A DNA stretch of 64,000 bases from the NCBI GenBank assembly GCA_026395685.1, contig JAPLYG010000009.1, positions 17,519 to 81,518 of the forward strand, written 5' to 3'. The number at the start of each line of letters is the position of its first letter. Position 1 is the stretch's first letter. Made by a program: the position numbers and the translations under genes. Under the pieces are notes generated by a model. That model was not told where the DNA came from. It saw only the letters and a list, made by a program, of their open reading frames with translations, and made no database searches. The stretch is from Candidatus Parcubacteria bacterium (lineage in GTDB: Bacteria; Patescibacteriota; Patescibacteriia; CAIXNZ01). Of the stretch, positions 1 through 64,000 are shown in pieces.

Positions 1-76
1 AATAAAACGATAATTATGGCAAACAATAAATAAAACATACGGAGTTCAATTTAATAAATATTTCTAAATATCAAAT

Positions 77-982
77 TTAATTAATCATATAATCATGTTT
101 CCAAACTGTTTTATCTGTTTTGGCCAGAGCTTGAGCCATAATAAAAGCGTTATGAGCCACCTCTTGGGCGTCACGGCTGAAAAATTCACTATTTACAAAC
201 TTTTTATCGACAAATGTGGGTTGAGTCACGGTATTAATCGCATACATATTTGACCAGCCGGGAAAAATCATGCCAAAGTGGGTCAAAGTCATCATTAACT
301 GTGAAATAGTCATGGCCGCGCCGGCTTCATGACCCGTAACGATAATCCCACCGACCTTACCCATAAAACGTCTTAAAAATCCGCTGCCGGGAATTTTTTG
401 ATCAGCTGTCATTTCAATGAATTTAGCATGTTTGATATTCAGCTCTTTATTTTTTGCAAATTTAGGATCTGCCGGTTCCAAACTACCGTCTAAACTGATG
501 CAATGGTCAAGAAATAATGCCAGGTACGAAGAAATCTTAAAATTATTAACCGGTGTAGCAAAAATAATAATATCAGCAGCCAAAACCTTATCATACAAAA
601 TATTACTCATATCATCTGCTGTAGGCGTGCCCTTGGGATAACAAGAGCAGTAAAAATGACATTGAGTATTTACCGTTGAATAGCAGGCTTTGCAGGGTTT
701 AATGTTATAATCGCGCAGTTTAATAATTTCAGTTTTTACGCCCAAACTTTTTAATTCAGTCATAGCCTGTCCCAGCAAAAACTCGGAATTACTGTCTTCC
801 TGCGCCATATCATTACGGCTGCGGGCTGAACCGGAAATACCCAGGGCAATAAGCTTGTCTTTTTTCTGATTTAATTTTTTTGCCTGAATAATGGCGTTTT
901 TTCTGATCTGCCAAAATCTGGACAGGGTTTTGGCATCAACCTCTAATATTTTTTTAAATTTTTTATTATCAGCTGATTTCAT
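77..982 (-). CDS. NAD(P)H-dependent FMN reductase-like / iron-sulfur flavoprotein (flavodoxin-like fold)
   Basis: Flavodoxin-like N-terminal G-rich loop (LIALGISGSARSRN) and a compact Cys cluster (CKACYSTVNTQCHFYCSCYP); full-length ORF. Confidence 0.5.
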   Translation of the reverse strand: MKSADNKKFKKILEVDAKTLSRFWQIRKNAIIQAKKLNQKKDKLIALGISGSARSRNDMAQEDSNSEFLLGQAMTELKSLGVKTEIIKLRDYNIKPCKACYSTVNTQCHFYCSCYPKGTPTADDMSNILYDKVLAADIIIFATPVNNFKISSYLALFLDHCISLDGSLEPADPKFAKNKELNIKHAKFIEMTADQKIPGSGFLRRFMGKVGGIIVTGHEAGAAMTISQLMMTLTHFGMIFPGWSNMYAINTVTQPTFVDKKFVNSEFFSRDAQEVAHNAFIMAQALAKTDKTVWKHDYMIN

Positions 983-1014
983 ACTGCTAAAATTTATTGT
1001 TAGTATATTAAGCT

Positions 1015-3555
1015 CTAAATATCAAACTTTTTATAAATATATTTTTTTACAAATTCAACCATTAGAAAATAAATAATAGCGATACCAACGATTGCCAAGG
1101 CTTGCCAATAATTTAATAAACCAAAATTAAAATAGTTACGCAAGCCGGTAAATAATACTAATATCACTAAAACTGTAGTGATCAAAGTGGCATAGCTCAA
1201 GGCCTTACTGGGTTTGCTTTGCCAAAACCATTTTTTTGTTCTGATTACAAAAATTAAAAGAACTTCTGTCAAATAAGACTGCCAAAACCAGCCTGACTGA
1301 AAAACTGTCATAGGCGCATTGATAATAAAAATCAAGAAACCAAAAGTCACATAATCCATTACTGAAGATAATAAACCGAAATAGTTCATTGATTGCTTAA
1401 TTTTTTTAATATCCCATTGCTTCGGCTTTTTAATATATTCTTCATCCACCTCATCACTCGCGATGGCAAGCATAGGCATATCACTGAAAAAATTCAACAG
1501 AATAATTTGCACCGGCAGCATAGGGATGAAGGGCAAAAACAAAGAAGCGCCGACCACCGTAAACATGTTCCCATAATTCGAACTGATCGTACATAAAATA
1601 TATTTCAAAGTATTACCAAATGTTTTGCGGCCTTCTTTAATGCCGTAAATTAAAACATTCAAGCTCTTTTTCAATAAAATCACATCGGCTGCTTCTTTTG
1701 CCACATCAACTGCCCCTTCAACCGAGATTCCCACATCAGCGGCGCGCAAAGCCGGCGCATCATTGACTCCGTCGCCCAAAAAAGCGACATTGTGTCCAGA
1801 GGCTTTCAGTGCTTTAACAATTTTTAATTTATGCTCAGGCGTAACTTTGACGAAAACATCTATTCCATAAACAATCTTTTGCAGTCTTTCATCGCTCATT
1901 TTTTCAATTTCAGAACCCACAACTAATTTTGAATATTTATAATTTATTTCTTCTGCCAAACGCTTGGCCGCCATTTCATTATCTCCTGTTAAAATTTTAA
2001 CACTCACTCCCAAATCATTGAAGATACGAATCGATTCGGCCGCAGTTTTTTTCGGCGGATCAATAAAAACTAAGGCTCCTAATAAAACCATCTTGTTTTC
2101 ATCAGCTACCTTATACTTTGCCCGGGTATCAATTTCCTTTTGGGCGAGCAAAATTATGCGAAAACCGACTGATTCCAAATTTTCAATTTTATCCTTAACT
2201 TTAGCCAGGTGACCAGCTAAATTTTCAATTTTATTATCAACTAAAATTGAGCTGCAGATCTTAAGCATCTCTGCCGACGCGCCTTTGCAGATTAATTCCC
2301 TGCCGCCATTTTTGGATACAATGACGCTCATGCGACGTCGATAAAAATCAAAGGGTATATTCTCAACAATCTTATAGCCATTGTGTTTTTTAAGATTCTT
2401 TTGGGCATAATCAATAATTGCCTTATCCAAGGGATTAGCCGCAGAATTTTTATCAATGGCGTAGCTATTGCACAAACTACCTAAAAATAAGATGTTTTCA
2501 TTTTTTTGACCGTCAAAGTCAAAAAAATCTTTGAGCTCAATTTTGCCTTCAGTCAGAGTTCCGGTTTTATCGGTACAAAGCACATCAGCATTCCCCAAAT
2601 TTTCAATTGCCATTAATCGCTTGACCACCACTTGATTTTTGGCCATCAAGCGTGCGCCGCGTGAAAGATTAATTGTAATGATAATGGGCAATAATTCCGG
2701 GGAAATGCCAACTGCAATAGCCAGAGAAAAAAGCAAAGCTTCCAGCCAATTTCCCTTGAACAAAGCTAAAATCAAAAAAACAGCGAAAGAAAAGAAAATT
2801 ATTATTTTAAACAAAAAATAACCGAACTGAGAAATACCCCTTTGGAATTCCGAAGGTGATTCCACCTCGGTCAATAATTTGGCTGTCTGTCCTAAAAAAG
2901 TATCTTTGCCAATAGCCGCAACAATAGCTTTACCGCTACCCTGAACCACATGACTGCCGGCAAAAACAAGATTAGGCGCGTCTAAAAGCTGCTTGCGAGC
3001 ATTAACAGGCTCAGAATTTTTTTCTACGGGGAAAGCTTCACCGCTCAAAATAGCCTGATTGACCGCTAAATCATGGGACTCGACTAATCGCAAATCAGCG
3101 GGAATAATAGAGCTGGACTGCAAAAGAACAACGTCCCCGACCACCAGATCAGTCGTCACTATCTTTCTGGGTTTACCATCACGGATTACTGTTGACTGCA
3201 AAGCGACTTTATTTTTTAGAGTCTCAATAATCTTGGCTGAATTATATTCCTGGATAAAAGCTAAAATAGCCGATACAAAAACCATAACGAAAATTATGGT
3301 TGCGGAAACATATTCTCCCAAAAAGCCTGAAATTAGAGTGGCAATTAACAAAATAAGGATCAACGGATTTTTAAATTGGGAAATAAAAATTTCCAAAGCA
3401 TTAAATCTTCTTTCACCGCTTAACACATTTAAGCCGTAAAGCTTTTGGCGTTTTTTTACTTCAAGCGAAGTTAAACCCTCAGCATTTGATTTCAAAACAC
3501 GATAAATATCTTCGGGTTTAAAATCAATATATTTTAGGAGGTCATTGTTTGACAT
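1015..3555 (-). CDS. P-type cation-transporting ATPase (MgtA-like)
   Basis: Phosphorylation motif CTDKTGTLT, hinge motif GDGVNDAPAL, TGDN motif, 8-10 TM segments, 846 aa. Confidence 0.85.
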   Translation of the reverse strand: MSNNDLLKYIDFKPEDIYRVLKSNAEGLTSLEVKKRQKLYGLNVLSGERRFNALEIFISQFKNPLILILLIATLISGFLGEYVSATIIFVMVFVSAILAFIQEYNSAKIIETLKNKVALQSTVIRDGKPRKIVTTDLVVGDVVLLQSSSIIPADLRLVESHDLAVNQAILSGEAFPVEKNSEPVNARKQLLDAPNLVFAGSHVVQGSGKAIVAAIGKDTFLGQTAKLLTEVESPSEFQRGISQFGYFLFKIIIFFSFAVFLILALFKGNWLEALLFSLAIAVGISPELLPIIITINLSRGARLMAKNQVVVKRLMAIENLGNADVLCTDKTGTLTEGKIELKDFFDFDGQKNENILFLGSLCNSYAIDKNSAANPLDKAIIDYAQKNLKKHNGYKIVENIPFDFYRRRMSVIVSKNGGRELICKGASAEMLKICSSILVDNKIENLAGHLAKVKDKIENLESVGFRIILLAQKEIDTRAKYKVADENKMVLLGALVFIDPPKKTAAESIRIFNDLGVSVKILTGDNEMAAKRLAEEINYKYSKLVVGSEIEKMSDERLQKIVYGIDVFVKVTPEHKLKIVKALKASGHNVAFLGDGVNDAPALRAADVGISVEGAVDVAKEAADVILLKKSLNVLIYGIKEGRKTFGNTLKYILCTISSNYGNMFTVVGASLFLPFIPMLPVQIILLNFFSDMPMLAIASDEVDEEYIKKPKQWDIKKIKQSMNYFGLLSSVMDYVTFGFLIFIINAPMTVFQSGWFWQSYLTEVLLIFVIRTKKWFWQSKPSKALSYATLITTVLVILVLFTGLRNYFNFGLLNYWQALAIVGIAIIYFLMVEFVKKYIYKKFDI

Positions 3556-3627
3556 ATATTATAGTATAACAAATTTTACGCAATAAAAAAAACAATCCCA
3601 CAGCGCGGGACTGTCTTTTATCTTTTG

Positions 3628-4434
3628 TTATTTGGCTAAGCTAAATGAAGCCCTGACTACGGCCGTTACCTTTTTATCAATAGACCCTGTGTCATAATAT
3701 CCGTAATCAGAAATATCAGTGGAATTAATAGCCGTTACCTGAAATACGCCGATACCCGCTGATTGTAATAAACCTATACTAGAATCAGTTGAAGCGGCAA
3801 TTTGTTCTGCTCGGGCCTTGGCATTAGCTGTAGCTTCAGCGATTAAATCCATTTTCAGATCGCCAAGTTTACTGTAATAATATTCCACTCCCTGGCTGGT
3901 AAAAATGATTCCCTGATCAATGAAATAGCCGGCTGCCTCCTGTGACAACTTATAAATACTTTCCACATCTGTTGACTGAATGATTATCCATTGCTGGAGT
4001 GTATAGCCGGAAAGACGATTGTCAACGCAACTTTTACTCCCGGAATCATAACCATAATTAACCTGACCTTCGCAAATCGGATTAATAGTCAGTGTTTGTA
4101 CCGCAATTTCACTATCTGTAATGCCTCTCTGTCTAAAAACCCTCAAAATAGTATCTAAATCCGTTTTCATCTGATTACTGCCTTCTTTTAAAGCCTCAGC
4201 TGAAACTGTCCGGGAAAAGCTGCTGCTCCATTTAACCGTATCTGATTTAACTATTTTTTCCGCCGAACCAGTAACCGCGATACTATTACTTAATGCTTTA
4301 ACCTTATAAAATGTTTCACTGACCCAAAAAGCGCTGGCAGCAATGGCCAGACTTAAAAAAATCATACCAATCATGACAAAAGCCCCTTTGGCTTTAGAAC
4401 AACAGCATGATTGATTGTTAGGTAATTGCTCCAT
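3628..4434 (-). CDS. SIMPL-domain (DUF541) protein, N-terminal TM anchor
   Basis: N-terminal hydrophobic segment then IAVTGSAEKIVKSDTVKWSSSF pattern typical of SIMPL/DUF541. Confidence 0.5.
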   Translation of the reverse strand: MEQLPNNQSCCCSKAKGAFVMIGMIFLSLAIAASAFWVSETFYKVKALSNSIAVTGSAEKIVKSDTVKWSSSFSRTVSAEALKEGSNQMKTDLDTILRVFRQRGITDSEIAVQTLTINPICEGQVNYGYDSGSKSCVDNRLSGYTLQQWIIIQSTDVESIYKLSQEAAGYFIDQGIIFTSQGVEYYYSKLGDLKMDLIAEATANAKARAEQIAASTDSSIGLLQSAGIGVFQVTAINSTDISDYGYYDTGSIDKKVTAVVRASFSLAK

Positions 4435-4445
4435 AATTATATTAA

Positions 4446-4904
4446 TTAAATATTAAAATTTCTTTTTAAAACTTCCCCAAAAATATCACCGCGGCTGATA
4501 ATGCCGACGATTTTCCCTTTTTCATCAACTACGGGCATACGATGAATTCCCTTAGCTACTAGTAAGGCTCCCGCCTTCATAATCAAGGTATCCGGCGAAA
4601 CAGTGACAATTTCCCGCGAAAAAAATTTTTCAATTTTATCATCCTTTATTTCACTGGCCTTGCTTTCCCTTGCCTCCGCATCACCATAAAGTTCCGGATT
4701 TTCATAATAACTCTTATAAAAAGGGTACAGAACCTTAAAAAGGTCTTTTTCCGTAATCATTCCGATTAATTTATTGTCATCGTCAACAATCGGCGCTCCG
4801 CTGATTTGCCTGTCATGCAAAATCTTGGCAACCTCATAATAAGTGGCGGTATGAGGAATAGTAATAACATCCTTTTTCATTATATTTTTAACGATCATAG
4901 ACAT
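4446..4904 (-). CDS. CBS domain-pair protein
   Basis: Two CBS-like repeats (ISGAPIVDDDNKLIGMITEKDLF; HRMPVVDEKGKIVGIISRGDIF). Confidence 0.7.
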   Translation of the reverse strand: MSMIVKNIMKKDVITIPHTATYYEVAKILHDRQISGAPIVDDDNKLIGMITEKDLFKVLYPFYKSYYENPELYGDAEARESKASEIKDDKIEKFFSREIVTVSPDTLIMKAGALLVAKGIHRMPVVDEKGKIVGIISRGDIFGEVLKRNFNI

Positions 4905-4981
4905 TATAAATTAAGAATTATACCTGGATTAACTGTATCAAATTAAATGATTAAGACCAAGAGCTGTCAAGAGGTGCCATT

Positions 4982-5530
4982 TTATACCGGTACGATAATA
5001 TCTTGTTTTTTCCTGGCTAAATTGCCATATATAAACAAAACTAAGTCATAGGCATAAAAAAACACACCGGTATAAATCAGGTCGCCGAACAAGGAATTCC
5101 GGAAAAACGGCAAAGCCAGGGTAAAGCAGGAAACCAAACCAGCCCAATTATGGCCGTACCAGTTAAAAAACGCCCAGACCGCGAAATTTGTAATGATAAA
5201 AAATCCAACTGAAGAAATCAGAGCCGCCAGCGCAATTTTAACCATTGATTTTTTCTGGATAAAATAACGGCCGATGACAAAGGCCAAAATAATGCCGACA
5301 TAAACCGAGGCCATAACCTGCCAATCATAAAACCCGATAAAATAATCACTGACCAGCATCGCCAGCAAAGGGATAATAATACCCCAGGCCTTTTTTAGAT
5401 AATAACCGCCGAAGATAGCCATGGCCACAATGGGCGTAAAGTTAAATGGATGCTTTACCAAACGAGAAGCCGCTGCCAAGGCAATAAAGGCAATGGCCAG
5501 TAAAATCGTAATATTTATCTTTTTGGTCAT
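4982..5530 (-). CDS. polytopic membrane protein, possibly ECF-transporter S-component-like
   Basis: ~6 hydrophobic helices across 182 aa; no catalytic motifs. Confidence 0.35.
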   Translation of the reverse strand: MTKKINITILLAIAFIALAAASRLVKHPFNFTPIVAMAIFGGYYLKKAWGIIIPLLAMLVSDYFIGFYDWQVMASVYVGIILAFVIGRYFIQKKSMVKIALAALISSVGFFIITNFAVWAFFNWYGHNWAGLVSCFTLALPFFRNSLFGDLIYTGVFFYAYDLVLFIYGNLARKKQDIIVPV

Positions 5531-5583
5531 AAACTTGAATAATAATTAAATTACCATTCTTATCTTATAATAGAATTCGAATT

Positions 5584-6270
5584 GTGTCTAATTATTACGG
5601 CCTTAAAAAATTTACAAATATTTGTTATAATCAATCCATGATAACAAACCTGATCGCTTTATTGGCGCAAATAGTAATTTATATCATCAGCCACATTGGT
5701 TATGGCGGTATTTTTTTATTGATGCTGGTGGAATCCTGCGGTATTCCCATGCCGTCAGAAGTGATTATGCCCTTTTCCGGATTTTTAGTGGCCAACGGGC
5801 AACTAAACTTCTGGCTAGTGGCGCTAATCGGCGCCTTTGGCAATTTGGCAGGTTCCTGGCTGGCATACTGGATAGGCGCAAGAGGTGGCAGGCCTTTGAT
5901 TGAAAAATACGGTAAGTATATTTTGATTTCCCATCATGACCTGGATCTGGCTGATAAATGGTTTAGTAAATACGGCGACTGGACAGTATTTTTTGGCCGG
6001 TTGCTACCCGTAATTAGAACCTATATTTCCTTCCCCGCCGGCATAGCCAAAATGGATTTTAAAAAGTTCACACTTTATACTTTATTAGGCGCCCTGCCCT
6101 GGACTATTTTATTCACCTGGCTGGGTGTAAAAATGGGCAATAACTGGGAACAAATCCAAAAAACTTTGCATAATTTTGATTTGCTGATGTTGATTCTGGT
6201 AATTGCAGCTATTGTCTGGTATGTTTGGCGGCATTTAAAACATAGAAGCAACCCCAAGCGAACCAGCTAA
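5584..6270 (+). CDS. DedA / SNARE-associated (TVP38) family membrane protein
   Basis: Conserved DedA core (GIPMPSEVIMPFSGFLV ... GRLLPVIRTYISFPAGIAKM). Confidence 0.8.
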   Translation: MSNYYGLKKFTNICYNQSMITNLIALLAQIVIYIISHIGYGGIFLLMLVESCGIPMPSEVIMPFSGFLVANGQLNFWLVALIGAFGNLAGSWLAYWIGARGGRPLIEKYGKYILISHHDLDLADKWFSKYGDWTVFFGRLLPVIRTYISFPAGIAKMDFKKFTLYTLLGALPWTILFTWLGVKMGNNWEQIQKTLHNFDLLMLILVIAAIVWYVWRHLKHRSNPKRTS

Positions 6271-6277
6271 ACCAAAC

Positions 6278-6310
6278 CAAAAACGTCTAACTCAATAGAC
6301 GTTTTTTTGT
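6278..6310. terminator. bidirectional rho-independent terminator hairpin
   Basis: aaacgtcta-actcaa-tagacgttt stem-loop flanked by A-run and T-run. Confidence 0.6.
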
Positions 6311-6334
6311 ATACTTCGTGTAAAAGATAATAAA

Positions 6335-6703
6335 TTATTTTAGTGGCAATGCTTCACAAGCAGTACCGTCATTATCGCCGTCCAAACGGTTTGTGTCTTG
6401 ACTTGGTCCACCGGCATTTTTGAAAAACTTTTGGGCTTCTGGTTGAGTAGCAAAATCAGCGCAATTATATTCATCCGTGTATTTGCCGCCGCTTTCAACT
6501 ACATTGCCGCTTTTATCGCGCATTACCTTGGCTTCATTTAAGTTTGAACCTGATAACAATTTGCCCAAATCCCAGTCAGTATTAGATACTTCCAAGCCAA
6601 AAGCCGCTAAAAGAATAGCAATTGCCCCAATCAGTAATGGTTTAAGCACCTTTTTAGTACCTTCACTAGCATTAGCAAAGGGTTTTAATTTTGGAATAGC
6701 CAT
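6335..6703 (-). CDS. secreted/membrane-anchored Excalibur calcium-binding domain protein
   Basis: C-terminal [10 protein letters not shown] motif (Excalibur DxDxDGxxCE); N-terminal TM/signal. Confidence 0.6.
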
Positions 6704-6709
6704 AAATTT

Positions 6710-6802
6710 TTACCAAATTGAATATAAAAGATAGGCAGCTACCAGAATTAAAATCACGATAACCGCCAATCTAACTATTTTATTACCTCGAATTTTATTC
6801 AT
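6710..6802 (-). CDS. 30-aa single-TM mini-protein (MNKIRGNKIVRLAVIVILILVAAYLLYSIW), below ORF-track cutoff
   Basis: ATG sits 8 nt after a TGCTATAAT box; ends 6 nt before the Excalibur gene start. Confidence 0.25.
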   Translation of the reverse strand: MNKIRGNKIVRLAVIVILILVAAYLLYSIW

Positions 6803-6821
6803 ATGTTACTATTATAGCATG
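6803..6821 (-). promoter_or_regulatory. extended -10 (TGCTATAAT) 8 nt upstream of ATG; leaderless-type promoter
   Basis: Minus-strand reading catgcTATAATagtaacatATG. Confidence 0.4.
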
Positions 6822-6895
6822 TTTTATAATGCAATAAAATCGATGTGGATAACTGAACTAGTAAGAAAAATTGTAGTAGAGGCGACTTTATTATT

Positions 6896-7486
6896 TTAAC
6901 TATTTTGATTTTTCTCAATCAGCCATAAGGCAAATTTCTTACCGCACCAGTTATCATCAACTGTTTTTCTCCAATCCTCCATGTCCTGACCTGACATTTC
7001 TGAAAAAGTTCTGGTCTCACCTTCTGGAATAAAAATCTTATGCAACTGTCCCCAGTTGTATTCATGCAATTCCCCTCTGGGCTGTTCAACCATAATCCCC
7101 TTGGTAATAGTTTCAAAAAAGACAGGTTCGGTCAGAGTCTCGTCCAGATAAGCTAAAGTATCTCTAAACTCGCAGTGGCGATCCTTACCCTCAACCAATT
7201 TAAGTATTCCCTCAAGGCCAATTGTGCCCATGACAAAGTTCACAAACGCTTTAGGAAAGCCATTCAGGGACGGAATGTAAAAACCACCATCCTGGGCAAT
7301 ACAAGGCTTTTTTATATGCTCAAAAGCATAACGGACTTTTTCTCCGGCAATAATGCGCGTTTCATCAGACCGTGGCTCGGGTATATCTATTTCCACTGAT
7401 TCAACTTCAATATCACTGCCTTCAAAATCTCTTTTTATGGACGCGATTTTCCCTTTATTCGTTGAAGCAAAATAAATTTTTTTCAT
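6896..7486 (-). CDS. rdgB: non-canonical purine NTP pyrophosphatase (Ham1/RdgB/ITPase family)
   Basis: N-terminal IYFASTNKGK motif typical of Ham1 family. Confidence 0.65.
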   Translation of the reverse strand: MKKIYFASTNKGKIASIKRDFEGSDIEVESVEIDIPEPRSDETRIIAGEKVRYAFEHIKKPCIAQDGGFYIPSLNGFPKAFVNFVMGTIGLEGILKLVEGKDRHCEFRDTLAYLDETLTEPVFFETITKGIMVEQPRGELHEYNWGQLHKIFIPEGETRTFSEMSGQDMEDWRKTVDDNWCGKKFALWLIEKNQNS

Positions 7487-7507
7487 GTGATTGTATTATA
7501 GCATATT
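7487..7507 (-). promoter_or_regulatory. extended -10 (TGCTATAAT) 8 nt upstream of ATG; leaderless-type promoter
   Basis: Minus-strand reading atatgcTATAATacaatcacATG; same architecture as 6803-6821. Confidence 0.4.
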
Positions 7508-7663
7508 TTTAAAGCCAATAAAATCACTGCAGACAACTATATCTGCGCTTAAGGCAGAATTTGATAAAACGCTGATTTAAATACAAATTAATTCAGCTCC
7601 AATAATTGACTTGACGCAAAATTTCTGATAAAATAGCTGTATTCTTTAATATAATATTTTACT

Positions 7664-9124
7664 ATGAATCCAGGCAATGTCATTGTCAGATTTAACGAAG
7701 TCACATTTTCTTATGATAAAAATAAGCCTATCTTAACCGAGGCTAATTTTTCCGTGCGCGAAAATACAAAAATAACCATCATGGGTCAAAACGGCGCCGG
7801 CAAAAGCACTATTTTTAAATTAATCACAGGGGAATTAAAACCCAACGAAGGCTTGGCCTCTGTTACGCCGGGAACGACCATCGCTATTGCCGCTCAAGTC
7901 ATGAGTCGCGATAACATGAAAAAAACCATTGAAGAATATTTCAGTCATGCTTTTAATAAAAAAATCTATAATCTCCCTCGAAAAATTAAAAAAGTTCTGG
8001 ACATTGTTCATTTAGACGCGCCTCTTGATCGCAAAATAATTCAGTTTTCCGGCGGACAACAAGCGCGATTACTTTTGGCTTTTGCGTTGATTCAAGAACC
8101 GGACATTTTACTGCTTGATGAACCGACAAATAATTTGGATGCCGAAGGCATAAAACACTTAACTGAATTTCTCATGGAATATGTCAAAACCTGTCTGGTA
8201 ATTTCACATGATGCGGATTTTTTAAACACCTTTACCGACGGCGTTCTCTATCTGGATTCTTATACTCAGAAAGTTGAACAATATGTCGGTAATTATTATG
8301 ACGTGCTTAATGAAATTGAGGCCCAGCTTGAACGCGAACGAGCCAAAAATGCTCAATTAAGAAAAAGCATTCAGGATCGAAAAGATAAAGTTAATTTCTT
8401 TGCCAACAAAGGCGGTAAGATGCGCAAGCTGGCCAGCAAGCTGCGTGACCAGGTGGAAGAAGCCGAAGAGCACATGGTTGACGAACGCCAGGAAGATAAA
8501 ACCATCAATCCTTTTACAATTCCGGTTCAGCCGGATATTTCCGGAATCATCGCCCAGATAAAATCAGTCGGAGTCATGGTCAATCATAATCCGGTTGAAA
8601 AAAAGCTCATCCACCCGATTGAAGTCAGGCTAAAATCAAAACTGCTTTTAAAGGGTCCAAATGGTATAGGCAAAAGTACATTACTGAAAGCTTTGGCGGA
8701 TGGCAGTGAAAAAGGAGCTCAAATTTCTCCAAATATAAAAATCGGCTATTACCAGCAGGACTTTGCGGGTCTTGATTTTGAAAAAACTGCTTATCAGGTT
8801 TTGGAAGAAATGATGGAGATTCCTTTTAACCAGACAATCTACGCGACAGCCGCACAATTCTTATTATCCTCAGAAATATTAAGGAACAAAGTCGGTTCCC
8901 TATCCGAAGGCCAAAAAGGCTTGCTCTGCTATGCCAGATTTGTCCTACAAAAACCAGGGCTCTTGATTATGGATGAACCGACCAATCACATCAACTTCCG
9001 CCACTTGCCCATAATTGCCAAAGCCCTCAATGATTACCAGGGCGCCCTGATCCTGGTCAGCCATGCGTATGAATTTATTGACCAGATTGAGATTACAGAA
9101 ACGCTTGATCTGGGGACACTTTAA
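7664..9124 (+). CDS. ABC-F family ATPase (two tandem nucleotide-binding domains, no TM)
   Basis: Two Walker A motifs (GQNGAGKST; GPNGIGKST), two signature motifs (FSGGQQ; LSEGQK), charged linker. Confidence 0.85.
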   Translation: MNPGNVIVRFNEVTFSYDKNKPILTEANFSVRENTKITIMGQNGAGKSTIFKLITGELKPNEGLASVTPGTTIAIAAQVMSRDNMKKTIEEYFSHAFNKKIYNLPRKIKKVLDIVHLDAPLDRKIIQFSGGQQARLLLAFALIQEPDILLLDEPTNNLDAEGIKHLTEFLMEYVKTCLVISHDADFLNTFTDGVLYLDSYTQKVEQYVGNYYDVLNEIEAQLERERAKNAQLRKSIQDRKDKVNFFANKGGKMRKLASKLRDQVEEAEEHMVDERQEDKTINPFTIPVQPDISGIIAQIKSVGVMVNHNPVEKKLIHPIEVRLKSKLLLKGPNGIGKSTLLKALADGSEKGAQISPNIKIGYYQQDFAGLDFEKTAYQVLEEMMEIPFNQTIYATAAQFLLSSEILRNKVGSLSEGQKGLLCYARFVLQKPGLLIMDEPTNHINFRHLPIIAKALNDYQGALILVSHAYEFIDQIEITETLDLGTL

Positions 9125-9133
9125 TAATTAGAA

Positions 9134-9173
9134 CAAAAAAAGTCCTGAACTGTCTGGTTCAGGACTTTTTTTA
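9134..9173. terminator. rho-independent terminator
   Basis: gtcctgaac-tgtctg-gttcaggac followed by TTTTTTT. Confidence 0.7.
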
Positions 9174-9183
9174 TTGTCAAATA

Positions 9184-9558
9184 TTATTTTATATAAAAAC
9201 TCAGCCCGAAGTAAAAGGCGCCAATGAGGAATATTACTCCGCCCCAGAGTACTTGCCCGCCTTTGAACATCTGAGCTTTTTTATTGACACGGTCAGGAAA
9301 GCCGATTTTTTCAATGCCTTTTAATAAAGTGACCCAACCTAAAATAGTAATGGCGATTCGCCAGTCAGCGACCCAGATATTATGGGCAACCACGGTAGCC
9401 AAACCCAATAGAAAGGTAATGTAACCGGTAGATATCGTAATAGTTTTATCTTCGGTATACTCTATTATTCTGCCTAATAATTTTGCAAAAACAGACATTA
9501 GCCCGAGAATCATAAAAAGACTGCCCCAAAATTGCGCTAAAAAAATTGAAATTTGCAT
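9184..9558 (-). CDS. hypothetical 4-TM membrane protein
   Basis: Four hydrophobic segments, 124 aa. Confidence 0.45.
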   Translation of the reverse strand: MQISIFLAQFWGSLFMILGLMSVFAKLLGRIIEYTEDKTITISTGYITFLLGLATVVAHNIWVADWRIAITILGWVTLLKGIEKIGFPDRVNKKAQMFKGGQVLWGGVIFLIGAFYFGLSFYIK

Positions 9559-9613
9559 AGTTATAATTATTAATATTTCTTTGTTAAAATCATATCATAG
9601 ATTAGGAATCTAA

Positions 9614-9646
9614 ACAAAAAGTACCTAACATTAAGTAGGCACTTTT
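9614..9646 (-). terminator. rho-independent terminator downstream of tRNA-Asn
   Basis: Minus-strand AAGUGCCUA-loop-UAGGUACUU 9-bp stem followed by UUUUUG. Confidence 0.55.
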
Positions 9647-9653
9647 AAATTCT

Positions 9654-9728
9654 TGGCTCCGGGGGTGGGATTCGAACCCACGACCAATTGATTAACAGTC
9701 AACTGCGCTACCGCTGCGCTACCCCGGA
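9654..9728 (-). tRNA. tRNA-Asn (anticodon GTT), CCA encoded
   Basis: Hand-folded cloverleaf: acceptor TCCGGGG/CCCCGGA, D-stem GCGC, anticodon loop CTGTTAA, T-arm GTGGG-TTCGAAT-CCCAC. Confidence 0.85.
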
Positions 9729-9761
9729 ATGTTTTAAATTCTTAATTTACTTAATTCTAAT

Positions 9762-9843
9762 CGGGTAGCGCAGCGCACAACGTAAGTACTAAGCTTAACT
9801 GCCTGCCCGCCGAAACTTTAGTGTAGGCGGGCGCTACCCCGGA
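9762..9843. repeat. palindromic element built from two inverted copies of the tRNA-Asn 5' end (GGGTAGCGCAGCGC / GCGCTACCCCGGA) enclosing a GCCCGCC...GGCGGGC hairpin
   Basis: Direct comparison with the adjacent tRNA-Asn sequence. Confidence 0.6.
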
Positions 9844-9928
9844 AGGTAAATAAAAAAACAGAATTTTAAAATCCGTTTTGCTAAAACTAGCATATCATAA
9901 ATGGCAATAATTGGCAAGACCCAAAACC

Positions 9929-11110
9929 CTAAAAATCCCTCAGTTTCTCAATGCCTGCATGCTGTTTAATCCTTTCCAAAGACTTGGCTTCAATCTGCCT
10001 GATACGTTCACGGGTAACATCAAACTCCTGTCCTACTTCTTCCAGAGTATGCGCCACACCATCAGTCAGGCCGAAACGCATTTCCAGGATCTTTTGCTCA
10101 CGCGGTGATAATTCGCTGATAATGCCGCGGACATAATCCCGTAGAAGTTCCAAGGCAGCTGAACGGTCAGGCGTCATATTTTTCACGTCTTCGATAAAGT
10201 CTTCCAAGGTTGAATCTTCCTCGTCCTCGCCAACAGAAGTCTCCAAAGAAATTGTTTCCTGAGAAATATTGATAATGTGCCTGACTTTCTCAATATCTTC
10301 TCCCATTTCTGCGGCAATTTCTTCCGGCAATGGTTCACGTCCCAAATCCTGAATAAGCCGGCGCTGTACCTGCTGAAACTTATTTATTGTTTCCACCATG
10401 TGCACCGGAATACGAATCGTCCTTGACTGATCAGCCAAAGAACGGGTAATCGCCTGACGAATCCACCAAGTTGCATAGGTTGAAAATTTATAGCCTTTTT
10501 TAGGGTCAAATTTTTCTACTGCCTTAAACAAACCGATATTGCCTTCCTGAATCAAATCAAGCAAAGACATGCTTTTACCCACAAATTTCTTGGCAATAGA
10601 AACCACCAAGCGTAAATTCGCCTGTACAATCTTTTTAAAGGCATCTTTATCGCCCTTATCTTTTCTTCTAGCCAAAGACATTTCTTCCTCGCCGGATAAT
10701 AATGGAACTTTACCTATTTCGCGCAAATACATCTGGATTGAATCTTCAGAAATCTCAGATAAATCAAACTTCTTTTTATCCTTACCAATGCCAATTTTCT
10801 CGAAAACTTCTTCCTTTTCCTTGGCAGTACTTAGCATGCCGCCTTTCGGAGCAATTACCTGGACGGTGTTATCCTCTAAAGTATCCAAAAATTTCTCAAA
10901 TAAATCGAGATATTCCTCAACATCGGGAAAAGTATAAATTAATTCTTGTTCGGTAACAAAACCCCGGCTGCGTCCTTTTTCTAAAAGCAACTTCTGCTGT
11001 TCTTCTGTCGGTTTCAAGACACTAACTTTCTCTTTTTTAACTTTTTTCTGCGATATTCTCTTCTTGCCCAATTTCTTGATTTTTTTTATTTTGGCTTTTG
11101 TTTTTTTCAT
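9929..11110 (-). CDS. rpoD: RNA polymerase sigma-70 factor RpoD
   Basis: Regions 2-4 conserved ([27 protein letters not shown]; C-terminal [23 protein letters not shown]). Confidence 0.9.
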
Positions 11111-11133
11111 AATATTTAAAAAGACTTAGTATT

Positions 11134-12942
11134 TTAAACTTTTAATCCTTGTAATTGCTGGCTCAAGGCGGAAAAATCCTTCGAAAGCTCCTCAATCTGT
11201 CTTGAATCACGATTTTTTTCAGCTTCAGAAATCAGCTGCTGAACCTGCTTCAATTTTTTAACGAGATAACTCTTTTTTAATTCGCACAAGATATTGATAA
11301 TTTCCGTGCCGACTTGTTCTTCTGTAAAATTAAAAAAATCCTTGTCAGCCAAAAGCAGTAAGGTGGATAAGATCTTTACGATTTCTTGATCTTGGTTTGC
11401 AAATATTTTTTCAAATTCAAAATAGTCAAAACCGCTGTTATTATTATAATACATTACCAGCTCCGTGTAAATCTTTTGCAGCTCATTAAGCGGCAGCATC
11501 TCTTTTTCCAGATGATCGACTAGATACGCAATATTTTGGGGATATTTAAAAATCAAAGCAAAAAGTTGCTCGGCTAAAACAACTTCCCTGTTTTTAACCG
11601 CTATATTTTCTATTCTTGGCTCAGTTTTTTGATACTCATTTTTAACTTTTAAATTATTGAATGTCTCCTGTAAAATATTTGCCGGTACATCTAATTTTTC
11701 TGCCAATTTTCCCAGCCAATGATTTTGTTCAACCTTATCAGCAATCTTAGCAATTTGCTTTAAAAGTCTGGCGGCAATTTCTTTTTTTTGTATAGGATTA
11801 TTTTTATCAAATTGTTCAAAAACTTTGTCAAAATAAAACTCCATGATACTTTTCGCTTCACTAATCGCCTGCTGCCAGTGCTCCACCCCCTGTTTAATGC
11901 AATCGTCGGGATCTTTAACAGTCTTGCCGCCAATTTCTTTCGGCAAAGTAATCACACTGACATTAATACCCAGAGATAAAGCCGTATCTATTCCCCTTTC
12001 AGCCGCTACCTGGCCCGCCAAATCAGCGTCAAAGCAAAGGGCGATATTATTGGTATAGCGCTGTAAGATCTTTAATTGCTCCTGGGTCAAAGCCGTGCCT
12101 GATGAGGCAATCACATTTGTGACTCCGGCCTGATGAGAGGCAATCACATCCATATTGCCTTCAACAACCACTGCCAGATCTTTTTTCCTGATTTCCGATT
12201 TAGCCTTATCTAATCCGAAGACAACCAGACTTTTATTATAAATCATGGTCTGGGGCGTATTTACATATTTGCCGCCCTGATTTTCCCTGCTTTCGTCCAG
12301 GATTCTGCCGGTAAACCCCACGATATTGCCGTTATGATCTGAAATGGGAAACATCAGTCTTTGACGAAAACGGTCATAAAGCTGCCCCCTGTCATTTTTA
12401 ACTTCCAACCCCGCCAAAAATATATCATTATCCTTAAATCCTTTTTTGCGTAATAAATTCAAAAGTATGTCCCAGGAATCAGGCGCATACCCGATTTTAA
12501 AATCGCTGACTGTTTCCGGGTTTAATTTCCTTTTTGCAATATAGTTGCGGGCAATAATTCCTTCTTTGGAGCTCAATAAAACTTTATGGAAAAACTCAGC
12601 GGTTAACTTCAAAATATCCATTAACTTTGTCTTCTGAGATACCATTGTCTGGTCAACTTTTTTTAATTTTACCCCGGCCTTATCGGCCAACAATCTTAAA
12701 GCTTCAGGAAATTCTATATTCTCAATTTTTTGCACAAAGGTAAAAGCATCACCGCCTTCGCCACAGCCAAAACAATGAAAAATCTGTTTGTCTCTGGAAA
12801 CCATAAAAGACGGTGTCTTTTCATTATGAAAGGGACACGGCGCTTTCCAGTTTGTGCCGGCCTGCTTAAGCTGAATATATTCCGAGATAATATCAACTAT
12901 ATCAAGCTTGGATTTTATTTCGTCGACCTGGCTATTTAACAT
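11134..12942 (-). CDS. dnaG: DNA primase DnaG
   Basis: Zinc-ribbon CPFHNEKTPSF...CFGCG, TOPRIM region (VVVEGNMD; CFDADLAG); dnaG-rpoD synteny. Confidence 0.9.
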   Translation of the reverse strand: MLNSQVDEIKSKLDIVDIISEYIQLKQAGTNWKAPCPFHNEKTPSFMVSRDKQIFHCFGCGEGGDAFTFVQKIENIEFPEALRLLADKAGVKLKKVDQTMVSQKTKLMDILKLTAEFFHKVLLSSKEGIIARNYIAKRKLNPETVSDFKIGYAPDSWDILLNLLRKKGFKDNDIFLAGLEVKNDRGQLYDRFRQRLMFPISDHNGNIVGFTGRILDESRENQGGKYVNTPQTMIYNKSLVVFGLDKAKSEIRKKDLAVVVEGNMDVIASHQAGVTNVIASSGTALTQEQLKILQRYTNNIALCFDADLAGQVAAERGIDTALSLGINVSVITLPKEIGGKTVKDPDDCIKQGVEHWQQAISEAKSIMEFYFDKVFEQFDKNNPIQKKEIAARLLKQIAKIADKVEQNHWLGKLAEKLDVPANILQETFNNLKVKNEYQKTEPRIENIAVKNREVVLAEQLFALIFKYPQNIAYLVDHLEKEMLPLNELQKIYTELVMYYNNNSGFDYFEFEKIFANQDQEIVKILSTLLLLADKDFFNFTEEQVGTEIINILCELKKSYLVKKLKQVQQLISEAEKNRDSRQIEELSKDFSALSQQLQGLKV

Positions 12943-13122
12943 AAATAAGAGGATTTATAAGTAGTAAAGGAAGAATAGGATAATAGGATAAAAAAATTCG
13001 GAGGTGAAAGGAAAATAAGATTAATTACCTTCATTTCCGCTAATCATATTCTCCTTTATTCATCTTCTACCTATTCTTCGTCTAACTCCTTTTATAGCCT
13101 ACTAAATTTACCACACCATCGC

Positions 13123-14634
13123 TCAAAGATCAATTTTAAATAAGCCCATGCACAGCATCAAATAGCTGATCCCCAACGGATGGTTTAAATACGGGCTGAA
13201 AGCATGGGTTACCATTAAAACAATCAGACCAATTAAAAGACCAGCAACAATGTAATTTTTTCTTTGTTTCCAGCCTGCATACAATATTTGTCCAATCAAT
13301 AACAAATAAACAAATAAACCAATAAACCCAATCTCCGTCACTGTATCCAAATACCCCCATTCAAAACTGTAAGTTGTATAAGTCCCTTCCGGGTTCGCTT
13401 CATTTTTAATACGCGGATCTTCTGTCTTATATGTCACGGCACTGCCAAAACCAGTGCCGATAAAAGGCGCTTCCTTAACCTTCTCAACCAAAACCGGCAG
13501 TAAGTTCCAGCGGCTGGAAACCCCGGCTTCCCCGGAAATCATGGCAAAGCGGTCTTTGAACATATCAGCGGAAAACAGGCCCGAAGGCGTGGGAATTGGG
13601 AAATTGGCAATTGCCAGAACCAAAAGCACGCTTAATACTCCTGACGCCGCCAAAACACCGGCTGCCTGACATAATTTTTTCAGGCTTAATCTGGCTATAA
13701 AAATTAAATAAACCGCTAACGCCAAAACGCCGGCAAGGCCGCCGAGCCAGAAAGTGCGGGAAAAAGAAATTAATATAGAGGCTTCAATAAAAACCAAAAG
13801 CAAAAAAAGCCATTTGCCATCTTGTAGGGAACGTTCTAGAACGTTCCCTACGATAGATGGCTTTTTTTGTTGTTGAATAAAAAGCACTAATAGAGATAAA
13901 ATTATAAAAATCCCGATCAAGCTCCAGCTTTGCGACTGGAAAAATATCCTGAAAAAATTGCCGCCGGCATAGGTAATTTCCCCCACGCGCGTATCGCGAA
14001 TCCAGTGGTAAAAATAGTCGGTTATATAGGGTATGCCGTGAGAAAATAAATAAAGAGTAAAAAATATTTTGACTGAAACATAGCTTAAAGCCGCCAAAAA
14101 TACTTTCATAAACGCGGCGACTTGGCGTTTAGTTTTAAAAACCTCCAGAAAAACAAAGAAGAGGCCGAAGTATAAATAGCCGTTAACGTCAAAGAACACA
14201 TTTTTTATTCCATTGCCGGAAATTATTCCGTTAATAACTCCGAGCGCAATAAAACATAAAAAAATTATAAAATTTTGCACCAGTCTGTCTTTTTTCAACA
14301 AGTTGAAAAGATCGATAGGTCTAAAATATTTCAACAGCCAGACAAAAAAGACTATCAAAAATATCGCCAACCGCATTGATATTCTGAATCCCGGCAAGTC
14401 CAGGTAAAAAAGATACCCCTGCGACCCGATCATCAGTTCAGCTAAAGCAATCCAAAGGCCGTATTCCAGCTTATATAAAGTAAACATCAGCACCACAATC
14501 GCGATGGATACGAAAAATATCCCAGATAACAACGCTAATTTAAAGCTAATCAAGGAAAGTAACTCAATAACAAAGATGGCCATAATTAGCCTAAAAATAT
14601 CTTTATTTATTATGTTTTTATCAAAAATGGTCAT
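13123..14634 (-). CDS. O-antigen ligase/polymerase-like polytopic membrane protein
   Basis: ~12 TM helices with a large loop; sits next to a glycosyltransferase cluster. Confidence 0.5.
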   Translation of the reverse strand: MTIFDKNIINKDIFRLIMAIFVIELLSLISFKLALLSGIFFVSIAIVVLMFTLYKLEYGLWIALAELMIGSQGYLFYLDLPGFRISMRLAIFLIVFFVWLLKYFRPIDLFNLLKKDRLVQNFIIFLCFIALGVINGIISGNGIKNVFFDVNGYLYFGLFFVFLEVFKTKRQVAAFMKVFLAALSYVSVKIFFTLYLFSHGIPYITDYFYHWIRDTRVGEITYAGGNFFRIFFQSQSWSLIGIFIILSLLVLFIQQQKKPSIVGNVLERSLQDGKWLFLLLVFIEASILISFSRTFWLGGLAGVLALAVYLIFIARLSLKKLCQAAGVLAASGVLSVLLVLAIANFPIPTPSGLFSADMFKDRFAMISGEAGVSSRWNLLPVLVEKVKEAPFIGTGFGSAVTYKTEDPRIKNEANPEGTYTTYSFEWGYLDTVTEIGFIGLFVYLLLIGQILYAGWKQRKNYIVAGLLIGLIVLMVTHAFSPYLNHPLGISYLMLCMGLFKIDL

Positions 14635-14641
14635 TCAGGTC

Positions 14642-14670
14642 TTGACAAGGTTTTAAATATATGCTAACAT
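14642..14670 (+). promoter_or_regulatory. sigma70-like promoter (TTGACA-17-TAACAT, TGC-extended)
   Basis: cTTGACAaggttttaaatatatgcTAACATagtaacat on plus strand. Confidence 0.45.
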
Positions 14671-14677
14671 AGTAACA

Positions 14678-15020
14678 TAGCGCTGAACAGAGTGCGGCCT
14701 CTACGGAGTGTTCTCGCACCCATATCAGCCCTTCCGGCAAATCCACCGGATTGAATAACCTCCCCTGTAAAGGATACGGGGAGGTAAATAAAAAAATCAT
14801 ATTGAAGTGAGAAGGTTACTCGCTAAAAGCCAGTATCCAATGGACATAGGAAAATCATAACCTATGTTCACGCAAAGGACTACCTCGTCTTCCAGTATAA
14901 CTTGGAGTTTACTCCCAGTTGTGAAGATTCCTTTGCGGCTTCAATCTTAATTTCGATAAGGGATCCGGCGTAATAAAACGCCTACCCGATATTAAGAGGC
15001 AACCCCGGTGTGGCCTCTTT
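14678..15020 (+). ncRNA. candidate ~340 nt non-coding RNA (promoter-to-terminator unit without ORF)
   Basis: Plus-strand promoter at 14642-14670 and plus-oriented terminator at 14995-15022. Longest ATG ORF ~28 codons. Internal hairpin CCUCCCC...GGGGAGG. Both flanking genes are on the minus strand. Confidence 0.35.
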
Positions 15021-15024
15021 TTCT
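14993..15024 (+). terminator. rho-independent terminator (plus orientation)
   Basis: agaggc-aaccccggtgtg-gcctct followed by TTTTT. Confidence 0.6.
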
Positions 15025-15025
15025 A

Positions 15026-15895
15026 TTATATTTTTGACTGTGATTTAGGTCTGATTTTGAAAACCTGACTTACCCAAGCCAGCCCTAGACTGATATAACT
15101 TAACAACATTACGACTAAACAACTTAACAACCCGAAATGTTTCCTGAAGTAAATTGCCATTCCCCGATTAAACCGCTTCTGCTTTTCCAGGCTCATTTGC
15201 TGGGCAAAGCTTTTAGCTTCATGATGAATCAATTTAGTTTGCGGCATATACCAGATCTGATAGCCTTTATCTTGCGCCCGCTTGCATAAGTCCAAATCTT
15301 CCCACCATAGATAATAATCCTCATCCCAGCCGCCCAAGTCCTTAATCACTTCGTTTTTAACCAAAACAAAAGCGCCCATGATCTGCTTAACTTCCTGCTC
15401 TTTGGTATAATCAAAATCTTTAGCCAAATATTTTTTCAAACAACTTGGCTGCCAAAAATGATGCAGCTTTAATAAAATCAAAATCTGGTCGCAAAGGCCC
15501 GGATTATTTTTTATATTATTTTGCCTTAAACCGTCGGGATAAATTAGCTGGCAGGTTGCCATTTCGACTTTGGGGCTTGCTTCTAACCAATCAACTAAAA
15601 CCTTAAAGCTGTTTTCCACCAGCTCCATGTCCGGATTCATAAACAATATATATTTTCCCTGAGCCTGCTCTAATGCTAGGTTATTTGCCTTAGCAAAGCC
15701 CAAATTTTGATTGGAGGCAATCAAATTTACTTTAGGAAATTCAGAAGCGACCATTTGAACTGAACCGTCTTTAGACGCGTTATCAACCACAAAAACTTCA
15801 AAGTCCAAGCCTTGAGTCAACTTAAAAATCGACTGCAGATTTTTTCGCAGAAGGTCTTTAACATTCCAGCTGACGATGATAATTGATAATTGCAT
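15026..15895 (-). CDS. family 2 glycosyltransferase
   Basis: N-terminal LSIIIVSWN...VVDNASKDGS and DxD-containing GT-A fold signature. Confidence 0.8.
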   Translation of the reverse strand: MQLSIIIVSWNVKDLLRKNLQSIFKLTQGLDFEVFVVDNASKDGSVQMVASEFPKVNLIASNQNLGFAKANNLALEQAQGKYILFMNPDMELVENSFKVLVDWLEASPKVEMATCQLIYPDGLRQNNIKNNPGLCDQILILLKLHHFWQPSCLKKYLAKDFDYTKEQEVKQIMGAFVLVKNEVIKDLGGWDEDYYLWWEDLDLCKRAQDKGYQIWYMPQTKLIHHEAKSFAQQMSLEKQKRFNRGMAIYFRKHFGLLSCLVVMLLSYISLGLAWVSQVFKIRPKSQSKI

Positions 15896-16057
15896 ATTTA
15901 TTAATAATCAATAACCAAACATCAATCATCAAACAATACCAAATGTCCAATTCCTAATAACCAAATTAATTATTAGAATTTAGAAATTAGAATTTGTTTG
16001 AAAATTGATTATTGATGATTGGTGATTAATAACAGACTCAAGCACTTAATAACAGAT
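15896..16057. repeat. intergenic imperfect-palindrome repeat, family A (aataatcaataacc ... ttgattattgatg), copy 1
   Basis: Shares the exact 18-mer caatcatcaaacaatacc and several other blocks with 27079-27240; directly abuts a gene start. Confidence 0.55.
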
Positions 16058-17248
16058 CTAAGCACGGAAAGGATACGGCACTACTTTATCATTAATCAAC
16101 TCCAGCATCCGCCCCACCCTCACCTGCCAGATATTATTTTCCAGCATTTTAATCCTTTCATCCTTTAAAGTATCGCGTTCGCCAGCCAATGCCTGCTCAA
16201 CTGCGCCATTAAACTGTTCGGGCGTATTTGCTATAGCCACTAATCCGCCGAAACGTTCACTGCCAGGCGCTGAAGTCGAAACCACAGGCAAATTAGCCGC
16301 CAAATATTCATAATATTTCATGGGATCAGTGGATTTAATAAATTTATTAGTTTTATAAGGAATAATACCGACATCAAAACCATTATAAAGAGACGGGATT
16401 TCCCAGGATTTAATTAAACCGAGAAAATGCACATTTTTATATTGGCAAAAATTTTTCACCGGGAAACCTTTCCAGGCCGGGCCGGCAAGAACAATGGATT
16501 TTTCCGGATTATTTTTAGCCAGCGATTCAATCAAATCTAAATTTATCCGATCCTGCAAAATTCCCAAAAAACCAATAATCGGATGATTAATTTTTTCCAA
16601 AAGCGGATGTATTTTATTTTCAGCCTGAAAAAACTCCAGATCAACCGCATTGGGCAGCCAGTGAACATTGCTTTGCTTAGTAAATAAATTATCACGCAGA
16701 TATTCAGAAACAGTAAAAATCAAATCTGAACGCGCTTTTATTTTTTCATAATTACCCCGTAAAATTTTTTCATACTGTTTATAGCTGGAATGGCTCAGCC
16801 AGTCATCAACCGCGTCAAAAACATAAGTCGCATTCTCAAATTTATTTAAATAATCAGCATACATAGGATTATAATTCCAAACAACTAAATTTTGTTCCAT
16901 ACCCTCTTTAGCAATAATCCTTTTTAATTCCGTGATAATTCTTGACTTATTTAGCATTGAATCAATTGTTGAATAAACCAAAATTTTACTGCTGACTTGC
17001 CAGCAGCGCGAAGTCAGATCACCGTAAACAATATCGCCCCGGGTATCATTTAATACCTGGTCGTAAAAATAATTTTTAATGGCTCGCTTCCAGGTAAACG
17101 GCAAAAAATCCACGGCAATCACTTTATTGATCTGGTCGTTCTTTACCAAATTATGCAAAACATGATAATTACGGTTGGCAATTCCCTTTTGCCAGTCGCT
17201 GTACTTGGACATGTTAAACATGATGATGTTTAGTTTTGGTGAATTCAT
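16058..17248 (-). CDS. glycosyltransferase (GT-B, group 1/GT4-like)
   Basis: C-terminal GT1 core (FDVGIIPYKTNKFIKSTDPMKYYEYLAANLPVVST). Confidence 0.65.
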   Translation of the reverse strand: MNSPKLNIIMFNMSKYSDWQKGIANRNYHVLHNLVKNDQINKVIAVDFLPFTWKRAIKNYFYDQVLNDTRGDIVYGDLTSRCWQVSSKILVYSTIDSMLNKSRIITELKRIIAKEGMEQNLVVWNYNPMYADYLNKFENATYVFDAVDDWLSHSSYKQYEKILRGNYEKIKARSDLIFTVSEYLRDNLFTKQSNVHWLPNAVDLEFFQAENKIHPLLEKINHPIIGFLGILQDRINLDLIESLAKNNPEKSIVLAGPAWKGFPVKNFCQYKNVHFLGLIKSWEIPSLYNGFDVGIIPYKTNKFIKSTDPMKYYEYLAANLPVVSTSAPGSERFGGLVAIANTPEQFNGAVEQALAGERDTLKDERIKMLENNIWQVRVGRMLELINDKVVPYPFRA

Positions 17249-17302
17249 AATGGTTATTTCTATGCTTATGCTATTTGTATCCTAATTCGTAAATTCGCTG
17301 GG

Positions 17303-18418
17303 TTATAAAATATCTCTCAATTTCGCCACCTGTTTATCCCACTGAAATTCACTCAAGACCCGTTCCTTCCCCTGCGCTCCCAATTTAATTGCATACTCCT
17401 GATCAGTCATTAAATTTATAATTACCTTGGCTATTTGACTGACATTTTCCGGATCAACTAAAATCCCGGTTTGGCCGTCAATTACAGCTTCGCTGGCTCC
17501 TCCGCTTTTGCCGGCAATCACGGGTTTGCCAAAAGAATTAGCCTCCAAATAAACAATGCCAAAACCTTCCACATCACTGCCTATTTGCCGAGCCGGCATA
17601 ATAAAAACATCAGCCAGATCATAGAATGACGGTAAATTAGTATCCGGAATATCTTCACATATAGTCACATGGTCAAGAACTTGCTTCTGGATCGCCAAGA
17701 TTTCCAGATCATCCAGGTACCTTTTACCGTTGCCGACCAAAAGATAAACTAAGTTGGGAATTTTTTCAATCACTTCAGGTAGAGCTTCAATTACCTTATC
17801 AAATCCTTTACGAGGAACCATGCGGCCGACTGACAGTAATACTTTTTTACTGTGCAATTCTAATTCGGTTTTTAAAGTCTGACGTTCCTGAGAATTCAAA
17901 TCTTCAGGTTTAATATTGGGACAGGGATAAACAATGCTAATTTTGTCTGAAGAAATCGCCAGTTTTGAAACTTCATTTTCAGTAAATTTACTGTTAACAA
18001 TAATTGCTTTAGCTTGATTTAAAATTTTCAGCAGCCAGTATTTTTTCCAAGCTGTTTTTTGCGCGGCGAGAACATCAAAGCCGTGCAAACTGACAATAAA
18101 CGGCAATTTCAAAAGCAAAGCAATATATCCCATGGGCAAAACGTGAGAAATTAAAATCTGTTCTACTTTTTCCTGACGAATTACTTTCTTTGCCAAGCGT
18201 AAAGTCCGGAACCAAGCAGGCCAGAAAAATCTGTTAAAAAGTCTGGCACGGATTATTTTATAGCCTTGTTTATTATCAAAATGTTCCGAACCATTTTGCT
18301 TATTCGCTAAAACAACAATTTTATCATATTCAAGATTATGGCAGATATTGCTTAAGTATGTTGCTACGCCTCCTTTTTGCGGCGGAAAATCAATTGTGAT
18401 TAATAAAGTTTTTCGCAT
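17303..18418 (-). CDS. family 4 glycosyltransferase (GT-B)
   Basis: N-terminal GGVATY motif; C-terminal GT1 E-x7-E region (FGIVYLEANSFGKPVIAGKSGG). Confidence 0.8.
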   Translation of the reverse strand: MRKTLLITIDFPPQKGGVATYLSNICHNLEYDKIVVLANKQNGSEHFDNKQGYKIIRARLFNRFFWPAWFRTLRLAKKVIRQEKVEQILISHVLPMGYIALLLKLPFIVSLHGFDVLAAQKTAWKKYWLLKILNQAKAIIVNSKFTENEVSKLAISSDKISIVYPCPNIKPEDLNSQERQTLKTELELHSKKVLLSVGRMVPRKGFDKVIEALPEVIEKIPNLVYLLVGNGKRYLDDLEILAIQKQVLDHVTICEDIPDTNLPSFYDLADVFIMPARQIGSDVEGFGIVYLEANSFGKPVIAGKSGGASEAVIDGQTGILVDPENVSQIAKVIINLMTDQEYAIKLGAQGKERVLSEFQWDKQVAKLRDIL

Positions 18419-18538
18419 AAAAATTTATATTCATGGATAAAAGCGCCCTTTGTCCGTGATTTGTCATTCAGAGTGAAGCGAAGAATCTCTCTGTCCAATG
18501 AGATCCCTCGTTACACTCGGGATGACAAAGGGCGCGCC

Positions 18539-20149
18539 CTAAGTCATTAACGTTTCTTCCTCACTTGGCACGGCTTTTTTAAAAACTGACTGCCATAAAA
18601 ATAAAACGTCATTTTTAGTAAAACCTTTTAGCAAATACATAATCCCCAAATAAATAACGGCTCCGATAATAATTAATATTAAAAAATTCAGCTGAGCTTT
18701 TAATGATAAAATAACCGACGCCATCATCAAGGCGGCTAATACAGACTTTACAGACTTTATTAATAAATATTTATAGTCAAAACCGGTAATCTTTGGTACC
18801 TGAACTAAATTAAGAATAAATAACAAGGTCAAACTTACCAAAGCTGCAAAAGCCGCACCGATATGCTGATAAAGCGGAATTAAAATAATATTCAATATCA
18901 CATTTAAAATCATAGTTATTCCCATATTTAAAGTGTTTCGTCCCTGTTTATCGCAGGCATTTAAAATTGCTCCGGCCGGATAATTTAGAAACATAGGAAC
19001 AATGGCAAATATAAAAATCTGCATGGCTAAAATTGAAGGAATAAATTCGGCAGTATAAAGCGATAAAATTATCTTGTCTGCCAAGCAGGCAATACCTATG
19101 GCTGAAGGAACCGATAGAATAATCAGCAGGTACATGGATTTATCAAAAATCAATCTTAATTTTTCCTTGTTATTTAAAAAACAGTCGCTCATGGCCGGAT
19201 AAATCGCGGCTGAAAATGCTGCCGGCACAAACTGAAAAGCATAAGTAATTTTATACGGCACAGAATACCAGCCCAAAGCCTGATCGCCAATTAAAACTGA
19301 AAGCAAAATCTGATCAATATAGCTGTAAACACGGACAAAGATGCCGGCTAAAGCAAAAGGCAACGCAATCTTAAATAATGTCCTTAAAATTGATTTATCC
19401 CATAACAGCTTAAAATTAAACTTTAATTTTACTTTAAGCAAAATCAAGGAGTACAGAAAATTAAAAGTACTGCCGGCCAAAAGCGCCAAGACTAAAATAT
19501 ATAAAGGAAATTTTAAATAAATACCGGCCAACCCAACCCCTAAAATTACAATCTGATTAATGGCAATGCCAATAGCTTCATATTTTAAATTTTGGTATGC
19601 GCGGAAAACTGCGAAAAAAGCCAGGGTGAAAGAATCCAAAATCATAACCAGTCCGGCCAGATAAACCATAACCTGAGAAAGCTGGGGTTTACCCAATAAA
19701 TTAATTACGACAGCGACGCCCAAATATGACAATATTGCCAAAACAATTTTGACTGTAATTATATTATTCAAATATTCATTAGCCTTGTCCTTGAACTTGG
19801 CTGCCTCGCGGATCAAAACACTGGACAAACCCATATCAATAAAAACCGAAAAAATCGTGGTCAAAGAAATTGCAAAGGTATAAACTCCGATATCATTGGC
19901 GCCGATAAAACGCGCGACCAAGGTAAAATAAATAAAAGCAAATATTTTCTGAAAAATATATGCTCCGGTCAGCCAGGTTGTATTTTTGGCTATGCTTTGC
20001 GCTTGTGGACTCATAGACAGTAAAATTAACAGGATTCCCCTGCCTAAGCTTATTTTAGCATAAAACCTCCAAAATTCAAACAAAGATTTCCTCTCTAAAA
20101 TACAAAGAAGCGATTTATTAATCGCTCCTCTGCTCACAATATTTTTCAA
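18539..20149 (-). CDS. polysaccharide flippase (Wzx/MOP superfamily)
   Basis: ~14 TM helices, 536 aa, in a glycosyltransferase cluster. Confidence 0.7.
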   Translation of the reverse strand: MKNIVSRGAINKSLLCILERKSLFEFWRFYAKISLGRGILLILLSMSPQAQSIAKNTTWLTGAYIFQKIFAFIYFTLVARFIGANDIGVYTFAISLTTIFSVFIDMGLSSVLIREAAKFKDKANEYLNNIITVKIVLAILSYLGVAVVINLLGKPQLSQVMVYLAGLVMILDSFTLAFFAVFRAYQNLKYEAIGIAINQIVILGVGLAGIYLKFPLYILVLALLAGSTFNFLYSLILLKVKLKFNFKLLWDKSILRTLFKIALPFALAGIFVRVYSYIDQILLSVLIGDQALGWYSVPYKITYAFQFVPAAFSAAIYPAMSDCFLNNKEKLRLIFDKSMYLLIILSVPSAIGIACLADKIILSLYTAEFIPSILAMQIFIFAIVPMFLNYPAGAILNACDKQGRNTLNMGITMILNVILNIILIPLYQHIGAAFAALVSLTLLFILNLVQVPKITGFDYKYLLIKSVKSVLAALMMASVILSLKAQLNFLILIIIGAVIYLGIMYLLKGFTKNDVLFLWQSVFKKAVPSEEETLMT

Positions 20150-20157
20150 TTTGATAT

Positions 20158-21264
20158 TTAAATTCCTTCTTTTCCCAATTCTTCCAAAAGTTCCTTTTGC
20201 CTTCTATTTAATTTCTCCGGGGTTTTGACAAGCACTTCAACCAGCTGGTCTCCCCGGCCATAATGCTGAAAACGAGTCACGCCCTTACCCCGCAAAATAA
20301 AAACCTTGCCGGATTGGGTAGCGGCTGGAATTTTCAAATCAACTTCGCCGTCAACTGTCTGTACGCTTATTTTTCCTCCCAAAGCAGCCAAAGAATATGA
20401 AATTTCAGTTTGAGTTAAAATATCATCGCCTTCACGTTTGAAATATGGATCAGACTTAACATGGATATGAATATATAAATCACCTGCTTTGCCGCTTTTA
20501 ATGCCGGCTTCACCTTGGCCAGCCATTTTCAAACTCATGCCGTTATTCAAACCGGCTGAAATTTTCACGTCCATCTGAACCTTTTGTTTTATCCTTCCCT
20601 GGCCATCGCACTGAGTGCAATTTTTCTCATTAATTTTACCTTCACCCCGGCATTCGTCACAGGCACCAATGGTCTGAATATTGCCCAAAATTGTCCGCTG
20701 CATTTTATGAACCTGGCCTTTACCGTCACAAGCTTTGCAGGTAACAATTTTACTGCCCGGTTCTGCGCCATTGCCATGGCAATGCTCGCAAGAAATCAAT
20801 TTAATCAATTCAATTTTTTTGTCCGCGCCAAAAACCGCTTCTTTAAATTCCAATTCCAAACCAATTTCAATATCCCTGCCCCTGGTTTCCCGACGTCGGC
20901 GACTTCCACCGCCAAAACCTCCGCCGAACATACCGCCTAAAATATCTCCCAAATCACCCATATCGAAATCTACGTTACTGTAAGAACCACCGCCTTGTCG
21001 CGCCTGGCGCATAATATCTTCCCAGCCCATACCTCCGCCAAATCCACCCTGCTGAGTAAAATCAGAGCCAAACTGGTCATACTGCTGGCGTTTCTCATCA
21101 TTTGCCAAAACCTGATAAGCCTCATTGATTTCCTTAAACTTTTTTTCATCACCGCCTGGTTTATCAGGATGAAAAAGATGGGCCTTCTCGCGGAAGGCCT
21201 TTTTGATATCTTCTTTGGAGGCGGTTTTTCCGACGCCAAGTATGTTATAGTAATCCTTTGACAT
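20158..21264 (-). CDS. dnaJ: chaperone DnaJ
   Basis: J-domain with HPD (DYYNILGV...HPDK), G/F-rich linker, four CxxCxGxG zinc repeats. Confidence 0.9.
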   Translation of the reverse strand: MSKDYYNILGVGKTASKEDIKKAFREKAHLFHPDKPGGDEKKFKEINEAYQVLANDEKRQQYDQFGSDFTQQGGFGGGMGWEDIMRQARQGGGSYSNVDFDMGDLGDILGGMFGGGFGGGSRRRRETRGRDIEIGLELEFKEAVFGADKKIELIKLISCEHCHGNGAEPGSKIVTCKACDGKGQVHKMQRTILGNIQTIGACDECRGEGKINEKNCTQCDGQGRIKQKVQMDVKISAGLNNGMSLKMAGQGEAGIKSGKAGDLYIHIHVKSDPYFKREGDDILTQTEISYSLAALGGKISVQTVDGEVDLKIPAATQSGKVFILRGKGVTRFQHYGRGDQLVEVLVKTPEKLNRRQKELLEELGKEGI

Positions 21265-21327
21265 TTATAAATCGTTAATCGTTATTCGGGACCGATGTTC
21301 GTTATGTTATATACAAATCACTATTTA
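21265..21327. repeat. intergenic repeat family B (cgttacg/aacgataacg words), short copy
   Basis: aatcgttaatcgttattcgg...gttcgttatgttat directly upstream of dnaJ start. Confidence 0.4.
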
Positions 21328-22611
21328 TTAATCACGTTCCTTCATTCCTTTCTCCTTAAAAATCTTTTTTACTTCCTCAAGAAATTCCGGATTCTTATCA
21401 AAATCTAATTTTGTACCATGGAAAATATCTCTTAAATACTTGCCGATTGTTCTCTCAATTGATAAAAAAACTTCCGGTCCGCCGGCAACCATACCCTGTC
21501 TTTGCCAAATTTTCAAAGTGGAAGCCACATCCTCAATTTCCTCGCCCGGATTGATTAAAATCAGATCATCAACCGGCGTTTTTTTCCCAAGTGCCTTGTC
21601 ATGCTGGAAGTCTTCCTGCTGTTTTCTAACCTGATTCTGCTTTTTTATAAATTCAGATGTTCCGGAAGTAATAAGAGTTACCTGATAGCCCTTTTTCAAT
21701 TCGCTTTCAGTCGGATTCTTCTCAATACCGATACCACGTCTTTTATTGACCAATTCCAGAATTACATCAATCTTATTCACGATATCATCATCGGCCGTGG
21801 CATTACTAATATCAAAATTCCATTTCACGCCTAAGTCAAATGCTACTTTGGTCAGCAAACAGTTAATCATTCTTTCAAAAACAAAACCTGAAGGCATCTC
21901 AGTGTAGCTTTTACCAGCCGCCCTTAAAACCTTAATCTTTTTTAGAGTTTCATATGTTTTTAGGTATGCGTTACCGATGCCTTTGCCCTGATTATTCTTC
22001 GGAATCTTGTTAATCTCAATTCTTTCAATCAGTAATTGCTCCTCTTCAATTTCATCCAAATGCGCATCAAATATTTTGGCATTATAAATATTTATAAATT
22101 CAGCCAATTCCGGCTGATTTTCCAATGCCTTAATGTCATAATACATGCCCCAACCAATATCACTAATCAAATCGCCAGCTGTGCGTTTTGCTTGATAACC
22201 GCCTTTGGCTTCAAAAATGAACATCTGAGATTCAGAATCGTATTCAATCGGGCGAGTATTTGCCACTTCCGGCTGTTCGCCCTTCCTTTTGGCGATTATT
22301 AAACGCTGTCGTTCCACTTCCAATTCAAAGATTTTTCTTTGAGCTGGCGTCTTATCAGGATCATTGACATCAATATTGCCATAAGCTTTAATCTGCCGTT
22401 TCAGCTGTGATTTTATCTTTTTATATTCATCCGTGCCAAGATCTTCCTCACTGCTATTTTCAAATTCAATTTTTTGGCGCGCCAAATCAGCCGCCGCTAC
22501 ATAATCAAAGCCAGTTTCAGATTGTTCCTGTTTCTCAAATGATAGCATAGAAATATAATAATTTGTTAAACACTTATTAATTTTCACAGATATCACAGAT
22601 TTTCGAAACAT
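21328..22611 (-). CDS. hypothetical protein inside dnaK-dnaJ operon (no recognisable domain)
   Basis: 427-aa ORF co-oriented between dnaK and dnaJ; start choice uncertain. Confidence 0.55.
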   Translation of the reverse strand: MFRKSVISVKINKCLTNYYISMLSFEKQEQSETGFDYVAAADLARQKIEFENSSEEDLGTDEYKKIKSQLKRQIKAYGNIDVNDPDKTPAQRKIFELEVERQRLIIAKRKGEQPEVANTRPIEYDSESQMFIFEAKGGYQAKRTAGDLISDIGWGMYYDIKALENQPELAEFINIYNAKIFDAHLDEIEEEQLLIERIEINKIPKNNQGKGIGNAYLKTYETLKKIKVLRAAGKSYTEMPSGFVFERMINCLLTKVAFDLGVKWNFDISNATADDDIVNKIDVILELVNKRRGIGIEKNPTESELKKGYQVTLITSGTSEFIKKQNQVRKQQEDFQHDKALGKKTPVDDLILINPGEEIEDVASTLKIWQRQGMVAGGPEVFLSIERTIGKYLRDIFHGTKLDFDKNPEFLEEVKKIFKEKGMKERD

Positions 22612-22765
22612 TATCCGTGTAATCTGTGAACAAAATCAGTGGTTCCGTTACCTACACCGTCGGAAACGGTATCCCCCTTGGCGCTTTTTCCCTTTTCCCC
22701 ACACGATCGAACACTTTAGTGTTCGAGGGCGACCTTTGACACTAAAGTGTCAAAGCCTCTGAGGG
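22612..22765 (-). promoter_or_regulatory. highly structured leader region (three stable hairpins) upstream of the 427-aa gene
   Basis: Hairpins CUUUGACAC-UUUA-GUGUCAAAG, CGAACAC-UAAA-GUGUUCG and CACAGAUU...AAUCUGUG read on the minus strand. Confidence 0.35.
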
Positions 22766-23050
22766 TTAAACATTCGGGAATGGGATGCCTTTGGGAGCAT
22801 CTGCCTCTTTAATCTCGCCGAACGACTTCTCATACATCTCCAGATTATCCTGCAGGGCCTTAATAATCCTTTTCATATGTCCGGGACTTGTTATCACCCT
22901 GGCGGTCATTATCCCCTGTGGAGGCACCACATTGGCAAAATCCAAAATAAACTCCTCTTTGGTATGCATTACCTGCATCATGTTGGCATACCTCCCTTCC
23001 AGAATCTCATCCGTAATCTTGATATTGATTTGATTGGGTTGATTTTCCAT
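22766..23050 (-). CDS. DUF3467-family small protein
   Basis: YANMMQVMHTKEEFILDFANVVP...RVITSPGHMKRIIKALQDNLEMYEKSFGEI matches the DUF3467 pattern as recalled. Confidence 0.55.
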   Translation of the reverse strand: MENQPNQINIKITDEILEGRYANMMQVMHTKEEFILDFANVVPPQGIMTARVITSPGHMKRIIKALQDNLEMYEKSFGEIKEADAPKGIPFPNV

Positions 23051-23086
23051 AAAACTTATAGATTATTAATGAGGGAAAAATTATTA

Positions 23087-24988
23087 TTATTTTTTCTCTT
23101 CAAATTCACCTTCTTCCGGCTTTTTATCTTCAGCCTTTTGATCTTGATTGCCCTGATCCGCCGAAGCTTTTGCGGAGGCTTCCTGTTGAGCCTTATACAT
23201 CTCCGCTCCGATTTTTTGAGCGGATTGCATAACCGCGTCATTGGCTTTTTTAATAGCTTCGGCATCTAAACCGTCTTTAACCTTTTTCAATTCCTCAATC
23301 TTATTTTGAACTTCCTTTTTCATATCAGGATTAACCTTGTCGCCCAATTCAACTAAAGTCTTCTCAGTTGAATAAATCAAGGTATCGGCTGAATTTTTAA
23401 CTTCAATCAGTTCCTTTTTCTTTTTATCTTCTTCAGCATGGAGTTCCGCGTCTTTTTGCATTTTATCAATTTCTTCTTTAGATAATCCTGAAGAAGCAGT
23501 AATGGTTATTTTTTGTTCTTTACTTGTCGCCTTATCAACTGCCTTAACATTTAAAATACCATTAGCATCCAGATCAAAAGTAACTTCAACCTGAGGCATG
23601 CCGCGCGGAGCCGGTGGAATCCCAGATAAAATAAAACGACCTAAAGACTTATTGTCAGCCGCCATTTCACGTTCACCCTGCAAGACATTTATTTCCACTG
23701 AAGTCTGGGAATCAGCTGCCGTTGAAAAAACTTGCGATTTGGAAGTCGGGATGGTCGTGTTGCGGGCAATTAATTTGGTGCAAACACCACCTAGGGTTTC
23801 AATGCCTAATGATAATGGAGTGACGTCTAATAGCAAAACGTCCTTAACTTCACCCTGCATTACGCCTGCCTGAACAGCAGCGCCAATGGCTACGACTTCA
23901 TCAGGATTAACTCCCAAATGAGGCTTTTTGCCAAAAAATTCTTCCACTTTTTTCTGTACCAAAGGCATGCGGGTCATACCGCCGACCATGACGACTTCTT
24001 CTATTTCAGAGGTTTTAAATCCGGCATCAGCTAAAGCTTTTTTGCATGGTTCCAAAGTGGCTTCAACTAATTCACCGACCAGCTCTTCCAGTTTAGCGCG
24101 GGTCATTTTCATAACCAGATGTACAGGACTGCCGTCAGCACCCTGGGCAATAAACGGCTGATTAATTTCAGCTTCCACTGAAGAGGACAATTCAATTTTC
24201 GCTTTTTCACCGGCATCTTTGATTCTTTGCAAAGCCATGGGATCCTTAGACAGATCCAAACCGTTTTGTTTTTTAAATTCAGAAATTATCCAATCAATTA
24301 TTTTCTTGTCAAAATCATCACCGCCTAAATGAGTATCGCCGTTTGTTGATTTGACTTCTACAGTATCGGCGGTAACGTCCAAAATAGAAATATCAAAAGT
24401 GCCGCCGCCCAAATCATAAACCGCGATTTGCTGATCTTTTTTCTTGTCAAAACCATAAGCCAATGCAGCAGCAGTCGGTTCATTAATAATTCTTTTAACA
24501 TCCAGTCCGGCGATCTTACCGGCATCTTTAGTTGCCTGTCTTTGAGAATCGTCAAAATAAGCTGGCACAGTAATTATCGCCTCGGTAATTTTTTCACCGG
24601 TTTTCTCTTCAGCATCAGCTTTTAATTTCTGCAAAATCATGGCTGAAATTTCCTGAGGAGTATATTCCTTATCGTTCATTATAACCTTAACTCCGTCGCC
24701 TGACTGAATTAATTTATAAGGCAAGGTCTCTTTGTCTCTTTGCACTTCCTTGTCAGTCCATCTGCGACCGATCAAGCGTTTGATGGAAAAAATGGTGTTG
24801 GCTGGATTAGTTACAGCCTGCCTTTTAGCCAGCTGCCCAACCACTCTTTCTCCTGCTTTAGAAATAGCTACGACTGAAGGAGTTGTGCGCATGCCTTCTT
24901 TATTTTCCAGCACTTTTGGCTCACCGCCTTCAATAATCGCCATACATGAATTAGTTGTACCCAAATCAATACCTAAGATCTTTGACAT
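23087..24988 (-). CDS. dnaK: chaperone DnaK (Hsp70)
   Basis: [28 protein letters not shown] motifs; 633 aa. Confidence 0.95.
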
Positions 24989-25023
24989 ATGTTTGTAAAA
25001 TTTAATTATTAGTAAGCTTTTCA

Positions 25024-25059
25024 GCTTAGAGCTCTGGGCTTAGGGCTAGTGCTCTAAGC
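25024..25059. promoter_or_regulatory. CIRCE-like degenerate inverted repeat upstream of dnaK
   Basis: GCTTAGAGC-N18-GCTCTAAGC; right half contains AGTGCTCTAA resembling CIRCE GAGTGCTAA. Confidence 0.3.
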
Positions 25060-25097
25060 TCAAGGCTCATAGCTCCAAACAAATATTTTTTAATACC

Positions 25098-25126
25098 CTT
25101 GACAAAATCAAATATTATGGTTATAT
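25098..25126 (+). promoter_or_regulatory. sigma70-type promoter TTGACA-17-TATATT
   Basis: cTTGACAaaatcaaatattatggtTATATTaa. Confidence 0.5.
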
Positions 25127-25244
25127 TAATTAAGTAATTACGCAAATCTTTTTTAAGGAGGAAAAAAAGATGACGTAACGAGATTATTTTCTGCTGCGGA
25201 AAAGTTCCAAGTACAAACTGTCGAAAAGTTGAGGAGGGGTTTCC

Positions 25245-25631
25245 ATGTCTGATTCCGTTTGCGTTTGCGTAGAAATGCCAAAGAGTATGGGCCGAGTCAA
25301 AGCCAGAGAAGTGCGCTGGGAAATTCAGGCCCCGGTAATTAAAGCGGTCCAGTCCATCTGCGACAGCTGGGTAGATTCCCAAAAAATCGCCGCTTCCATA
25401 GCCAATGCTATCCCTAAAAAAACTCTCCGAAGAAAAATTGCGGCTGAGGAAGCAAAACCCAAAGCTTACAAAAAACCCGTCGTGGTGGAGGAAAAGATTT
25501 TTCTGAGCCTGCCGGAAAGAAAACGCGAACAGTATTATGTCAAACTCAGGGTTGCCAGAGAAGGTGTGGTTGAAGTACATCTTCATGAAAAACAAGAACT
25601 TATCGACCGAATAAAAGCCGGCCACGCCTGA
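25245..25631 (+). CDS. hypothetical basic (K/R-rich) 128-aa protein, GC-rich, opposite strand to surrounding operon
   Basis: Strong SD GAGGAGG 7 nt upstream of ATG, own promoter, own terminator; the antisense ORF 25026-25625 looks non-coding. Confidence 0.6.
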   Translation: MSDSVCVCVEMPKSMGRVKAREVRWEIQAPVIKAVQSICDSWVDSQKIAASIANAIPKKTLRRKIAAEEAKPKAYKKPVVVEEKIFLSLPERKREQYYVKLRVAREGVVEVHLHEKQELIDRIKAGHA

Positions 25632-25639
25632 TCCGACCC

Positions 25640-25676
25640 TTAGCCTGTTCCCCTTGCGGAACAGGCTTTTTTTATT
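25640..25676 (+). terminator. rho-independent terminator
   Basis: agcctgttcc-ccttgc-ggaacaggct followed by TTTTTTT. Confidence 0.8.
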
Positions 25677-25809
25677 TAATTAAAAATTCAAAGTGCAAAT
25701 TTCAAAGTTACAAAGCAAAGTTCAAAATGTTGGAACATAGTTATTAATAAACTTCCTAAATTTTTAATTAATAACTGCAATTTTGCACTTTAAACTTTGA
25801 ACTTTAAAC
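25677..25809. repeat. intergenic repeat family C (caaagtgcaaa / tttgcacttt, aaactttgaacttt words), near-palindromic
   Basis: Same word family at 28674-28851 and 39117-39259. Confidence 0.5.
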
Positions 25810-26289
25810 TTATTCACTCACCACCACTTTCGCCGGCGCTAAAACCTTTCCCTTTATTAAATAGCCGGAACTAATTTCAGCAATTATAATATCTGATTCA
25901 ATATCTTCTTTTTTTTCCTTATTAACCGCTTCATGGAATTCCGGATTAAACTTTTCACCGACTGTTTTAATTTCTTCAATGCCGTATTGCTTCAAAAAGT
26001 CCCCGAACTGCTTTTTAATCGCTTTGACCCCATCTACCCAGGCATTGCTTTGTTCAGCCGGCACAATCGCAACCGCCTTTTTCAAATTATCGTAAACTGG
26101 CAAAATTTCCATAATCAAAGCAGAATTGGCCAAATCAAAAAATGACTTTTGTTTTTCATCCATTTCTTTCTTAAAATTGACATAATCTGCTTTAGCCCGC
26201 TTCCAGCCGTTTAAATACTCTTCACACTGGGCTTTGAGCTTTTCGATTTCTTCCTTGTTGTTATCTAATTTTGTTGTTTGTTCTGGCAT
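25810..26289 (-). CDS. grpE: nucleotide exchange factor GrpE
   Basis: Coiled-coil N-terminus and conserved core (AKADYVNFKKEMDEK...MEILPVYDNL); hrcA-grpE-dnaK synteny. Confidence 0.85.
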   Translation of the reverse strand: MPEQTTKLDNNKEEIEKLKAQCEEYLNGWKRAKADYVNFKKEMDEKQKSFFDLANSALIMEILPVYDNLKKAVAIVPAEQSNAWVDGVKAIKKQFGDFLKQYGIEEIKTVGEKFNPEFHEAVNKEKKEDIESDIIIAEISSGYLIKGKVLAPAKVVVSE

Positions 26290-26382
26290 ATTTTTTCGTT
26301 TTTGGTTATTCGGTATCGATATTCGTTACGTTAAACGTTGATCGAAAAACGTTACGCTAAACGAAACCGCATAACGAATAAC
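26290..26382. repeat. intergenic repeat family B (cgttacgttaaacg / aacgtaacg), near-palindromic
   Basis: Exact 14-mer cgttacgttaaacg also at 48108; related copies at 34913-35034 and 21265-21327. Confidence 0.55.
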
Positions 26383-27078
26383 CTATATTTTAGTTAACGA
26401 ATTACTAATAAACTCCACCAGCGCCAAATTTTTATTATAATCCATTCTCTTTGGCCCTAAAATTATAAATAAACCGGTTGACTTATCATTTAAAAAATAC
26501 TTGCCAAAAACCGAGGAACAATCATCGCCAAAAGGATTTTTGGAGCCTATTAAAACTTGAACCTTATTAATCTTATCAAAAACCTGTTTAATCTTGTCAT
26601 CCAGATGGTCAATTACTTCAGAAACATTTTTAATTAAATTCTGGTCGCTAAATTCCGGTTTTTTAAAAAGGTTGGCTAAGCCGGTGTAATAAATATGATC
26701 TTTATCAAAAGCAACGATAACTGTAGCGTCAGCCAGTTCCACTGCGGTCTTGGCCAGATTTTTCATCAGTTCATCATCGTCAATTTTTTGTTTCAATACC
26801 AGTTCAAATGACTTGCGCCAGGTAGCTTTGATTTCCCGCTTTTCTACAAAATTATCGACATAGAATTGATAACCTTTTTCAGTCGGTACTCTGCCGGCAG
26901 AAGTATGGGGCTGGTAAATCAATCCTTCTTTTTCCAAATCCGCCATTTCATTCCTGAGTGTGGCAGATGATAAATCCAAGCCACCCTTATCCACCAAAAA
27001 GCTTGAGCCGACTGGTTCGGCTGTCTTAATATGCTCGTTAATGATCAAATTGAGTAATTTTTTCTGCCTTTCATTCAT
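26383..27078 (-). CDS. hrcA: heat-inducible transcription repressor HrcA
   Basis: N-terminal winged-helix (MNERQKKLLNLIINEHIKTAEPVGSS...LSSATLRNEMADLEKEGLI); CIRCE upstream. Confidence 0.85.
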   Translation of the reverse strand: MNERQKKLLNLIINEHIKTAEPVGSSFLVDKGGLDLSSATLRNEMADLEKEGLIYQPHTSAGRVPTEKGYQFYVDNFVEKREIKATWRKSFELVLKQKIDDDELMKNLAKTAVELADATVIVAFDKDHIYYTGLANLFKKPEFSDQNLIKNVSEVIDHLDDKIKQVFDKINKVQVLIGSKNPFGDDCSSVFGKYFLNDKSTGLFIILGPKRMDYNKNLALVEFISNSLTKI

Positions 27079-27240
27079 AAAATAATTTAATCACCAATCA
27101 TCAATTACCAATCATCAAACAATACCTAATTATTAAATCCTACTAACTAAAACGTTTTAAAATTTAGAATTTGGGCATTTGAATTTGTTTGGATCTTGGA
27201 GTTTGATTATTGATTATTATAGCTACATTTATTACCTTTA
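27079..27240. repeat. intergenic imperfect-palindrome repeat family A, copy 2
   Basis: Shares caatcatcaaacaatacc, aatttagaa, gaatttgttt, gattattgat blocks with copy 1. Confidence 0.55.
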
Positions 27241-27278
27241 AATCCAATTCAAACCTTACTTATAGTATAATGCAGCTA

Positions 27279-27305
27279 TTAGCAGTCGTCAAGCCCGAGT
27301 GCTAA
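27279..27305. promoter_or_regulatory. CIRCE operator (HrcA binding site)
   Basis: TTAGCAGTC-N9-GAGTGCTAA vs consensus TTAGCACTC-N9-GAGTGCTAA (1 mismatch), upstream of hrcA. Confidence 0.75.
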
Positions 27306-27416
27306 TAGGTTACTAATCTACTACCCCCCTAATTTGTAGATTAGTAGCTTATTAGTAAATTAGCAGCAATAAAAAAAGGCAAGCTTTCGCCTGACTTCAG
27401 ACTTCGAACTTCGGAC

Positions 27417-28673
27417 TTATTCTTTTCTCAGTGCCACCATTGGATCCAAAGCTGCCGCGCTTCTCGCAGGGTAAATGCCAGAAACCAGGCCCACAAAAAT
27501 TGAAATGCCTGAAGCCAATAATAAGTAAGTCAAAGAAAAATAAAACTGCCAGTCAAAATTTAAAAAATTAGTAGCTACATAGCTGATGAGCCAGGTTATA
27601 AATACGCCAAGAATAATTCCCAAAATTCCGCCCATGAAAGTTATAATCACGGCTTCAACTAAAAACTGATTTAATATATCAGCTGACTTCGCGCCCAGGG
27701 CTTTGCGCAAGCCGATTTCAAAAGTACGCTCGGCCACAGAGACATACATCACATTCATAATCCCCACGCCACCCACGACTAAAGAAATACAAGCCAGGGC
27801 AAAGAGTAAAATTTTTATAGCGCCGGTAATCACAGCCAGCATTTCCAAGGCCTGATCAGAAGTCGTGGCTGCAAAATCATCCATGTTCGGATCAGTAATA
27901 TCATGAAGATCCCGCATTAAATAATCAATATCATCAACCGTCTCAGGACCTAATGATTTATCCTTCATGGTTGCCATGATAAACGTGACATAATCAATGC
28001 CCAAAATTAATTTCTGCATAGATCGCAAAGGCATGATGATCATATCATCCATGGAAAAAACCCCGGCGCTTCCCCTTTCCGCCATGACTCCGACTACTTT
28101 AAAATTATATTTTTTTATTTTCACAAATTGTCCGATTGCTTGCTGATCGCCAAACAAAGAATCCTTGATCTTACTGCCTAAGACAATGACCCTGGCCAAC
28201 CCCTTGTCTTCCGCATCAGTAAAAAACCTGCCTTCGCTGATTGTGCCTGTATCTACCCGCTGAAAACCCTCGGTGACGCCAAAAATCATAGAAATTTTAT
28301 TTTTATCTTCAAAGGAAACTACTTCCTGCCCTGTTGAGGCAGAGTAGACATCTTTTATATTGGAAAGTTTTTGAATTTCCACAGCATCTTTTTCTTTCAT
28401 GGTAGTAATGGTAATGCCCTGAGCCATGCCCCCGGCATTTTCCACTGAAGTATGCCCGGTTGCCGGAATTTTTACTTCCACCTGCACCCAATCAGTGCCA
28501 AACTGAGTAACCTGGCTGGTAATAAAAAACTCAATCGCTTTGCCGGCTGACAAAACCACAATCACCGCGGAAATACCGACGGTAATGCCCAGAATCGTCA
28601 AAACAGCCCTTAGCTTGTGGCTGATAATGGCTGCCCTGGCGATTTCGATTGATTTTCTGGTCTTCGTAAACAT
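27417..28673 (-). CDS. ABC transporter permease, FtsX/MacB family
   Basis: N-terminal TM, large extracytoplasmic domain, C-terminal 3-TM FtsX core. Confidence 0.8.
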   Translation of the reverse strand: MFTKTRKSIEIARAAIISHKLRAVLTILGITVGISAVIVVLSAGKAIEFFITSQVTQFGTDWVQVEVKIPATGHTSVENAGGMAQGITITTMKEKDAVEIQKLSNIKDVYSASTGQEVVSFEDKNKISMIFGVTEGFQRVDTGTISEGRFFTDAEDKGLARVIVLGSKIKDSLFGDQQAIGQFVKIKKYNFKVVGVMAERGSAGVFSMDDMIIMPLRSMQKLILGIDYVTFIMATMKDKSLGPETVDDIDYLMRDLHDITDPNMDDFAATTSDQALEMLAVITGAIKILLFALACISLVVGGVGIMNVMYVSVAERTFEIGLRKALGAKSADILNQFLVEAVIITFMGGILGIILGVFITWLISYVATNFLNFDWQFYFSLTYLLLASGISIFVGLVSGIYPARSAAALDPMVALRKE

Positions 28674-28851
28674 ACTTTATATTAAGTTCGGTTTACATTC
28701 TTCATTCCTTAGAACTAATTTAAAGTTCAAAATGCAAAGTGCAAAGTTACAGTTTAAAAATAATAATTTTGGTATTTATATAATAAAAAATTTCCAAAAT
28801 TTTAAACTAATAATTGTAACTTTTTAATTTTGAACTTTGAACTTTCAATTC
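28674..28851. repeat. intergenic repeat family C copy
   Basis: aaagttcaaaatgcaaagtgcaaagttacag ... aactttttaattttgaactttgaactttc. Confidence 0.5.
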
Positions 28852-30093
28852 CTATTCGTATTGCAGTGCCTCAATCGGATTTAATTCCGAAGCCTTAAAT
28901 GCGGGATAAAGGCCGAAGAACAAGCCGACTAAAACAGAAATTGAACATGATAAGAATACTGCGGAAACTGAAATTACAAAATCCCAATTATAGCCCAACC
29001 ATCTGGCAATCAGAGCAACTAGAAGTGACATCAAAATACCAAAAATAATTCCGATAATACCCCCGAATAAAGTCACGGCAATTGACTCGATTAAAAACTG
29101 GCTGAGAATATTTTTTCTTTTGGCTCCCAAAGCTTTGCGCAAGCCGATTTCCCTGGTTCTTTCCGTAACATTAATTAACATGATGTTCATAATGCCGATA
29201 CCGCCGACCAAAAGTGAAATCGCGGCAATCGCGGCCAAAAAGTATGTCAGAGAATCGGTAATGGATGAAAAAATTTCAATCGCCTGGGCCTGAGCGCGCA
29301 CAGTGAAATCATCCAGTTCTTTGGAATCCAGATGATGCTGATCTCGCAAAACCGCCTTGATATCTTCAACTGCCTGATTGACATTCTCTGAAGAATTCAC
29401 CTTAATTCTGGCCAACGAAATATAATCAATGCCCAGCATGATTTTCTGGCCGGTGGAAATGGGAATAAAAACATAATTATCCTGGTTTTCAAAACCTGAC
29501 GTACCTTTGGCCGTCATCACGCCAATGACGCGAAATTGGTGCTTTTTTATTTTTATCAGCTGGCCCAGAGCTTCCTGATCGCCAAAAAGTTCTTTTTTTA
29601 CAGTCGCGCCTAAAACTACCACCTTGGACAGATTTTTTTCCTCTTCGGTATCAATAAATCTGCCTTCAGCCACTGAAATATCATGAACAATAGGATAGCT
29701 GGCAGTCGTAGCCACAAAAGTACCGTTAAATTCATTGCCCTGCCAGTTCATAGTCGCACTCCCGCGGACATAATAAGTGATTGCCTCAACATTGGGCACA
29801 TTTTGCGCGTTTTCCAGCGCCACCATGTCGGAAACCTTCAAGCTGGTATTAGCTGAACCAAAAACGCTGGGTGGCGGACCGGCTTCCTCTGAGGCACCTG
29901 GAAAAATAGATATTTGATTAGAACCCAAAGCCTTGATCTGGTTCAAAATCAAACTTTGTGCCCCTGCCCCCACAGAAATAATCATTATAACCGAAGAAAT
30001 ACCAATAATAATCCCGAGCATTGTTAAAAATGTTCGGGTCTTTTTTGACTTCAAACCGGTAAAAGCGATTCTTAAACTAGAAGCCAATTCCAT
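28852..30093 (-). CDS. ABC transporter permease, FtsX/MacB family (second paralog)
   Basis: Same architecture as 27417-28673; conserved C-terminal ERTREIGLRKALGA. Confidence 0.8.
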   Translation of the reverse strand: MELASSLRIAFTGLKSKKTRTFLTMLGIIIGISSVIMIISVGAGAQSLILNQIKALGSNQISIFPGASEEAGPPPSVFGSANTSLKVSDMVALENAQNVPNVEAITYYVRGSATMNWQGNEFNGTFVATTASYPIVHDISVAEGRFIDTEEEKNLSKVVVLGATVKKELFGDQEALGQLIKIKKHQFRVIGVMTAKGTSGFENQDNYVFIPISTGQKIMLGIDYISLARIKVNSSENVNQAVEDIKAVLRDQHHLDSKELDDFTVRAQAQAIEIFSSITDSLTYFLAAIAAISLLVGGIGIMNIMLINVTERTREIGLRKALGAKRKNILSQFLIESIAVTLFGGIIGIIFGILMSLLVALIARWLGYNWDFVISVSAVFLSCSISVLVGLFFGLYPAFKASELNPIEALQYE

Positions 30094-30097
30094 ATTC

Positions 30098-30847
30098 TTA
30101 TTTGGTTAAATCTTTTTCTAATCTGGCAATCAATCTTTCCTTTACCTGATAATCATCAATAATTTCACCGTCCACAATTTTTAAAATTCGACGGGCATGT
30201 TCAGCTGTGTATTTTTCATGAGTCACCAAAATAATAGTTTTACCATGGTCATTTAAATCCTGCAAAATTTCCATGATCTGCTTACCTGATTTAGAGTCCA
30301 AATTTCCGGTCGGCTCATCAGCAAAAATAATCGAAGGATCATTAACCAGAGAACGGGCAATCGCCACTCTTTGTTTTTCACCGCCGGACAATTGGTTTGA
30401 TAAATTATTAAGTCGATGGTATAAACCAACCGCCTTGATAGATGTAATGACTTTATTTTTATCAAATTTTTTACTGCTGTAAGTCAAAGGCAAACGCACA
30501 TTGTCATAAACGCTGGTGCGCTGCAGCAAATTAAAAGCCTGAAAAATAAAACCGACTTCTTCATTTCTGATTTCTGCCAATTCATCATCAGATAAATTAC
30601 TGACATCTTTGCCTTTGAAAAAATATTTTCCTAAAGTCAGCTTATCCAAAAAGCCCATTATGTGCATCAGAGTTGACTTGCCGGAACCTGAAGGGCCCAT
30701 GATAGCCACAAATTCACCCTGTGAAATCTCCAGATTAATACCCTTTAGAACTTCAGTTGCCACATCTTCATTTACATAATCCTTTTTCAAATCGCTTAAT
30801 TTTATGAGCACTTTTTTATCCATATTATTTTTATTTTTTGGAAACAA
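30098..30847 (-). CDS. ABC transporter ATP-binding protein (MacB/LolD-type)
   Basis: Walker A GPSGSGKST, signature LSGGEKQR, Walker B IIFADEPTGNLD. Confidence 0.9.
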   Translation of the reverse strand: MFPKNKNNMDKKVLIKLSDLKKDYVNEDVATEVLKGINLEISQGEFVAIMGPSGSGKSTLMHIMGFLDKLTLGKYFFKGKDVSNLSDDELAEIRNEEVGFIFQAFNLLQRTSVYDNVRLPLTYSSKKFDKNKVITSIKAVGLYHRLNNLSNQLSGGEKQRVAIARSLVNDPSIIFADEPTGNLDSKSGKQIMEILQDLNDHGKTIILVTHEKYTAEHARRILKIVDGEIIDDYQVKERLIARLEKDLTK

Positions 30848-32513
30848 TTATTTCCTGCCCTTCACTTAAGCCACTTTTAATTTCCGTGCCAATATCAGCC
30901 CTGAGCCCTGCTTCGATATTTACTTTTTTAATTATATTGCCAAAGCCCAAAACCTCCACATATTTTTGGCCATTAGGATCCTGCTTAATGACCCTATTGG
31001 AAACATAAAGCACGTTTTCAAGTGTTGCTGTAATTAAATCAACATTCGCGGTCATGCCTGATTTGATTTCCTTATCCGTCGGATCCAATTGTATAGTAAT
31101 TTTATAATAGACCACATCCTGGATAATGGTTTCAGCCACGTCAATTAATACAACTTTGCCGTTAAATATCTGATCACTGCCATAGGCATCCAAAGTTATC
31201 TTGGCCAAATCTCCTACTTTTATTTTAACGATATCTGATTCCGGCACATCAACTTTAATCTGAAAATCACTCTGGCCCATCATGGCAATTACCGGCTTAG
31301 AAGCTACGCTGCTGACCTGCTCACCGATTTTATAATTAACAAAAGTTATAACTCCGGCAGTAGGAGCATAGATTGTATAATCATCTAAATTGTTCAAAGC
31401 CAACGCGTAGGCTGCCTGCGCCTGGTCAACTTGAGCCTGATATGAAGCAATATCTACTCTGCGAGGTGGAGCTTTTTTAAAATCATACTGCGCCTTGGCC
31501 AGATTATATGCGCCAATTGCACTGTCCAGATTGGCCTTTGCCTGGATGTAATTGCTGCCCAGGTTTAATTTGGCATTGCTATAATTTTGATTGGCGCTAT
31601 CCAAAGTGGAAATCCCGGCATTCAAGATATTTTGCTGATTGTTAATATTTGTTTTATCAGTTAAAAATTGGGCCTCAGAATATTGATTGCCTACCAAAGT
31701 ATTAATCAAGCCCAAATAAGTATTATCTAAGGCGTTTTTAATCCAGGACTGGACATCGTTCAATTTCGCTACCGCATCAGCTAAATTTACCTCCGCATCA
31801 CTTGCTTTCAGAGTAGTTATACTGGTTTCAGCCGCTAATATGCGCACCTTTGATTCGTCATAATAATTATGCGCATTAATGCCATATTGAGTATTTCTAA
31901 CACTGAATTGGTAAGTCAAAAAAACGTCATCAAAAATAATTTTAATCGCATCCATGGCAGTGCGGCTAATGGCGATCTGCTTGTCAATTTCATTAATTAA
32001 ATTTTGCCTGACATCGCTGATCGATTTGGTCGATTGGTTTTGAGTATCATCAAATTTGAGCTGGGCATTATCTGCGGCGATTTTGGCATTATTGACTGTT
32101 TCTTCAGTTACTTTTAAATCTTCAGCACTGGCACCGGCGAGTAATTTGTTTAAATTTGCCTGCGACATATCTAAATTAGCCTGCGCTTGGCGCGCTGCTA
32201 TTGCCAGGCTCCCTGCATCCAAACTGGCCAAAACATCACCGGCTTTAACGCTTTCCCCTTCTTTGACATTTACCTGTGCCAAAATGCCTGTTCCTTTAAA
32301 ATTCAAATCAATGGCTGAAGCAGATTCAATCATACCTGTTTCAGATACAGTCTGAACCAAATTGCCCTTTTGCACTTTTTCAGTCACATAAACAGGAGCT
32401 TTCGGTCGGGTAAAATAAAAAATCAGCGCAACCACGCCCACCACAACAATCAATAAAAACCAAAAACTTTTCTTTTTGGCTAAATTTTTAAGTTTATTTA
32501 AAATCCATTTCAT
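30831..32513 (-). CDS. HlyD-family periplasmic adaptor / membrane fusion protein with long coiled-coil
   Basis: N-terminal TM, lipoyl/beta-barrel segments flanking an extended Q/A/N-rich coiled-coil; overlaps ATPase gene start. Confidence 0.75.
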   Translation of the reverse strand: MKWILNKLKNLAKKKSFWFLLIVVVGVVALIFYFTRPKAPVYVTEKVQKGNLVQTVSETGMIESASAIDLNFKGTGILAQVNVKEGESVKAGDVLASLDAGSLAIAARQAQANLDMSQANLNKLLAGASAEDLKVTEETVNNAKIAADNAQLKFDDTQNQSTKSISDVRQNLINEIDKQIAISRTAMDAIKIIFDDVFLTYQFSVRNTQYGINAHNYYDESKVRILAAETSITTLKASDAEVNLADAVAKLNDVQSWIKNALDNTYLGLINTLVGNQYSEAQFLTDKTNINNQQNILNAGISTLDSANQNYSNAKLNLGSNYIQAKANLDSAIGAYNLAKAQYDFKKAPPRRVDIASYQAQVDQAQAAYALALNNLDDYTIYAPTAGVITFVNYKIGEQVSSVASKPVIAMMGQSDFQIKVDVPESDIVKIKVGDLAKITLDAYGSDQIFNGKVVLIDVAETIIQDVVYYKITIQLDPTDKEIKSGMTANVDLITATLENVLYVSNRVIKQDPNGQKYVEVLGFGNIIKKVNIEAGLRADIGTEIKSGLSEGQEIIVSKK

Positions 32514-32521
32514 ATTAGTTT

Positions 32522-32785
32522 TTATTTACTTTTTAGAGTCTTTAAATGGCTAATATGCCTTTCTATAATTGTATCAAATTTCTCGGGTTTAATGAAGCCG
32601 ATAATTGCATTATCACGGCAAAAGACCAAAAACTGATCCCCAGTCTTAATATTCATTTTCTTCCTGATTTCTTTAGGAATAACCACCTGTCCCCGTTCAC
32701 CAATGGTGGTCATGCCATATTGTTTAAGTTCAAACGTCATTTTTGAGGCCATAATTTTAATACTGAATATGTCCTCCTTCGCCAA
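32522..32785 (-). CDS. AbrB/SpoVT (MazE-like swapped-hairpin) DNA-binding protein
   Basis: TTIGERGQVVIPKEIRKKMNIKTGDQFLV pattern. Confidence 0.55.
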   Translation of the reverse strand: MAKEDIFSIKIMASKMTFELKQYGMTTIGERGQVVIPKEIRKKMNIKTGDQFLVFCRDNAIIGFIKPEKFDTIIERHISHLKTLKSK

Positions 32786-33221
32786 GGCTTCGAAGGACTT
32801 AAATAAGAAAAGTATGATTTATCATACTTTCAGTATATTCCTCATTTCCCAAAACGTCAAGAACAAAAAAACAAACCATTCTCAAGTCATTCAGAGCCCT
32901 TTGTCTCCATTTGCTCTTTTGACTCTTTAGCAAAATTAGCGTGGAATCCATAAACTGCGTTATATCACGCTATACTTTACAATGGTTTGGCCTTTTTATT
33001 TTTTCTTTCTAATTATTCCTTTTCTGATTTTTGAAGCAGGAATATCTTTCAGATGCTTAAAAAACTCAACCTGTTTAAGCCGATGCTGAGCCTCCTTCTT
33101 GGTTTGGTAACACCCAAAACTTCGGCTGGTTGTTTCCGAGACCACGCACCACTTGCCTGAGCGTTTGATGATCATACAATAAAATTTTTTAAATTTATAA
33201 TTTGTAATTTTAAATTTTATA

Positions 33222-33297
33222 TGGTACCGCCAAGGGGAATCGGACCCCTGTTACTAAGATGCCCGCCAGAGGCGGGTCCGCCTTCGGCGGAAGAACC
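33222..33297 (-). other. atypical tRNA-like element (T-arm AGGGG-TCCGATT-CCCCT, 3' TGGCGGTACCA, two GC triloop hairpins) that does not fold into a canonical cloverleaf
   Basis: Hand folding fails for the acceptor and anticodon arms; contains the CCGCCTCTGGCGG hairpin also found at 43626-43640. Confidence 0.3.
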
Positions 33298-33305
33298 TTT
33301 TATTA

Positions 33306-33377
33306 TAGCCCCTACGGGAATCGAACCCGTGTTACATGGATGAGAACCATGCGTCCTAGCCACTAGACGAAGAGGCC
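33306..33377 (-). tRNA. tRNA-Glu (anticodon CTC)
   Basis: GGCCTCT acceptor with two GU wobbles, D-arm TTCGTCTAGTGGCTAGGAC similar to E. coli tRNA-Glu, anticodon loop TTCTCAT, T-arm ACGGG-TTCGATT-CCCGT; CCA not encoded. Confidence 0.8.
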
Positions 33378-33595
33378 TTAATTTTAATGACCAATAACCA
33401 AATCCCAAGCTCCAAACAAATTCAAATATCTAATGACAAAATTAAAAATATTTTTTTTTATTTGTTATTAATTATTGTTTGATTATTGCGTTATTGGTTA
33501 TTGATTATTGTTATTATATCTTACAGGAAAATAAAAAAACTTCAAGCCTTACAATAATCTTCCTAAATTTAGACTTTAGACTTTATACTTTAGAC

Positions 33596-34912
33596 TTATT
33601 TATTCAGCCATTCCCCCGTTTGCCTGACCAGCAATTTTCCTGCCTTTTCAGGTTCAGCCATAATTTCCAAGACAATCTTTTCCATTCTAATCCCCTGAGA
33701 ACCTTTAACCAAAATTAAATCGCCGGGCTGAATTAAATCCTGAACAAAGAGTCCGGCTTTATCACGATCTGTAAAGAATTCAACTTTATCATTTGATAAA
33801 CCGGCTTCAATTGCTGAATCCGCAATTAATTTAGCCTCCTGACCGACAGCCACCAGATAATCAAAACCGCACTCAACGACATTAAAGCCGATTTCACGGT
33901 GAGCAGCAGCTGACCGTTCTCCTAATTCCAGCATATCCCCTAAAACTGCAATTTTCTTTTTTCCTGCAGCCACGCTTATATCTTTTATTGCTTCGAGAGC
34001 CGCTTTAACAGCAATTGGCGAGGAATTATAAGTATCATCAATTATCAACGTATATTTTATTCCCGGGATTAAATTCATGCGTCCCTTGGGCGGATTAAAA
34101 TTCTTCAGAGCCTCTGCAATATCTACCAGATTCATTTTACAGGCCAAACCGACGGCAATCCCCGCTAAAGCCGCATAGGCGTGTTGTCTGCCAAAACACT
34201 TGGGTAAAAAAACCGGCACAGACGAACCGCCAAAAGAAACTTTAAAATTCATTCCCCAGACTTTGCAGTCCCAGTCATAATTTGTTTCACAGAAATCTTT
34301 TTCCAAGCCGGCAAATATTAATTCGCTCGCTTTAATATTTGCTTGTTCCCCGAATCCATAGCTGAAAACCCTAGCTTTTATTTTACTGCCGATGCTCAAT
34401 ATATTTTCATCATCAACATTTATTACCGCACTTGCATCCTTGGGCAAACTAGTAACAATCCTCTCCTTTTCTTTCAGCACTCCTTTCATATCCCCAAAAG
34501 CATGCAAATGAGTTTCTGAAACTGCGGTAAAAACCCCGATGTTGGGCGGTGCCAATTTAACCAGATATTCAATATCCCCGATTCTATCAGCCCCCATTTC
34601 TAAAATCAAAATCTCCGGATAGAATTTATCTTTAAACAACAAGAGTCTGATTACTTTTATAAAGACTAAAATCCACTTAATTAATGACCGTCCGCCGGTT
34701 TCCGTCCCGATAATTGTCAAGGGAGTTCCGATCTCATTATTATAGCTTTTAATATTTTGGCGGACATTAAATCGGGACGACAAAACAGCATAAATCGCCT
34801 CTTTGGCAGAGCTCTTGCCCACGCTGCCCGTGATGCCGATGATTTCAGGCTTGTATTTTATTAGAATCTTTTGGGCGAAATAACGCAGGATGTTTTGAAG
34901 TAGTAATTTCAT
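33596..34912 (-). CDS. murF: UDP-N-acetylmuramoyl-tripeptide--D-alanyl-D-alanine ligase MurF
   Basis: P-loop GITGSVGKSS, Mur ligase middle and C-terminal domains. Confidence 0.85.
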   Translation of the reverse strand: MKLLLQNILRYFAQKILIKYKPEIIGITGSVGKSSAKEAIYAVLSSRFNVRQNIKSYNNEIGTPLTIIGTETGGRSLIKWILVFIKVIRLLLFKDKFYPEILILEMGADRIGDIEYLVKLAPPNIGVFTAVSETHLHAFGDMKGVLKEKERIVTSLPKDASAVINVDDENILSIGSKIKARVFSYGFGEQANIKASELIFAGLEKDFCETNYDWDCKVWGMNFKVSFGGSSVPVFLPKCFGRQHAYAALAGIAVGLACKMNLVDIAEALKNFNPPKGRMNLIPGIKYTLIIDDTYNSSPIAVKAALEAIKDISVAAGKKKIAVLGDMLELGERSAAAHREIGFNVVECGFDYLVAVGQEAKLIADSAIEAGLSNDKVEFFTDRDKAGLFVQDLIQPGDLILVKGSQGIRMEKIVLEIMAEPEKAGKLLVRQTGEWLNK

Positions 34913-35034
34913 ATTTTATAGTTATTGGTTATTAGGTATTGACAATCGTTACGTTAACCGTTTTTCGATATACGTCACGTAAAATGTTTAACCATAAACG
35001 TAACGAACTTCGAAACCGATTAACGATTCACAAA
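34913..35034. repeat. intergenic repeat family B copy
   Basis: caatcgttacgttaaccgtttttcgatatacgtcacg...aaacgtaacgaacttcgaaaccgattaacgattc. Confidence 0.5.
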
Positions 35035-36837
35035 TTAAAGATCATCGGGCACAACATGGTAATAATCAAAAAGAAATTTCGCCAGACGGCTGAATAAAGG
35101 CATAGCCGTACTTTCAGCATAGGTTCCCTTCTTGGGATTTTCAAATTTTATCAACATTAAAAATTTAGGATCTTTAACCGGTCCGAAACCGATAAAGGAA
35201 TGATTCGTTTTATTGGAATAACCACTTTTCCCTGGTTCGGCAATTTGCGCGGTACCAGATTTGCCAGCCATATAATACCCGGGGACTCCTGCTTTTTTAC
35301 CTTGGCCATTTTTAATTACAGAAACCATCATACCCGTCAATAAAGTCGCCGTACGTGAAGAGATAACGGAAATTGGTCTTGCTCTTTCTGTTTTTATGGC
35401 AATGCCTTCTGGCTTTCTAATTTCTTCCACAATATAAGGCTTAACCATTTTACCACCATTGGCAATGGCTGAAAAAGCCTGAACCATTTGAATCGGGGTA
35501 GCTGTAATTCCCTGACCAAAAGAAGCAGTGGCAAAATAAATTTCGCCGTTTGTTTTAAGGGAGGAAATATTGCCTGCTGACTCAACACTCAATTCGATAC
35601 CTGTCTTTTTGCCAAAACCGAATTTTTCAACATAGCTGCGAAAATCTTTCTTTTCCATCTGTCTGACGGCAAAGATTGTCCCTGTATTTAAAGAATTTTC
35701 CAAAACCTGAGTCATGGTTTTTATACCATGGGCTTTTTTATCTGCATTATGGATTGTGAATTCATCAATTTTGACAAAACCCTCATCATTATAAGTTGTC
35801 TCCGGAGTAATTTTACCCAGATCTAATCCCGCAGCCATGGTAATCGGTTTAAAAATTGAACCCGGTTCATAAGCTTCAAAAATAGCTCGGTTGTTATAAT
35901 CGCCCAACGAATTAACTTTATTATACTCGTTAGGATCAAAATCAGGATAAGAACACATCGCTATTATTTCGCCTGTTTTAGGATTCATCACAATAGCCAC
36001 AGCGCTGTCAGCTTGGACCACTTTAACATGTTCATTTAGTTTTGTGCAAACTTCATATTGCACTGTCTTATCAATCGTCAAGACAATATCGTCGCCATCC
36101 TTTGCCCTGACAAATTTCTTCTCGCCAACAGAAATAAAATTGCCAGTAATATCCTTTTCCGACTGTATTTCACCTTGTTTGCCTGCTAATTCCTGATTAA
36201 AATACCCTTCGATGCCATAATAGCCTTTCTTCATATTTTCACTTTCAGCAAAACCGACATAGCCTAAAATATTCGCCCCCAAGTTTTTTTCCGGATAATA
36301 TCTGAACGTTTCTTTACTTATTATAATGCCTTTAATCTTTAGTTCCTCTATTTTTTGCGCAATATTATCTTCAACTTTATGTTTCAAAGGTTCATAAGGA
36401 TCATCTTCTTTAGAAAGTTTTGCCAGTAATTCTTTGCCGAATTCCTCACGTTTGCTCTCATCAGGCTCTAATAATGGCAACAAAGCAGCAGTTACTTCCT
36501 CAGGGCTTTTATCCAGATACTTGGGTTGGGCATAAATTAAATTGTAATCCTTATTAATAGCCAGCGGATACAAATTTTCTTCAACCGCCAAAATTGAACT
36601 GCCCTTATCTTTGACATAGATAGATCCCCTTTCCGGAAATAATTTCCGATAAACCTCGTGCTGGTCAGATGCCAAAGCGGCATAAAAATCAAATTTTATG
36701 ATCTGAAAATCAATTAATTTGCAAATTATCAAAAAGGCGAAGACAACAAAACAAGCTACTATAAATTTTATGCGGGGCTCAAGCTTTTTTGTGCCGGGAA
36801 TTTTCTTTTTATTTTTCCACCGAGTTAAGTCTAACAT
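35035..36837 (-). CDS. class B penicillin-binding protein (PBP2/FtsI-type transpeptidase)
   Basis: N-terminal TM, dimerisation domain, SxxK (PGSIFKP), SxN and KSGTA motifs. Confidence 0.85.
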   Translation of the reverse strand: MLDLTRWKNKKKIPGTKKLEPRIKFIVACFVVFAFLIICKLIDFQIIKFDFYAALASDQHEVYRKLFPERGSIYVKDKGSSILAVEENLYPLAINKDYNLIYAQPKYLDKSPEEVTAALLPLLEPDESKREEFGKELLAKLSKEDDPYEPLKHKVEDNIAQKIEELKIKGIIISKETFRYYPEKNLGANILGYVGFAESENMKKGYYGIEGYFNQELAGKQGEIQSEKDITGNFISVGEKKFVRAKDGDDIVLTIDKTVQYEVCTKLNEHVKVVQADSAVAIVMNPKTGEIIAMCSYPDFDPNEYNKVNSLGDYNNRAIFEAYEPGSIFKPITMAAGLDLGKITPETTYNDEGFVKIDEFTIHNADKKAHGIKTMTQVLENSLNTGTIFAVRQMEKKDFRSYVEKFGFGKKTGIELSVESAGNISSLKTNGEIYFATASFGQGITATPIQMVQAFSAIANGGKMVKPYIVEEIRKPEGIAIKTERARPISVISSRTATLLTGMMVSVIKNGQGKKAGVPGYYMAGKSGTAQIAEPGKSGYSNKTNHSFIGFGPVKDPKFLMLIKFENPKKGTYAESTAMPLFSRLAKFLFDYYHVVPDDL

Positions 36838-36910
36838 ACATCTATTTTAGCAAATTTTGGGCAAAATTAAAACCGCCTTAGTTAAATTACTGAAGCGGTT
36901 TTAAATATCT

Positions 36911-37666
36911 TTATTTTTCTAGCTTTTTAGTTAAGCCTTCAAATGCCCTTAATACTTCCAGCGGCACTGCAAAAACTATGGTATTTGATTGATCTGAGGA
37001 AATATCATTAATTGAATTTAATGTTCTTAAGTGCAAAGCCCCCGGAGTAGCTGCCAGCATTCCTGCGGCCTTGGAAATATTCTCAGCTGCCAAAACTTCA
37101 CCCTCAGAATTGATAATGACGGCTCTTTTTTCTCTTTCAGCTTCAGCCTGTTTAGCCATAGTCCTTTTCATGGATTCAGGCAACATGATGTCTTTCAAAT
37201 CCACTGATTCAGCGTTAATGCCCCAATTTTCAGAAGCCTTATCCACGATTTCTTCTATTTTATCAGAGACTGCATCTCTTTGCGACAATAATTCATCCAA
37301 AGTCACGGATCCGACCACGTTTCTCATGGTAGTTTGGGCTAATTGGGAAACAGCATAATAAAAATTCTCCACTCCAATAATTGCTTTAGATGCATCAATA
37401 ACTTTGTAATAAATTACCGCATTGATTTGGCACGATACATTATCCTTAGTAATTGCCTCCTGATTAGGCACATCCACTGCTTTTAAGCGCATATCGACTT
37501 TGCGCATGCCCTGAAAAATCGGCACAACCAGACGCCAGCCTGGATTTTTTGTGCCGGTGTAGCGTCCCATTGTAAACATTACGCCGCGCTCATACTGGTT
37601 AATCTGGCGCAAAAAACTCAAGATGGCAATACCAACGATTACTGCTAAGACAATTAACAATTCCAT
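36911..37666 (-). CDS. SPFH/band-7 (stomatin/prohibitin-like) protein
   Basis: N-terminal TM plus conserved SPFH core and coiled-coil C-terminus. Confidence 0.85.
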   Translation of the reverse strand: MELLIVLAVIVGIAILSFLRQINQYERGVMFTMGRYTGTKNPGWRLVVPIFQGMRKVDMRLKAVDVPNQEAITKDNVSCQINAVIYYKVIDASKAIIGVENFYYAVSQLAQTTMRNVVGSVTLDELLSQRDAVSDKIEEIVDKASENWGINAESVDLKDIMLPESMKRTMAKQAEAEREKRAVIINSEGEVLAAENISKAAGMLAATPGALHLRTLNSINDISSDQSNTIVFAVPLEVLRAFEGLTKKLEK

Positions 37667-37676
37667 GTTTTTAAAA

Positions 37677-38021
37677 TTAATTATTAAAAAATAAAATTAT
37701 TATGCTAACTCCCAAGATAAAAGACAATAATATCGTAGCGAATGTGGCACATATTGTCCAGAGCGCCTCTTTATACTGTTTTTGCAGAGCCAGATAAGCG
37801 GGGAAACCGAAAACAAAAAGTCCTGAAATGCCGGCGCTGATTACAAATAAAATTAAGACGCTAAAAATGTTCAAAATTGCAGGGTTCGGCGAACTCATAT
37901 ACTTATCCATTAACGTCATGAACAAAACGACTAAAATAACATAAATAACTTCAGCTAAACCAGCGACAACACCCCATTTGATCACTTCTTTTTGGCTAAA
38001 TTTTTCTTTATTGAAAAACAT
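37677..38021 (-). CDS. small 3-TM membrane protein (possible SPFH partner)
   Basis: Three hydrophobic helices; 10 nt from the SPFH gene. Confidence 0.45.
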   Translation of the reverse strand: MFFNKEKFSQKEVIKWGVVAGLAEVIYVILVVLFMTLMDKYMSSPNPAILNIFSVLILFVISAGISGLFVFGFPAYLALQKQYKEALWTICATFATILLSFILGVSIIILFFNN

Positions 38022-38168
38022 AATTTATTAATTAATAATCAATAACACAATAACCAATCAACGAGCAATTTCTAATATTAAAATTATAAATTCAAAGCTT
38101 GTTTAGTTATTAGGGATTTGAATTTAGTTATTGTTTGAATATTGATTATTGATGCTTGGTTATTTAAA
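38022..38168. repeat. intergenic imperfect-palindrome repeat family A, copy 3
   Basis: aataatcaataac ... ttgaatttag ... attgattattgatgcttggttatt. Confidence 0.5.
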
Positions 38169-38489
38169 TTATTCACCAAACGAGGCGGCATTGATTTCAG
38201 TCCAGGTATCACTGGCAGTTTCCCATTTATAGGCAAAAAGAGTATTGGTCTTTTCCGTATCTGAAGTTACATAATCAACCTTGGCCGTATCCCCCATTCT
38301 TTTGGAATAATGGACATTTTTTGACAAAACCAAAGGCTTGCTGACAAATTCCAGCTTCATTTTTCCCAATGGCCCGTTAAAAATCAATTCTTCGGTAATA
38401 ACGCCATCACTTTCATTCCTGTTTGTTTCCAAAACCTCAAAATTCTTCTTGGCCATGTCTTTTATTTCTTCCCACTTTTCCGGTGACAT
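38169..38489 (-). CDS. hypothetical 106-aa protein
   Basis: ORF only. Confidence 0.45.
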   Translation of the reverse strand: MSPEKWEEIKDMAKKNFEVLETNRNESDGVITEELIFNGPLGKMKLEFVSKPLVLSKNVHYSKRMGDTAKVDYVTSDTEKTNTLFAYKWETASDTWTEINAASFGE

Positions 38490-38561
38490 AATTTTGATAT
38501 TAAGTACGAAGTTTCAAACTTCAGCCTTCAGACTTCGGCCTTCGGCCTGCCCGCCGTAGCT

Positions 38562-39116
38562 TTAGCGAAGGCGGGACTTAGAAAAAACACAACCGCAATA
38601 ATCCTGTCGATAAAGCCCTAACCTTCCCGCCAGCCAATCAGCAATTTGCGTGCCATATTTTTTCTTAAAATCCTGATCCCAAAACTTCACCTTGTACTTA
38701 CCTTCCACTTTACGCCCGGCGTTTAAAACTTGCAAGGAGTTTTTCTGGCGACCCATGGTCAAGGTGGTACTGAACCAACCATAGCCATTAGCCTGGGCAA
38801 ATTCCGCAGTTTTATCTAAACGCAGCAAAAAGCACAGATTACAACGGAAACCCCGTTCCGGTTCCTGTTCATAACCTTTGACAAATTTTAACCAGTGCTT
38901 TGGCTGATAATGCGCCTCAATATATTTGATCTTTTTACGGCGGCAAAATTCCTTGACTTCAGCCAGACGCTGTAAATACTCGTCCTCGGGAAAAATATTG
39001 GGATTAAAAAAGTAAACAGTTACCTCAAATTTATCCAGCAACTGGTTAATCACGTAAATGCTGCAGGGAGCGCAGCAGGTGTGGAGTAATAACTTTTCTT
39101 TTCCCAAATTATCCAT
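38562..39116 (-). CDS. queH: epoxyqueuosine reductase QueH (DUF208)
   Basis: Hallmark LLLHTCCAPCS motif plus downstream CxxC (CNLCF; CGCV). Confidence 0.85.
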   Translation of the reverse strand: MDNLGKEKLLLHTCCAPCSIYVINQLLDKFEVTVYFFNPNIFPEDEYLQRLAEVKEFCRRKKIKYIEAHYQPKHWLKFVKGYEQEPERGFRCNLCFLLRLDKTAEFAQANGYGWFSTTLTMGRQKNSLQVLNAGRKVEGKYKVKFWDQDFKKKYGTQIADWLAGRLGLYRQDYCGCVFSKSRLR

Positions 39117-39259
39117 GGAATGTTTGATAATTTAAAATCTAAAATGCAAAGTGCAAAATTGCAAAGCAAAGTTAAAAGTTTTGGAATAAAATTTAAATAA
39201 TATTTCTTAAATTTTAAGCTACCAACTGTAACTTTGCATTTTAAACTTTGAACTTTTAA
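39117..39259. repeat. intergenic repeat family C copy
   Basis: aaaatgcaaagtgcaaaattgcaaagcaaagttaaaagtt ... ctgtaactttgcattttaaactttgaactttt. Confidence 0.5.
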
Positions 39260-39598
39260 CTACTTTTTTAAAAGCCAGCTTGTCAGCCAGGACACAACGC
39301 ACAAAATCAAAGCTCCCCAGAATGCCGGCCAAAACCCACCAACAAAAAAGCCTTTGACGATCGTAGAAGTTAACCAGAATAAAAAGGCATTGATGATCAG
39401 GGTGAACAAACCCAAGGTTAAAATGTTTACTGGCAAAGTCAAAAGAACCAGCAAGGGACGGATCAAGGCATTTAAAATTCCTAAGACCAAAGCCGCGATT
39501 AAAGCCGCATAAAAACTGGAGATGCCAATTCCCGGCAAATAAAGCGCGATCAGCATAATAGCAATCGCATTGATTAGCCAACGTAGAATGAGTTGCAT
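39260..39598 (-). CDS. DUF360 / phage-holin-family 4-TM membrane protein
   Basis: Four TM helices in 112 aa; overlapping ORF 39219-39581 judged spurious. Confidence 0.55.
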   Translation of the reverse strand: MQLILRWLINAIAIMLIALYLPGIGISSFYAALIAALVLGILNALIRPLLVLLTLPVNILTLGLFTLIINAFLFWLTSTIVKGFFVGGFWPAFWGALILCVVSWLTSWLLKK

Positions 39599-39704
39599 AG
39601 GTTTTAAAGGTTATATGAGGTTAATTAGGTTTTATTAGGTTATATAAGGTTACACAAGACCGTCTATAATCCATAATCTATCAGCTATAATCTACTTCTA
39701 GTTT

Positions 39705-39736
39705 ACCAAAAAACGCCCTATTTTTAAAGAGCGTTA
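39705..39736 (-). terminator. rho-independent terminator after rarA
   Basis: Minus strand AACGCUC-loop-GGCGUU then UUUUUU. Confidence 0.5.
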
Positions 39737-40987
39737 ATTGGACTCCAGATATTTCCTATTTTTCAATTTTTCCGGCAAATAATCCTGTTTTGCGTCTTCA
39801 GCATTTTTAAAATTAGGTGTATATTTATAATCCTTGCCATAATTCAAATCCTGCATTAATTTCGTGGGCGCATTGCGCAGATGCAAGGGCACAGGTTCAT
39901 TGGGTAAATTCTTGATATCTTGTTTAACCTGACCAATGGCAAGATAAAGTTTATTGCTTTTCGGAGCTTTGGCTAAATAGGCTACTGCCTGAGCTAAAAT
40001 CACATCACATTCAGGATAACCAAGATAATGACAGGCAGTATAAGCTGACACGGTCTGAACCAAGGCATTTGGATCGGCTAAACCAATATCTTCCGAGGCA
40101 AACCTGACCAGACGACGCGCAATATACAACGGATCTTCGCCCGATTCAACCATGCGCCCCAGCCAGTACAAGGCTGCATTGGCATCAGAACCGCGCATTG
40201 ATTTATGCAAGGCGGAAATTATATTATAATGCTGTTCTCCGGCCTTGTCGTAAAGGTAACTTTTTTGCAAAGCCTGCTCAATGATCTTTTTATCCAAAAC
40301 AATCTTGCTGTCTTTATTGGGCTTGGTGGAATTTACTGAAAACTCCAAGGCATTCAAAACCGTACGCGCATCGCCATTGGACATCTGAGTTAAATGATCC
40401 TGAACATCTTCACCAATTTCAACTTTCAAATTGCCAAAACCCCGCTCCTTATCGTTCACCGCATTCTTGATGATTTGCTTGAGCTGATCCTGTTCCAAAA
40501 GATTTAAAACAAAAACCCGGCATCTAGAAAGCAAAGCTGAATTGACCTCAAAAGAAGGATTTTCCGTGGTCGCGCCAATCAGAGTTACAATCCCCTTTTC
40601 CACATATGGCAAAAGCGCATCCTGTTGTGATTTATTCCAGCGGTGAATTTCATCAATAAATAAAATCGTTTTTTGGTTTTTAAATTTCTTTCGTTCAATC
40701 GCCGCTTTGATCACATCACGCAATTCTTTTACGCCTGAAGACACAGCTGAAAAAGGCTCAAAAAAAGCTGATGTCTTTTGAGCAATAATTTTAGCCAATG
40801 TAGTTTTACCCGTACCGGGCGGCCCCCAAAAAATAATTGATGGCAAATTGTCAGCCTCAATGGCCTGTCTCAGCAAAGTCTTTGGCCCCACAATCTGCTC
40901 CTGGCCCATAAAATCCGAAAAATCCACAGGCCGCATCCGGTCAGCCAAAGGAGCTGCTTCTCTTAAATTTTTATCAAATAAATCCAT
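39734..40987 (-). CDS. rarA: replication-associated recombination protein A (RarA/MgsA AAA+ ATPase)
   Basis: Walker A WGPPGTGKTTLA, Walker B ILFIDEIHRWNK, sensor motifs. Confidence 0.9.
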   Translation of the reverse strand: MDLFDKNLREAAPLADRMRPVDFSDFMGQEQIVGPKTLLRQAIEADNLPSIIFWGPPGTGKTTLAKIIAQKTSAFFEPFSAVSSGVKELRDVIKAAIERKKFKNQKTILFIDEIHRWNKSQQDALLPYVEKGIVTLIGATTENPSFEVNSALLSRCRVFVLNLLEQDQLKQIIKNAVNDKERGFGNLKVEIGEDVQDHLTQMSNGDARTVLNALEFSVNSTKPNKDSKIVLDKKIIEQALQKSYLYDKAGEQHYNIISALHKSMRGSDANAALYWLGRMVESGEDPLYIARRLVRFASEDIGLADPNALVQTVSAYTACHYLGYPECDVILAQAVAYLAKAPKSNKLYLAIGQVKQDIKNLPNEPVPLHLRNAPTKLMQDLNYGKDYKYTPNFKNAEDAKQDYLPEKLKNRKYLESN

Positions 40988-41079
40988 CTGTTACTAATCT
41001 ACGAATTAGCTACGGATCTACTAATAGATCCTGGATGAAATATAGATGTGTTGATAGTTTAACAAAAAATACTAAAAAG

Positions 41080-41107
41080 AAAAAGGCCTAAATTTGGCCC
41101 TTCCCTT
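41080..41107 (-). terminator. rho-independent terminator after rpmG
   Basis: Minus strand GGCCAAAUUUAGGCC then UUUUU. Confidence 0.55.
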
Positions 41108-41263
41108 TTATTTTGTTTCTTTATGCAAGGTGTGCTTTTTACAGTGCCGGCAGTATTTTTTCAGTTGCATTCTTTCCTTAATAATTTTCTTATTCTTTTG
41201 AGAATAATAGTTGGTCTTTTTACAAACAGTACATTCAAATTTAATTAAATTGTCTTGGGACAT
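41108..41263 (-). CDS. rpmG: 50S ribosomal protein L33 (51 aa, below ORF-track cutoff)
   Basis: Hand translation MSQDNLIKFECTVCKKTNYYSQKNKKIIKERMQLKKYCRHCKKHTLHKETK, a good match to the L33 zinc-ribbon consensus. Confidence 0.85.
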   Translation of the reverse strand: MSQDNLIKFECTVCKKTNYYSQKNKKIIKERMQLKKYCRHCKKHTLHKETK

Positions 41264-41369
41264 ACTATTTTAAAGTTATGAGTTATTAGTTATTAGTTTT
41301 AAGTTAACAAAGCCACCCATCCCGCTCCGCGTCTTTATCTGCGCGAAACTAAAATACAAGGTATTTATT

Positions 41370-41442
41370 AGCCGGGAGAGGGGCTTGAACCCACGACCTA
41401 CTGTTTACAAAACAGTTGCTCTACCAACTGAGCTATCCCGGC
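41370..41442 (-). tRNA. tRNA-Thr (anticodon TGT)
   Basis: Acceptor GCCGGGA/TCCCGGC, D-arm GCTCAGTTGGTAGAGC, anticodon loop TTTGTAA, T-loop TTCAAGC; CCA not encoded. Confidence 0.8.
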
Positions 41443-41622
41443 ATATTTAAATTTTACTGGTTCGGCTTAGGCAGGCGGGTATGTTCTACCAGCTGAGCCT
41501 GGGGGGCATTGACAAGACATTAAACTTATGTAAAATATTTTATCAGAAAACAAAATAAATGTCAAAGCTTGGCTAAAATCCCAAATTTGATATAATAGAA
41601 TCACTATTTAAATTAACAAAGT

Positions 41623-43431
41623 ATGGCTAAAATTAAACCCCGAATATTACAATTTGGCATCATTTTTGCCTTAGCAACTATCATAATTACCCTGCTTGTA
41701 CTTATCCCCTCTTTTTATTTGGTAAAAATCACCAATTTAAAAGAGCTTAATATTTTGGTATCTGTAGTAAAACAACTCAGCATCTTAATAATATTTATCC
41801 TGCCCTTGCTTTTCCTAAGCAAATCAAAGCTGCTGATCATTGCCCTTTCGCTGTTATCAACGGCATATTATTCCCTAATTTTCTTTCTGGTTTATTACTG
41901 GTCGACTTTAAAAACGTTATTTAATCCGTATTTCTTTGTTGATTCTTATGATGCCATAATACCAACCGCTAATATTTTATTTGGGCCCACAGTTGTAATA
42001 TTTTCCGCTATAGCCCTGACAATATTTGTGATTTTTCTATTCTATTTTTTCTATGTTTTATATACGAATATCTGCGAATTAAAAAAACATTTTTCTTCCA
42101 TAAACAAACAGCTAAAATATTTATTAATTATACCCGTTGCTGTTTTATGTATCTGTCCTCAGCCCTTTGGCTTTATCACCTACCACTATCATTTAATTAA
42201 AGAGGTAAATGCCGCCCGTCATTTTTTCAGAGCCTACATCCCCGATTATAAAAATATAAAAACGAATTCTAATGAGAACATTTTTATTTTACAGCTGGAA
42301 TCAATCAATGCCATGGCAACACAGGGTCAGGCTGCTAATTTAGATGCCTATGCCAACCAGGTATTTATACCTAATTTTCAAAAAATCGCCAAAGACGGAA
42401 TATTTTTCCCTTACTTCTGGTCAAATAGCATTCAGACTATTCGCGCGCAAGAAAATATTTTATGCGGAATTACTAATAATATTGACGAGGGAATTGCCTA
42501 TGATGATGGGGTTGACATGGAAAATTGTCTGCCTAACATTTTAAAAAAATCTGGCTATAAAACAATTGTTTTCCGTTCTGACAATCTGGAATTTCAGGGC
42601 ATGGGTGATTTTTTTCAAAAGCTTGGTTACGAAGAGGTTCATTACACAGACATAATGAAACCCCAAGACCCCAAATATCAATGGGGGTTTGATGATTGTA
42701 TTTTTTATCAGCGCGCCTTTGAATATTTAAAAAACAAAGGCTTAGATAAAGAAAAAATATTTGTTTATTTTGAAGTATCATCAACCCATCTCCCCTGGGA
42801 GCCGAAAGCAGAATATACTTTCACCCATAAATTTAATTCCCCGGCTAATTATCTGGAAAAATATTTAAACTCCCAGTCCGAACAAGACTATTGCCTGGGA
42901 AAATTTTACGAAGAATATAAAGAGTATAACGACTCCAAATCGCACCTTTTTATTTTATCCGATCACTCCTGGCCGATAGGCTTTAAGGAGGGCAATTATT
43001 ACAATTTTCAAAACGCCTTCAATGAAAACTATTTGACAGTGCTTTCTTATTTTCCTCCGACTGATAAAACAGGACAATTTAATATCGGGAAAACCGTTAA
43101 GACTCCCCTTATTTATTCAGAAACTGATATCCCACCCACGATTTTCGAATTGCTCAATAATCAAAGCTATCAAAATTCCTTTGTCTTTGAGTTGAAAAAA
43201 GAAAGCACCCAGTCAACTTATGAAAATTGCCAAATTTTAACTCAGCCCTATAGCGGCGGATATTTAATAATCATCTCGGGGACAAACAAGTATATTTACT
43301 CGGTAATTGATAAAACCGTTACCCAATATGACTTAATAAATGATCTTTACGAACAAAGCCCCAAAATCATTGAAACAAATCTACCCTTTGAAGCTTTCAA
43401 GGAAAAATATTTTTGTCAAAGATATAAGTAG
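41623..43431 (+). CDS. sulfatase-like / LtaS-family polytopic membrane protein (alkaline-phosphatase superfamily)
   Basis: 5-6 N-terminal TM helices followed by a large extracytoplasmic sulfatase-like domain. Confidence 0.5.
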   Translation: MAKIKPRILQFGIIFALATIIITLLVLIPSFYLVKITNLKELNILVSVVKQLSILIIFILPLLFLSKSKLLIIALSLLSTAYYSLIFFLVYYWSTLKTLFNPYFFVDSYDAIIPTANILFGPTVVIFSAIALTIFVIFLFYFFYVLYTNICELKKHFSSINKQLKYLLIIPVAVLCICPQPFGFITYHYHLIKEVNAARHFFRAYIPDYKNIKTNSNENIFILQLESINAMATQGQAANLDAYANQVFIPNFQKIAKDGIFFPYFWSNSIQTIRAQENILCGITNNIDEGIAYDDGVDMENCLPNILKKSGYKTIVFRSDNLEFQGMGDFFQKLGYEEVHYTDIMKPQDPKYQWGFDDCIFYQRAFEYLKNKGLDKEKIFVYFEVSSTHLPWEPKAEYTFTHKFNSPANYLEKYLNSQSEQDYCLGKFYEEYKEYNDSKSHLFILSDHSWPIGFKEGNYYNFQNAFNENYLTVLSYFPPTDKTGQFNIGKTVKTPLIYSETDIPPTIFELLNNQSYQNSFVFELKKESTQSTYENCQILTQPYSGGYLIIISGTNKYIYSVIDKTVTQYDLINDLYEQSPKIIETNLPFEAFKEKYFCQRYK

Positions 43432-43475
43432 ACGCAAAAATAAAATCGAGGACAAAATCCTCGATTTTATAATTT

Positions 43476-43558
43476 TGGGCCGGGGAGGGTTCGAACCTCC
43501 GAAGGCGTAAGCCAGCAGATTTACAGTCTGCCCCATTTGACCGCTTTGGTACCGACCC
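43476..43558 (-). tRNA. tRNA-Tyr (anticodon GTA), long variable arm
   Basis: Acceptor GGGTCGG/CCGGCCC, D-arm CCAAAGCGGTCAAATGGGG like bacterial tRNA-Tyr, anticodon loop CTGTAAA, T-arm GGAGG-TTCGAAC-CCTCC. Confidence 0.8.
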
Positions 43559-43662
43559 ATTATAAAAACTTAAAATTCAAAATTCTAATTACTAATTACA
43601 ATTCCTTAGCCGTTGCGCGGATTTTCCGCCAGAGGCGGATCAGCCTCTGGCTGAGAACCATG

Positions 43663-43735
43663 AGCCGTTGTGGAGACTTGAACTCCAGACCTACTCCTTA
43701 CCATGGAGTTGCTCTACCAACTGAGCTACAACGGC
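43663..43735 (-). tRNA. tRNA-Thr (anticodon GGT)
   Basis: Acceptor GCCGTTG/CAACGGC, D-arm GCTCAGTTGGTAGAGC, anticodon loop ATGGTAA, T-arm TGGAG-TTCAAGT-CTCCA. Confidence 0.8.
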
Positions 43736-43967
43736 GTGATATAAACTACTACAACAACTTCTGCGAGCGAAGTTGGTAGGCCGTCCATAATTCTAATTAC
43801 AATTTTAACTGCCTGCCCAGGCGCTCGCGAGCGGCTGGGCCTGTCCGCCGTAGCCCTCCGTAGCATTAGCGTAGGATGGGCGTAGGCGGAAGCTACAACG
43901 GCGTGATATAAACTACTACAACAACTTCAGCAAGCGAAGTTGGTAGGCCGTCCATAATTCTAATTAC
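43725..43967. repeat. 76-bp direct repeat (2 copies, 43725-43800 and 43892-43967, 2 mismatches) whose second copy carries an 11-nt copy of the tRNA-Thr 5' end
   Basis: Direct comparison of the two copies; 91-bp spacer contains a CTGCCYRCC...GGCGG-type hairpin. Confidence 0.7.
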
Positions 43968-44021
43968 TTGCTAAACAAAAAAATCGCCGTAAAATCGATC
44001 TTGATTTAATTTAATTTTATC

Positions 44022-44813
44022 CTAAATTTCTTTAAGCTGCTGTTCAAATTCAGCTATTTTTGCATTTTCGGGATTTACTGATTTTAGCTTTTCCAAAGTC
44101 TCAACTGCTAATTCCTTATTTTTTAATATTATACTATTTGTCAGTAAAAGGTCAAGATATTTAGGGCTATTAGGCACTAATTCCAAAGCTTTTACTAAAT
44201 TTTCAACCACAGACTCGGGTTTTTCCATCTTCTCATAAACTTCAGCCAACTTAAAATACGCCTGGTCATCAGTCTTATTAATCTTTAAAATATGCTTAAA
44301 AGTAGCTTCTGCTTCGACAAATTGTTTTTGCAGATAATACAAATCGCCCAGCTCATGATAAGCCTTTAGATTTTTAGGATCCAACGCCAAAACCTCGATT
44401 ATTTTTTTCTCTGCTTCTTCGAAATTCTCATTTTTCATCAAACTTTTCCCCTCATCTAAAAGATCCTCTATCTTCTTTTCCAAATCTAAAAACTCACTCT
44501 TAGTTACCAAGATTTCCTTTTTGGTCTGATTTTTGTACTTATCCTCAACTTCTTGAATTTTAGTTTTAACTGCGCTTACTTTGCGCTGAAAAAAATTCGA
44601 AAGAATTTGAAAAAATGGCTGGAGCTTCGAAGAAAAATGTTTTACTTTCCGCTCCAATCTTTCCTCAATAATTTTATTCTTAGTCTGGGCAGCTTTTTCC
44701 TCCGGAATTTCATTCACGTCAAAAATAGTCAATAACGGCAATTTCTTTAAAACAATCGCCGATATTCCGGCCAGACATAATAGGATAATAATTAAGGGGA
44801 TTATATTATACAT
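44022..44813 (-). CDS. TPR-repeat protein with N-terminal TM anchor and coiled-coil
   Basis: TPR-like repeats (AYHELGDLYYLQKQFVEAEATFKHILKIN; AYFKLAEVYEKMEKPE). Confidence 0.65.
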   Translation of the reverse strand: MYNIIPLIIILLCLAGISAIVLKKLPLLTIFDVNEIPEEKAAQTKNKIIEERLERKVKHFSSKLQPFFQILSNFFQRKVSAVKTKIQEVEDKYKNQTKKEILVTKSEFLDLEKKIEDLLDEGKSLMKNENFEEAEKKIIEVLALDPKNLKAYHELGDLYYLQKQFVEAEATFKHILKINKTDDQAYFKLAEVYEKMEKPESVVENLVKALELVPNSPKYLDLLLTNSIILKNKELAVETLEKLKSVNPENAKIAEFEQQLKEI

Positions 44814-44840
44814 AATATTTAGATACTTTTAAATAAAAGC

Positions 44841-46073
44841 TTATTTCTCCTTTTCCTGACTTTGATATTTTGCCCGCAGTTTTTTTTGCGCAATTGCCCT
44901 CGAAGCTTCCTGAAAATTAATTATTTTTTTCTTTGCAGCTCTGGGCTTAAATAGATTTTTTAATTTTAAAGCGAATTCTGCCAAGGCGTTTTCATTGCCG
45001 TATGCCTTTGCAAATTCTTTTCTCAGGGTTTCCAGGCCATCCTGATTGAACATGGCATCAGAAAAGAATTTAAACGGAACTTTTTGCAATGTTTCCTTTA
45101 CCAGTGCCGTATATTCTGAATATGCCATATTTGACAGATACAACGGATGATTTCTTTCTCCCATTAAACTGGTTTTGAAATTAGTCAGATGATCTCGCAT
45201 AATAAAAAACGTAACCATTTCCGTAACTGCTTCATTTACTTCTTTAAAATCAGGATCATTATAATTCTGATGCAAACCTAATCTTTCATAATTCTTGTAG
45301 CTCGCGGAATGGACTAACTCATGAACAACCACCCAAAAAACCCGCCATTCATCCTTGTCTGTAAAATGAGATGGAATTGCGACTTGAATCTCATAGCCCT
45401 TATTTACGCCAGCCGAATCCGGCGGATTTCCGGCCAAATCATAATTCAGAATATCCACTAATCTCACGGGGATACTGCTGATATCAGGGAAAGAATCCAA
45501 TTTTCGCAAATTCTTTTCTTTAATCAGGTACTGCGTTACTTCGGCCCTGGCAGTTTTCAGGACCTTGTCAAAAATTATTGGGTAAAATTCTTTTTCCAGC
45601 CAATATGCCTTTTTCAATTCTAAAGCAATAAAAGTAGCCAAATCATTGGCGACCTTCTGCATCTCATCATTATTTTCCTTTTTATATAAACTGCTGTCAT
45701 TTAATAATTTATAAGCGGCTGGCCTTAACTTTTTTACCGTATTCAAATTACGCCTGTAACGAAACGTTTTTTCTTTTATTGGCAGCTCTTCAGAAACATT
45801 ACGGGTCGAGGCATCATAAAGCAAGCGGTAAAAATGTCCAGGCTCAATTTCATCAATTTCAGTTAACCAGTTTATACTACTGACAATGCGATTCGTCTCT
45901 TCCCGGGGAACCTCCAGATCGCATATTTCTTCCAAGTCTTCCTCAGAGACAACAACCGCTTTAATTTGTTCAGGCTCCAATGATTCTAAAGGTCTTAATT
46001 TGCCGGCCTTTTTACGCTGTGCATTTTCTCCAAACTGGTTTGGCAATGATGGAAATGACATATTTTTAAGCAT
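44841..46073 (-). CDS. hypothetical protein with HExxH motif (possible zinc metallopeptidase-like)
   Basis: VVHELVHSAS motif; otherwise no recognised domain. Confidence 0.45.
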   Translation of the reverse strand: MLKNMSFPSLPNQFGENAQRKKAGKLRPLESLEPEQIKAVVVSEEDLEEICDLEVPREETNRIVSSINWLTEIDEIEPGHFYRLLYDASTRNVSEELPIKEKTFRYRRNLNTVKKLRPAAYKLLNDSSLYKKENNDEMQKVANDLATFIALELKKAYWLEKEFYPIIFDKVLKTARAEVTQYLIKEKNLRKLDSFPDISSIPVRLVDILNYDLAGNPPDSAGVNKGYEIQVAIPSHFTDKDEWRVFWVVVHELVHSASYKNYERLGLHQNYNDPDFKEVNEAVTEMVTFFIMRDHLTNFKTSLMGERNHPLYLSNMAYSEYTALVKETLQKVPFKFFSDAMFNQDGLETLRKEFAKAYGNENALAEFALKLKNLFKPRAAKKKIINFQEASRAIAQKKLRAKYQSQEKEK

Positions 46074-46791
46074 TATTGATTATACCATTTAAATTATTTA
46101 TTTTCAAACTCGCTCCCCCGACTAAAACTCCGTCAACTTCCTTCAAGGACATTATATCAGCGCTGTTTAGTAAATTGACAGTCCCGCCATATATAATTTT
46201 CGTGCCGGCTTTACCCATACTACTCAATAATTTACGCAAATAGCCGTGCATTTCGGCAATATCAGCAGTCGAGGCTGCAATCTTGACCCTGCCCTTTTGA
46301 AACGTGGAAATTGCCCAGACCGGCTCATATGCTATAATCACTCGGTTTTTAATGCCTTTGAGGGCTATTTGCAGCTGTTTTTTTAGAATTTTTTTTGTAA
46401 TTCCTCTTTTACGATCCCGGGCATTTTCACCGATGCAAATCACCGGAGTTATATGCAATTTTAACAAATTTTTAATTTTCTGATTAATCATATAATCACT
46501 TTCTAAAAAGTAAATGCGCCTTTCAGAATGGCCGACCAGACAATAGGTGCAGCCCTGCTCCTTTAACATGCTGGCGGAAATTTCCCCTGTAAACGCACCC
46601 TGCTCATATTGAGACACATTTTGCGCCCCTAATTTTATATCGGGCCTTTGATGTTTTGCCAACTCACCTAAAAAGGTATAAGGGGCGGCAAGCACTACTT
46701 CATTTTTACTGCTTTTGATCTTAGCAAGAAAACTTAAAGCTTCCTTGACAGACAAATTCATTTTCCAATTGGCAATAATTATTTTACTCAT
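46066..46791 (-). CDS. tpiA: triose-phosphate isomerase
   Basis: IIANWKMN, GHSERR and GGASLK motifs. Confidence 0.9.
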   Translation of the reverse strand: MSKIIIANWKMNLSVKEALSFLAKIKSSKNEVVLAAPYTFLGELAKHQRPDIKLGAQNVSQYEQGAFTGEISASMLKEQGCTYCLVGHSERRIYFLESDYMINQKIKNLLKLHITPVICIGENARDRKRGITKKILKKQLQIALKGIKNRVIIAYEPVWAISTFQKGRVKIAASTADIAEMHGYLRKLLSSMGKAGTKIIYGGTVNLLNSADIMSLKEVDGVLVGGASLKINNLNGIINNA

Positions 46792-48065
46792 AAGTTTAAT
46801 AGCTTTAAATATTTTTCTTTATTTTTATTGGGACCGACCATAACAAAATTCATTTTATCTCTTAAAATCACTTCCTTAGCCACCTGATTGACTTGCGCAA
46901 GGCTGACCTTTAAAAATTCATTTATTTTCTGCTCGGGCGTCAATAATTTTTTCGCTAAAATAAATTCCCGTCCGTAAAACTCTGCCAAATCATTTAATTC
47001 CTCCAGCTGCATAGTTAAACGACCCTTAATGAATTTCTTAGCTTTGGATAATTCTTCCGCAGTGACTCCGCTGTCTTTTATATCCCTCAATTCCTTGGCA
47101 ATCAGTGCCAGGCCTTTTTCCAATTTATCATTATCCAACCCGGAACGGATCAATAGATCACCGGTATCTTCATAAATATCAGCCTGTGAGCGGATATAAT
47201 AGCACAAGCCTTCTCTTTCTCTGACATTGATAAATAAACGCGAACTCATATTTCCCCCTAAAATAATGGATAAAATTTGAAAAGCAGGCAATTTTGGAGA
47301 TGAATATGGATATGCCGGAAATCCCAGGGCAATATGAGCCTGATTCGTAGCTTTATAATTAAGAGCCGCCTTAGCGACTTTTTGTTTAATGCTAATTGGT
47401 TTGTGTTCAATCCTTTTTTGAAATTTATGGCCAAAACCCTGCTGGTTAAAATATTTGTTCAATACTTTCAAAGTATTTTTATCAACCTTTCCGGAAACAA
47501 TCAAAGCTGCATTTTTTGGAGAATAAAACTTTTCCAAATAGCCAATAATATCCTGCCTGGTCAGAGCCTTAACTGTTTTCCGCGTACCGGCAATATTATG
47601 TTCCAAATCTAAACCCTTAAAAATAGATTCCTCAAACAAAATCTCGGCATACTGAATGGGCTGATCTTCATACATTTTTATTTCCTCCAAAATTACGCCT
47701 TTTTCTTTCTCCAATTCTTCCTTGTCAAATTTCGAATTATTTAACATATCAGAAAGGATATCACAGGCAACTTCAAAGTCACCGACATTAACTTTCATAT
47801 GGTAAGCTGTATGATCCTTAGCTGTAAAAGCATTGAATTCCGCGCCAATACTATCCAGTTCTTTGGAGAGAATAAGAGTTGAGGGCCGTTTTTGCGTACC
47901 TTTAAACATCAAATGCTCTATAAAGTGCGATATACCATATAAATTCTGCCTTAACTCATGGCGCGAACCGACTTTATAAATTAAAAATAAAGCAATTGCC
48001 TTGCTGTCTTTTTTGGGCGCCAAAATCACTGGCAAACCATTTTTTAAAGTTAATTTTTGGTACAT
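46788..48065 (-). CDS. M16-family (insulinase/pitrilysin-like) zinc peptidase
   Basis: Inverted zinc motif HFIEHLMFKGT (HxxEH). Confidence 0.85.
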   Translation of the reverse strand: MYQKLTLKNGLPVILAPKKDSKAIALFLIYKVGSRHELRQNLYGISHFIEHLMFKGTQKRPSTLILSKELDSIGAEFNAFTAKDHTAYHMKVNVGDFEVACDILSDMLNNSKFDKEELEKEKGVILEEIKMYEDQPIQYAEILFEESIFKGLDLEHNIAGTRKTVKALTRQDIIGYLEKFYSPKNAALIVSGKVDKNTLKVLNKYFNQQGFGHKFQKRIEHKPISIKQKVAKAALNYKATNQAHIALGFPAYPYSSPKLPAFQILSIILGGNMSSRLFINVREREGLCYYIRSQADIYEDTGDLLIRSGLDNDKLEKGLALIAKELRDIKDSGVTAEELSKAKKFIKGRLTMQLEELNDLAEFYGREFILAKKLLTPEQKINEFLKVSLAQVNQVAKEVILRDKMNFVMVGPNKNKEKYLKLLNL

Positions 48066-48180
48066 AAATTTTTCAACAAAAATATGAGTTAAACGTCAAT
48101 CAACATCACTTGGCGTTACGTTAAACGATTATCGATAAACGTAACTAATATCGAAACCGTACAACGATAAACGAATTTTA
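48066..48180. repeat. intergenic repeat family B copy
   Basis: ggcgttacgttaaacgattatcgataaacgtaactaatatcgaaaccgtacaacgataaacg. Confidence 0.5.
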
Positions 48181-48378
48181 TTATTCCACCTTAAAGGCGA
48201 CTTTCATATTTACGCGAAACTCCACAATTTTATTATCATTGACTACAGCTGTCTGACCGATGACATCGACGCCGCTGATTCCCCGAATAGACTTGCCTGC
48301 TCTTTTCACGCCATCGCTAATAGCATCTTCAAAACTCTTGGGAGAAGTACCGATTAACTCAACTATTTTTACGCACAT
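48181..48378 (-). CDS. dodecin-family small flavin-binding protein
   Basis: 65 aa; IVELIGTSPKSFEDAI...FRVNMKVAFKVE pattern typical of dodecins. Confidence 0.65.
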   Translation of the reverse strand: MCVKIVELIGTSPKSFEDAISDGVKRAGKSIRGISGVDVIGQTAVVNDNKIVEFRVNMKVAFKVE

Positions 48379-48454
48379 TTTGGCAAAATTAATATTTAAA
48401 ATAAACTTAATTGCTGATTATATTTTATCATAGTCTCTGTGTTTTTTAAAGTGA

Positions 48455-48483
48455 TTGACAATGTTGACAATTTATGATAAATT
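48455..48483 (+). promoter_or_regulatory. tandem TTGACA -35 boxes plus TGATAAAT -10-like element; AAGGAGG SD at 48504-48510
   Basis: gtgaTTGACAatgTTGACAatttaTGATAAATt ... aAAGGAGGactttccATG. Confidence 0.4.
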
Positions 48484-48518
48484 AAGTAAACAGTTTATTT
48501 GAAAAAGGAGGACTTTCC

Positions 48519-49781
48519 ATGGATAATAACGGGAGTTTTTACCAGCAAGCCCAACGGCTGCAAGATGCGGCTTATGATGTCCGCAACCCCAAGATTCGGG
48601 AAGCCAGATTGATCATTGAACAGACCATTAAAGAAGAACTGCGGACTAAACCCAGGGAAGAAATCAAACAACTGCATTCCTGGAATATCGGCAACCCGCC
48701 TTATTTTGGCATCCAGCCGCCGGAAGAAATCAATCATTTGCTGCAGCAGATCCAGATCCAGTATGGCTATTCCCCGGCTCAGGGATTGGAACAGGCTATT
48801 GAGTCCATTTTCGCCTACCATCAGTCGCAAAAATTTATCAATCTCAAAAGAGAAAATATTTTCGGCACTGATGGCGTAAGTGAAGGCATTCGCCTTGTTA
48901 CTACGGCAACGCTTAATCCCGGGGACGAAATACTCCTGCCTACGCCCAATTATCCCCTTTGGCGCCTGTTTGTGCAGCAAGCCGGAGCCATTCCGGTTCA
49001 CTACCAGTGTGATGAAAAATCCTGCTGGTATCCGGATCTTGCCGATATCATCAGGAAAATCAGCGGCCGGACAAAAGCAATCTTGCTGATCAATCCCAAT
49101 AATCCGACCGGCGCAATTTATTCCCTGGAAATTTTGCAGCAGATTATCAGTATTGCTCGCGAGCACCGGCTAATCATCTTTGCTGATGAAGTCTATAACG
49201 AAGTGCTTTACGGCCAAGCCAAGCACATTCCGATTGCCTCGATTTCTGACGAGGTGCTGATTTTCACGCTTAATGGCCTGTCTAAAAACAGGCTCATGCC
49301 CGGCATTCGTTCCGGCTGGATTGCCATTAGCGGACCGACGCATCAGGCGCGTGACTTGATTAACGGCATTAACCTGCTTGTTAATGCCAGGCTGTGCCCG
49401 AATATCTACGGCCAATTGGCCATTCCCCTGATCCTCCCCCGCGCTGACTACCTCCGGCCGCTTTTAGTGCCTGGGGGACGATTCTTTGACCAGATTGAAG
49501 CAGCCAGCCAGGCAATCAATCAGTGCGAGGAGCTGTCTTGCGTCAAAGCTGATGCAACTATGTACCTTTACGTAAAGATCAACAGCCCGAATCACATTGC
49601 CAATGACGAGAAGTTCATTCTGGACCTGCTCAATGCTGAACGAGTTCAGCTTGTGCAGGGTACCGGCTTTGACGACAAAAATCTACCGCGGCATATCCGC
49701 ATTGTCTGTCTGGCGCCGGTGGCTGAACTGACCGAGGGCATCGGACGCATTATTAGGTTTCTGCAGAACTACAAAAACTAA
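48519..49781 (+). CDS. PLP-dependent class I/II aminotransferase (AlaA/AspC-like)
   Basis: LSKNRLMPGIRSGW lysine region; visibly higher GC than neighbours; the antisense ORF 48495-49166 looks spurious. Confidence 0.85.
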   Translation: MDNNGSFYQQAQRLQDAAYDVRNPKIREARLIIEQTIKEELRTKPREEIKQLHSWNIGNPPYFGIQPPEEINHLLQQIQIQYGYSPAQGLEQAIESIFAYHQSQKFINLKRENIFGTDGVSEGIRLVTTATLNPGDEILLPTPNYPLWRLFVQQAGAIPVHYQCDEKSCWYPDLADIIRKISGRTKAILLINPNNPTGAIYSLEILQQIISIAREHRLIIFADEVYNEVLYGQAKHIPIASISDEVLIFTLNGLSKNRLMPGIRSGWIAISGPTHQARDLINGINLLVNARLCPNIYGQLAIPLILPRADYLRPLLVPGGRFFDQIEAASQAINQCEELSCVKADATMYLYVKINSPNHIANDEKFILDLLNAERVQLVQGTGFDDKNLPRHIRIVCLAPVAELTEGIGRIIRFLQNYKN

Positions 49782-49792
49782 AAGAACACAAA

Positions 49793-49828
49793 AACCCCCT
49801 GAGCCAAATGGTTCAGGGGGCTTTTTCT
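49793..49828 (+). terminator. rho-independent terminator
   Basis: cccccTGAGCCAAATGGTTCAggggg followed by CTTTTTC. Confidence 0.8.
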
Positions 49829-49831
49829 TGT

Positions 49832-51253
49832 CTATTTTTCCAATTTATCATTAAAGTAGCTGCCTAAATCTGAAATTTTAATTCTTTCCTGTTTCATGGA
49901 ATCACGATCTCTGACCGTTACGCTATCATCTTTTTCCAGAGTTTCAAAGTCAACTGTAACGCAATAAGGCGTACCTATTTCATCCTGACGGCGGTAACGC
50001 TTGCCAATATTGCCGTTATCATCAAATTCGCACATATAACTCTGTCTTAAAATCTCATATATTTCTTTGGCTTTGGCGACTAACTGCGGCTTATTCTTTA
50101 ATAAAGGGAATATCGCAATTTTCACAGGAGCCAGACGCTTATCAATTTTCAAAACAACCCGCTGTTCACCTGCAACTTCTTCCTCAGTATAAGCACTATC
50201 CAAGAACATCAGCAATAAACGATTTAAGCCCACAGAGGTTTCCATAATATGAGGGAAAAAGCGTTCTTTGCTTTCCTCGTCAAAATATGTCAAATCAACA
50301 CCGGAATATTTCGCGTGTTGTGATAAATCCCAATCTCCCCTGGCGTGAATGCCTTCAATTTCCTTAAAGCCGCCCAAAGATTGAAAATTAAATTCAATAT
50401 CATAAGCATCGCTGGCATAATGAGCTAATTTCTCATGCTTATACCATTGAATCTTTTTTTCCGGAATACCATATTCCAAAAACCAATTCCAACGAATCTG
50501 CTTCCACTTCTCATATGTTTCTTTCATCTGCCCCGGCTTCAAGAAATATTGCATTTCCATTTGTTCAAATTCCCTGGTGCGAAAAATAAACTGACGGGCC
50601 ACAATCTCATTGCGAAAAGCCTTGCCGACCTGGGCAATGCCAAAAGGCAATTTGGGATGAAGGGTATCAACCGTATTTTTATATTCCAAATAAATGCCGC
50701 CGCAACTTTCCGGCCTTAAATATATAACATTCTCCTCAGTCAAAGCTTCAGTCGGCGAACCAAGATTGGATTTAACCATCAGGGAAAAAACTTTTGCTTC
50801 GGTTAACTCTTTGGAACCGCACACCGGACATTTCAATTTGCCGCTATTCCTGATTTCATCCAAACCCTTATTAATTTCTTCAATTGACGCCTTATCCATA
50901 TTAATTCCAAACTCTTCCAGCAAATGATCAGCCCGGAAGCGATTTTTGCATTTTTTACAATCAACCTGCGGATCATTAAAACCCGCGACATGACCGCTTG
51001 CCACCCAAGTCTGAGGGTGCATAAAAATAGCGCTATCCATGCCCAGCACATCGTCCCGCAATTGCACCATATGCCGCCACCAGGCATCACGGATATTATT
51101 TTTTAATAAAACCCCGTAATGGCCGTAATCATAGATTGCCTGAAGTCCGCCGTAAATTTCCGAGGAAGGAAAAACAAAACCCCGGCGCTTGCAGAATGAC
51201 ACGAGCTTTTCAATAGAGTTAGCTTCGCTTTTGGATTTTTCGTTTTTGGACAT
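49832..51253 (-). CDS. glyQS: glycine--tRNA ligase (alpha2 dimeric GlyQS type)
   Basis: N-terminal CKRRGFVFPSSEIYGGL, class II motifs, C-terminal anticodon-binding domain. Confidence 0.9.
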   Translation of the reverse strand: MSKNEKSKSEANSIEKLVSFCKRRGFVFPSSEIYGGLQAIYDYGHYGVLLKNNIRDAWWRHMVQLRDDVLGMDSAIFMHPQTWVASGHVAGFNDPQVDCKKCKNRFRADHLLEEFGINMDKASIEEINKGLDEIRNSGKLKCPVCGSKELTEAKVFSLMVKSNLGSPTEALTEENVIYLRPESCGGIYLEYKNTVDTLHPKLPFGIAQVGKAFRNEIVARQFIFRTREFEQMEMQYFLKPGQMKETYEKWKQIRWNWFLEYGIPEKKIQWYKHEKLAHYASDAYDIEFNFQSLGGFKEIEGIHARGDWDLSQHAKYSGVDLTYFDEESKERFFPHIMETSVGLNRLLLMFLDSAYTEEEVAGEQRVVLKIDKRLAPVKIAIFPLLKNKPQLVAKAKEIYEILRQSYMCEFDDNGNIGKRYRRQDEIGTPYCVTVDFETLEKDDSVTVRDRDSMKQERIKISDLGSYFNDKLEK

Positions 51254-51360
51254 AAAATAAATTTAATAATCAATAATCAATCATCAATAACCATACAATT
51301 GCTAAATCCAAAATAGGATATTAGTAATTAATTATTAATGGCTGATGATTAAATAAAAAA
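51254..51360. repeat. family A repeat, partial copy
   Basis: aaataatcaataatcaatcatcaataacca ... taattattaatggctgatgattaaata. Confidence 0.4.
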
Positions 51361-51636
51361 TGGATCTCAAAATGATAAACCAAAAAAGCTATCATCCTGG
51401 GACCCATTTTTTTAATTAAGGGCGGTTCCACCCAAGTTGTCTCCATTGCCAAGGCTACGAAGACCTCTTTATTGCCTACAGCTCCCAGGGAGCCAAACCC
51501 CTGATCATCGCCGTGTCTGCTCTTATATTGTAATAAATCTTTAAACGTTTTGCAATTTACGTACTTTTATTTCCAAATCCGCCAGTTGTTTTTTTAAAAT
51601 TTCAATATCCCTATAGGCGGCTGATATATCCTCATC

Positions 51637-51843
51637 CTATGCCTTTCCTATACTATCCAGTCTTTGGCTGATTATTTTTAACTCAACCCTAATATCTGCC
51701 AACTCTTGTTTAATTGGCTCTAATTTTTCAGTCAGCTTGGAATCCAGCGCTGAATTAATAATTATTTCTATTTGTTTTAAATCCTCTTGTTCTAGCATAA
51801 AATTGCGTATTTTTATTATAGCAATAATATTTTTTTTAAACAA
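51637..51843 (-). CDS. small coiled-coil protein; in-frame TAG followed by 31 further coiled-coil-like codons (51544-51636)
   Basis: Hand translation after the stop reads DEDISAAYRDIEILKKQLADLEIKVRKLQNV*. Confidence 0.4.
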   Translation of the reverse strand: MFKKNIIAIIKIRNFMLEQEDLKQIEIIINSALDSKLTEKLEPIKQELADIRVELKIISQRLDSIGKA

Positions 51844-51853
51844 CTGACCTCAA

Positions 51854-52417
51854 TTAAATCATCTTTATCTCTGTTTCCTTTTCCTCGGCAATCTCGTCTG
51901 CTTTTTTATTCAATTCCGAGACATAATTATCCAAATCAGCCAGATACTGATAACGGTCATCCTGAGTAATATCCTTGTCCTTTTCTGCTTTTAATATTGC
52001 CTCCTTTGTTTTATCGCGAATCTGGCGAATGCCTATTTTTGCCGCTTCCAATTTTTGGCCTGAGACCTTGATTAATTCTTTGCGATTTTCTTCAGTCATC
52101 ATCGGCACCTTGGCAATTATCTTGCTGCCGGCATTTACCACTGACAGCCCCAGATTAGACGCGATTAATGACTTTTCAATTTCTTTAACAATGCTTTTAT
52201 CCCAGGGTTCAATGCTGATTGCTCTTGATTCCGGAATACTGATTGAAGCCAATTGCTTCAAGACCTGCCGGCTGCCGTAAGCTTCCACTAGAATATTCTC
52301 AACCAAAGCAGACTGGGCGCGCCCGGTCCGCAAAGTTCCCAGTTCTTTTTTCAGATGAACCAGCGAATTTTCAAATTCTTCTTTATTTTGTTTGATGTAA
52401 TTGTTTAATTCTGGCAT
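51854..52417 (-). CDS. frr: ribosome recycling factor
   Basis: Conserved RRF core (LRTGRAQSALVENILVEAYG ... PMMTEENRKELIK). Confidence 0.9.
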   Translation of the reverse strand: MPELNNYIKQNKEEFENSLVHLKKELGTLRTGRAQSALVENILVEAYGSRQVLKQLASISIPESRAISIEPWDKSIVKEIEKSLIASNLGLSVVNAGSKIIAKVPMMTEENRKELIKVSGQKLEAAKIGIRQIRDKTKEAILKAEKDKDITQDDRYQYLADLDNYVSELNKKADEIAEEKETEIKMI

Positions 52418-52449
52418 AATTTTATGTTGGGTTATTAACCGAGTATTAA

Positions 52450-53547
52450 TTATTTCTCGGGGATCTTCTTTGCTCCCAAATAGATATTTTTAGTATTTTT
52501 CGGATCGACCAATAAAAAATTTACATAACCGACATTGGGCGCTTTTTGAGTTGACCAGGTACTGCCCCCGTCTGCAGATTTATATACGGTTGAATCCGTA
52601 CCATAATAAATTAAATTGCCATTTGTCGGATCGACAGCGAGTGAATATATATTCTTGCCGCCGACAGTGGTGACTAAATTAATTGGTTTCCAGGTCTGCG
52701 CGCCGTCAATTGTCCTTAAAAGGCCATAGTCGGAAACATAAATAAAAGCATTAGAAGCTGAAAGGTCCTGAACCATTAAACGCGCATTCTTAAAATTCTT
52801 ATAAAGCTTGGCTCCGTCTTTATTTATCGACTCGGTTTTTTTATCAGTATCACTCCAGGTTACACCCCCGTCAATTGACTTGGCAATACCGGCTTTTTCA
52901 ATCAACAAGTAAATATTTCTGGTATCTTCAGCATTTAAAAGTATTTGCTTAATGGCATTGCCCGAACCTCTAATTAATGTCCAAGTCCCCCCGAAATTCT
53001 CACTTTTTCTTAATTCGCCGCCGCTATTGGCAAAATATACCAGATTCTGATTACCTGCATAGCGATCTGTTTCAATATCTGTAATCTTTATTGCCCTGGA
53101 ATCATTATAGATGGTGGTAAAAGTACGTCCGCAGTCAGTACTTTTGGACAGATTAGCGCCGACTGTAATATAGAGAGTGCATTTATCCTGATAATCAATA
53201 GCAATATCGGCAATATTATCATTTTCAAAAAATTTTGATTTCATCCAGCTGTTGCCGGCGTCATTGGAATAATACCACCCCTGTTCCGAAGCCAAATAAA
53301 CCGTGTTATTATCTGACGGATCCAAAATAAGACGATTTACACTGACATTCACCAAAGGTATAACTTTACCCTGGGTATTTAATAGACTGCCTTTTAATTT
53401 CCAGGTTACAGCATTATCTTCTGATTTAAAAACCCCGATATACCCCTTTGGTGTCTTGGAAGAATCTTTGACACTGATACAGCCGCTTAATGATACGGCT
53501 AAAATTGCCAGACAAAAAATAAAAATTATTTTTTGGAATTTCCCCAT
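52450..53547 (-). CDS. BNR/Asp-box repeat beta-propeller lipoprotein (Ycf48/sialidase-like)
   Basis: Lipobox-like LSGC; at least seven S-x-D-x-G-x-T-W/F Asp-box repeats. Confidence 0.7.
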   Translation of the reverse strand: MGKFQKIIFIFCLAILAVSLSGCISVKDSSKTPKGYIGVFKSEDNAVTWKLKGSLLNTQGKVIPLVNVSVNRLILDPSDNNTVYLASEQGWYYSNDAGNSWMKSKFFENDNIADIAIDYQDKCTLYITVGANLSKSTDCGRTFTTIYNDSRAIKITDIETDRYAGNQNLVYFANSGGELRKSENFGGTWTLIRGSGNAIKQILLNAEDTRNIYLLIEKAGIAKSIDGGVTWSDTDKKTESINKDGAKLYKNFKNARLMVQDLSASNAFIYVSDYGLLRTIDGAQTWKPINLVTTVGGKNIYSLAVDPTNGNLIYYGTDSTVYKSADGGSTWSTQKAPNVGYVNFLLVDPKNTKNIYLGAKKIPEK

Positions 53548-53551
53548 AAAA

Positions 53552-54622
53552 TTACAAATTTATTAATAAATTTTCCGCTGCTAAACGCGGATTAATATTA
53601 TAAGTTAAATATTTTTTCAGCAAATTAACCTGGGCAAAAAGATCCAGCAGCTTATTAAAGTCATAGCGCAAAGAAACTTTTTTAAGCTGGGGCAAATAAT
53701 GCAGATTTATAATTAAATTATCGAGATTCTGGCGGGCAGCCAATAAATCATGAAGAATCAACTGCCAATTATCCAATTCTCCGGCCAGAATATTTGCCGA
53801 TTCCTTGGGATTTTTGGTTTGAGCAAAAACCTGTTCAATATTTTTAAAGCGGGAAACCAAATCCTGATCAAATAAGGAGACCAGCCGGTCCATCTGCTCT
53901 AAATATTCATCAAAAAAATCAGGATGCTGAAAATAGCTGATGGCTAGGCCGATTTGTCCCCTTGCCAGGGCAGTGAACTTTTCAGCCTGGCTGCGGCTCG
54001 AGCCCAAAGAAACTAAGTGATGAAAAATTTCATCGGCTGCCAACGGCTGAAATTTAATCAATTGACAGCGGGAAGCAATGGTCGGCAGGATTAAATTGGA
54101 ATCAGTGGTAATCAAAATTAATATTGTTTTCGGGCCAGGCTCCTCTAATATTTTCAATAACGCATTTTGGGCGCTTTCACTCAAGTCCTGGGCATTTTCA
54201 ACCAGCGCAAATTTGTAGGAGTTTAAAAACGAAGTCAGGTTTAAGAATTTATGCATTTCCCTTACCTGTTCCACACTGATATTTTTCTTATCTTCTTCCT
54301 TTTTTAAAATATAAATATCAGGATGAATATTTTTTTTTGCCTGTTGGCAGAAAGCGCATTGTCCGCAGGGGCTACTCTGCAAAGGCAACTTATTTTGCTG
54401 ATGGAAATCTTGGCATAAAATTGAGCTGATAAGCTTTTGCCCCACCAGTGATCTGCCTAAATGTTCCAAGCCAGAAAACAAGTAAGCATGGGCCAGTTTA
54501 TTGTTATTAAGGCTTTTTTGCAAATATTGCTGTATTTTTGAGTGGCCGACAACCTGCCAATTATAATTATTCATGACTTTATTATAGCTTAATCGCCGGT
54601 CTTCGTAAAGGCTTAAAAACAA
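53552..54622 (-). CDS. holB: DNA polymerase III delta-prime subunit (HolB)
   Basis: AAA+ fold with degenerate Walker A, zinc module CGQCAFCQ, Walker B-like ILIITT. Confidence 0.8.
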   Translation of the reverse strand: MFLSLYEDRRLSYNKVMNNYNWQVVGHSKIQQYLQKSLNNNKLAHAYLFSGLEHLGRSLVGQKLISSILCQDFHQQNKLPLQSSPCGQCAFCQQAKKNIHPDIYILKKEEDKKNISVEQVREMHKFLNLTSFLNSYKFALVENAQDLSESAQNALLKILEEPGPKTILILITTDSNLILPTIASRCQLIKFQPLAADEIFHHLVSLGSSRSQAEKFTALARGQIGLAISYFQHPDFFDEYLEQMDRLVSLFDQDLVSRFKNIEQVFAQTKNPKESANILAGELDNWQLILHDLLAARQNLDNLIINLHYLPQLKKVSLRYDFNKLLDLFAQVNLLKKYLTYNINPRLAAENLLINL

Positions 54623-54772
54623 GGCTAAAGGCTTAAGACTAAAGGCTAAAGGCTAAAGTTTAAAGGCTAAAGTATGGTAATTACAAATTTTCCTAAATTT
54701 AGACTTAACAAAAAAAACGCCCTAAATTAGGGCTTAATGAGTTCTAAGTTAATTATTTTATATAAAACCGAA

Positions 54773-55189
54773 TTATTTAGATTCCTGCTCCTTAATATAT
54801 CTTCTAATTCTATTAATCTCAAATCCCACAGTAGAAACAGCATAGCCCCTGGCCCAGAAATGTTCGCCGATAAAATTCCTTTCCTTGCCGCAAAACTGCC
54901 TGGCAATCAAAATAGCGCTTTTGCCTTTCAAATACCCGACAATTGAGGCCACCGCATACTTGGGCGGTATTTCAATGCACATATGCACATGATCCGGCAT
55001 AATATGGCCTTCAATTATCCTGCAACCTTTATATTTAGCCAATTCATGGAATATCCCGCCAAGCTGGAGCTTAATTTTTCCATAGAGAATGCTTTTGCGC
55101 CGTTGAGGAATAAAAATCAGATGATAAACGCAATCCCACCTGCTGTGGCACAAGCTTTGATAATTATGCATGTGATAATTTCCCTTCAC
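54773..55189 (-). mobile_element. tnpA: IS200/IS605-family transposase TnpA (HUH Y1), no tnpB
   Basis: 138 aa; HUH motif HVHM and catalytic Tyr region YAVSTVG; hairpin terminators on both flanks. Confidence 0.85.
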
Positions 55190-55280
55190 TCATCAAGCCT
55201 GAAGGAATTATAACCGATTTCTATGCATTAATTCAAAAAAACGCTGTCAAGCGTTTTTCAGAAGATATCTTATCAATATA

Positions 55281-55586
55281 TTAAGCATTCAGCTTCAAAT
55301 GATCTAGAACCTTTTTTAATGAAGACTCCAAACGGTCATATTTTGAGCGCAATGAAACCAATTCCAAGTCTAACTTTTGATGCAATCCGATAAATGAATC
55401 AATATGGGTTATTGTCTCATCTTTATTTTCCCTCATTTCATCCCTAACCTCTTTTAATTCTCCCCTTATTTCTCTAATATCATCCTTGGAAGCAAAATTC
55501 TTCAGATCATCCTTCGTCGGCGCAGTATCTTTAATAAAAGAGACTATCTCTAAAATATCGTTTAAATTTTTATCTTGATTATTCAT
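55281..55586 (-). CDS. hypothetical coiled-coil protein
   Basis: 101-aa charged ORF. Confidence 0.4.
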   Translation of the reverse strand: MNNQDKNLNDILEIVSFIKDTAPTKDDLKNFASKDDIREIRGELKEVRDEMRENKDETITHIDSFIGLHQKLDLELVSLRSKYDRLESSLKKVLDHLKLNA

Positions 55587-55728
55587 AAATTCAATATTAT
55601 TTTGTGTCTTTATTATAGCTTTATTGACGCTTCCCTGTCAAATACAAACTTTAAGCGATAATTACCGCCCAAAGGAACGCTCAAAGCTTATCAAGTCTCC
55701 CCAGCTAAAGCTGGGGGTTTTCCTATTT

Positions 55729-56556
55729 TTAATAAGCACCATAGGTTTCCAAGTCCATATTCCCGTTGTTGTCGTAGCTGACATCCACGCCTAAATCAGT
55801 GAAGTCCGTGACGGCATGTGGATTTGCGTACAAACTTCCTGTATTGCCATTATATTCATAATCCCCGACATCCGATTTATTCAGGATATTTCCGAGACTG
55901 TCATAGTTGTAAGTTTGCGTATAATCATCCTCCGTCGCCGAATCCGTTATCGTCGCGCCTGTCAGACGATACAAGTCATCATAAGCATAGGCGGCATTTT
56001 TTCGGGTATTTGTTTCAGATTGATCAATAATGCCAGTAATATTTCCAACATCGTCGTAAGTATATGCCAAATCCTGTATTCTCTTTCCGGCCATGACAAA
56101 ATAATCGTTTCCATTAGTCCATTCTCCTTCATTGTCCGACTCATCCCATAACTTAATTCTCCAATTATATTTCATCCCATTCAAAGCCAGCGGATCACCG
56201 CCATAAGAAATGTCTTCAGTGCGGTCGCCTTCAAGCACAGAGGTGGCAAAGGCGGTTTTTTCGCTATCCCAAAGAGGATCATTCCAATCGCCATCGTAAG
56301 GAATAACCTGTATTTGATAATAGTCGGCGTAATCCCCTGTATCAGGATCATCATAAATCGCTGAAAATTCAGGCGTAGTGTCAGAAATTTTGGTCGCCTG
56401 CTGCGGCCAGAGGCGCACCTGGTCCAGCTTAATCCAGCTTGTTTCCTCACCCAAATAGAAAATCAAACGAGCGTCGGATTCAGTCACATTCGGAGTCAGC
56501 TCAATCTGGAATTTGGCAAATTCGCTGATTGAATTGCATGCGGAATCAATTTTCAT
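55729..56556 (-). pseudogene. orphan 5'- and 3'-truncated near-duplicate of an internal segment (CBM end + YD repeats) of the giant toxin gene
   Basis: Protein nearly identical to the giant protein from ...EFAKFQIELTPNVTESDARLIFYLGEETSWIKLDQVRLWPQQATKISDTTPE to ...VSYDNNGNMD; DNA near-identical by eye to ~58510-59300. Confidence 0.75.
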
Positions 56557-56697
56557 AAATACTAATTCTCAAATGGACTACTTTAATTAATGACTTCATA
56601 GCCAAAATTAGGGTTAGTTTTCTTTAGCTCATTCAAAAAATCAAAAAATTATCTATATATTTTTTAAATACCAAATTTTGAATCTTTTTATAATTTT

Positions 56698-56868
56698 TCA
56701 ATTCGAAAAATACATTTTCATCGCTATAACTATATGCATCAAAAAAGCATCCAAGTTTTTGCCATAACCAATTATCAAGCTGGATAAATTCAATTTTCTT
56801 TCCAAGTAACTATTTAATTCGACGGCTGTATTAATTTTACCAAAATCAAAAATAATAGTTTTTTTCAT
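56698..56868 (-). CDS. unannotated 56-aa ORF (MKKTIIFDFGKINTAVELNSYLERKLNLSSLIIGYGKNLDAFLMHIVIAMKMYFSN)
   Basis: Hand translation; below ORF-track cutoff; sits between the immunity candidate and the orphan fragment. Confidence 0.25.
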   Translation of the reverse strand: MKKTIIFDFGKINTAVELNSYLERKLNLSSLIIGYGKNLDAFLMHIVIAMKMYFSN

Positions 56869-56897
56869 AAATTTCTACTTAATTCTTTCCAGATTGA

Positions 56898-57272
56898 CTA
56901 GTATAAACAATATTCCTTTGTTTCATAATAAGGCAGCTCCTTTATCGGAGCCCCCGGTAAAATTCTATCAACATAAGCATTATTAAATTTAACAAGCTCG
57001 GCTTTGAATATTTTATTGTCCTTTATATAAACTAAACCTTCAGAAAAGTCGTTTGTTCTAAAGAATAAAATTACTCCGCCTCTATATTCGCAGGTAATTA
57101 TTTCATTGGACTCCGCAAAATTGATAGCGCCAACCCTTCCTTTAAAATAATTAATCGCCGCTGGCGAATCGACTTTATGCATAGTGTTATAATCCCAAAA
57201 CCATATTAAATAAATGATTGCCAAAAGCAGGGAAATACTTATGAGGATTATTTTTCGATACTTTTTATTCAT
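56898..57272 (-). CDS. putative cognate immunity protein (N-terminal TM anchor, 124 aa)
   Basis: Starts 18 nt after the stop of the toxin gene, co-oriented; no known domain. Confidence 0.45.
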   Translation of the reverse strand: MNKKYRKIILISISLLLAIIYLIWFWDYNTMHKVDSPAAINYFKGRVGAINFAESNEIITCEYRGGVILFFRTNDFSEGLVYIKDNKIFKAELVKFNNAYVDRILPGAPIKELPYYETKEYCLY

Positions 57273-57289
57273 AATTTTTATATATTAAA

Positions 57290-60200
57290 TTAGTCTAAAT
57301 TAAGCGATCCTACTTTCTGTACATTTTCTATTGAATTATTACTGTTCAGGAAATCCGATAATGAGGCATTAGGATTTTCTTTTAGTAATTGACCAAATTG
57401 TGCGCCGAGCTGATTAGCTTGAATATCATTGAAATCATATTTTTCCCGTCCAGATGTAAAAATAATTTCCCAGTTTTCAACTAAATTACCAAGAACATTT
57501 ACAGTTTCTGGCCCAAACATATAAGATAACAAGGCAGAGGCAAAAAAATGCTGTAATTTATCTGTATTATCCAAAAAAGTATCAGTAGTATATTGTCCAA
57601 ATAATCCGCTAGGCAAATCGAAAATCCTCTCTTTCCTATCTTTGTTATTTACATCAGCACTGTTAAAACTTGTCCTCGTAGCTTCCATCATAACATATAA
57701 TGTTTCCTCTGTATTTCCACCTGTTAAATTATTAGCATAATTATAAATCTTATTCAAGCCTTGTATATTACTATCGCCAGATTGCATGTTTAAATTATTC
57801 TTCACGAAATTATTTGTTAAACTTACATTCAAAATTGTGAAAATTCCCACTGGCCCCTCACCTGTTGGATCTACATAAACAAAGGGCCTATTGGCCACAT
57901 AACTATATGAATTCAAACTCTGCGGATCTATTAAAATATCAAATGATTTTTTACCATACTTCTTTCTCAAATCTGTTCCCATATCCAAAAACATCGGATC
58001 CTCGCTCACAAACCTCCCCGCTTCCCCGCTATAATACCTCGCCCCAAAGTACTGCAATCCCGACGAGTCGGTTTCAATTTCCTTTTGGGTGAATTTTTTC
58101 CTTTGGTCAAAAGACCCGTTTTCAGGATCGCTTTGTTCGTTAAAGCGCATATTGCCAAATGGATAGTAATCAACTACCTGCTCAACATCCCCGTCATCCT
58201 TAGTCATGACACTGCTTGATGTCAAATGGTCGTCATGGACATAATATTCATTGCGATTTGTTCCGTCGTCTGTGATCGTCAGCACAAGCTGGTTATTGGC
58301 GTAAACATTTTCAGTAATTGTCTCATCCTCGCCGACAATCTTTTTATCAAAGTATTTATTGGGATAAACAATAATTTCGCTTCCAGAATCAATGTCCTTG
58401 ATTATCCTTTGTCCAGCATGATCGTAACCATAACTTGCAGGAGTTGCCCAAATTCCGTCGCTTGTCGCCATTCGGTTATTATAATCCCAATCCGCCTCAA
58501 AAACAGTATAAGCTCCGAGTGTTTCCGCATCCATATTGCCATTATTATCATAACTCACCTCCACACCTAAATCCGTGAAATCCGTAACAGCATGCGGGTT
58601 TGCGTATAAGCTTCCTGTATTCCCGTTGTACTCGTAGTCCCCGACATCTGATTTTGACAGGATATTGCCTAAGCTGTCATAAGTAAATGTCTGCGTGTAG
58701 TCATCCTCCGTCGCCGAATCCGTAATCGTCGCTGAAGTTAATCTGTATAAATCATCATATGCATAAGCGGCATTCTTTCGGGTATTTGTTTCAGATTGAT
58801 CAACAATTTCAGTAATATTGCCCACATCATCGTAAGTATAAGCTAAATCCTGAATACGCTTTCCCGCCATCACGAAATAATCATTCCCATTCGTCCACTC
58901 GCCCTCATTATCCGATTCATCCCACAGTTTAATTCTCCAGTAATACTTCATCCCATCTAGCATTAAAGCATCCCCGCCATAGCTGATATCCTCGGATCTA
59001 TCTCCTTCATCTACTGAATTTGTGAAAGCAGTCTTGCCGGAATCCCAAATCGGATCATTCCAATTACCGTCATACTTAATCACTTGGATTTGATAATCAG
59101 TTGCGGAATCCCCAGTATCAGGATCATCATAAATCGCTGATAATTCAGGAGTAGTGTCAGAAATCTTAGTCGCCTGCTGGGGCCACAATCGCACCTGATC
59201 CAGCTTGATCCAGCTTGTTTCCTCACCCAAATAGAAAATCAGCCGAGCGTCGGATTCCGTTACATTCGGAGTCAGCTCAATCTGGAATTTGGCAAATTCA
59301 CCGTTATTCCAGACAGTGTCAAATGGCACGACTGAACTTATCTCACTAAAGGGGTTGTAATTCAGGGTTATGGCTGCTCGGGCTGTCCTGGGATCGTAAT
59401 TCTCTGAATGGGCGTAAAATGTAAGAATATAGGTTTGGTCTTCAACAACTGAAATCGGCTGGGCAAGAGACACTTCCCAGTATCCTCCGCCGGTTGTCAC
59501 AGTTACTTTGTCGCAGGAATTGCCATCATAAGACTCGGTATCGTCAATCGCATTGGTTCCCGTTCCGTCCGGATAACCTTTACTGGTGAAGTACCAGGTA
59601 TTGCCCCAGTTTTCAAAGCTCGGATCGGTTATCATGTTCAGATCATCAGGAGTCAAGGAAACATCATCAATCCAGTATGTTCCCGCATTGTCGCCCAGAT
59701 GGAAAGTAATAATGGAATTTTCATCATCAACCGCAACTGTGAAAGTATAGGAGTATTCCTGCCAATCAGTTCCGGCTTCTATTGTTCTGTAAATGCCCTG
59801 CTGGGTCCAGGGTGAATGGTTTTGGTAAGCCTGAATGAAAAATTCTGTTGCGGTTGAAGCCTTGGCCCAGAATTTCCAGGTGTAATTTTTGCCGGCAAGC
59901 AATTTGACCGACTGGCCCACATGCACTTCCCAGGGCTCGCCTGTTGTGGATACAATCACTTTTTCCGAACATGATCCGCTGTGCGATACTGTGCAGTCTT
60001 CAGTATGCGTCGCATCCAGCTCATTCTGCCAGTTCCAGCTGTCAAATCCGTCCTCAAAGCCGGAATTGTACAGGATATTCGCGCTTTTCCATAAATCTTC
60101 GGACAGCAGGTCTGTTGATGGATCAGGAGGATTGACGCTTAAAAGCATATTTTCGCCCAGGCTTTCTTTTTGTTTTTCCAGAAAATCAATCATTCCCTGG

Positions 60201-63200
60201 GGCAAGTATTTTAATTCAGGCTCTTTTTGAGATTCTTTCGCCTTATCAAACATTTCAATTGCTTCTTTGGGCAAAGGTTCGGGTTTGACATTGGGATCGT
60301 ATTTAACATAAATTGTTTCGTCTTTAGGATAGTTGTCATAGCGGACAGGACGGCCCAGAAAGTCGCGCTTAACCTTGTTTGCGGATTTTTCATTACTGCT
60401 TGCCTCCTTGATATCCGTAGATCCGTAGCCAATCTGTAGATTAGTAACAATATCAACGCCAGGCAGAGTTTCCAGAAAACCGCCGACTGCCTGACCAACA
60501 GAAGCTAACGGATTGCCAATAAGGGTTGCGGGTGTACTGGATTCTTCGTCCCGCGCCGCGGGACTCTGAATGACAGTGGGTGGTGCGGCAATCAAGGATT
60601 CTTCGTCCCGCTCCGCGGGACTCTGAATGACAGAGGAGGTCGCCATCATCAATCCTTCGCCGTAGTCGCCCTCATCAGGACTTGCCGTTATTTTCTCTTT
60701 CAAACGATACAGCTTGGCCTCGTCATAGTCATTGAATGTTTTCACTCCATTGGCGTTTTCCTGGTACGCGACCTGCTCCAAAGGCGAATAATCATAATCG
60801 CTCACAATATCGCTAAACGACTCTTCGCCATCAGGCTTGCTCTGCACTTTTTCCAAAAGACCTGCAGTATTGTAAACATACTGAACTTCATCGTCATTGG
60901 GATAGGTAATCAAAATCTGGTTTCCCTGGCGATCATAGCCATACTCGGTCAAATAATTCGTAGAATCAATATTTTTATTCTCGGTCTTAACCCCGCCTAA
61001 AGCATTGTAAGTATAAGTTGTCACAACATCAGCTGTTGTCGCCGTGTACAATCTGCCAATCCCGTCAGTGCCGGTGTCATAAACATAAGCCACTTCGGTT
61101 CCGCTTTGGCCCGTGTAATTCTCGGTTAAAACGCGGTTGATGTCGTCATACGACCAGTTGACTGTCTGGTTTTTCGGATCTACGCGCGAAGTTAAATTTC
61201 CCGAATCATCATAGCCGTATGTCCATTCGCCGAAAGTCTCGTCTTCAGGATCATGCAAATCTTCGGCTGTGAGCCTCCTGCCAAGTCCGTCATAAGTGAA
61301 ATTGCGAATATTGTCCTGCGAATCTTCAATTTGAGTTAAATTGCCCAAGCCATTATAGGCGTAATTTGTGGTATAAGTATTAGCGCCATTATGTTCGTCA
61401 ACCTGGATTAAATTGTCATAAGCGTCCTTGTACAAATCCTTGACATTGCTTTCCGCGTCAGTAATCGTCAGTTTCCAGTCATCATAGGTATTGGTCGTTG
61501 TTCCAACCGCGTTGGTCGCTGTTAAAACCCTTTGCAAGGGATCATAAGTGTAGGAAGTATATAACGCCGTATCAGTGGTCGCCGTTGTCTGAGCTGAACC
61601 TGTGGAAAAGTACGGCAAAGATTCCTTGTCTAAAAGACCAACGTCATTGTAAGCGTAATCTTTGGCTGAATAAGTATTTGAAGCCTCAGACTCTTTACGC
61701 TCCTGAATTTTCCTGCCAAATCCGTCAAGATAAGTGTAAATATCAAAACTGGTTGAAGAATCAAGATTATTTGTCTGCTGAACTTTGGTTGGCACAGTGT
61801 TATCGGTATAAGTGTATTCTGTTTTAATAACCAAAGTGCTCGGAGTAGACAGATAAGGCTGTTTTTCCTGCTTTACCCTATCCAAAGCGTCATAGACCGT
61901 CTGGAATACCCGGCTGTTGGGATCAGTCACTTGCGTCGGCTTACCCAAAGAATAATCATATTCATAATCCGTATCCTGGTCTAAAGCATTTGTTACTGTG
62001 GCAGGATATAAATTATATGTGTCATAAGTATAATCAGTTGTCTTGTCCTGCGGATCTTTTTCTTGAGTTACTAATCCGTACGCATTATATGTTTTTTCAA
62101 TATCAATATAGCTTGTGCCTGACTTCCACATTTCCTGCTTTGTTAAATTGCCTTCGTCAACATTGCCCAAAGTTAAACTATCATAATAATATTTAGTTTC
62201 TTTAACTTTATTGGAACTCTGGTCAATTGTAGTTTCCTGGCTGGGCAAGCCAATAACATCACTGCCGGTAGTGGCGGCATAATCAATGTCAGTAGTATAT
62301 TTATCAGACCCCGTATCCGTGAATGTTCCATTTGAATTGCCGGAAACTTCGCCCCAGGTTATTTTCTGGGTCAGATTGCCGTTATCATTGTCATATGCAT
62401 AAGTCTCGGCCGTGTCCTTATGGCTGGTATTCCCGTCAAAAGCAAAGCCGATTGTCTGGGTCTGCTTCACAAAGTCCCTGTCATCACCCAAATCGTAATT
62501 TTCCCATTTATTGACGCTAAAACGGAAAAGATTGGCGCTGTCATCATAGATTTCCGTGCGGTACGGCTTGCCGATTTTTGACGCGTCATCCAAATACTCG
62601 CCGTTGCCAGTATCAGTACCATTGCCCTGATGGAAAAAAGTCATAGCTACATTGCCGTCTCCATCAACTTTGGCAATCTGATTAAAGCCTGCGAATTTGC
62701 GGTTCAGATAGTCTTCATAATAATAATCCCCGCCGACATAAAAATACGATTCAGATGAGAGATTATCAAAACTGTCGTTGTATTCAATATAGTTTACTGT
62801 CTGGACAGCAAAAGGCAGGTCAGGATTTTGCAAACTGTCATTTTCAATATATTGTGGCGAGGCTTTATAGGTTACGCTAAACTCTCCGCCTTTGGCATTG
62901 GTTGATTCGGAAAGTAAGTCGGCTTTAAACCCCATATTCAACACGACCCCGCCACCTATAGTCGGAGGTGGGTTACTATTTTTATAACCATATATAATAT
63001 CGGGCAAACTATCTCCATTAATGTCTGAAATATGTACACCATTACCATTGCTATTATTGAGAACTCCTCCGAACAGAGGGATATAACTTGTATTCTGTTG
63101 TAACCATCCGTGCCCTGTATTTATAAATACTCTATGTATACCTGGGGAAGAAAGATAAAGTGATTGGACTAAATCGGTCAGGCCATCCCCATTTACATCA

Positions 63201-64000
63201 GCCGCACGAACACCATTATCAATCGGATAAGCATACCAGTCTGCCCAATCCTCATAAAAAATAACTGGAGCTATTAAATTTTCATCCTCTATCCAACCTC
63301 CGTTACCGTCATTAATATATGTGGCCTGCTCAATCCGATCCAATTCCGGATGTTCATACATTGCGTGCCAATACCAAGAACGCATGACATCCTCTAAACC
63401 ATCTCCGTTAAAATCCGCAATAATTGTCCCACTTCTTAAATCAGCTGGCGGGACTAGATTTGTTTGGATTGCCCATGTATTATCGCCATTGTTTAGTGAA
63501 ACTGATCCTGAAATTGGATCATCGGGCTGCCAACCTGTTGGTTTATATCCTTGAATAATATCTGGCAGACCATCTCCATTTATTTCCGCAAAAAATGTCC
63601 CATGAGATAACAATGATTGTGCACTGCCAAAAGTAGGTATATAATCAATATTTTGCATTGACCAGCCAGTACCTGTATTAAAATATATTTTATGGATACT
63701 TGATGGCGAAGCACCTAAAGACTGGACCAAATCAGTTAAGCCGTCACCATTAACATCAGCCGCCCTAACTCCATTATCATATGGCCAGCCATTCCAGACT
63801 TCATCATAATAAAAAATTAGAGGCGGAGCTAATTCTTCACTTTCAATCCAACCGCCATGTCCGTCATTAAGATATGTTGCAATCTCATCAGGATCTTCAT
63901 TCTGAGGACTATATGATCTTAAAATGTCAGGCAAACCATCGCCATTAACATCGGCTACAATTACACCCTTGCGTAAATCACAAGGTGGATACCAGTCTTC
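57290..64000 (-). CDS. giant polymorphic-toxin-like surface protein (FG-GAP-like repeats, YD/RHS repeats, two CBM4/9-like modules, RHS core ending NSYSYVANRPFVYVDPTGE, ~210-aa unclassified C-terminal domain). N-terminus lies beyond the window edge
   Basis: Repeated DVNGDGLxD, many YxYDxxGNL YD repeats, GFEDGFDSWNWQ and DPSFENWGNTWYF CBM-like starts. The reading frame stays open through 63935-64000. Confidence 0.85.
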   Translation of the reverse strand, partial: EDWYPPCDLRKGVIVADVNGDGLPDILRSYSPQNEDPDEIATYLNDGHGGWIESEELAPPLIFYYDEVWNGWPYDNGVRAADVNGDGLTDLVQSLGASPSSIHKIYFNTGTGWSMQNIDYIPTFGSAQSLLSHGTFFAEINGDGLPDIIQGYKPTGWQPDDPISGSVSLNNGDNTWAIQTNLVPPADLRSGTIIADFNGDGLEDVMRSWYWHAMYEHPELDRIEQATYINDGNGGWIEDENLIAPVIFYEDWADWYAYPIDNGVRAADVNGDGLTDLVQSLYLSSPGIHRVFINTGHGWLQQNTSYIPLFGGVLNNSNGNGVHISDINGDSLPDIIYGYKNSNPPPTIGGGVVLNMGFKADLLSESTNAKGGEFSVTYKASPQYIENDSLQNPDLPFAVQTVNYIEYNDSFDNLSSESYFYVGGDYYYEDYLNRKFAGFNQIAKVDGDGNVAMTFFHQGNGTDTGNGEYLDDASKIGKPYRTEIYDDSANLFRFSVNKWENYDLGDDRDFVKQTQTIGFAFDGNTSHKDTAETYAYDNDNGNLTQKITWGEVSGNSNGTFTDTGSDKYTTDIDYAATTGSDVIGLPSQETTIDQSSNKVKETKYYYDSLTLGNVDEGNLTKQEMWKSGTSYIDIEKTYNAYGLVTQEKDPQDKTTDYTYDTYNLYPATVTNALDQDTDYEYDYSLGKPTQVTDPNSRVFQTVYDALDRVKQEKQPYLSTPSTLVIKTEYTYTDNTVPTKVQQTNNLDSSTSFDIYTYLDGFGRKIQERKESEASNTYSAKDYAYNDVGLLDKESLPYFSTGSAQTTATTDTALYTSYTYDPLQRVLTATNAVGTTTNTYDDWKLTITDAESNVKDLYKDAYDNLIQVDEHNGANTYTTNYAYNGLGNLTQIEDSQDNIRNFTYDGLGRRLTAEDLHDPEDETFGEWTYGYDDSGNLTSRVDPKNQTVNWSYDDINRVLTENYTGQSGTEVAYVYDTGTDGIGRLYTATTADVVTTYTYNALGGVKTENKNIDSTNYLTEYGYDRQGNQILITYPNDDEVQYVYNTAGLLEKVQSKPDGEESFSDIVSDYDYSPLEQVAYQENANGVKTFNDYDEAKLYRLKEKITASPDEGDYGEGLMMATSSVIQSPAERDEESLIAAPPTVIQSPAARDEESSTPATLIGNPLASVGQAVGGFLETLPGVDIVTNLQIGYGSTDIKEASSNEKSANKVKRDFLGRPVRYDNYPKDETIYVKYDPNVKPEPLPKEAIEMFDKAKESQKEPELKYLPQGMIDFLEKQKESLGENMLLSVNPPDPSTDLLSEDLWKSANILYNSGFEDGFDSWNWQNELDATHTEDCTVSHSGSCSEKVIVSTTGEPWEVHVGQSVKLLAGKNYTWKFWAKASTATEFFIQAYQNHSPWTQQGIYRTIEAGTDWQEYSYTFTVAVDDENSIITFHLGDNAGTYWIDDVSLTPDDLNMITDPSFENWGNTWYFTSKGYPDGTGTNAIDDTESYDGNSCDKVTVTTGGGYWEVSLAQPISVVEDQTYILTFYAHSENYDPRTARAAITLNYNPFSEISSVVPFDTVWNNGEFAKFQIELTPNVTESDARLIFYLGEETSWIKLDQVRLWPQQATKISDTTPELSAIYDDPDTGDSATDYQIQVIKYDGNWNDPIWDSGKTAFTNSVDEGDRSEDISYGGDALMLDGMKYYWRIKLWDESDNEGEWTNGNDYFVMAGKRIQDLAYTYDDVGNITEIVDQSETNTRKNAAYAYDDLYRLTSATITDSATEDDYTQTFTYDSLGNILSKSDVGDYEYNGNTGSLYANPHAVTDFTDLGVEVSYDNNGNMDAETLGAYTVFEADWDYNNRMATSDGIWATPASYGYDHAGQRIIKDIDSGSEIIVYPNKYFDKKIVGEDETITENVYANNQLVLTITDDGTNRNEYYVHDDHLTSSSVMTKDDGDVEQVVDYYPFGNMRFNEQSDPENGSFDQRKKFTQKEIETDSSGLQYFGARYYSGEAGRFVSEDPMFLDMGTDLRKKYGKKSFDILIDPQSLNSYSYVANRPFVYVDPTGEGPVGIFTILNVSLTNNFVKNNLNMQSGDSNIQGLNKIYNYANNLTGGNTEETLYVMMEATRTSFNSADVNNKDRKERIFDLPSGLFGQYTTDTFLDNTDKLQHFFASALLSYMFGPETVNVLGNLVENWEIIFTSGREKYDFNDIQANQLGAQFGQLLKENPNASLSDFLNSNNSIENVQKVGSLNLD

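What the first reader, a model, noticed from the sequence alone, without database searches (positions are those of the whole stretch)
55729..56556. Orphan internal toxin-gene fragment duplicated ~2 kb downstream (recombination cassette or decayed paralog)
Positions 55729-56556 (minus) encode a protein nearly identical to the giant protein from EFAKFQIELTPNV... through ...VSYDNNGNMD, and then stop. The DNA is near-identical by eye to ~58510-59300 (not computed). The fragment lacks both ends of the gene and sits between the immunity candidate and the IS200 tnpA. Polymorphic toxin loci typically carry displaced orphan modules used for recombinational switching. This one, however, is an internal CBM/YD segment rather than a C-terminal tip. 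That points either to a disrupted second paralog or to an unusual internal-module exchange.
Basis: seen in the sequence. Interest (0 to 1): 0.6.

Follow-up and report, generated by a model that had tools for sequence, protein, structure and literature searches.

The report
IS200-truncated orphan RHS toxin-gene remnant
This is a leftover middle piece of an old copy of the neighbouring giant RHS toxin gene, cut off where an IS200 insertion sequence begins; it carries no toxin and is an ordinary by-product of how such toxin loci evolve.

Summary
The duplication is real, but the DNA is not near-identical. Window 56523-55732 (minus strand) aligns without gaps to 59299-58508 of the giant RHS gene over 792 nt (264 codons). 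Identity is 79.5% at the nucleotide level and 90.5% at the amino-acid level. Of 162 differences, 117 fall at third codon positions (omega about 0.03).

The copy is a mosaic. The first ~200 nt are about 90% identical and the remaining 591 nt are 76% identical. The break (56326-56338) coincides with the fixed 5' boundary of orphan cassettes in a Falkowbacteria genome and a metagenome contig.

The 3' end of the fragment, including its stop codon, is the first base of the left end of an IS200-type element. That end is a ~68-nt block with a covarying hairpin. It abuts RHS fragments at four different RHS positions in four assemblies. In compact relatives it lies ~100 nt upstream of tnpA.

The fragment holds the last ~25 residues of a CBM domain, an Ig-like domain and 2-3 YD repeats. 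It has no RHS core-end domain, no toxin and no immunity gene.

Verdict: a toxin-less orphan remnant, not a usable switching cassette and not an assembly artefact. It is a new member of a known kind and of low-to-moderate interest.

The parts
55729..56556 (-). Fragment ORF of 275 aa, annotated in NCBI as a hypothetical protein (NTZ49_02475) of a Candidatus Parcubacteria MAG. It has 11 unrelated N-terminal codons, 264 RHS-derived codons and a stop codon supplied by the IS200 left end.
56323..56523 (-). Constant-region piece of the fragment. It encodes the last ~25 residues of the second CBM_4_9 domain and the start of the Ig-like domain. It is 90% nt identical to 59099-59299. At positions with the same amino acid, 77% of codons are identical (40% expected at random).
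55732..56322 (-). Cassette-region piece of the fragment: the rest of the Ig_Rha78A_N domain and 2-3 YD repeats. It is 76% nt and 89% aa identical to 58508-59098. At positions with the same amino acid, 47% of codons are identical (42% expected at random). Its 5' limit equals the 5' boundary of all orphan cassettes in the Falkowbacteria array and in L004.
58508..59299 (-). Counterpart segment inside the giant RHS gene (residues 1546-1809 of the ORF as listed).
57290..64000 (-). Main RHS/YD polymorphic toxin gene. Its reading frame is open to the window edge. Domains: FG-GAP repeats, YD repeats, two CBM_4_9, Ig_Rha78A_N, YD repeats, RHS-associated core domain, then a ~190-aa C-terminal region with no family match.
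56898..57272 (-). Candidate immunity gene of the main toxin (124 aa). It has no family match; the assignment rests on position only.
56600..56868 (-). Possible frameshifted barstar-like immunity remnant, with two frameshifts at T6 runs. The evidence is weak.
55664..55731 (-). Left-end block of an IS200-type element: a 14-nt leader, a hairpin, then GACTTGATAAGCTTTGAGCGTTCC. It starts immediately after the last RHS-homologous base, at the junction GCTTAT|TAAAAATAGG.
55699..55716 (.). Left-end hairpin CCCCAGC-TTTA-GCTGGGG. On the + strand it reads as an intrinsic terminator. Its position (nt 16-33 of the element) matches the published IS200 left-end terminator hairpin (nt 12-34). Three of its seven pairs covary across nine loci.
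55281..55586 (-). Passenger ORF of 101 aa lying between the IS200 left end and tnpA. It has its own 12/12 sigma-70-like promoter at 55612-55641. L009 has a homologue (56% identity) at the same position.
54773..55189 (-). IS200/IS605-family Y1 transposase gene tnpA.
54719..54742 (-). Right-side conserved motif ACTCATTAAGCC, complementary to GGCTTGATGAG in the tnpA 5'UTR, followed by a small hairpin. This is the probable right-end region of the element. holB follows it.

Best explanation
The fragment is the surviving 5' part of an old orphan or displaced 3' cassette of the neighbouring RHS toxin gene. Most probably it has no function of its own.

History, inferred:
1. A copy of the 3' region of the main gene, starting 67 codons upstream of the usual cassette boundary, came to lie downstream of the main gene. 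This is the normal layout of RHS orphan arrays.
2. The cassette portion of one of the two copies was later exchanged for a long-diverged cassette. The exchange started at the fixed cassette boundary near 56322/59098 and gave the 90%/76% mosaic.
3. The rest of the copy was lost in an event at the left end of a resident IS200 element that sits upstream of holB. The lost part comprised the remaining YD repeats, the RHS core-end domain, the toxin and the immunity gene. The RHS sequence was joined at a TTAT to the first base of the element.
4. That join arose in one of two ways. Either the IS inserted into the orphan and two IS copies then recombined, or a transposase-mediated deletion occurred next to the left end. 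Which of the two is not resolved.

Shown: the homology, the mosaic, the lack of toxin parts, the identity of the junction sequence as an IS200 left end, and the recurrence of RHS|left-end junctions at different RHS positions.

Inferred: the order of events and the deletion mechanism.
For: Homology and divergence:
- The homology is ungapped over 792 nt, at 79.5% nt and 90.5% aa identity. dN is 0.074 and synonymous sites are saturated.
- In the cassette part, positions with the same amino acid share the same codon 47% of the time, against 42% expected at random.
- Amino-acid changes polarised with outgroups are symmetrical: 10 F-derived, 9 G-derived, 6 ambiguous. Almost all divergence therefore arose while both copies were under purifying selection, and truncation is late.

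Mosaic:
- The maximum chi-square breakpoint lies at 56326-56338, reached by 0 of 500 permutations.
- It coincides with the 5' boundary of orphan cassettes in the Falkowbacteria array and in L004.
- Falkowbacteria main gene versus its orphans shows the same pattern: 76-78% nt and 83% aa identity.
- Those orphans carry distinct toxins.

Missing parts:
- Pfam and NCBIfam find only Ig_Rha78A_N and one YD repeat in the fragment.
- TIGR03696 (RHS-associated core domain) is found in the main gene only.
- The fragment begins inside a CBM_4_9 domain.

The 3' junction:
- The ~68-nt block after the fragment recurs at 93-96% identity after RHS fragments truncated at other positions in Falkowbacteria and L004, and at 88% over 41 nt in L010.
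- In compact elements (L005-L007, L010-L014) the block is contiguous with tnpA.
- Its hairpin covaries: 3 of 7 pairs, 93% of cells paired, 0 of 500 shuffles reaching the observed score.
- Its layout matches the published IS200 left end (PMC4513863).
- holB follows tnpA in the window and in L009-L012. The right side is therefore ancestral and only the left side varies.
- No other RHS sequence exists in the window.

Precedent: toxin-less and IS-disrupted orphan fragments are described for polymorphic toxin loci (PMC3150448).
Against: - The ORF is intact over 264 codons with omega about 0.03 and has its own ATG. This would also fit a fragment that is still under selection.
- No strain carrying the intact parental orphan was found. 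The scans of the protein database, genome contigs and metagenome contigs gave nothing closer than 71-81%. The history is therefore reconstructed, not observed.
- The IS target motif is not uniform (TTAT, TTAT, TTAC, TTGAC), and the Falkowbacteria junction is ambiguous by a few bases.
- A passenger gene lies between the left-end block and tnpA in the window, which is atypical for IS200.
- The origin of the 5' breakpoint at 56523/56524 is unexplained.
Confidence: 0.78

Rival explanations
1. The fragment is the remnant of a second, independent RHS paralogue rather than of a downstream orphan cassette. That paralogue could be full-length, or a 'short form' with its own signal peptide, CBM-CBM-Ig-YD region and toxin. 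It would have been destroyed at both ends.
For: - The fragment extends 67 codons upstream of the usual orphan boundary, into the CBM domain.
- The Falkowbacteria array contains a short-form gene with a signal peptide (CBM-CBM-Ig-YD), split into 609-aa and 443-aa ORFs.
- Divergence from the main gene is old.
Against: - The 200 nt upstream of the boundary are much closer to the main gene (90% identity) than the rest. This fits a local duplication of the main gene better than an old separate paralogue.
- No further paralogue sequence exists in the window.
- The two readings differ only in history, not in present function.
Confidence: 0.2
2. The fragment is kept by selection as a functional unit. 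It could act as a stand-alone protein, or as a homology arm that captures incoming cassettes or lets the cell delete its toxin end by recombination with the main gene.
For: - The reading frame is intact, omega is about 0.03, and the fragment shows no excess of derived amino-acid changes.
- Exact matches of 38, 34 and 28 nt with the main gene are long enough for RecA-type recombination.
- There is weak sign that sequence just upstream of the ATG has decayed faster.
Against: - It starts inside a CBM domain, lacks a signal peptide and ends inside the YD-repeat region, so it is unlikely to fold.
- The equivalent fragments in Falkowbacteria, L004 and L010 have different lengths and reading frames, and one has no start codon. 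The ORF as such is not conserved.
- No strong promoter lies upstream.
- It has no toxin to donate.
- Recombination with the main gene would also delete the immunity gene.
Confidence: 0.07
3. Assembly artefact: the duplicate is a mis-joined or chimeric piece from a co-occurring strain.
For: The window comes from a metagenome-assembled genome. Repeats in RHS loci often break assemblies, and contigs of relatives stop just upstream of tnpA.
Against: - The copies differ at 20% of bases, far beyond strain-level variation that assemblers collapse or chimerise.
- Both junctions are to unique sequence inside the contig, and the 3' junction is a precise IS200 end.
- The same architecture is seen in three independent assemblies, including a 455-kb contig.
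Confidence: 0.03

Closest known systems
Orphan rhs-CT/rhsI (and cdiA-CT/cdiI) modules downstream of full-length polymorphic toxin genes (Poole et al. 2011, PMC3150448; Koskiniemi et al. 2014, PMC3967940)
   Same: - It lies downstream of the main RHS gene and in the same orientation.
- It shares a stretch of the conserved region with the main gene.
- It lacks the N-terminal delivery part.
- It sits in a locus whose orthologue in a related genome has a multi-cassette orphan array with different toxins.
- Fragments without a toxin or immunity gene, and orphans disrupted by IS elements, are already described.
   Different: - It has no demarcating RHS core-end domain, no toxin and no immunity gene, so it is a remnant and not a module.
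- The shared region is unusually long and begins in an Ig-like domain far upstream of the toxin.
- The host is a Candidate Phyla Radiation bacterium with no T6SS context examined.
- DNA divergence from the main gene is very high (76-80% identity), whereas orphan core fragments in enterobacteria are typically closer to their main gene (from memory).
IS200 of Salmonella/Enterobacteriaceae (IS200/IS605 family, IS200 group; Ellis et al. 2015, PMC4513863)
   Same: - It has a Y1 transposase (NF033573, 132 bits).
- The left end carries a terminator-type hairpin about 15 nt from the tip, and a second stem-loop over the ribosome-binding region.
- It is single-copy, apparently immobile and a long-term resident, as described for IS200.
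   Different: - In the window, Falkowbacteria, L004, L008 and L009 the element carries a passenger gene or genes between the left-end block and the tnpA promoter.
- The right end is not defined here.
- The target motif is only suggested (TTAY/TTGAC).
E. coli Rhs elements with downstream H-rpt (ISAs1-type) insertion sequences (from memory; not checked in the library)
   Same: An insertion sequence sits at the distal end of an Rhs element, next to core fragments.
   Different: The IS family and the host are different. No claim of a shared mechanism is made.

Membership tests
Orphan rhs-CT/immunity module | Lies downstream of a full-length rhs gene, in the same orientation, and shares core sequence with it | tested here: met
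   The offset is 2776 nt on the same strand, with 792 nt of ungapped homology.
Orphan rhs-CT/immunity module | Encodes the RHS-associated core end (TIGR03696 / PxxxxDPxGL region) followed by a distinct C-terminal toxin domain | tested here: not met
   The fragment ends at the equivalent of giant-gene residue 1809. TIGR03696 is found only in the main gene. The fragment hits only Ig_Rha78A_N and a YD repeat.
Orphan rhs-CT/immunity module | Followed by a cognate immunity gene | tested here: not met
   The next base after the RHS homology is the IS200 left end. After that come a 101-aa passenger ORF and tnpA.
RHS/YD-repeat polymorphic toxin (the main gene) | YD/RHS repeats, an RHS-associated core domain, a variable C-terminal region and a small downstream gene | tested here: met
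   RHS_repeat E = 7e-24; TIGR03696 scores 52.9 bits against a cut-off of 32.5; the ~190-aa C-terminus has no family match; a 124-aa ORF lies downstream. Toxicity and immunity were not tested.
IS200/IS605 family, IS200 group | Y1 (HuH) transposase TnpA | tested here: met
   PF01797 E = 4.6e-35; NF033573 scores 132 bits against a cut-off of 55.
IS200/IS605 family, IS200 group | Subterminal hairpin at the left end (IS200: terminator hairpin at nt 12-34) and a second stem-loop at the tnpA ribosome-binding site | tested here: met
   The hairpin lies at nt 16-33 of the block. Three of seven pairs covary across nine loci, and 0 of 500 shuffles reach the observed score. The block is contiguous with tnpA in compact relatives. 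The second stem CCTTCA..TGAAGG is predicted by folding. Published layout.
IS200/IS605 family, IS200 group | Insertion 3' of a fixed tetra- or pentanucleotide, with no inverted repeats and no target duplication | tested here: inconclusive
   The junction motifs are TTAT, (A)TTAT, TTAC, TTGAC and TTGAC. This is suggestive but not uniform. The right-end junction is not defined.
IS200/IS605 family, IS200 group | Mobility: several copies, or different genomic positions | tested here: not met
   The window holds one copy. The tnpA-holB adjacency is conserved in five loci. The element behaves as a resident one. Whole genomes could not be scanned.
Barstar-type immunity protein (remnant at 56600-56868) | Significant match to the Barstar family over most of its length | tested here: inconclusive
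   A hand-repaired 95-aa sequence scores E = 0.0077 and 16.6 bits, below the cut-off of 23.4. There is no PDB match.

The most novel reading that the evidence does not exclude
In this clade of Candidate Phyla Radiation bacteria, a resident IS200 element at the distal end of the RHS locus may actively prune or remodel the orphan array. Its Y1 transposase would join the left end to TTAY/TTGAC sites inside RHS cassettes by one-ended, left-end-adjacent deletion. The same element also has a slot between its left end and tnpA that takes up passenger genes. If so, an apparently immobile IS200 would be a site-specific editor of a polymorphic toxin locus, and the fragment would be the footprint of such an event.
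Probability: 0.15. Interest if true: 0.55.

Novelty: new member of a known kind. Interest (0 to 1): 0.3.

Why it matters
The fragment itself matters little. It shows that RHS loci of Parcubacteria and Falkowbacteria evolve by the same orphan-cassette dynamics as those of Proteobacteria. The differences are an unusually long exchange unit (Ig-like domain to toxin) and very old cassette lineages held under strong protein-level constraint.

For annotation, the 275-aa 'hypothetical protein' should be read as a gene remnant whose stop codon belongs to an insertion sequence.

The side observation is worth a focused look. RHS fragments are joined at four different positions to the exact left end of a conserved, resident IS200, and that IS200 also carries variable passenger genes. 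The reason to look is that left-end-adjacent deletions by single-strand Y1 transposases are, to my knowledge, not well documented.

Tried and rejected
- Exact-protein look-up of the fragment found no record.
- Rfam at a permissive threshold over 54500-57400 found no RNA family. The hairpin block is therefore not a known RNA.
- I considered the block as a + strand small RNA or terminator of a neighbouring gene. I rejected this because the block is contiguous with tnpA in compact elements and follows the IS200 left-end layout.
- I tried to confirm the barstar-like remnant. Only a sub-threshold Pfam hit was found and nothing in PDB.
- I looked for a closer full-length relative of the fragment in the protein database, genome contigs and metagenome contigs. 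The best hits were 71-81% identical, and they were themselves orphan fragments.
- I looked at P0004 as a possible conserved stand-alone fragment. Its context looks like a split RHS gene, and no DNA was available.
- I suspected synonymous divergence 'beyond saturation'. I rejected this as an artefact of Nei-Gojobori site counting. The codon-identity test shows near-random but not over-dispersed codons.
- I suspected that the main gene is a pseudogene because it was missing from the protein hits. Its frame simply runs off the window edge.
- Single-sequence folding energies of the IS ends are not distinguishable from shuffles. The structural claim rests on covariation only.

Full report
**1. The observation**

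The ORF at 55729-56556 (minus strand, 275 aa) exists. A direct repeat with a constant offset of 2776 nt links it to the giant RHS gene.

In register, 56523-55732 equals 59299-58508 without any gap over 792 nt, or 264 codons. Similarity falls to background on both sides within a few bases. tblastn gives E = 3e-139, and there is no other RHS-like sequence in the window outside the giant gene.

Identity is 79.5% at the nucleotide level and 90.5% at the amino-acid level. The 162 differences split 29/16/117 over the three codon positions. Nei-Gojobori pS is 0.71 and dN is 0.074, so omega is about 0.03.

**2. What the fragment contains**

- Pfam finds Ig_Rha78A_N at residues 54-148 and one RHS/YD repeat.
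- NCBIfam finds a YD repeat only.
- The homology starts about 25 residues before the end of the second CBM_4_9 domain of the giant protein.
- It stops after 2-3 YD repeats, about 115 residues before the RHS-associated core domain. That domain (TIGR03696, 52.9 bits) is present only in the main gene.
- The first 11 residues are unrelated to the giant gene, and there is no signal peptide.
- The fragment therefore has neither toxin, nor core end, nor immunity gene.

**3. Mosaic divergence**

Identity is about 90% over the first 200 nt and 76% over the remaining 591 nt. The maximum chi-square breakpoint lies at 56326-56338 and is not reached in any of 500 permutations.

Take the positions where both copies encode the same amino acid. 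In the first 67 codons, 77% of them use the same codon. In the last 197 codons only 47% do, against 42% expected if synonymous codons were drawn at random. Synonymous sites of the cassette part are thus almost fully randomised, while the protein stays 89% identical.

I polarised the 25 amino-acid differences with eight outgroup sequences. Ten changes fall on the fragment's branch, nine on the main gene's branch, and six are ambiguous. The fragment has therefore not decayed faster than the main gene. Nearly all divergence arose while both sequences were parts of working genes, or the fragment is still constrained. From dN and dS I estimate that a neutral phase can cover only a few per cent of the divergence. 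This figure is an inference.

**4. Related loci**

The fragment is NTZ49_02475 of a Candidatus Parcubacteria MAG, on a contig of 164.6 kb.

A Candidatus Falkowbacteria MAG (CAVZGV010000004.1, 455 kb) has the orthologous locus. It holds a 2562-aa main gene, followed in the same orientation by the following elements (toxin and domain assignments):

- a 562-aa orphan with a Tox-REase-7 toxin;
- a 319-aa ORF;
- a CBM-CBM-Ig-YD gene with a signal peptide, split into 609-aa and 443-aa ORFs;
- three small ORFs;
- a 564-aa orphan with an SLT-type toxin;
- a 113-aa ORF;
- a 361-aa truncated, toxin-less orphan (P0002, the best database hit of the fragment);
- a 205-aa ORF;
- a 38-codon RHS scrap;
- a HicB-like ORF;
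- an IS200 tnpA.

All orphans there begin within about 12 nt of one point, in the motif YYQ(I/V)Q. The fragment in metagenome contig L004 begins at the same point. That point corresponds to window 56322, which is the mosaic breakpoint of section 3.

In the Falkowbacteria locus, main gene versus orphans gives the same numbers as here: 76-78% nt identity, 83% aa identity and pS about 0.7. The pattern is therefore the norm for these arrays. In this clade the exchange unit runs from the Ig-like domain to the toxin.

A conversion or replacement tract that starts exactly at the orphan 5' boundary is what one expects if the donor was an orphan-type cassette (inference).

**5. The 3' end**

Directly after the last homologous codon (GCT TAT) comes TAAAAATAGGAAAACCCCCAGCTTTAGCTGGGGAGACTTGATAAGCTTTGAGCGTTCCTTTGGGCGG (55731-55664). 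The same ~68-nt block follows RHS fragments that are cut at other places:

| Locus | Block identity | Last RHS residues before the block |
|---|---|---|
| Falkowbacteria MAG | 96% | LEGNRTEDI |
| L004 | 93% | KRIQDLTY |
| L010 | 88% over 41 nt | ENIYANNELVLT (giant-gene residue 1874) |

I found further loci through tnpA homologues. In L005-L007 and L010-L014 the block lies about 100 nt upstream of the tnpA start. There it is contiguous with a TATAAT box and a stem-loop over the ribosome-binding region.

The hairpin in the block covaries. Three of seven pairs show compensatory changes, 93% of cells are paired, and no shuffle of 500 reaches the observed score.

This is the published layout of the IS200 left end: a terminator hairpin at nt 12-34 and a second stem-loop that sequesters the ribosome-binding site (PMC4513863). 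On the + strand the hairpin scores as an intrinsic terminator.

The fragment's stop codon is therefore the first three bases of an IS200 left end.

Junction motifs on the RHS side are TTAT, (A)TTAT, TTAC and TTGAC. A non-RHS junction in L011 also has TTGAC. This suggests, but does not prove, transposase target specificity.

**6. Which side moved**

holB follows tnpA in the window and in L009, L010, L011 and L012. The right side of the element is thus ancestral, and the element behaves as a resident one. Only the left side varies.

L009 and L010 encode the same TnpA and share the same downstream DNA. They nevertheless have different left flanks, a membrane-protein gene in one and an RHS fragment in the other.

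No RHS continuation follows the element in any locus. The junction is therefore not a simple insertion. Two explanations remain:

- A second IS copy inserted into the orphan, and recombination between the two copies then removed the intervening DNA.
- A one-ended, transposase-mediated deletion occurred next to the left end.

The data do not separate the two.

**7. Function**

The most likely reading is that the fragment has no function. The reasons are:

- It starts inside a domain, lacks export signals and ends inside the YD-repeat region.
- No strong promoter lies upstream of it.
- The equivalent scraps in other genomes differ in length and frame, and one has no start codon.

Exact matches of 38, 34 and 28 nt with the main gene would allow rare homologous recombination. 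The product would lack the toxin, the core end and the immunity gene, so the fragment cannot act as a switching cassette.

A constrained stand-alone role cannot be excluded, because the frame is intact and omega is low. I rate it unlikely.

**8. Artefact**

Twenty per cent divergence concentrated at third codon positions, unique flanks, a base-precise IS end, and the same architecture in three other independent assemblies all argue strongly against mis-assembly.

**9. Comparison with known systems**

Orphan rhs and cdiA modules are well described. So are fragments without a toxin or immunity gene, and orphans disrupted by IS elements (PMC3150448; PMC3967940).

The fragment fails two defining features of an intact orphan module: a toxin with its core end, and an immunity gene. 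It is best filed as a remnant of such a module.

Novelty: a new member of a known kind, in a poorly studied phylum. Overall interest is low to moderate.

The recurrent RHS|IS200-left-end junctions and the passenger-gene slot in this IS200 lineage are the most interesting by-products.

Noticed in passing
window 55195-55664 (minus strand); L009 565-1077; L004 1854-3002; L002 11880-12558: This IS200 lineage has a 'slot' between its left-end block and the tnpA promoter, and the slot holds different self-contained passenger genes. The window has a 101-aa ORF with a perfect sigma-70-like promoter, and L009 has its 110-aa homologue. The Falkowbacteria MAG has a HicB-like ORF. L004 and L008 have a 176-aa + 138-aa pair. 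L005, L010 and L011 have nothing there.
   Followed up: partly
window 53552-55189; L009, L010, L011, L012: The adjacency of IS200 tnpA and holB (DNA polymerase III delta') is conserved in five loci whose TnpA proteins are only 75-78% identical to the window's. The element looks like an old, immobile resident. In L008, tnpA instead abuts the homologue of the 473-aa tRNA synthetase-like gene at window 49832-51253; L005 likewise has a class II tRNA-synthetase gene just downstream of tnpA.
   Followed up: partly
window 56600-56868 (minus strand): A small gene with two frameshifts at T6 runs. When repaired by hand it gives a weak, sub-threshold match to Barstar (E = 0.0077). It may be an orphan immunity pseudogene left from a lost RNase-toxin cassette.
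   Followed up: partly
window 60511-60645 (minus strand, inside the giant gene): A 57-nt tandem repeat (about 2 copies, 88% match) encodes a 19-residue repeated linker (..VIQSPAERDEES..). It lies between the first YD-repeat block and the CBM domains.
   Followed up: no
window 54621-54672: A heptanucleotide tandem repeat (AAGGCTA, 7.4 copies) lies between the right side of the IS200 element and the start of holB. It is absent from the shorter spacer of L009 and L011.
   Followed up: no
L002 3012-6368 (Falkowbacteria MAG): A 'short-form' RHS gene with its own signal peptide, two CBM_4_9 domains, an Ig-like domain, YD repeats and a toxin. It is split into 609-aa and 443-aa ORFs by a deletion or frameshift that removes about 90 residues. 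This shows that the C-terminal half of the giant protein can exist as a separate gene.
   Followed up: partly
window 55205-55215 and 54731-54742; same positions in all tnpA loci: GGCTTGATGAG in the tnpA 5'UTR is complementary to CTCATYARGCC, which lies 20-35 nt after the tnpA stop codon. This is conserved in every locus examined. It could be a long-range RNA pairing or the pair of end-recognition sequences of the element.
   Followed up: no
window 56524-56568 (minus strand): The 45 nt upstream of the fragment's sharp 5' breakpoint show weak gapped similarity to the corresponding part of the giant gene (2 of 500 shuffles reach the score). This may be a decayed extension of the homology.
   Followed up: partly
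L005, L006, L007, L008, L010 (contig starts): Independent assemblies break 30-155 nt upstream of tnpA, in or just before the IS200 left end (L008, which carries passenger genes, breaks inside them). This is as expected if repeated RHS-type sequence lies to the left. The 50 nt available in L005 and L006 translate to DCTEAVDGQCADPSNP, which resembles the CBM region of RHS proteins but is too short to call.
   Followed up: no

Follow-up and report, generated by a model that had tools for sequence, protein, structure and literature searches.

A ClaspCone-3 Lipocone domain as the predicted toxin tip of a Parcubacteria RHS protein

Results

An RHS scaffold carries a divergent C-terminal tip

The window, which is the whole 64,000-nucleotide stretch of Candidatus Parcubacteria DNA analysed here, ends inside a partial minus-strand RHS gene that encodes more than 2214 residues and terminates at the stop codon 57290-57292 (Table 1). 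Its reading frame is open up to base 64000, and the TTG at 63934 encodes an internal Leu. The scaffold comprises FG-GAP/VCBS-like repeats, RHS/YD repeats, two CBM_4_9 modules, a Rha78A-like Ig domain and the RHS-associated core, with Pfam matches to RHS_repeat (7.4e-24), CBM_4_9 (3.8e-17) and FG-GAP_3 (2e-12). The NCBIfam profile TIGR03696 (RHS repeat-associated core) matches residues 1923-2025 of the 2214 listed with an E value of 1.4e-12. Because this match ends at residue 2025 (profile position 75/76), the end of the core was placed at the PFVYVDPTG sequence, within ...RPFVYVDPTG. By analogy, the P-FVYV-DPTG motif is predicted to be the site at which the tip is released by autoproteolysis. 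The protein thus displays the architecture of an RHS polymorphic toxin, in which RHS/YD repeats and a core ending in PxxxxDPxG are followed by a variable tip.

Table 1. Features at the RHS locus. Coordinates are positions in the window.
Feature	Coordinates	Strand	Basis or remark
RHS delivery scaffold	57863..64000	(-)	Partial, N-terminus past the window end
P-FVYV-DPTG motif, RHS core end	57860..57886	(-)	TIGR03696 end; sequence read directly
C-terminal tip, 189 aa, ClaspCone-3 Lipocone domain, predicted toxin	57293..57859	(-)	HMM, AlphaFold2, hhalign
D101-K102-L-Q-H105-F-F, predicted H2 active-site motif (DK and catalytic His)	57542..57562	(-)	Alignment
E129-N-W-E132, predicted H3 active-site Glu and second H3 acidic position	57467..57478	(-)	Alignment
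D146-I-Q-A-N150-Q-L-G153, H4 Asp, small residue then Asn, helix-capping Gly	57404..57427	(-)	Alignment
ORF124, candidate cognate immunity protein	56898..57272	(-)	ORF listing; 17 nt after the toxin stop
Frameshifted barstar-like remnant, orphan immunity gene of an RNase-type cassette	56600..56868	(-)	Three-frame reading
Orphan truncated RHS-core copy (CBM end, Ig domain, RHS repeats)	55729..56556	(-)	DNA identity, Pfam

The earlier note had quoted the sequence beyond the RHS boundary, which was found on the minus strand, and had given the tail about 210 residues, where 189 were measured. The interval 57290-57940 used there takes in the last 26 residues of the core.

The GC content drops from 0.43-0.47 to 0.30-0.34 at about 57860-57980, and amounts to 0.32 in the tip compared with 0.43 in the core. 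Between ours and a related RHS protein (P0004), identity is 62 % for the core and 31 % for the tip. Together with the small gene directly downstream, this composition break and the diverged tip on a conserved core bear out the proposal that the region is a variable polymorphic-toxin tip. Further downstream, two remnants were observed. The barstar-like remnant, reconstructed to 95 aa, matches positions 3-78 of 96 of Pfam Barstar with an E value of 0.0077, which is below the curated cut-off. The orphan core copy shows 80 % DNA identity over 797 bp to 58508-59299 and matches Pfam Ig_Rha78A_N (8.4e-07).

The tip belongs to a family that shares one domain

Pfam, NCBIfam, PADLOC and PHROGs returned nothing significant for the tip, and neither did a phmmer search against PDB sequences; for these curated libraries, the earlier note was right in assigning the region to no known motif. 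The tip sequence alone, used as the query in a word-indexed search of 5.8 billion proteins, gave zero matches. Exhaustive phmmer retrieved 79 cluster representatives related to the tip (E<=1e-3, best 1.6e-13), all of which share one common domain of about 165 positions with invariant D-K-x-x-H, E and D residues. When the 80 family members were searched against Pfam, DUF2279 was weakly matched by five and VanZ by two, and the tip itself matched neither DUF2279 (PF10043) nor VanZ. Against PDB sequences, the family profile yielded only a chance match to Seb1 (E 0.35). DNA scans of genomes and of metagenomes with the RHS-tip alignment gave five loci each, mostly standalone Ignavibacteria-type genes, and one further pair of tip and immunity gene, L015.

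The family was also found on delivery scaffolds other than RHS, a possibility that the earlier note had raised: one member is fused to WXG100 and adjoins an EssC-like FtsK ATPase, and others are part of giant proteins with a C39-like peptidase domain. Among the loci with a membrane-anchored ORF downstream of the tip, one forms an array in which RNase tips occur as well. In a neighbor-joining tree of the family, the RHS-linked tips form a branch of their own, apart from the housekeeping clade.

The tip is predicted to adopt an all-helical fold with an intact active site

Residues and helices are numbered in a 190-aa window (57293-57862), the first residue of which is the G of DPTG. AlphaFold2 with an alignment of 26 sequences produced an all-helical model of the tip (pLDDT 89, pTM 0.84); the single-sequence prediction was unusable (pLDDT 47). 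The model contains helices at 5-22, 32-46, 51-61, 73-82, 96-116, 118-135, 144-162 and 168-187. Helices 96-116, 118-135 and 144-162 correspond to H2, H3 and H4, respectively, and helix 32-46 probably represents H1 in the model. A two-helix insert (51-61 and 73-82) and a loop (83-95) with the conserved P84 precede H2.

By its published definition, a Lipocone domain has a four-helix core in which H2 carries a conserved His, H3 a conserved Glu and, close to its end, a second acidic residue, and H4 a conserved Asp that precedes a polar residue, with a Gly close to the end of the helix (PMC12419801). All of these elements are present in the modelled core, with H105 on H2, E129 and E132 on H3, and D146, N150 and G153 on H4. 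D101, K102 and H105 are invariant in all 80 sequences, as is E129; position 132 is Glu in 60 and Asp in 14 sequences. D146 is found in 79/79, and G153 in 78 of the 79 non-gap sequences. Position 150 is Asn in 64 and Asp in 15 of the 80. In the hhalign alignment of the tip family profile with E. coli YfiM (90.5 % probability, E 1.4e-6), D101/K102/H105 align to D27/K28/H31, E129 to E72, and D146/N150/G153 to D87/D91/G94, so that the catalytic residues are in register. The tip has a GRAVY of -0.42 and lacks a transmembrane segment, which places it in the soluble range.

Sequence profiles place the tip in ClaspCone-3

The Lipocone superfamily and its ClaspCone-3 family were defined by Burroughs, Nicastro & Aravind (eLife 2025; PMC12419801). 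An HMM built from 17 published ClaspCone-3 sequences scores 105.9 bits against the tip (E 1.7e-33), and the relatives P0002 and P0007 include, letter for letter, two of the published entries, MBI4352443.1 and MBI3292706.1. On these profile and alignment grounds, the tip is a member of ClaspCone-3, and the domain is not new or unclassified as the earlier note had suggested.

The clade of ClaspCone, CapCone and TelC is characterised by low hydrophobicity, by a DK (or xD) motif that precedes the H2 His, and by an Asn at the fourth position past the H4 Asp with a small residue before it (PMC12419801). The tip conforms to this signature with D101-K102-x-x-H105, A149-N150 and its negative GRAVY. Another clade feature is a Ser three positions before the H4 Asp, usually after an aromatic residue; here the position is D143, which is Asp in 71/80 and Ser in 7/80 sequences, and it is preceded by Tyr or Phe in 37/80. 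The aromatic residue is thus retained, and Asp has mostly taken the place of Ser. The two-helix insert before H2 that marks ClaspCone-3 is present in the model.

Neighbouring families fit less well. The ClaspCone-2 HMM scores 38.5 bits, and membership in that family is not indicated. The CapCone Gly six positions before the H2 His is absent from the tip, in which position 99 is Asn (Asp in 56/80 and Gly in 13/80 family members), and no CapCone β-hairpin clasp was observed in the tip model. The prok-TelC Asp six positions after the H4 Asp, which pairs with an Arg of the C-terminal helix, was not found in the tip. The tip also differs from the YfiM-DUF2279 family in that it has no PF10043 match, is soluble and is longer.

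A membrane-anchored ORF follows the RHS-linked tips

ORF124 is present as listed in the earlier note and encodes 124 aa. An N-terminal membrane anchor at about residues 8-26 (maximum 19-aa hydropathy 2.65) is followed by an extracytoplasmic domain of about 95 residues. The GC content of 0.325 resembles that of the tip. ORF124 has no entry in the contig index; the only database match is an NCBI protein of a 'Candidatus Parcubacteria bacterium' MAG, which is 100 % identical, and no meaningful match was found among PDB sequences. A scan for promoters around ORF124 gave nothing above background, and the two terminator-like hairpins from the scan both lie inside the ORF.

For all five RHS-type or probable RHS-type tips that were examined (ours, P0004, P0001, P0008 and L015), a small ORF lies about 10-40 nt downstream, and its product carries a membrane anchor at the N-terminus. 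Three of these downstream ORFs encode mutually homologous TM + PDZ-like proteins, to which ORF124 is unrelated (hhalign 0.4 %). Immunity proteins of Lipocone toxins are TM proteins or lipoproteins that work outside the cell (PMC12419801), a rule that the membrane-anchored downstream ORFs match. ORF124 is a candidate cognate immunity protein of the tip.

Most family members, on the other hand, are standalone, secreted proteins in conserved synteny without an immunity-like neighbour. The earlier note had held that a match to a characterised non-toxic domain, or a constant absence of a small immunity-like gene next to the domain, would speak against a toxin. The nearest characterised relative, YfiM, is a housekeeping enzyme and most members lack such a gene, which partly bears out this objection, whereas every inspected RHS-linked member has the membrane-anchored ORF downstream.

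Discussion

Comparison with known Lipocone proteins and envelope toxins

Published ClaspCone-3 proteins share with the tip the DK-x-x-H, E and D-x-x-(small)-N-x-x-G residues, the two-helix insert before H2 and a hydrophobicity in the soluble range. In contrast to the tip, they are described as periplasmic only, carry the label 'Exopolysaccharide', have no edge in the context network and are not given as toxin tips (PMC12419801). No RHS- or WXG100-linked sequence from the present analysis occurs in the supplementary sequence files of that publication that were searched (PMC12419801). Seven Lipocone families are given there as tips of RHS or other polymorphic toxins, including the sister family ClaspCone-2 (PMC12419801). 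ClaspCone-2 resembles the family of the tip in its motif pattern and C-terminal RHS fusion, and the published profile-profile probability between the two is 99 %. Its toxin tips comprise 16 RHS fusions, with T6SS delivery, 4-TM immunity proteins and hosts in FCB, PVC and Pseudomonadota (PMC12419801). The candidate immunity protein here has one TM anchor instead of four TM segments and is encoded in a Parcubacteria MAG.

TelC, an LXG/T7SS toxin of Streptococcus intermedius in the prok-TelC family, belongs to the same superfamily and clade as the tip according to the publication. This secreted, soluble Lipocone toxin works only from outside the cell, where it cleaves lipid II, and its immunity protein TipC also acts there. 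The WXG100-linked ClaspCone-3 protein beside the EssC-like ATPase parallels the T7SS delivery of TelC. The lipid-linked-oligosaccharide pyrophosphatases YfiM (DUF2279), VanZ and Llp1 have a catalytic core homologous to that of the tip, in which the experimentally essential residues are conserved. In YfiM, Ala substitutions of K28, H31, E72 or D91 abolish the lipid-linked-oligosaccharide pyrophosphatase activity. These housekeeping enzymes are small and are either integral membrane proteins or lipoproteins, whereas the tip is soluble and sits on an RHS scaffold; compared with YfiM, it is about 95 residues longer at the N-terminus and has Asn in place of D91. Colicin M-type toxins act on the periplasmic side and destroy the carrier linkage of lipid II, as is predicted for the tip. 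This resemblance is functional only, the folds being unrelated, and these toxins share immunity types with Lipocone toxins (PMC12419801).

Proposed action of the tip

We consider it likely that the tip is a soluble ClaspCone-3 toxin of a Parcubacteria (CPR) RHS polymorphic toxin, which hydrolyses phosphate-linked lipid head groups at the target envelope. Release by the RHS core would take place at the PxxxxDPTG site. The freed, all-helical tip may then bind a membrane lipid, whose tail would lie in a cone-shaped cavity and whose head group would be held at the predicted active site formed by K102/H105 (H2), E129/E132 (H3) and D146/N150 (H4), where the phosphate-linked head group would be hydrolysed. 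The likeliest substrates would be lipid II, cut at its pyrophosphate linkage, or other glycans carried on undecaprenyl-PP at the outer face of the target membrane, and their cleavage would block wall synthesis of the target, as with the Lipocone toxin TelC. YfiM, VanZ and Llp1 carry out such a reaction in a housekeeping role. ORF124 would reside in the producer membrane with its domain outside and neutralise the tip there.

A toxin of the same fold might instead attack membrane phospholipids, removing or exchanging head groups in the manner of phospholipase D and thereby damaging the membrane directly. We regard this as unlikely: apart from PTDSS1/2, the Lipocone enzymes tested so far, including YfiM as the closest in sequence and TelC as the only tested toxin, cleave polyprenyl-PP-linked glycans, and the catalytic residues of YfiM are otherwise conserved in the tip. 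A helical, colicin-like pore-former that inserts into the membrane can practically be set aside, as both the hydropathy and the invariant charged residues speak against this reading.

The tip could also be a surface-bound or released enzyme of an episymbiotic Parcubacteria cell rather than a toxin, acting on its own or the host envelope in, for example, attachment, wall remodelling or lipid acquisition, with ORF124 as an unrelated membrane protein. CPR bacteria rely on hosts for lipids. The Parcubacteria origin of the MAG, the carbohydrate-binding modules on the RHS protein, the homeostatic role of YfiM, the published 'Exopolysaccharide' label and the housekeeping-like character of most ClaspCone-3 members are compatible with such a role. 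The GC step, the divergence of the tip on a conserved core and the orphan core and immunity remnants argue against it, as do the separate branch of the RHS-linked tips and the recurrence of membrane-anchored downstream ORFs in unrelated loci, one of them the array with RNase tips. With this evidence weighed, an enzyme with no role in toxicity appears improbable. The tip most probably represents a known type of toxin that acts on the cell envelope, and its fold is not a new one among toxins.

Implications

What was a mystery toxin domain can now be assigned to a named superfamily. Its active site is predicted, with counterparts in YfiM that mutagenesis has validated, and its class of substrates can be tested. 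The assignment leaves the current understanding of RHS toxins unchanged. ClaspCone-3 as an RHS tip is new to the literature, as is its probable link to the T7SS, and ORF124 and the TM + PDZ-like protein represent candidate new immunity types for Lipocone toxins. More speculatively, and with low probability, delivered effectors may have arisen from ClaspCone-3 on two or more occasions, once in a distinct RHS-tip branch, for which ORF124 and the TM + PDZ-like proteins would be two unrelated kinds of membrane-anchored immunity protein at the least, and once in a WXG100/T7SS-linked branch; the Parcubacteria RHS version might then target lipid II or membrane lipids of the host, for killing or lipid harvesting, and not sister strains. 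The locus points to a CPR bacterium equipped with such a weapon, which could act outside the target cell with no need for import.

The RHS gene and the boundaries of its tip

The very long RHS ORF (coordinates in the table) contains FG-GAP-like repeats, many RHS/YD repeats, two CBM_4_9 modules and a Rha78A-like Ig domain, as identified with Pfam. The TTG at 63934, given as its start by the ORF listing, is an internal Leu codon. The two carbohydrate-binding modules and the Ig domain are unusual inserts in an RHS shell, and a near-duplicate short peptide (VIQSPAERDEES / VIQSPAARDEES) lies in the same interval of the gene (about 59600-61100 on the minus strand, an approximate range derived from residue numbers). 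Because the RHS-associated core domain ends at the DPTG boundary, the tip comprises 189 aa. The earlier note, which quoted the correct peptide, had taken the tail as ~210 aa; its interval also covers the final 26 residues of the RHS core.

Coordinates of the features discussed
Feature	Position	Strand	Basis
RHS ORF	open from window end (base 64000) to stop 57290-57292	-	reading frame
RHS-associated core domain	residues 1923-2025, ends ...RPFVYVDPTG (nt 57860-57886)	-	NCBIfam
Tip	57293-57859	-	
ORF124 (124 aa), candidate immunity protein	56898-57272	-	
Frameshifted barstar-like remnant	56600-56868	-	Pfam Barstar E 0.0077, below curated cut-off, on reconstructed 95-aa peptide
Orphan truncated RHS-core copy (CBM end, Ig domain, first RHS repeats)	55729-56556	-	80 % DNA identity to 58508-59299
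101-aa ORF, coiled-coil-like	55281-55586	-	weak, scattered Pfam hits only
IS200-type Y1 transposase	54773-55189	-	Pfam Y1_Tnp 4.6e-35
TM-anchored PDZ-like proteins	L005 2606-3061; L006 724-1131; L015 302-727		31-35 % identity; weak PDZ_6 hit E 0.0016

The tip very probably belongs to ClaspCone-3

A word-indexed protein search with the tip returned no relatives. Run exhaustively against 1.84 billion cluster representatives, phmmer returned 79 at E<=1e-3 (best 1.6e-13), all sharing one domain of about 165 positions. Judged by these sequences, the tip is part of a real, conserved family. D101, K102, H105 and E129 (numbered from the Gly of DPTG) are invariant across the 80 sequences, and D146 is kept in 79/79. 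G153 is kept in 78 of 79 non-gap sequences. At position 150, 64 sequences have Asn and 15 have Asp; at position 132, 60 have Glu and 14 have Asp. AlphaFold2 was useless on the single sequence and needed an alignment for a usable model; with 26 sequences, the tip was modelled confidently as all-helical (pLDDT 89, pTM 0.84), with helices at residues 5-22, 32-46, 51-61, 73-82, 96-116, 118-135, 144-162 and 168-187.

At a loose threshold, weak Pfam matches were observed among the 80 members to DUF2279 (five) and VanZ (two). E. coli YfiM is the DUF2279 prototype, and profile-profile comparison matched it to the family alignment with 90.5 % probability (E 1.4e-6), in the register DKLQHF = DKAQHF, E129 = E72, D146 = D87, N150 = D91 and G153 = G94. 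YfiM, VanZ, PTDSS1/2, TelC, SAA and Wnt are all included in the Lipocone superfamily of 30 families (Burroughs, Nicastro and Aravind, eLife 2025; PMC12419801), which has a four-helix core with an ancestral active site of His (H2), Glu (H3) and Asp (H4). The ClaspCone-CapCone-TelC clade is soluble; its H2 His is preceded by a DK motif, a small residue then Asn stand four positions past its H4 Asp, and the ClaspCone families have an additional two-helix insert ahead of H2 (PMC12419801). The tip shows all of these features.

The tip scores 105.9 bits (E 1.7e-33) against an HMM of 17 published ClaspCone-3 sequences and 38.5 bits against one of ten published ClaspCone-2 sequences, so it is very probably a ClaspCone-3 member. 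In curated resources the tip has no assignable motif: nothing in Pfam, NCBIfam, PADLOC or PHROGs, and no PDB chain sequence, matched it significantly. The C-termini of two relatives, P0002 and P0007, occur verbatim in the ClaspCone-3 supplementary sequence file of PMC12419801, which also holds many standalone-type proteins. Assignment to CapCone was rejected, as the tip has neither the Gly six residues before the His nor the beta-hairpin clasp, and assignment to the TelC family was rejected because it lacks the Asp that TelC has six positions beyond the H4 Asp.

The probable toxin cassette in the window

GC content drops from 0.43 in the RHS core to 0.32 in the tip, with the step between about 57980 and 57860, and ORF124 (0.325) resembles the tip. 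Identity to P0004, a metagenomic RHS protein, is 62 % over 405 aligned core residues and 31 % over the tip. ORF124 starts 17 nt past the stop codon of the RHS gene and has a strong N-terminal membrane anchor (residues 8-26); its sole database match is an NCBI protein of identical sequence, from a MAG labelled 'Candidatus Parcubacteria bacterium' (164.6-kb contig).

Downstream, a barstar-like gene is broken by two frameshifts at T-runs, possibly homopolymer sequencing errors, and its 95-aa peptide was obtained by reading across three frames. It probably represents what is left of an RNase-type toxin/immunity cassette. The orphan RHS-core copy ends abruptly at ...LETYGAY, directly followed by a GC-rich palindrome (CCCCAGCTTTAGCTGGGG, about 55700-55720). 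The nearby IS200-type transposase may have interrupted the orphan array; the coiled-coil-like ORF sits between this transposase and the orphan RHS fragment.

Architectures and neighbours of related domains

Standalone proteins, 200-260 aa long and bearing a signal peptide, make up about 45 of the 79 representatives; where the source is named, it is a MAG of Ignavibacteria, Kapaibacteria or Bacteroidota. About a dozen carry the domain at the N-terminus, ahead of a long tail. The domain forms the C-terminus of giant proteins in two, one with a C39-like peptidase domain, follows an RHS DPxG boundary in three (P0001, P0004 and P0008) and is fused to WXG100 in one (P0016). The P0016 locus (L007 1-9517) is a T7SS-like context: P0016 is flanked on one side by an EssC-like multi-FtsK ATPase (>1770 aa) together with an FHA protein, and on the opposite side by a VWA-FHA protein; no small immunity-like ORF lies next to P0016. 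Five RHS-type tips form one branch of a neighbour-joining tree (without bootstrap), apart from the standalone, WXG/tail and giant-protein branches.

The standalone genes look like housekeeping genes, because no immunity-like neighbour was found and a conserved sigma-54 response regulator lies directly downstream in several independent contigs. Among Ignavibacteria/Bacteroidota loci (L001 6001-8024; L012, L013, L017, L019), identity is only about 30-33 % between the standalone genes and 54-59 % between the regulators; the arrangement suggests a conserved operon.

Around the RHS-type tips the picture differs. Downstream of the P0004 tip lies an ORF that starts with MKKYSAFILILIPILLILIW, where the contig ends. 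P0001, P0008 and a metagenomic tip (L015), all of the 'DKNQHFF' subtype, are each directly followed by a TM-anchored protein (135-151 aa) that gives a weak PDZ signal; the three are mutually homologous. They may constitute a new immunity family for Lipocone toxins and have no detectable relationship to ORF124. The P0001 locus (L005 1-4220) is a metagenomic array of orphan RHS tips including PT-TG/ribonuclease cassettes: an RNase tip and immunity gene, P0001 and its PDZ-like ORF, then a PT-TG/Ribonuclease tip and an immunity gene homologous to the first.

Proposed function

The best-supported reading is that a ClaspCone-3 Lipocone enzyme serves as the RHS toxin tip, and a toxin role is likely. 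Lipocone enzymes act on phosphate-linked lipid head groups (PMC12419801). Purified YfiM is a Ca2+-dependent lipid-linked-oligosaccharide pyrophosphatase, abolished by K28A, H31A, E72A or D91A, and its overexpression causes osmotic lysis (2026 preprint, 10.64898/2026.09.16.752124); these residues correspond to K102, H105, E129 and N150 of the tip. TelC, the sole Lipocone toxin tested to date, cuts lipid II; its toxicity is confined to the extracytoplasmic side, where an immunity protein counters it (PMC12419801). The tip would attack such a head group from the outer side of the target membrane, and ORF124 would serve as its immunity protein, anchored in the membrane and acting outside the cytoplasm. 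The target would most probably be lipid II or some other undecaprenyl-PP-glycan, a tentative assignment with somewhat less than even chances; a phospholipid substrate is a less likely rival. A further, unlikely rival is a non-toxic envelope- or host-remodelling role. A pore-forming toxin is disfavoured by the low hydropathy of the tip and the invariant charged residues in its central hairpin.

The earlier note had raised a candidate new toxin domain, yet both the superfamily and the family were already published, as were Lipocone domains serving as RHS tips, with RHS fusions counted for Min-Wnt (341), CapCone-1 (94), prok-SAA (51), VanZ-1 (32), ClaspCone-2 (16), prok-TelC (10) and CapCone-2 (9) (PMC12419801). 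The text of that study and the supplements examined give neither ClaspCone-3 as an RHS- or WXG100-linked effector nor the two candidate immunity types (ORF124 and the TM-anchored PDZ-like proteins), and the sequence files among these supplements contain none of the RHS- or WXG100-linked sequences found here. The ClaspCone-3 RHS tip is an incremental extension of the published Lipocone work.
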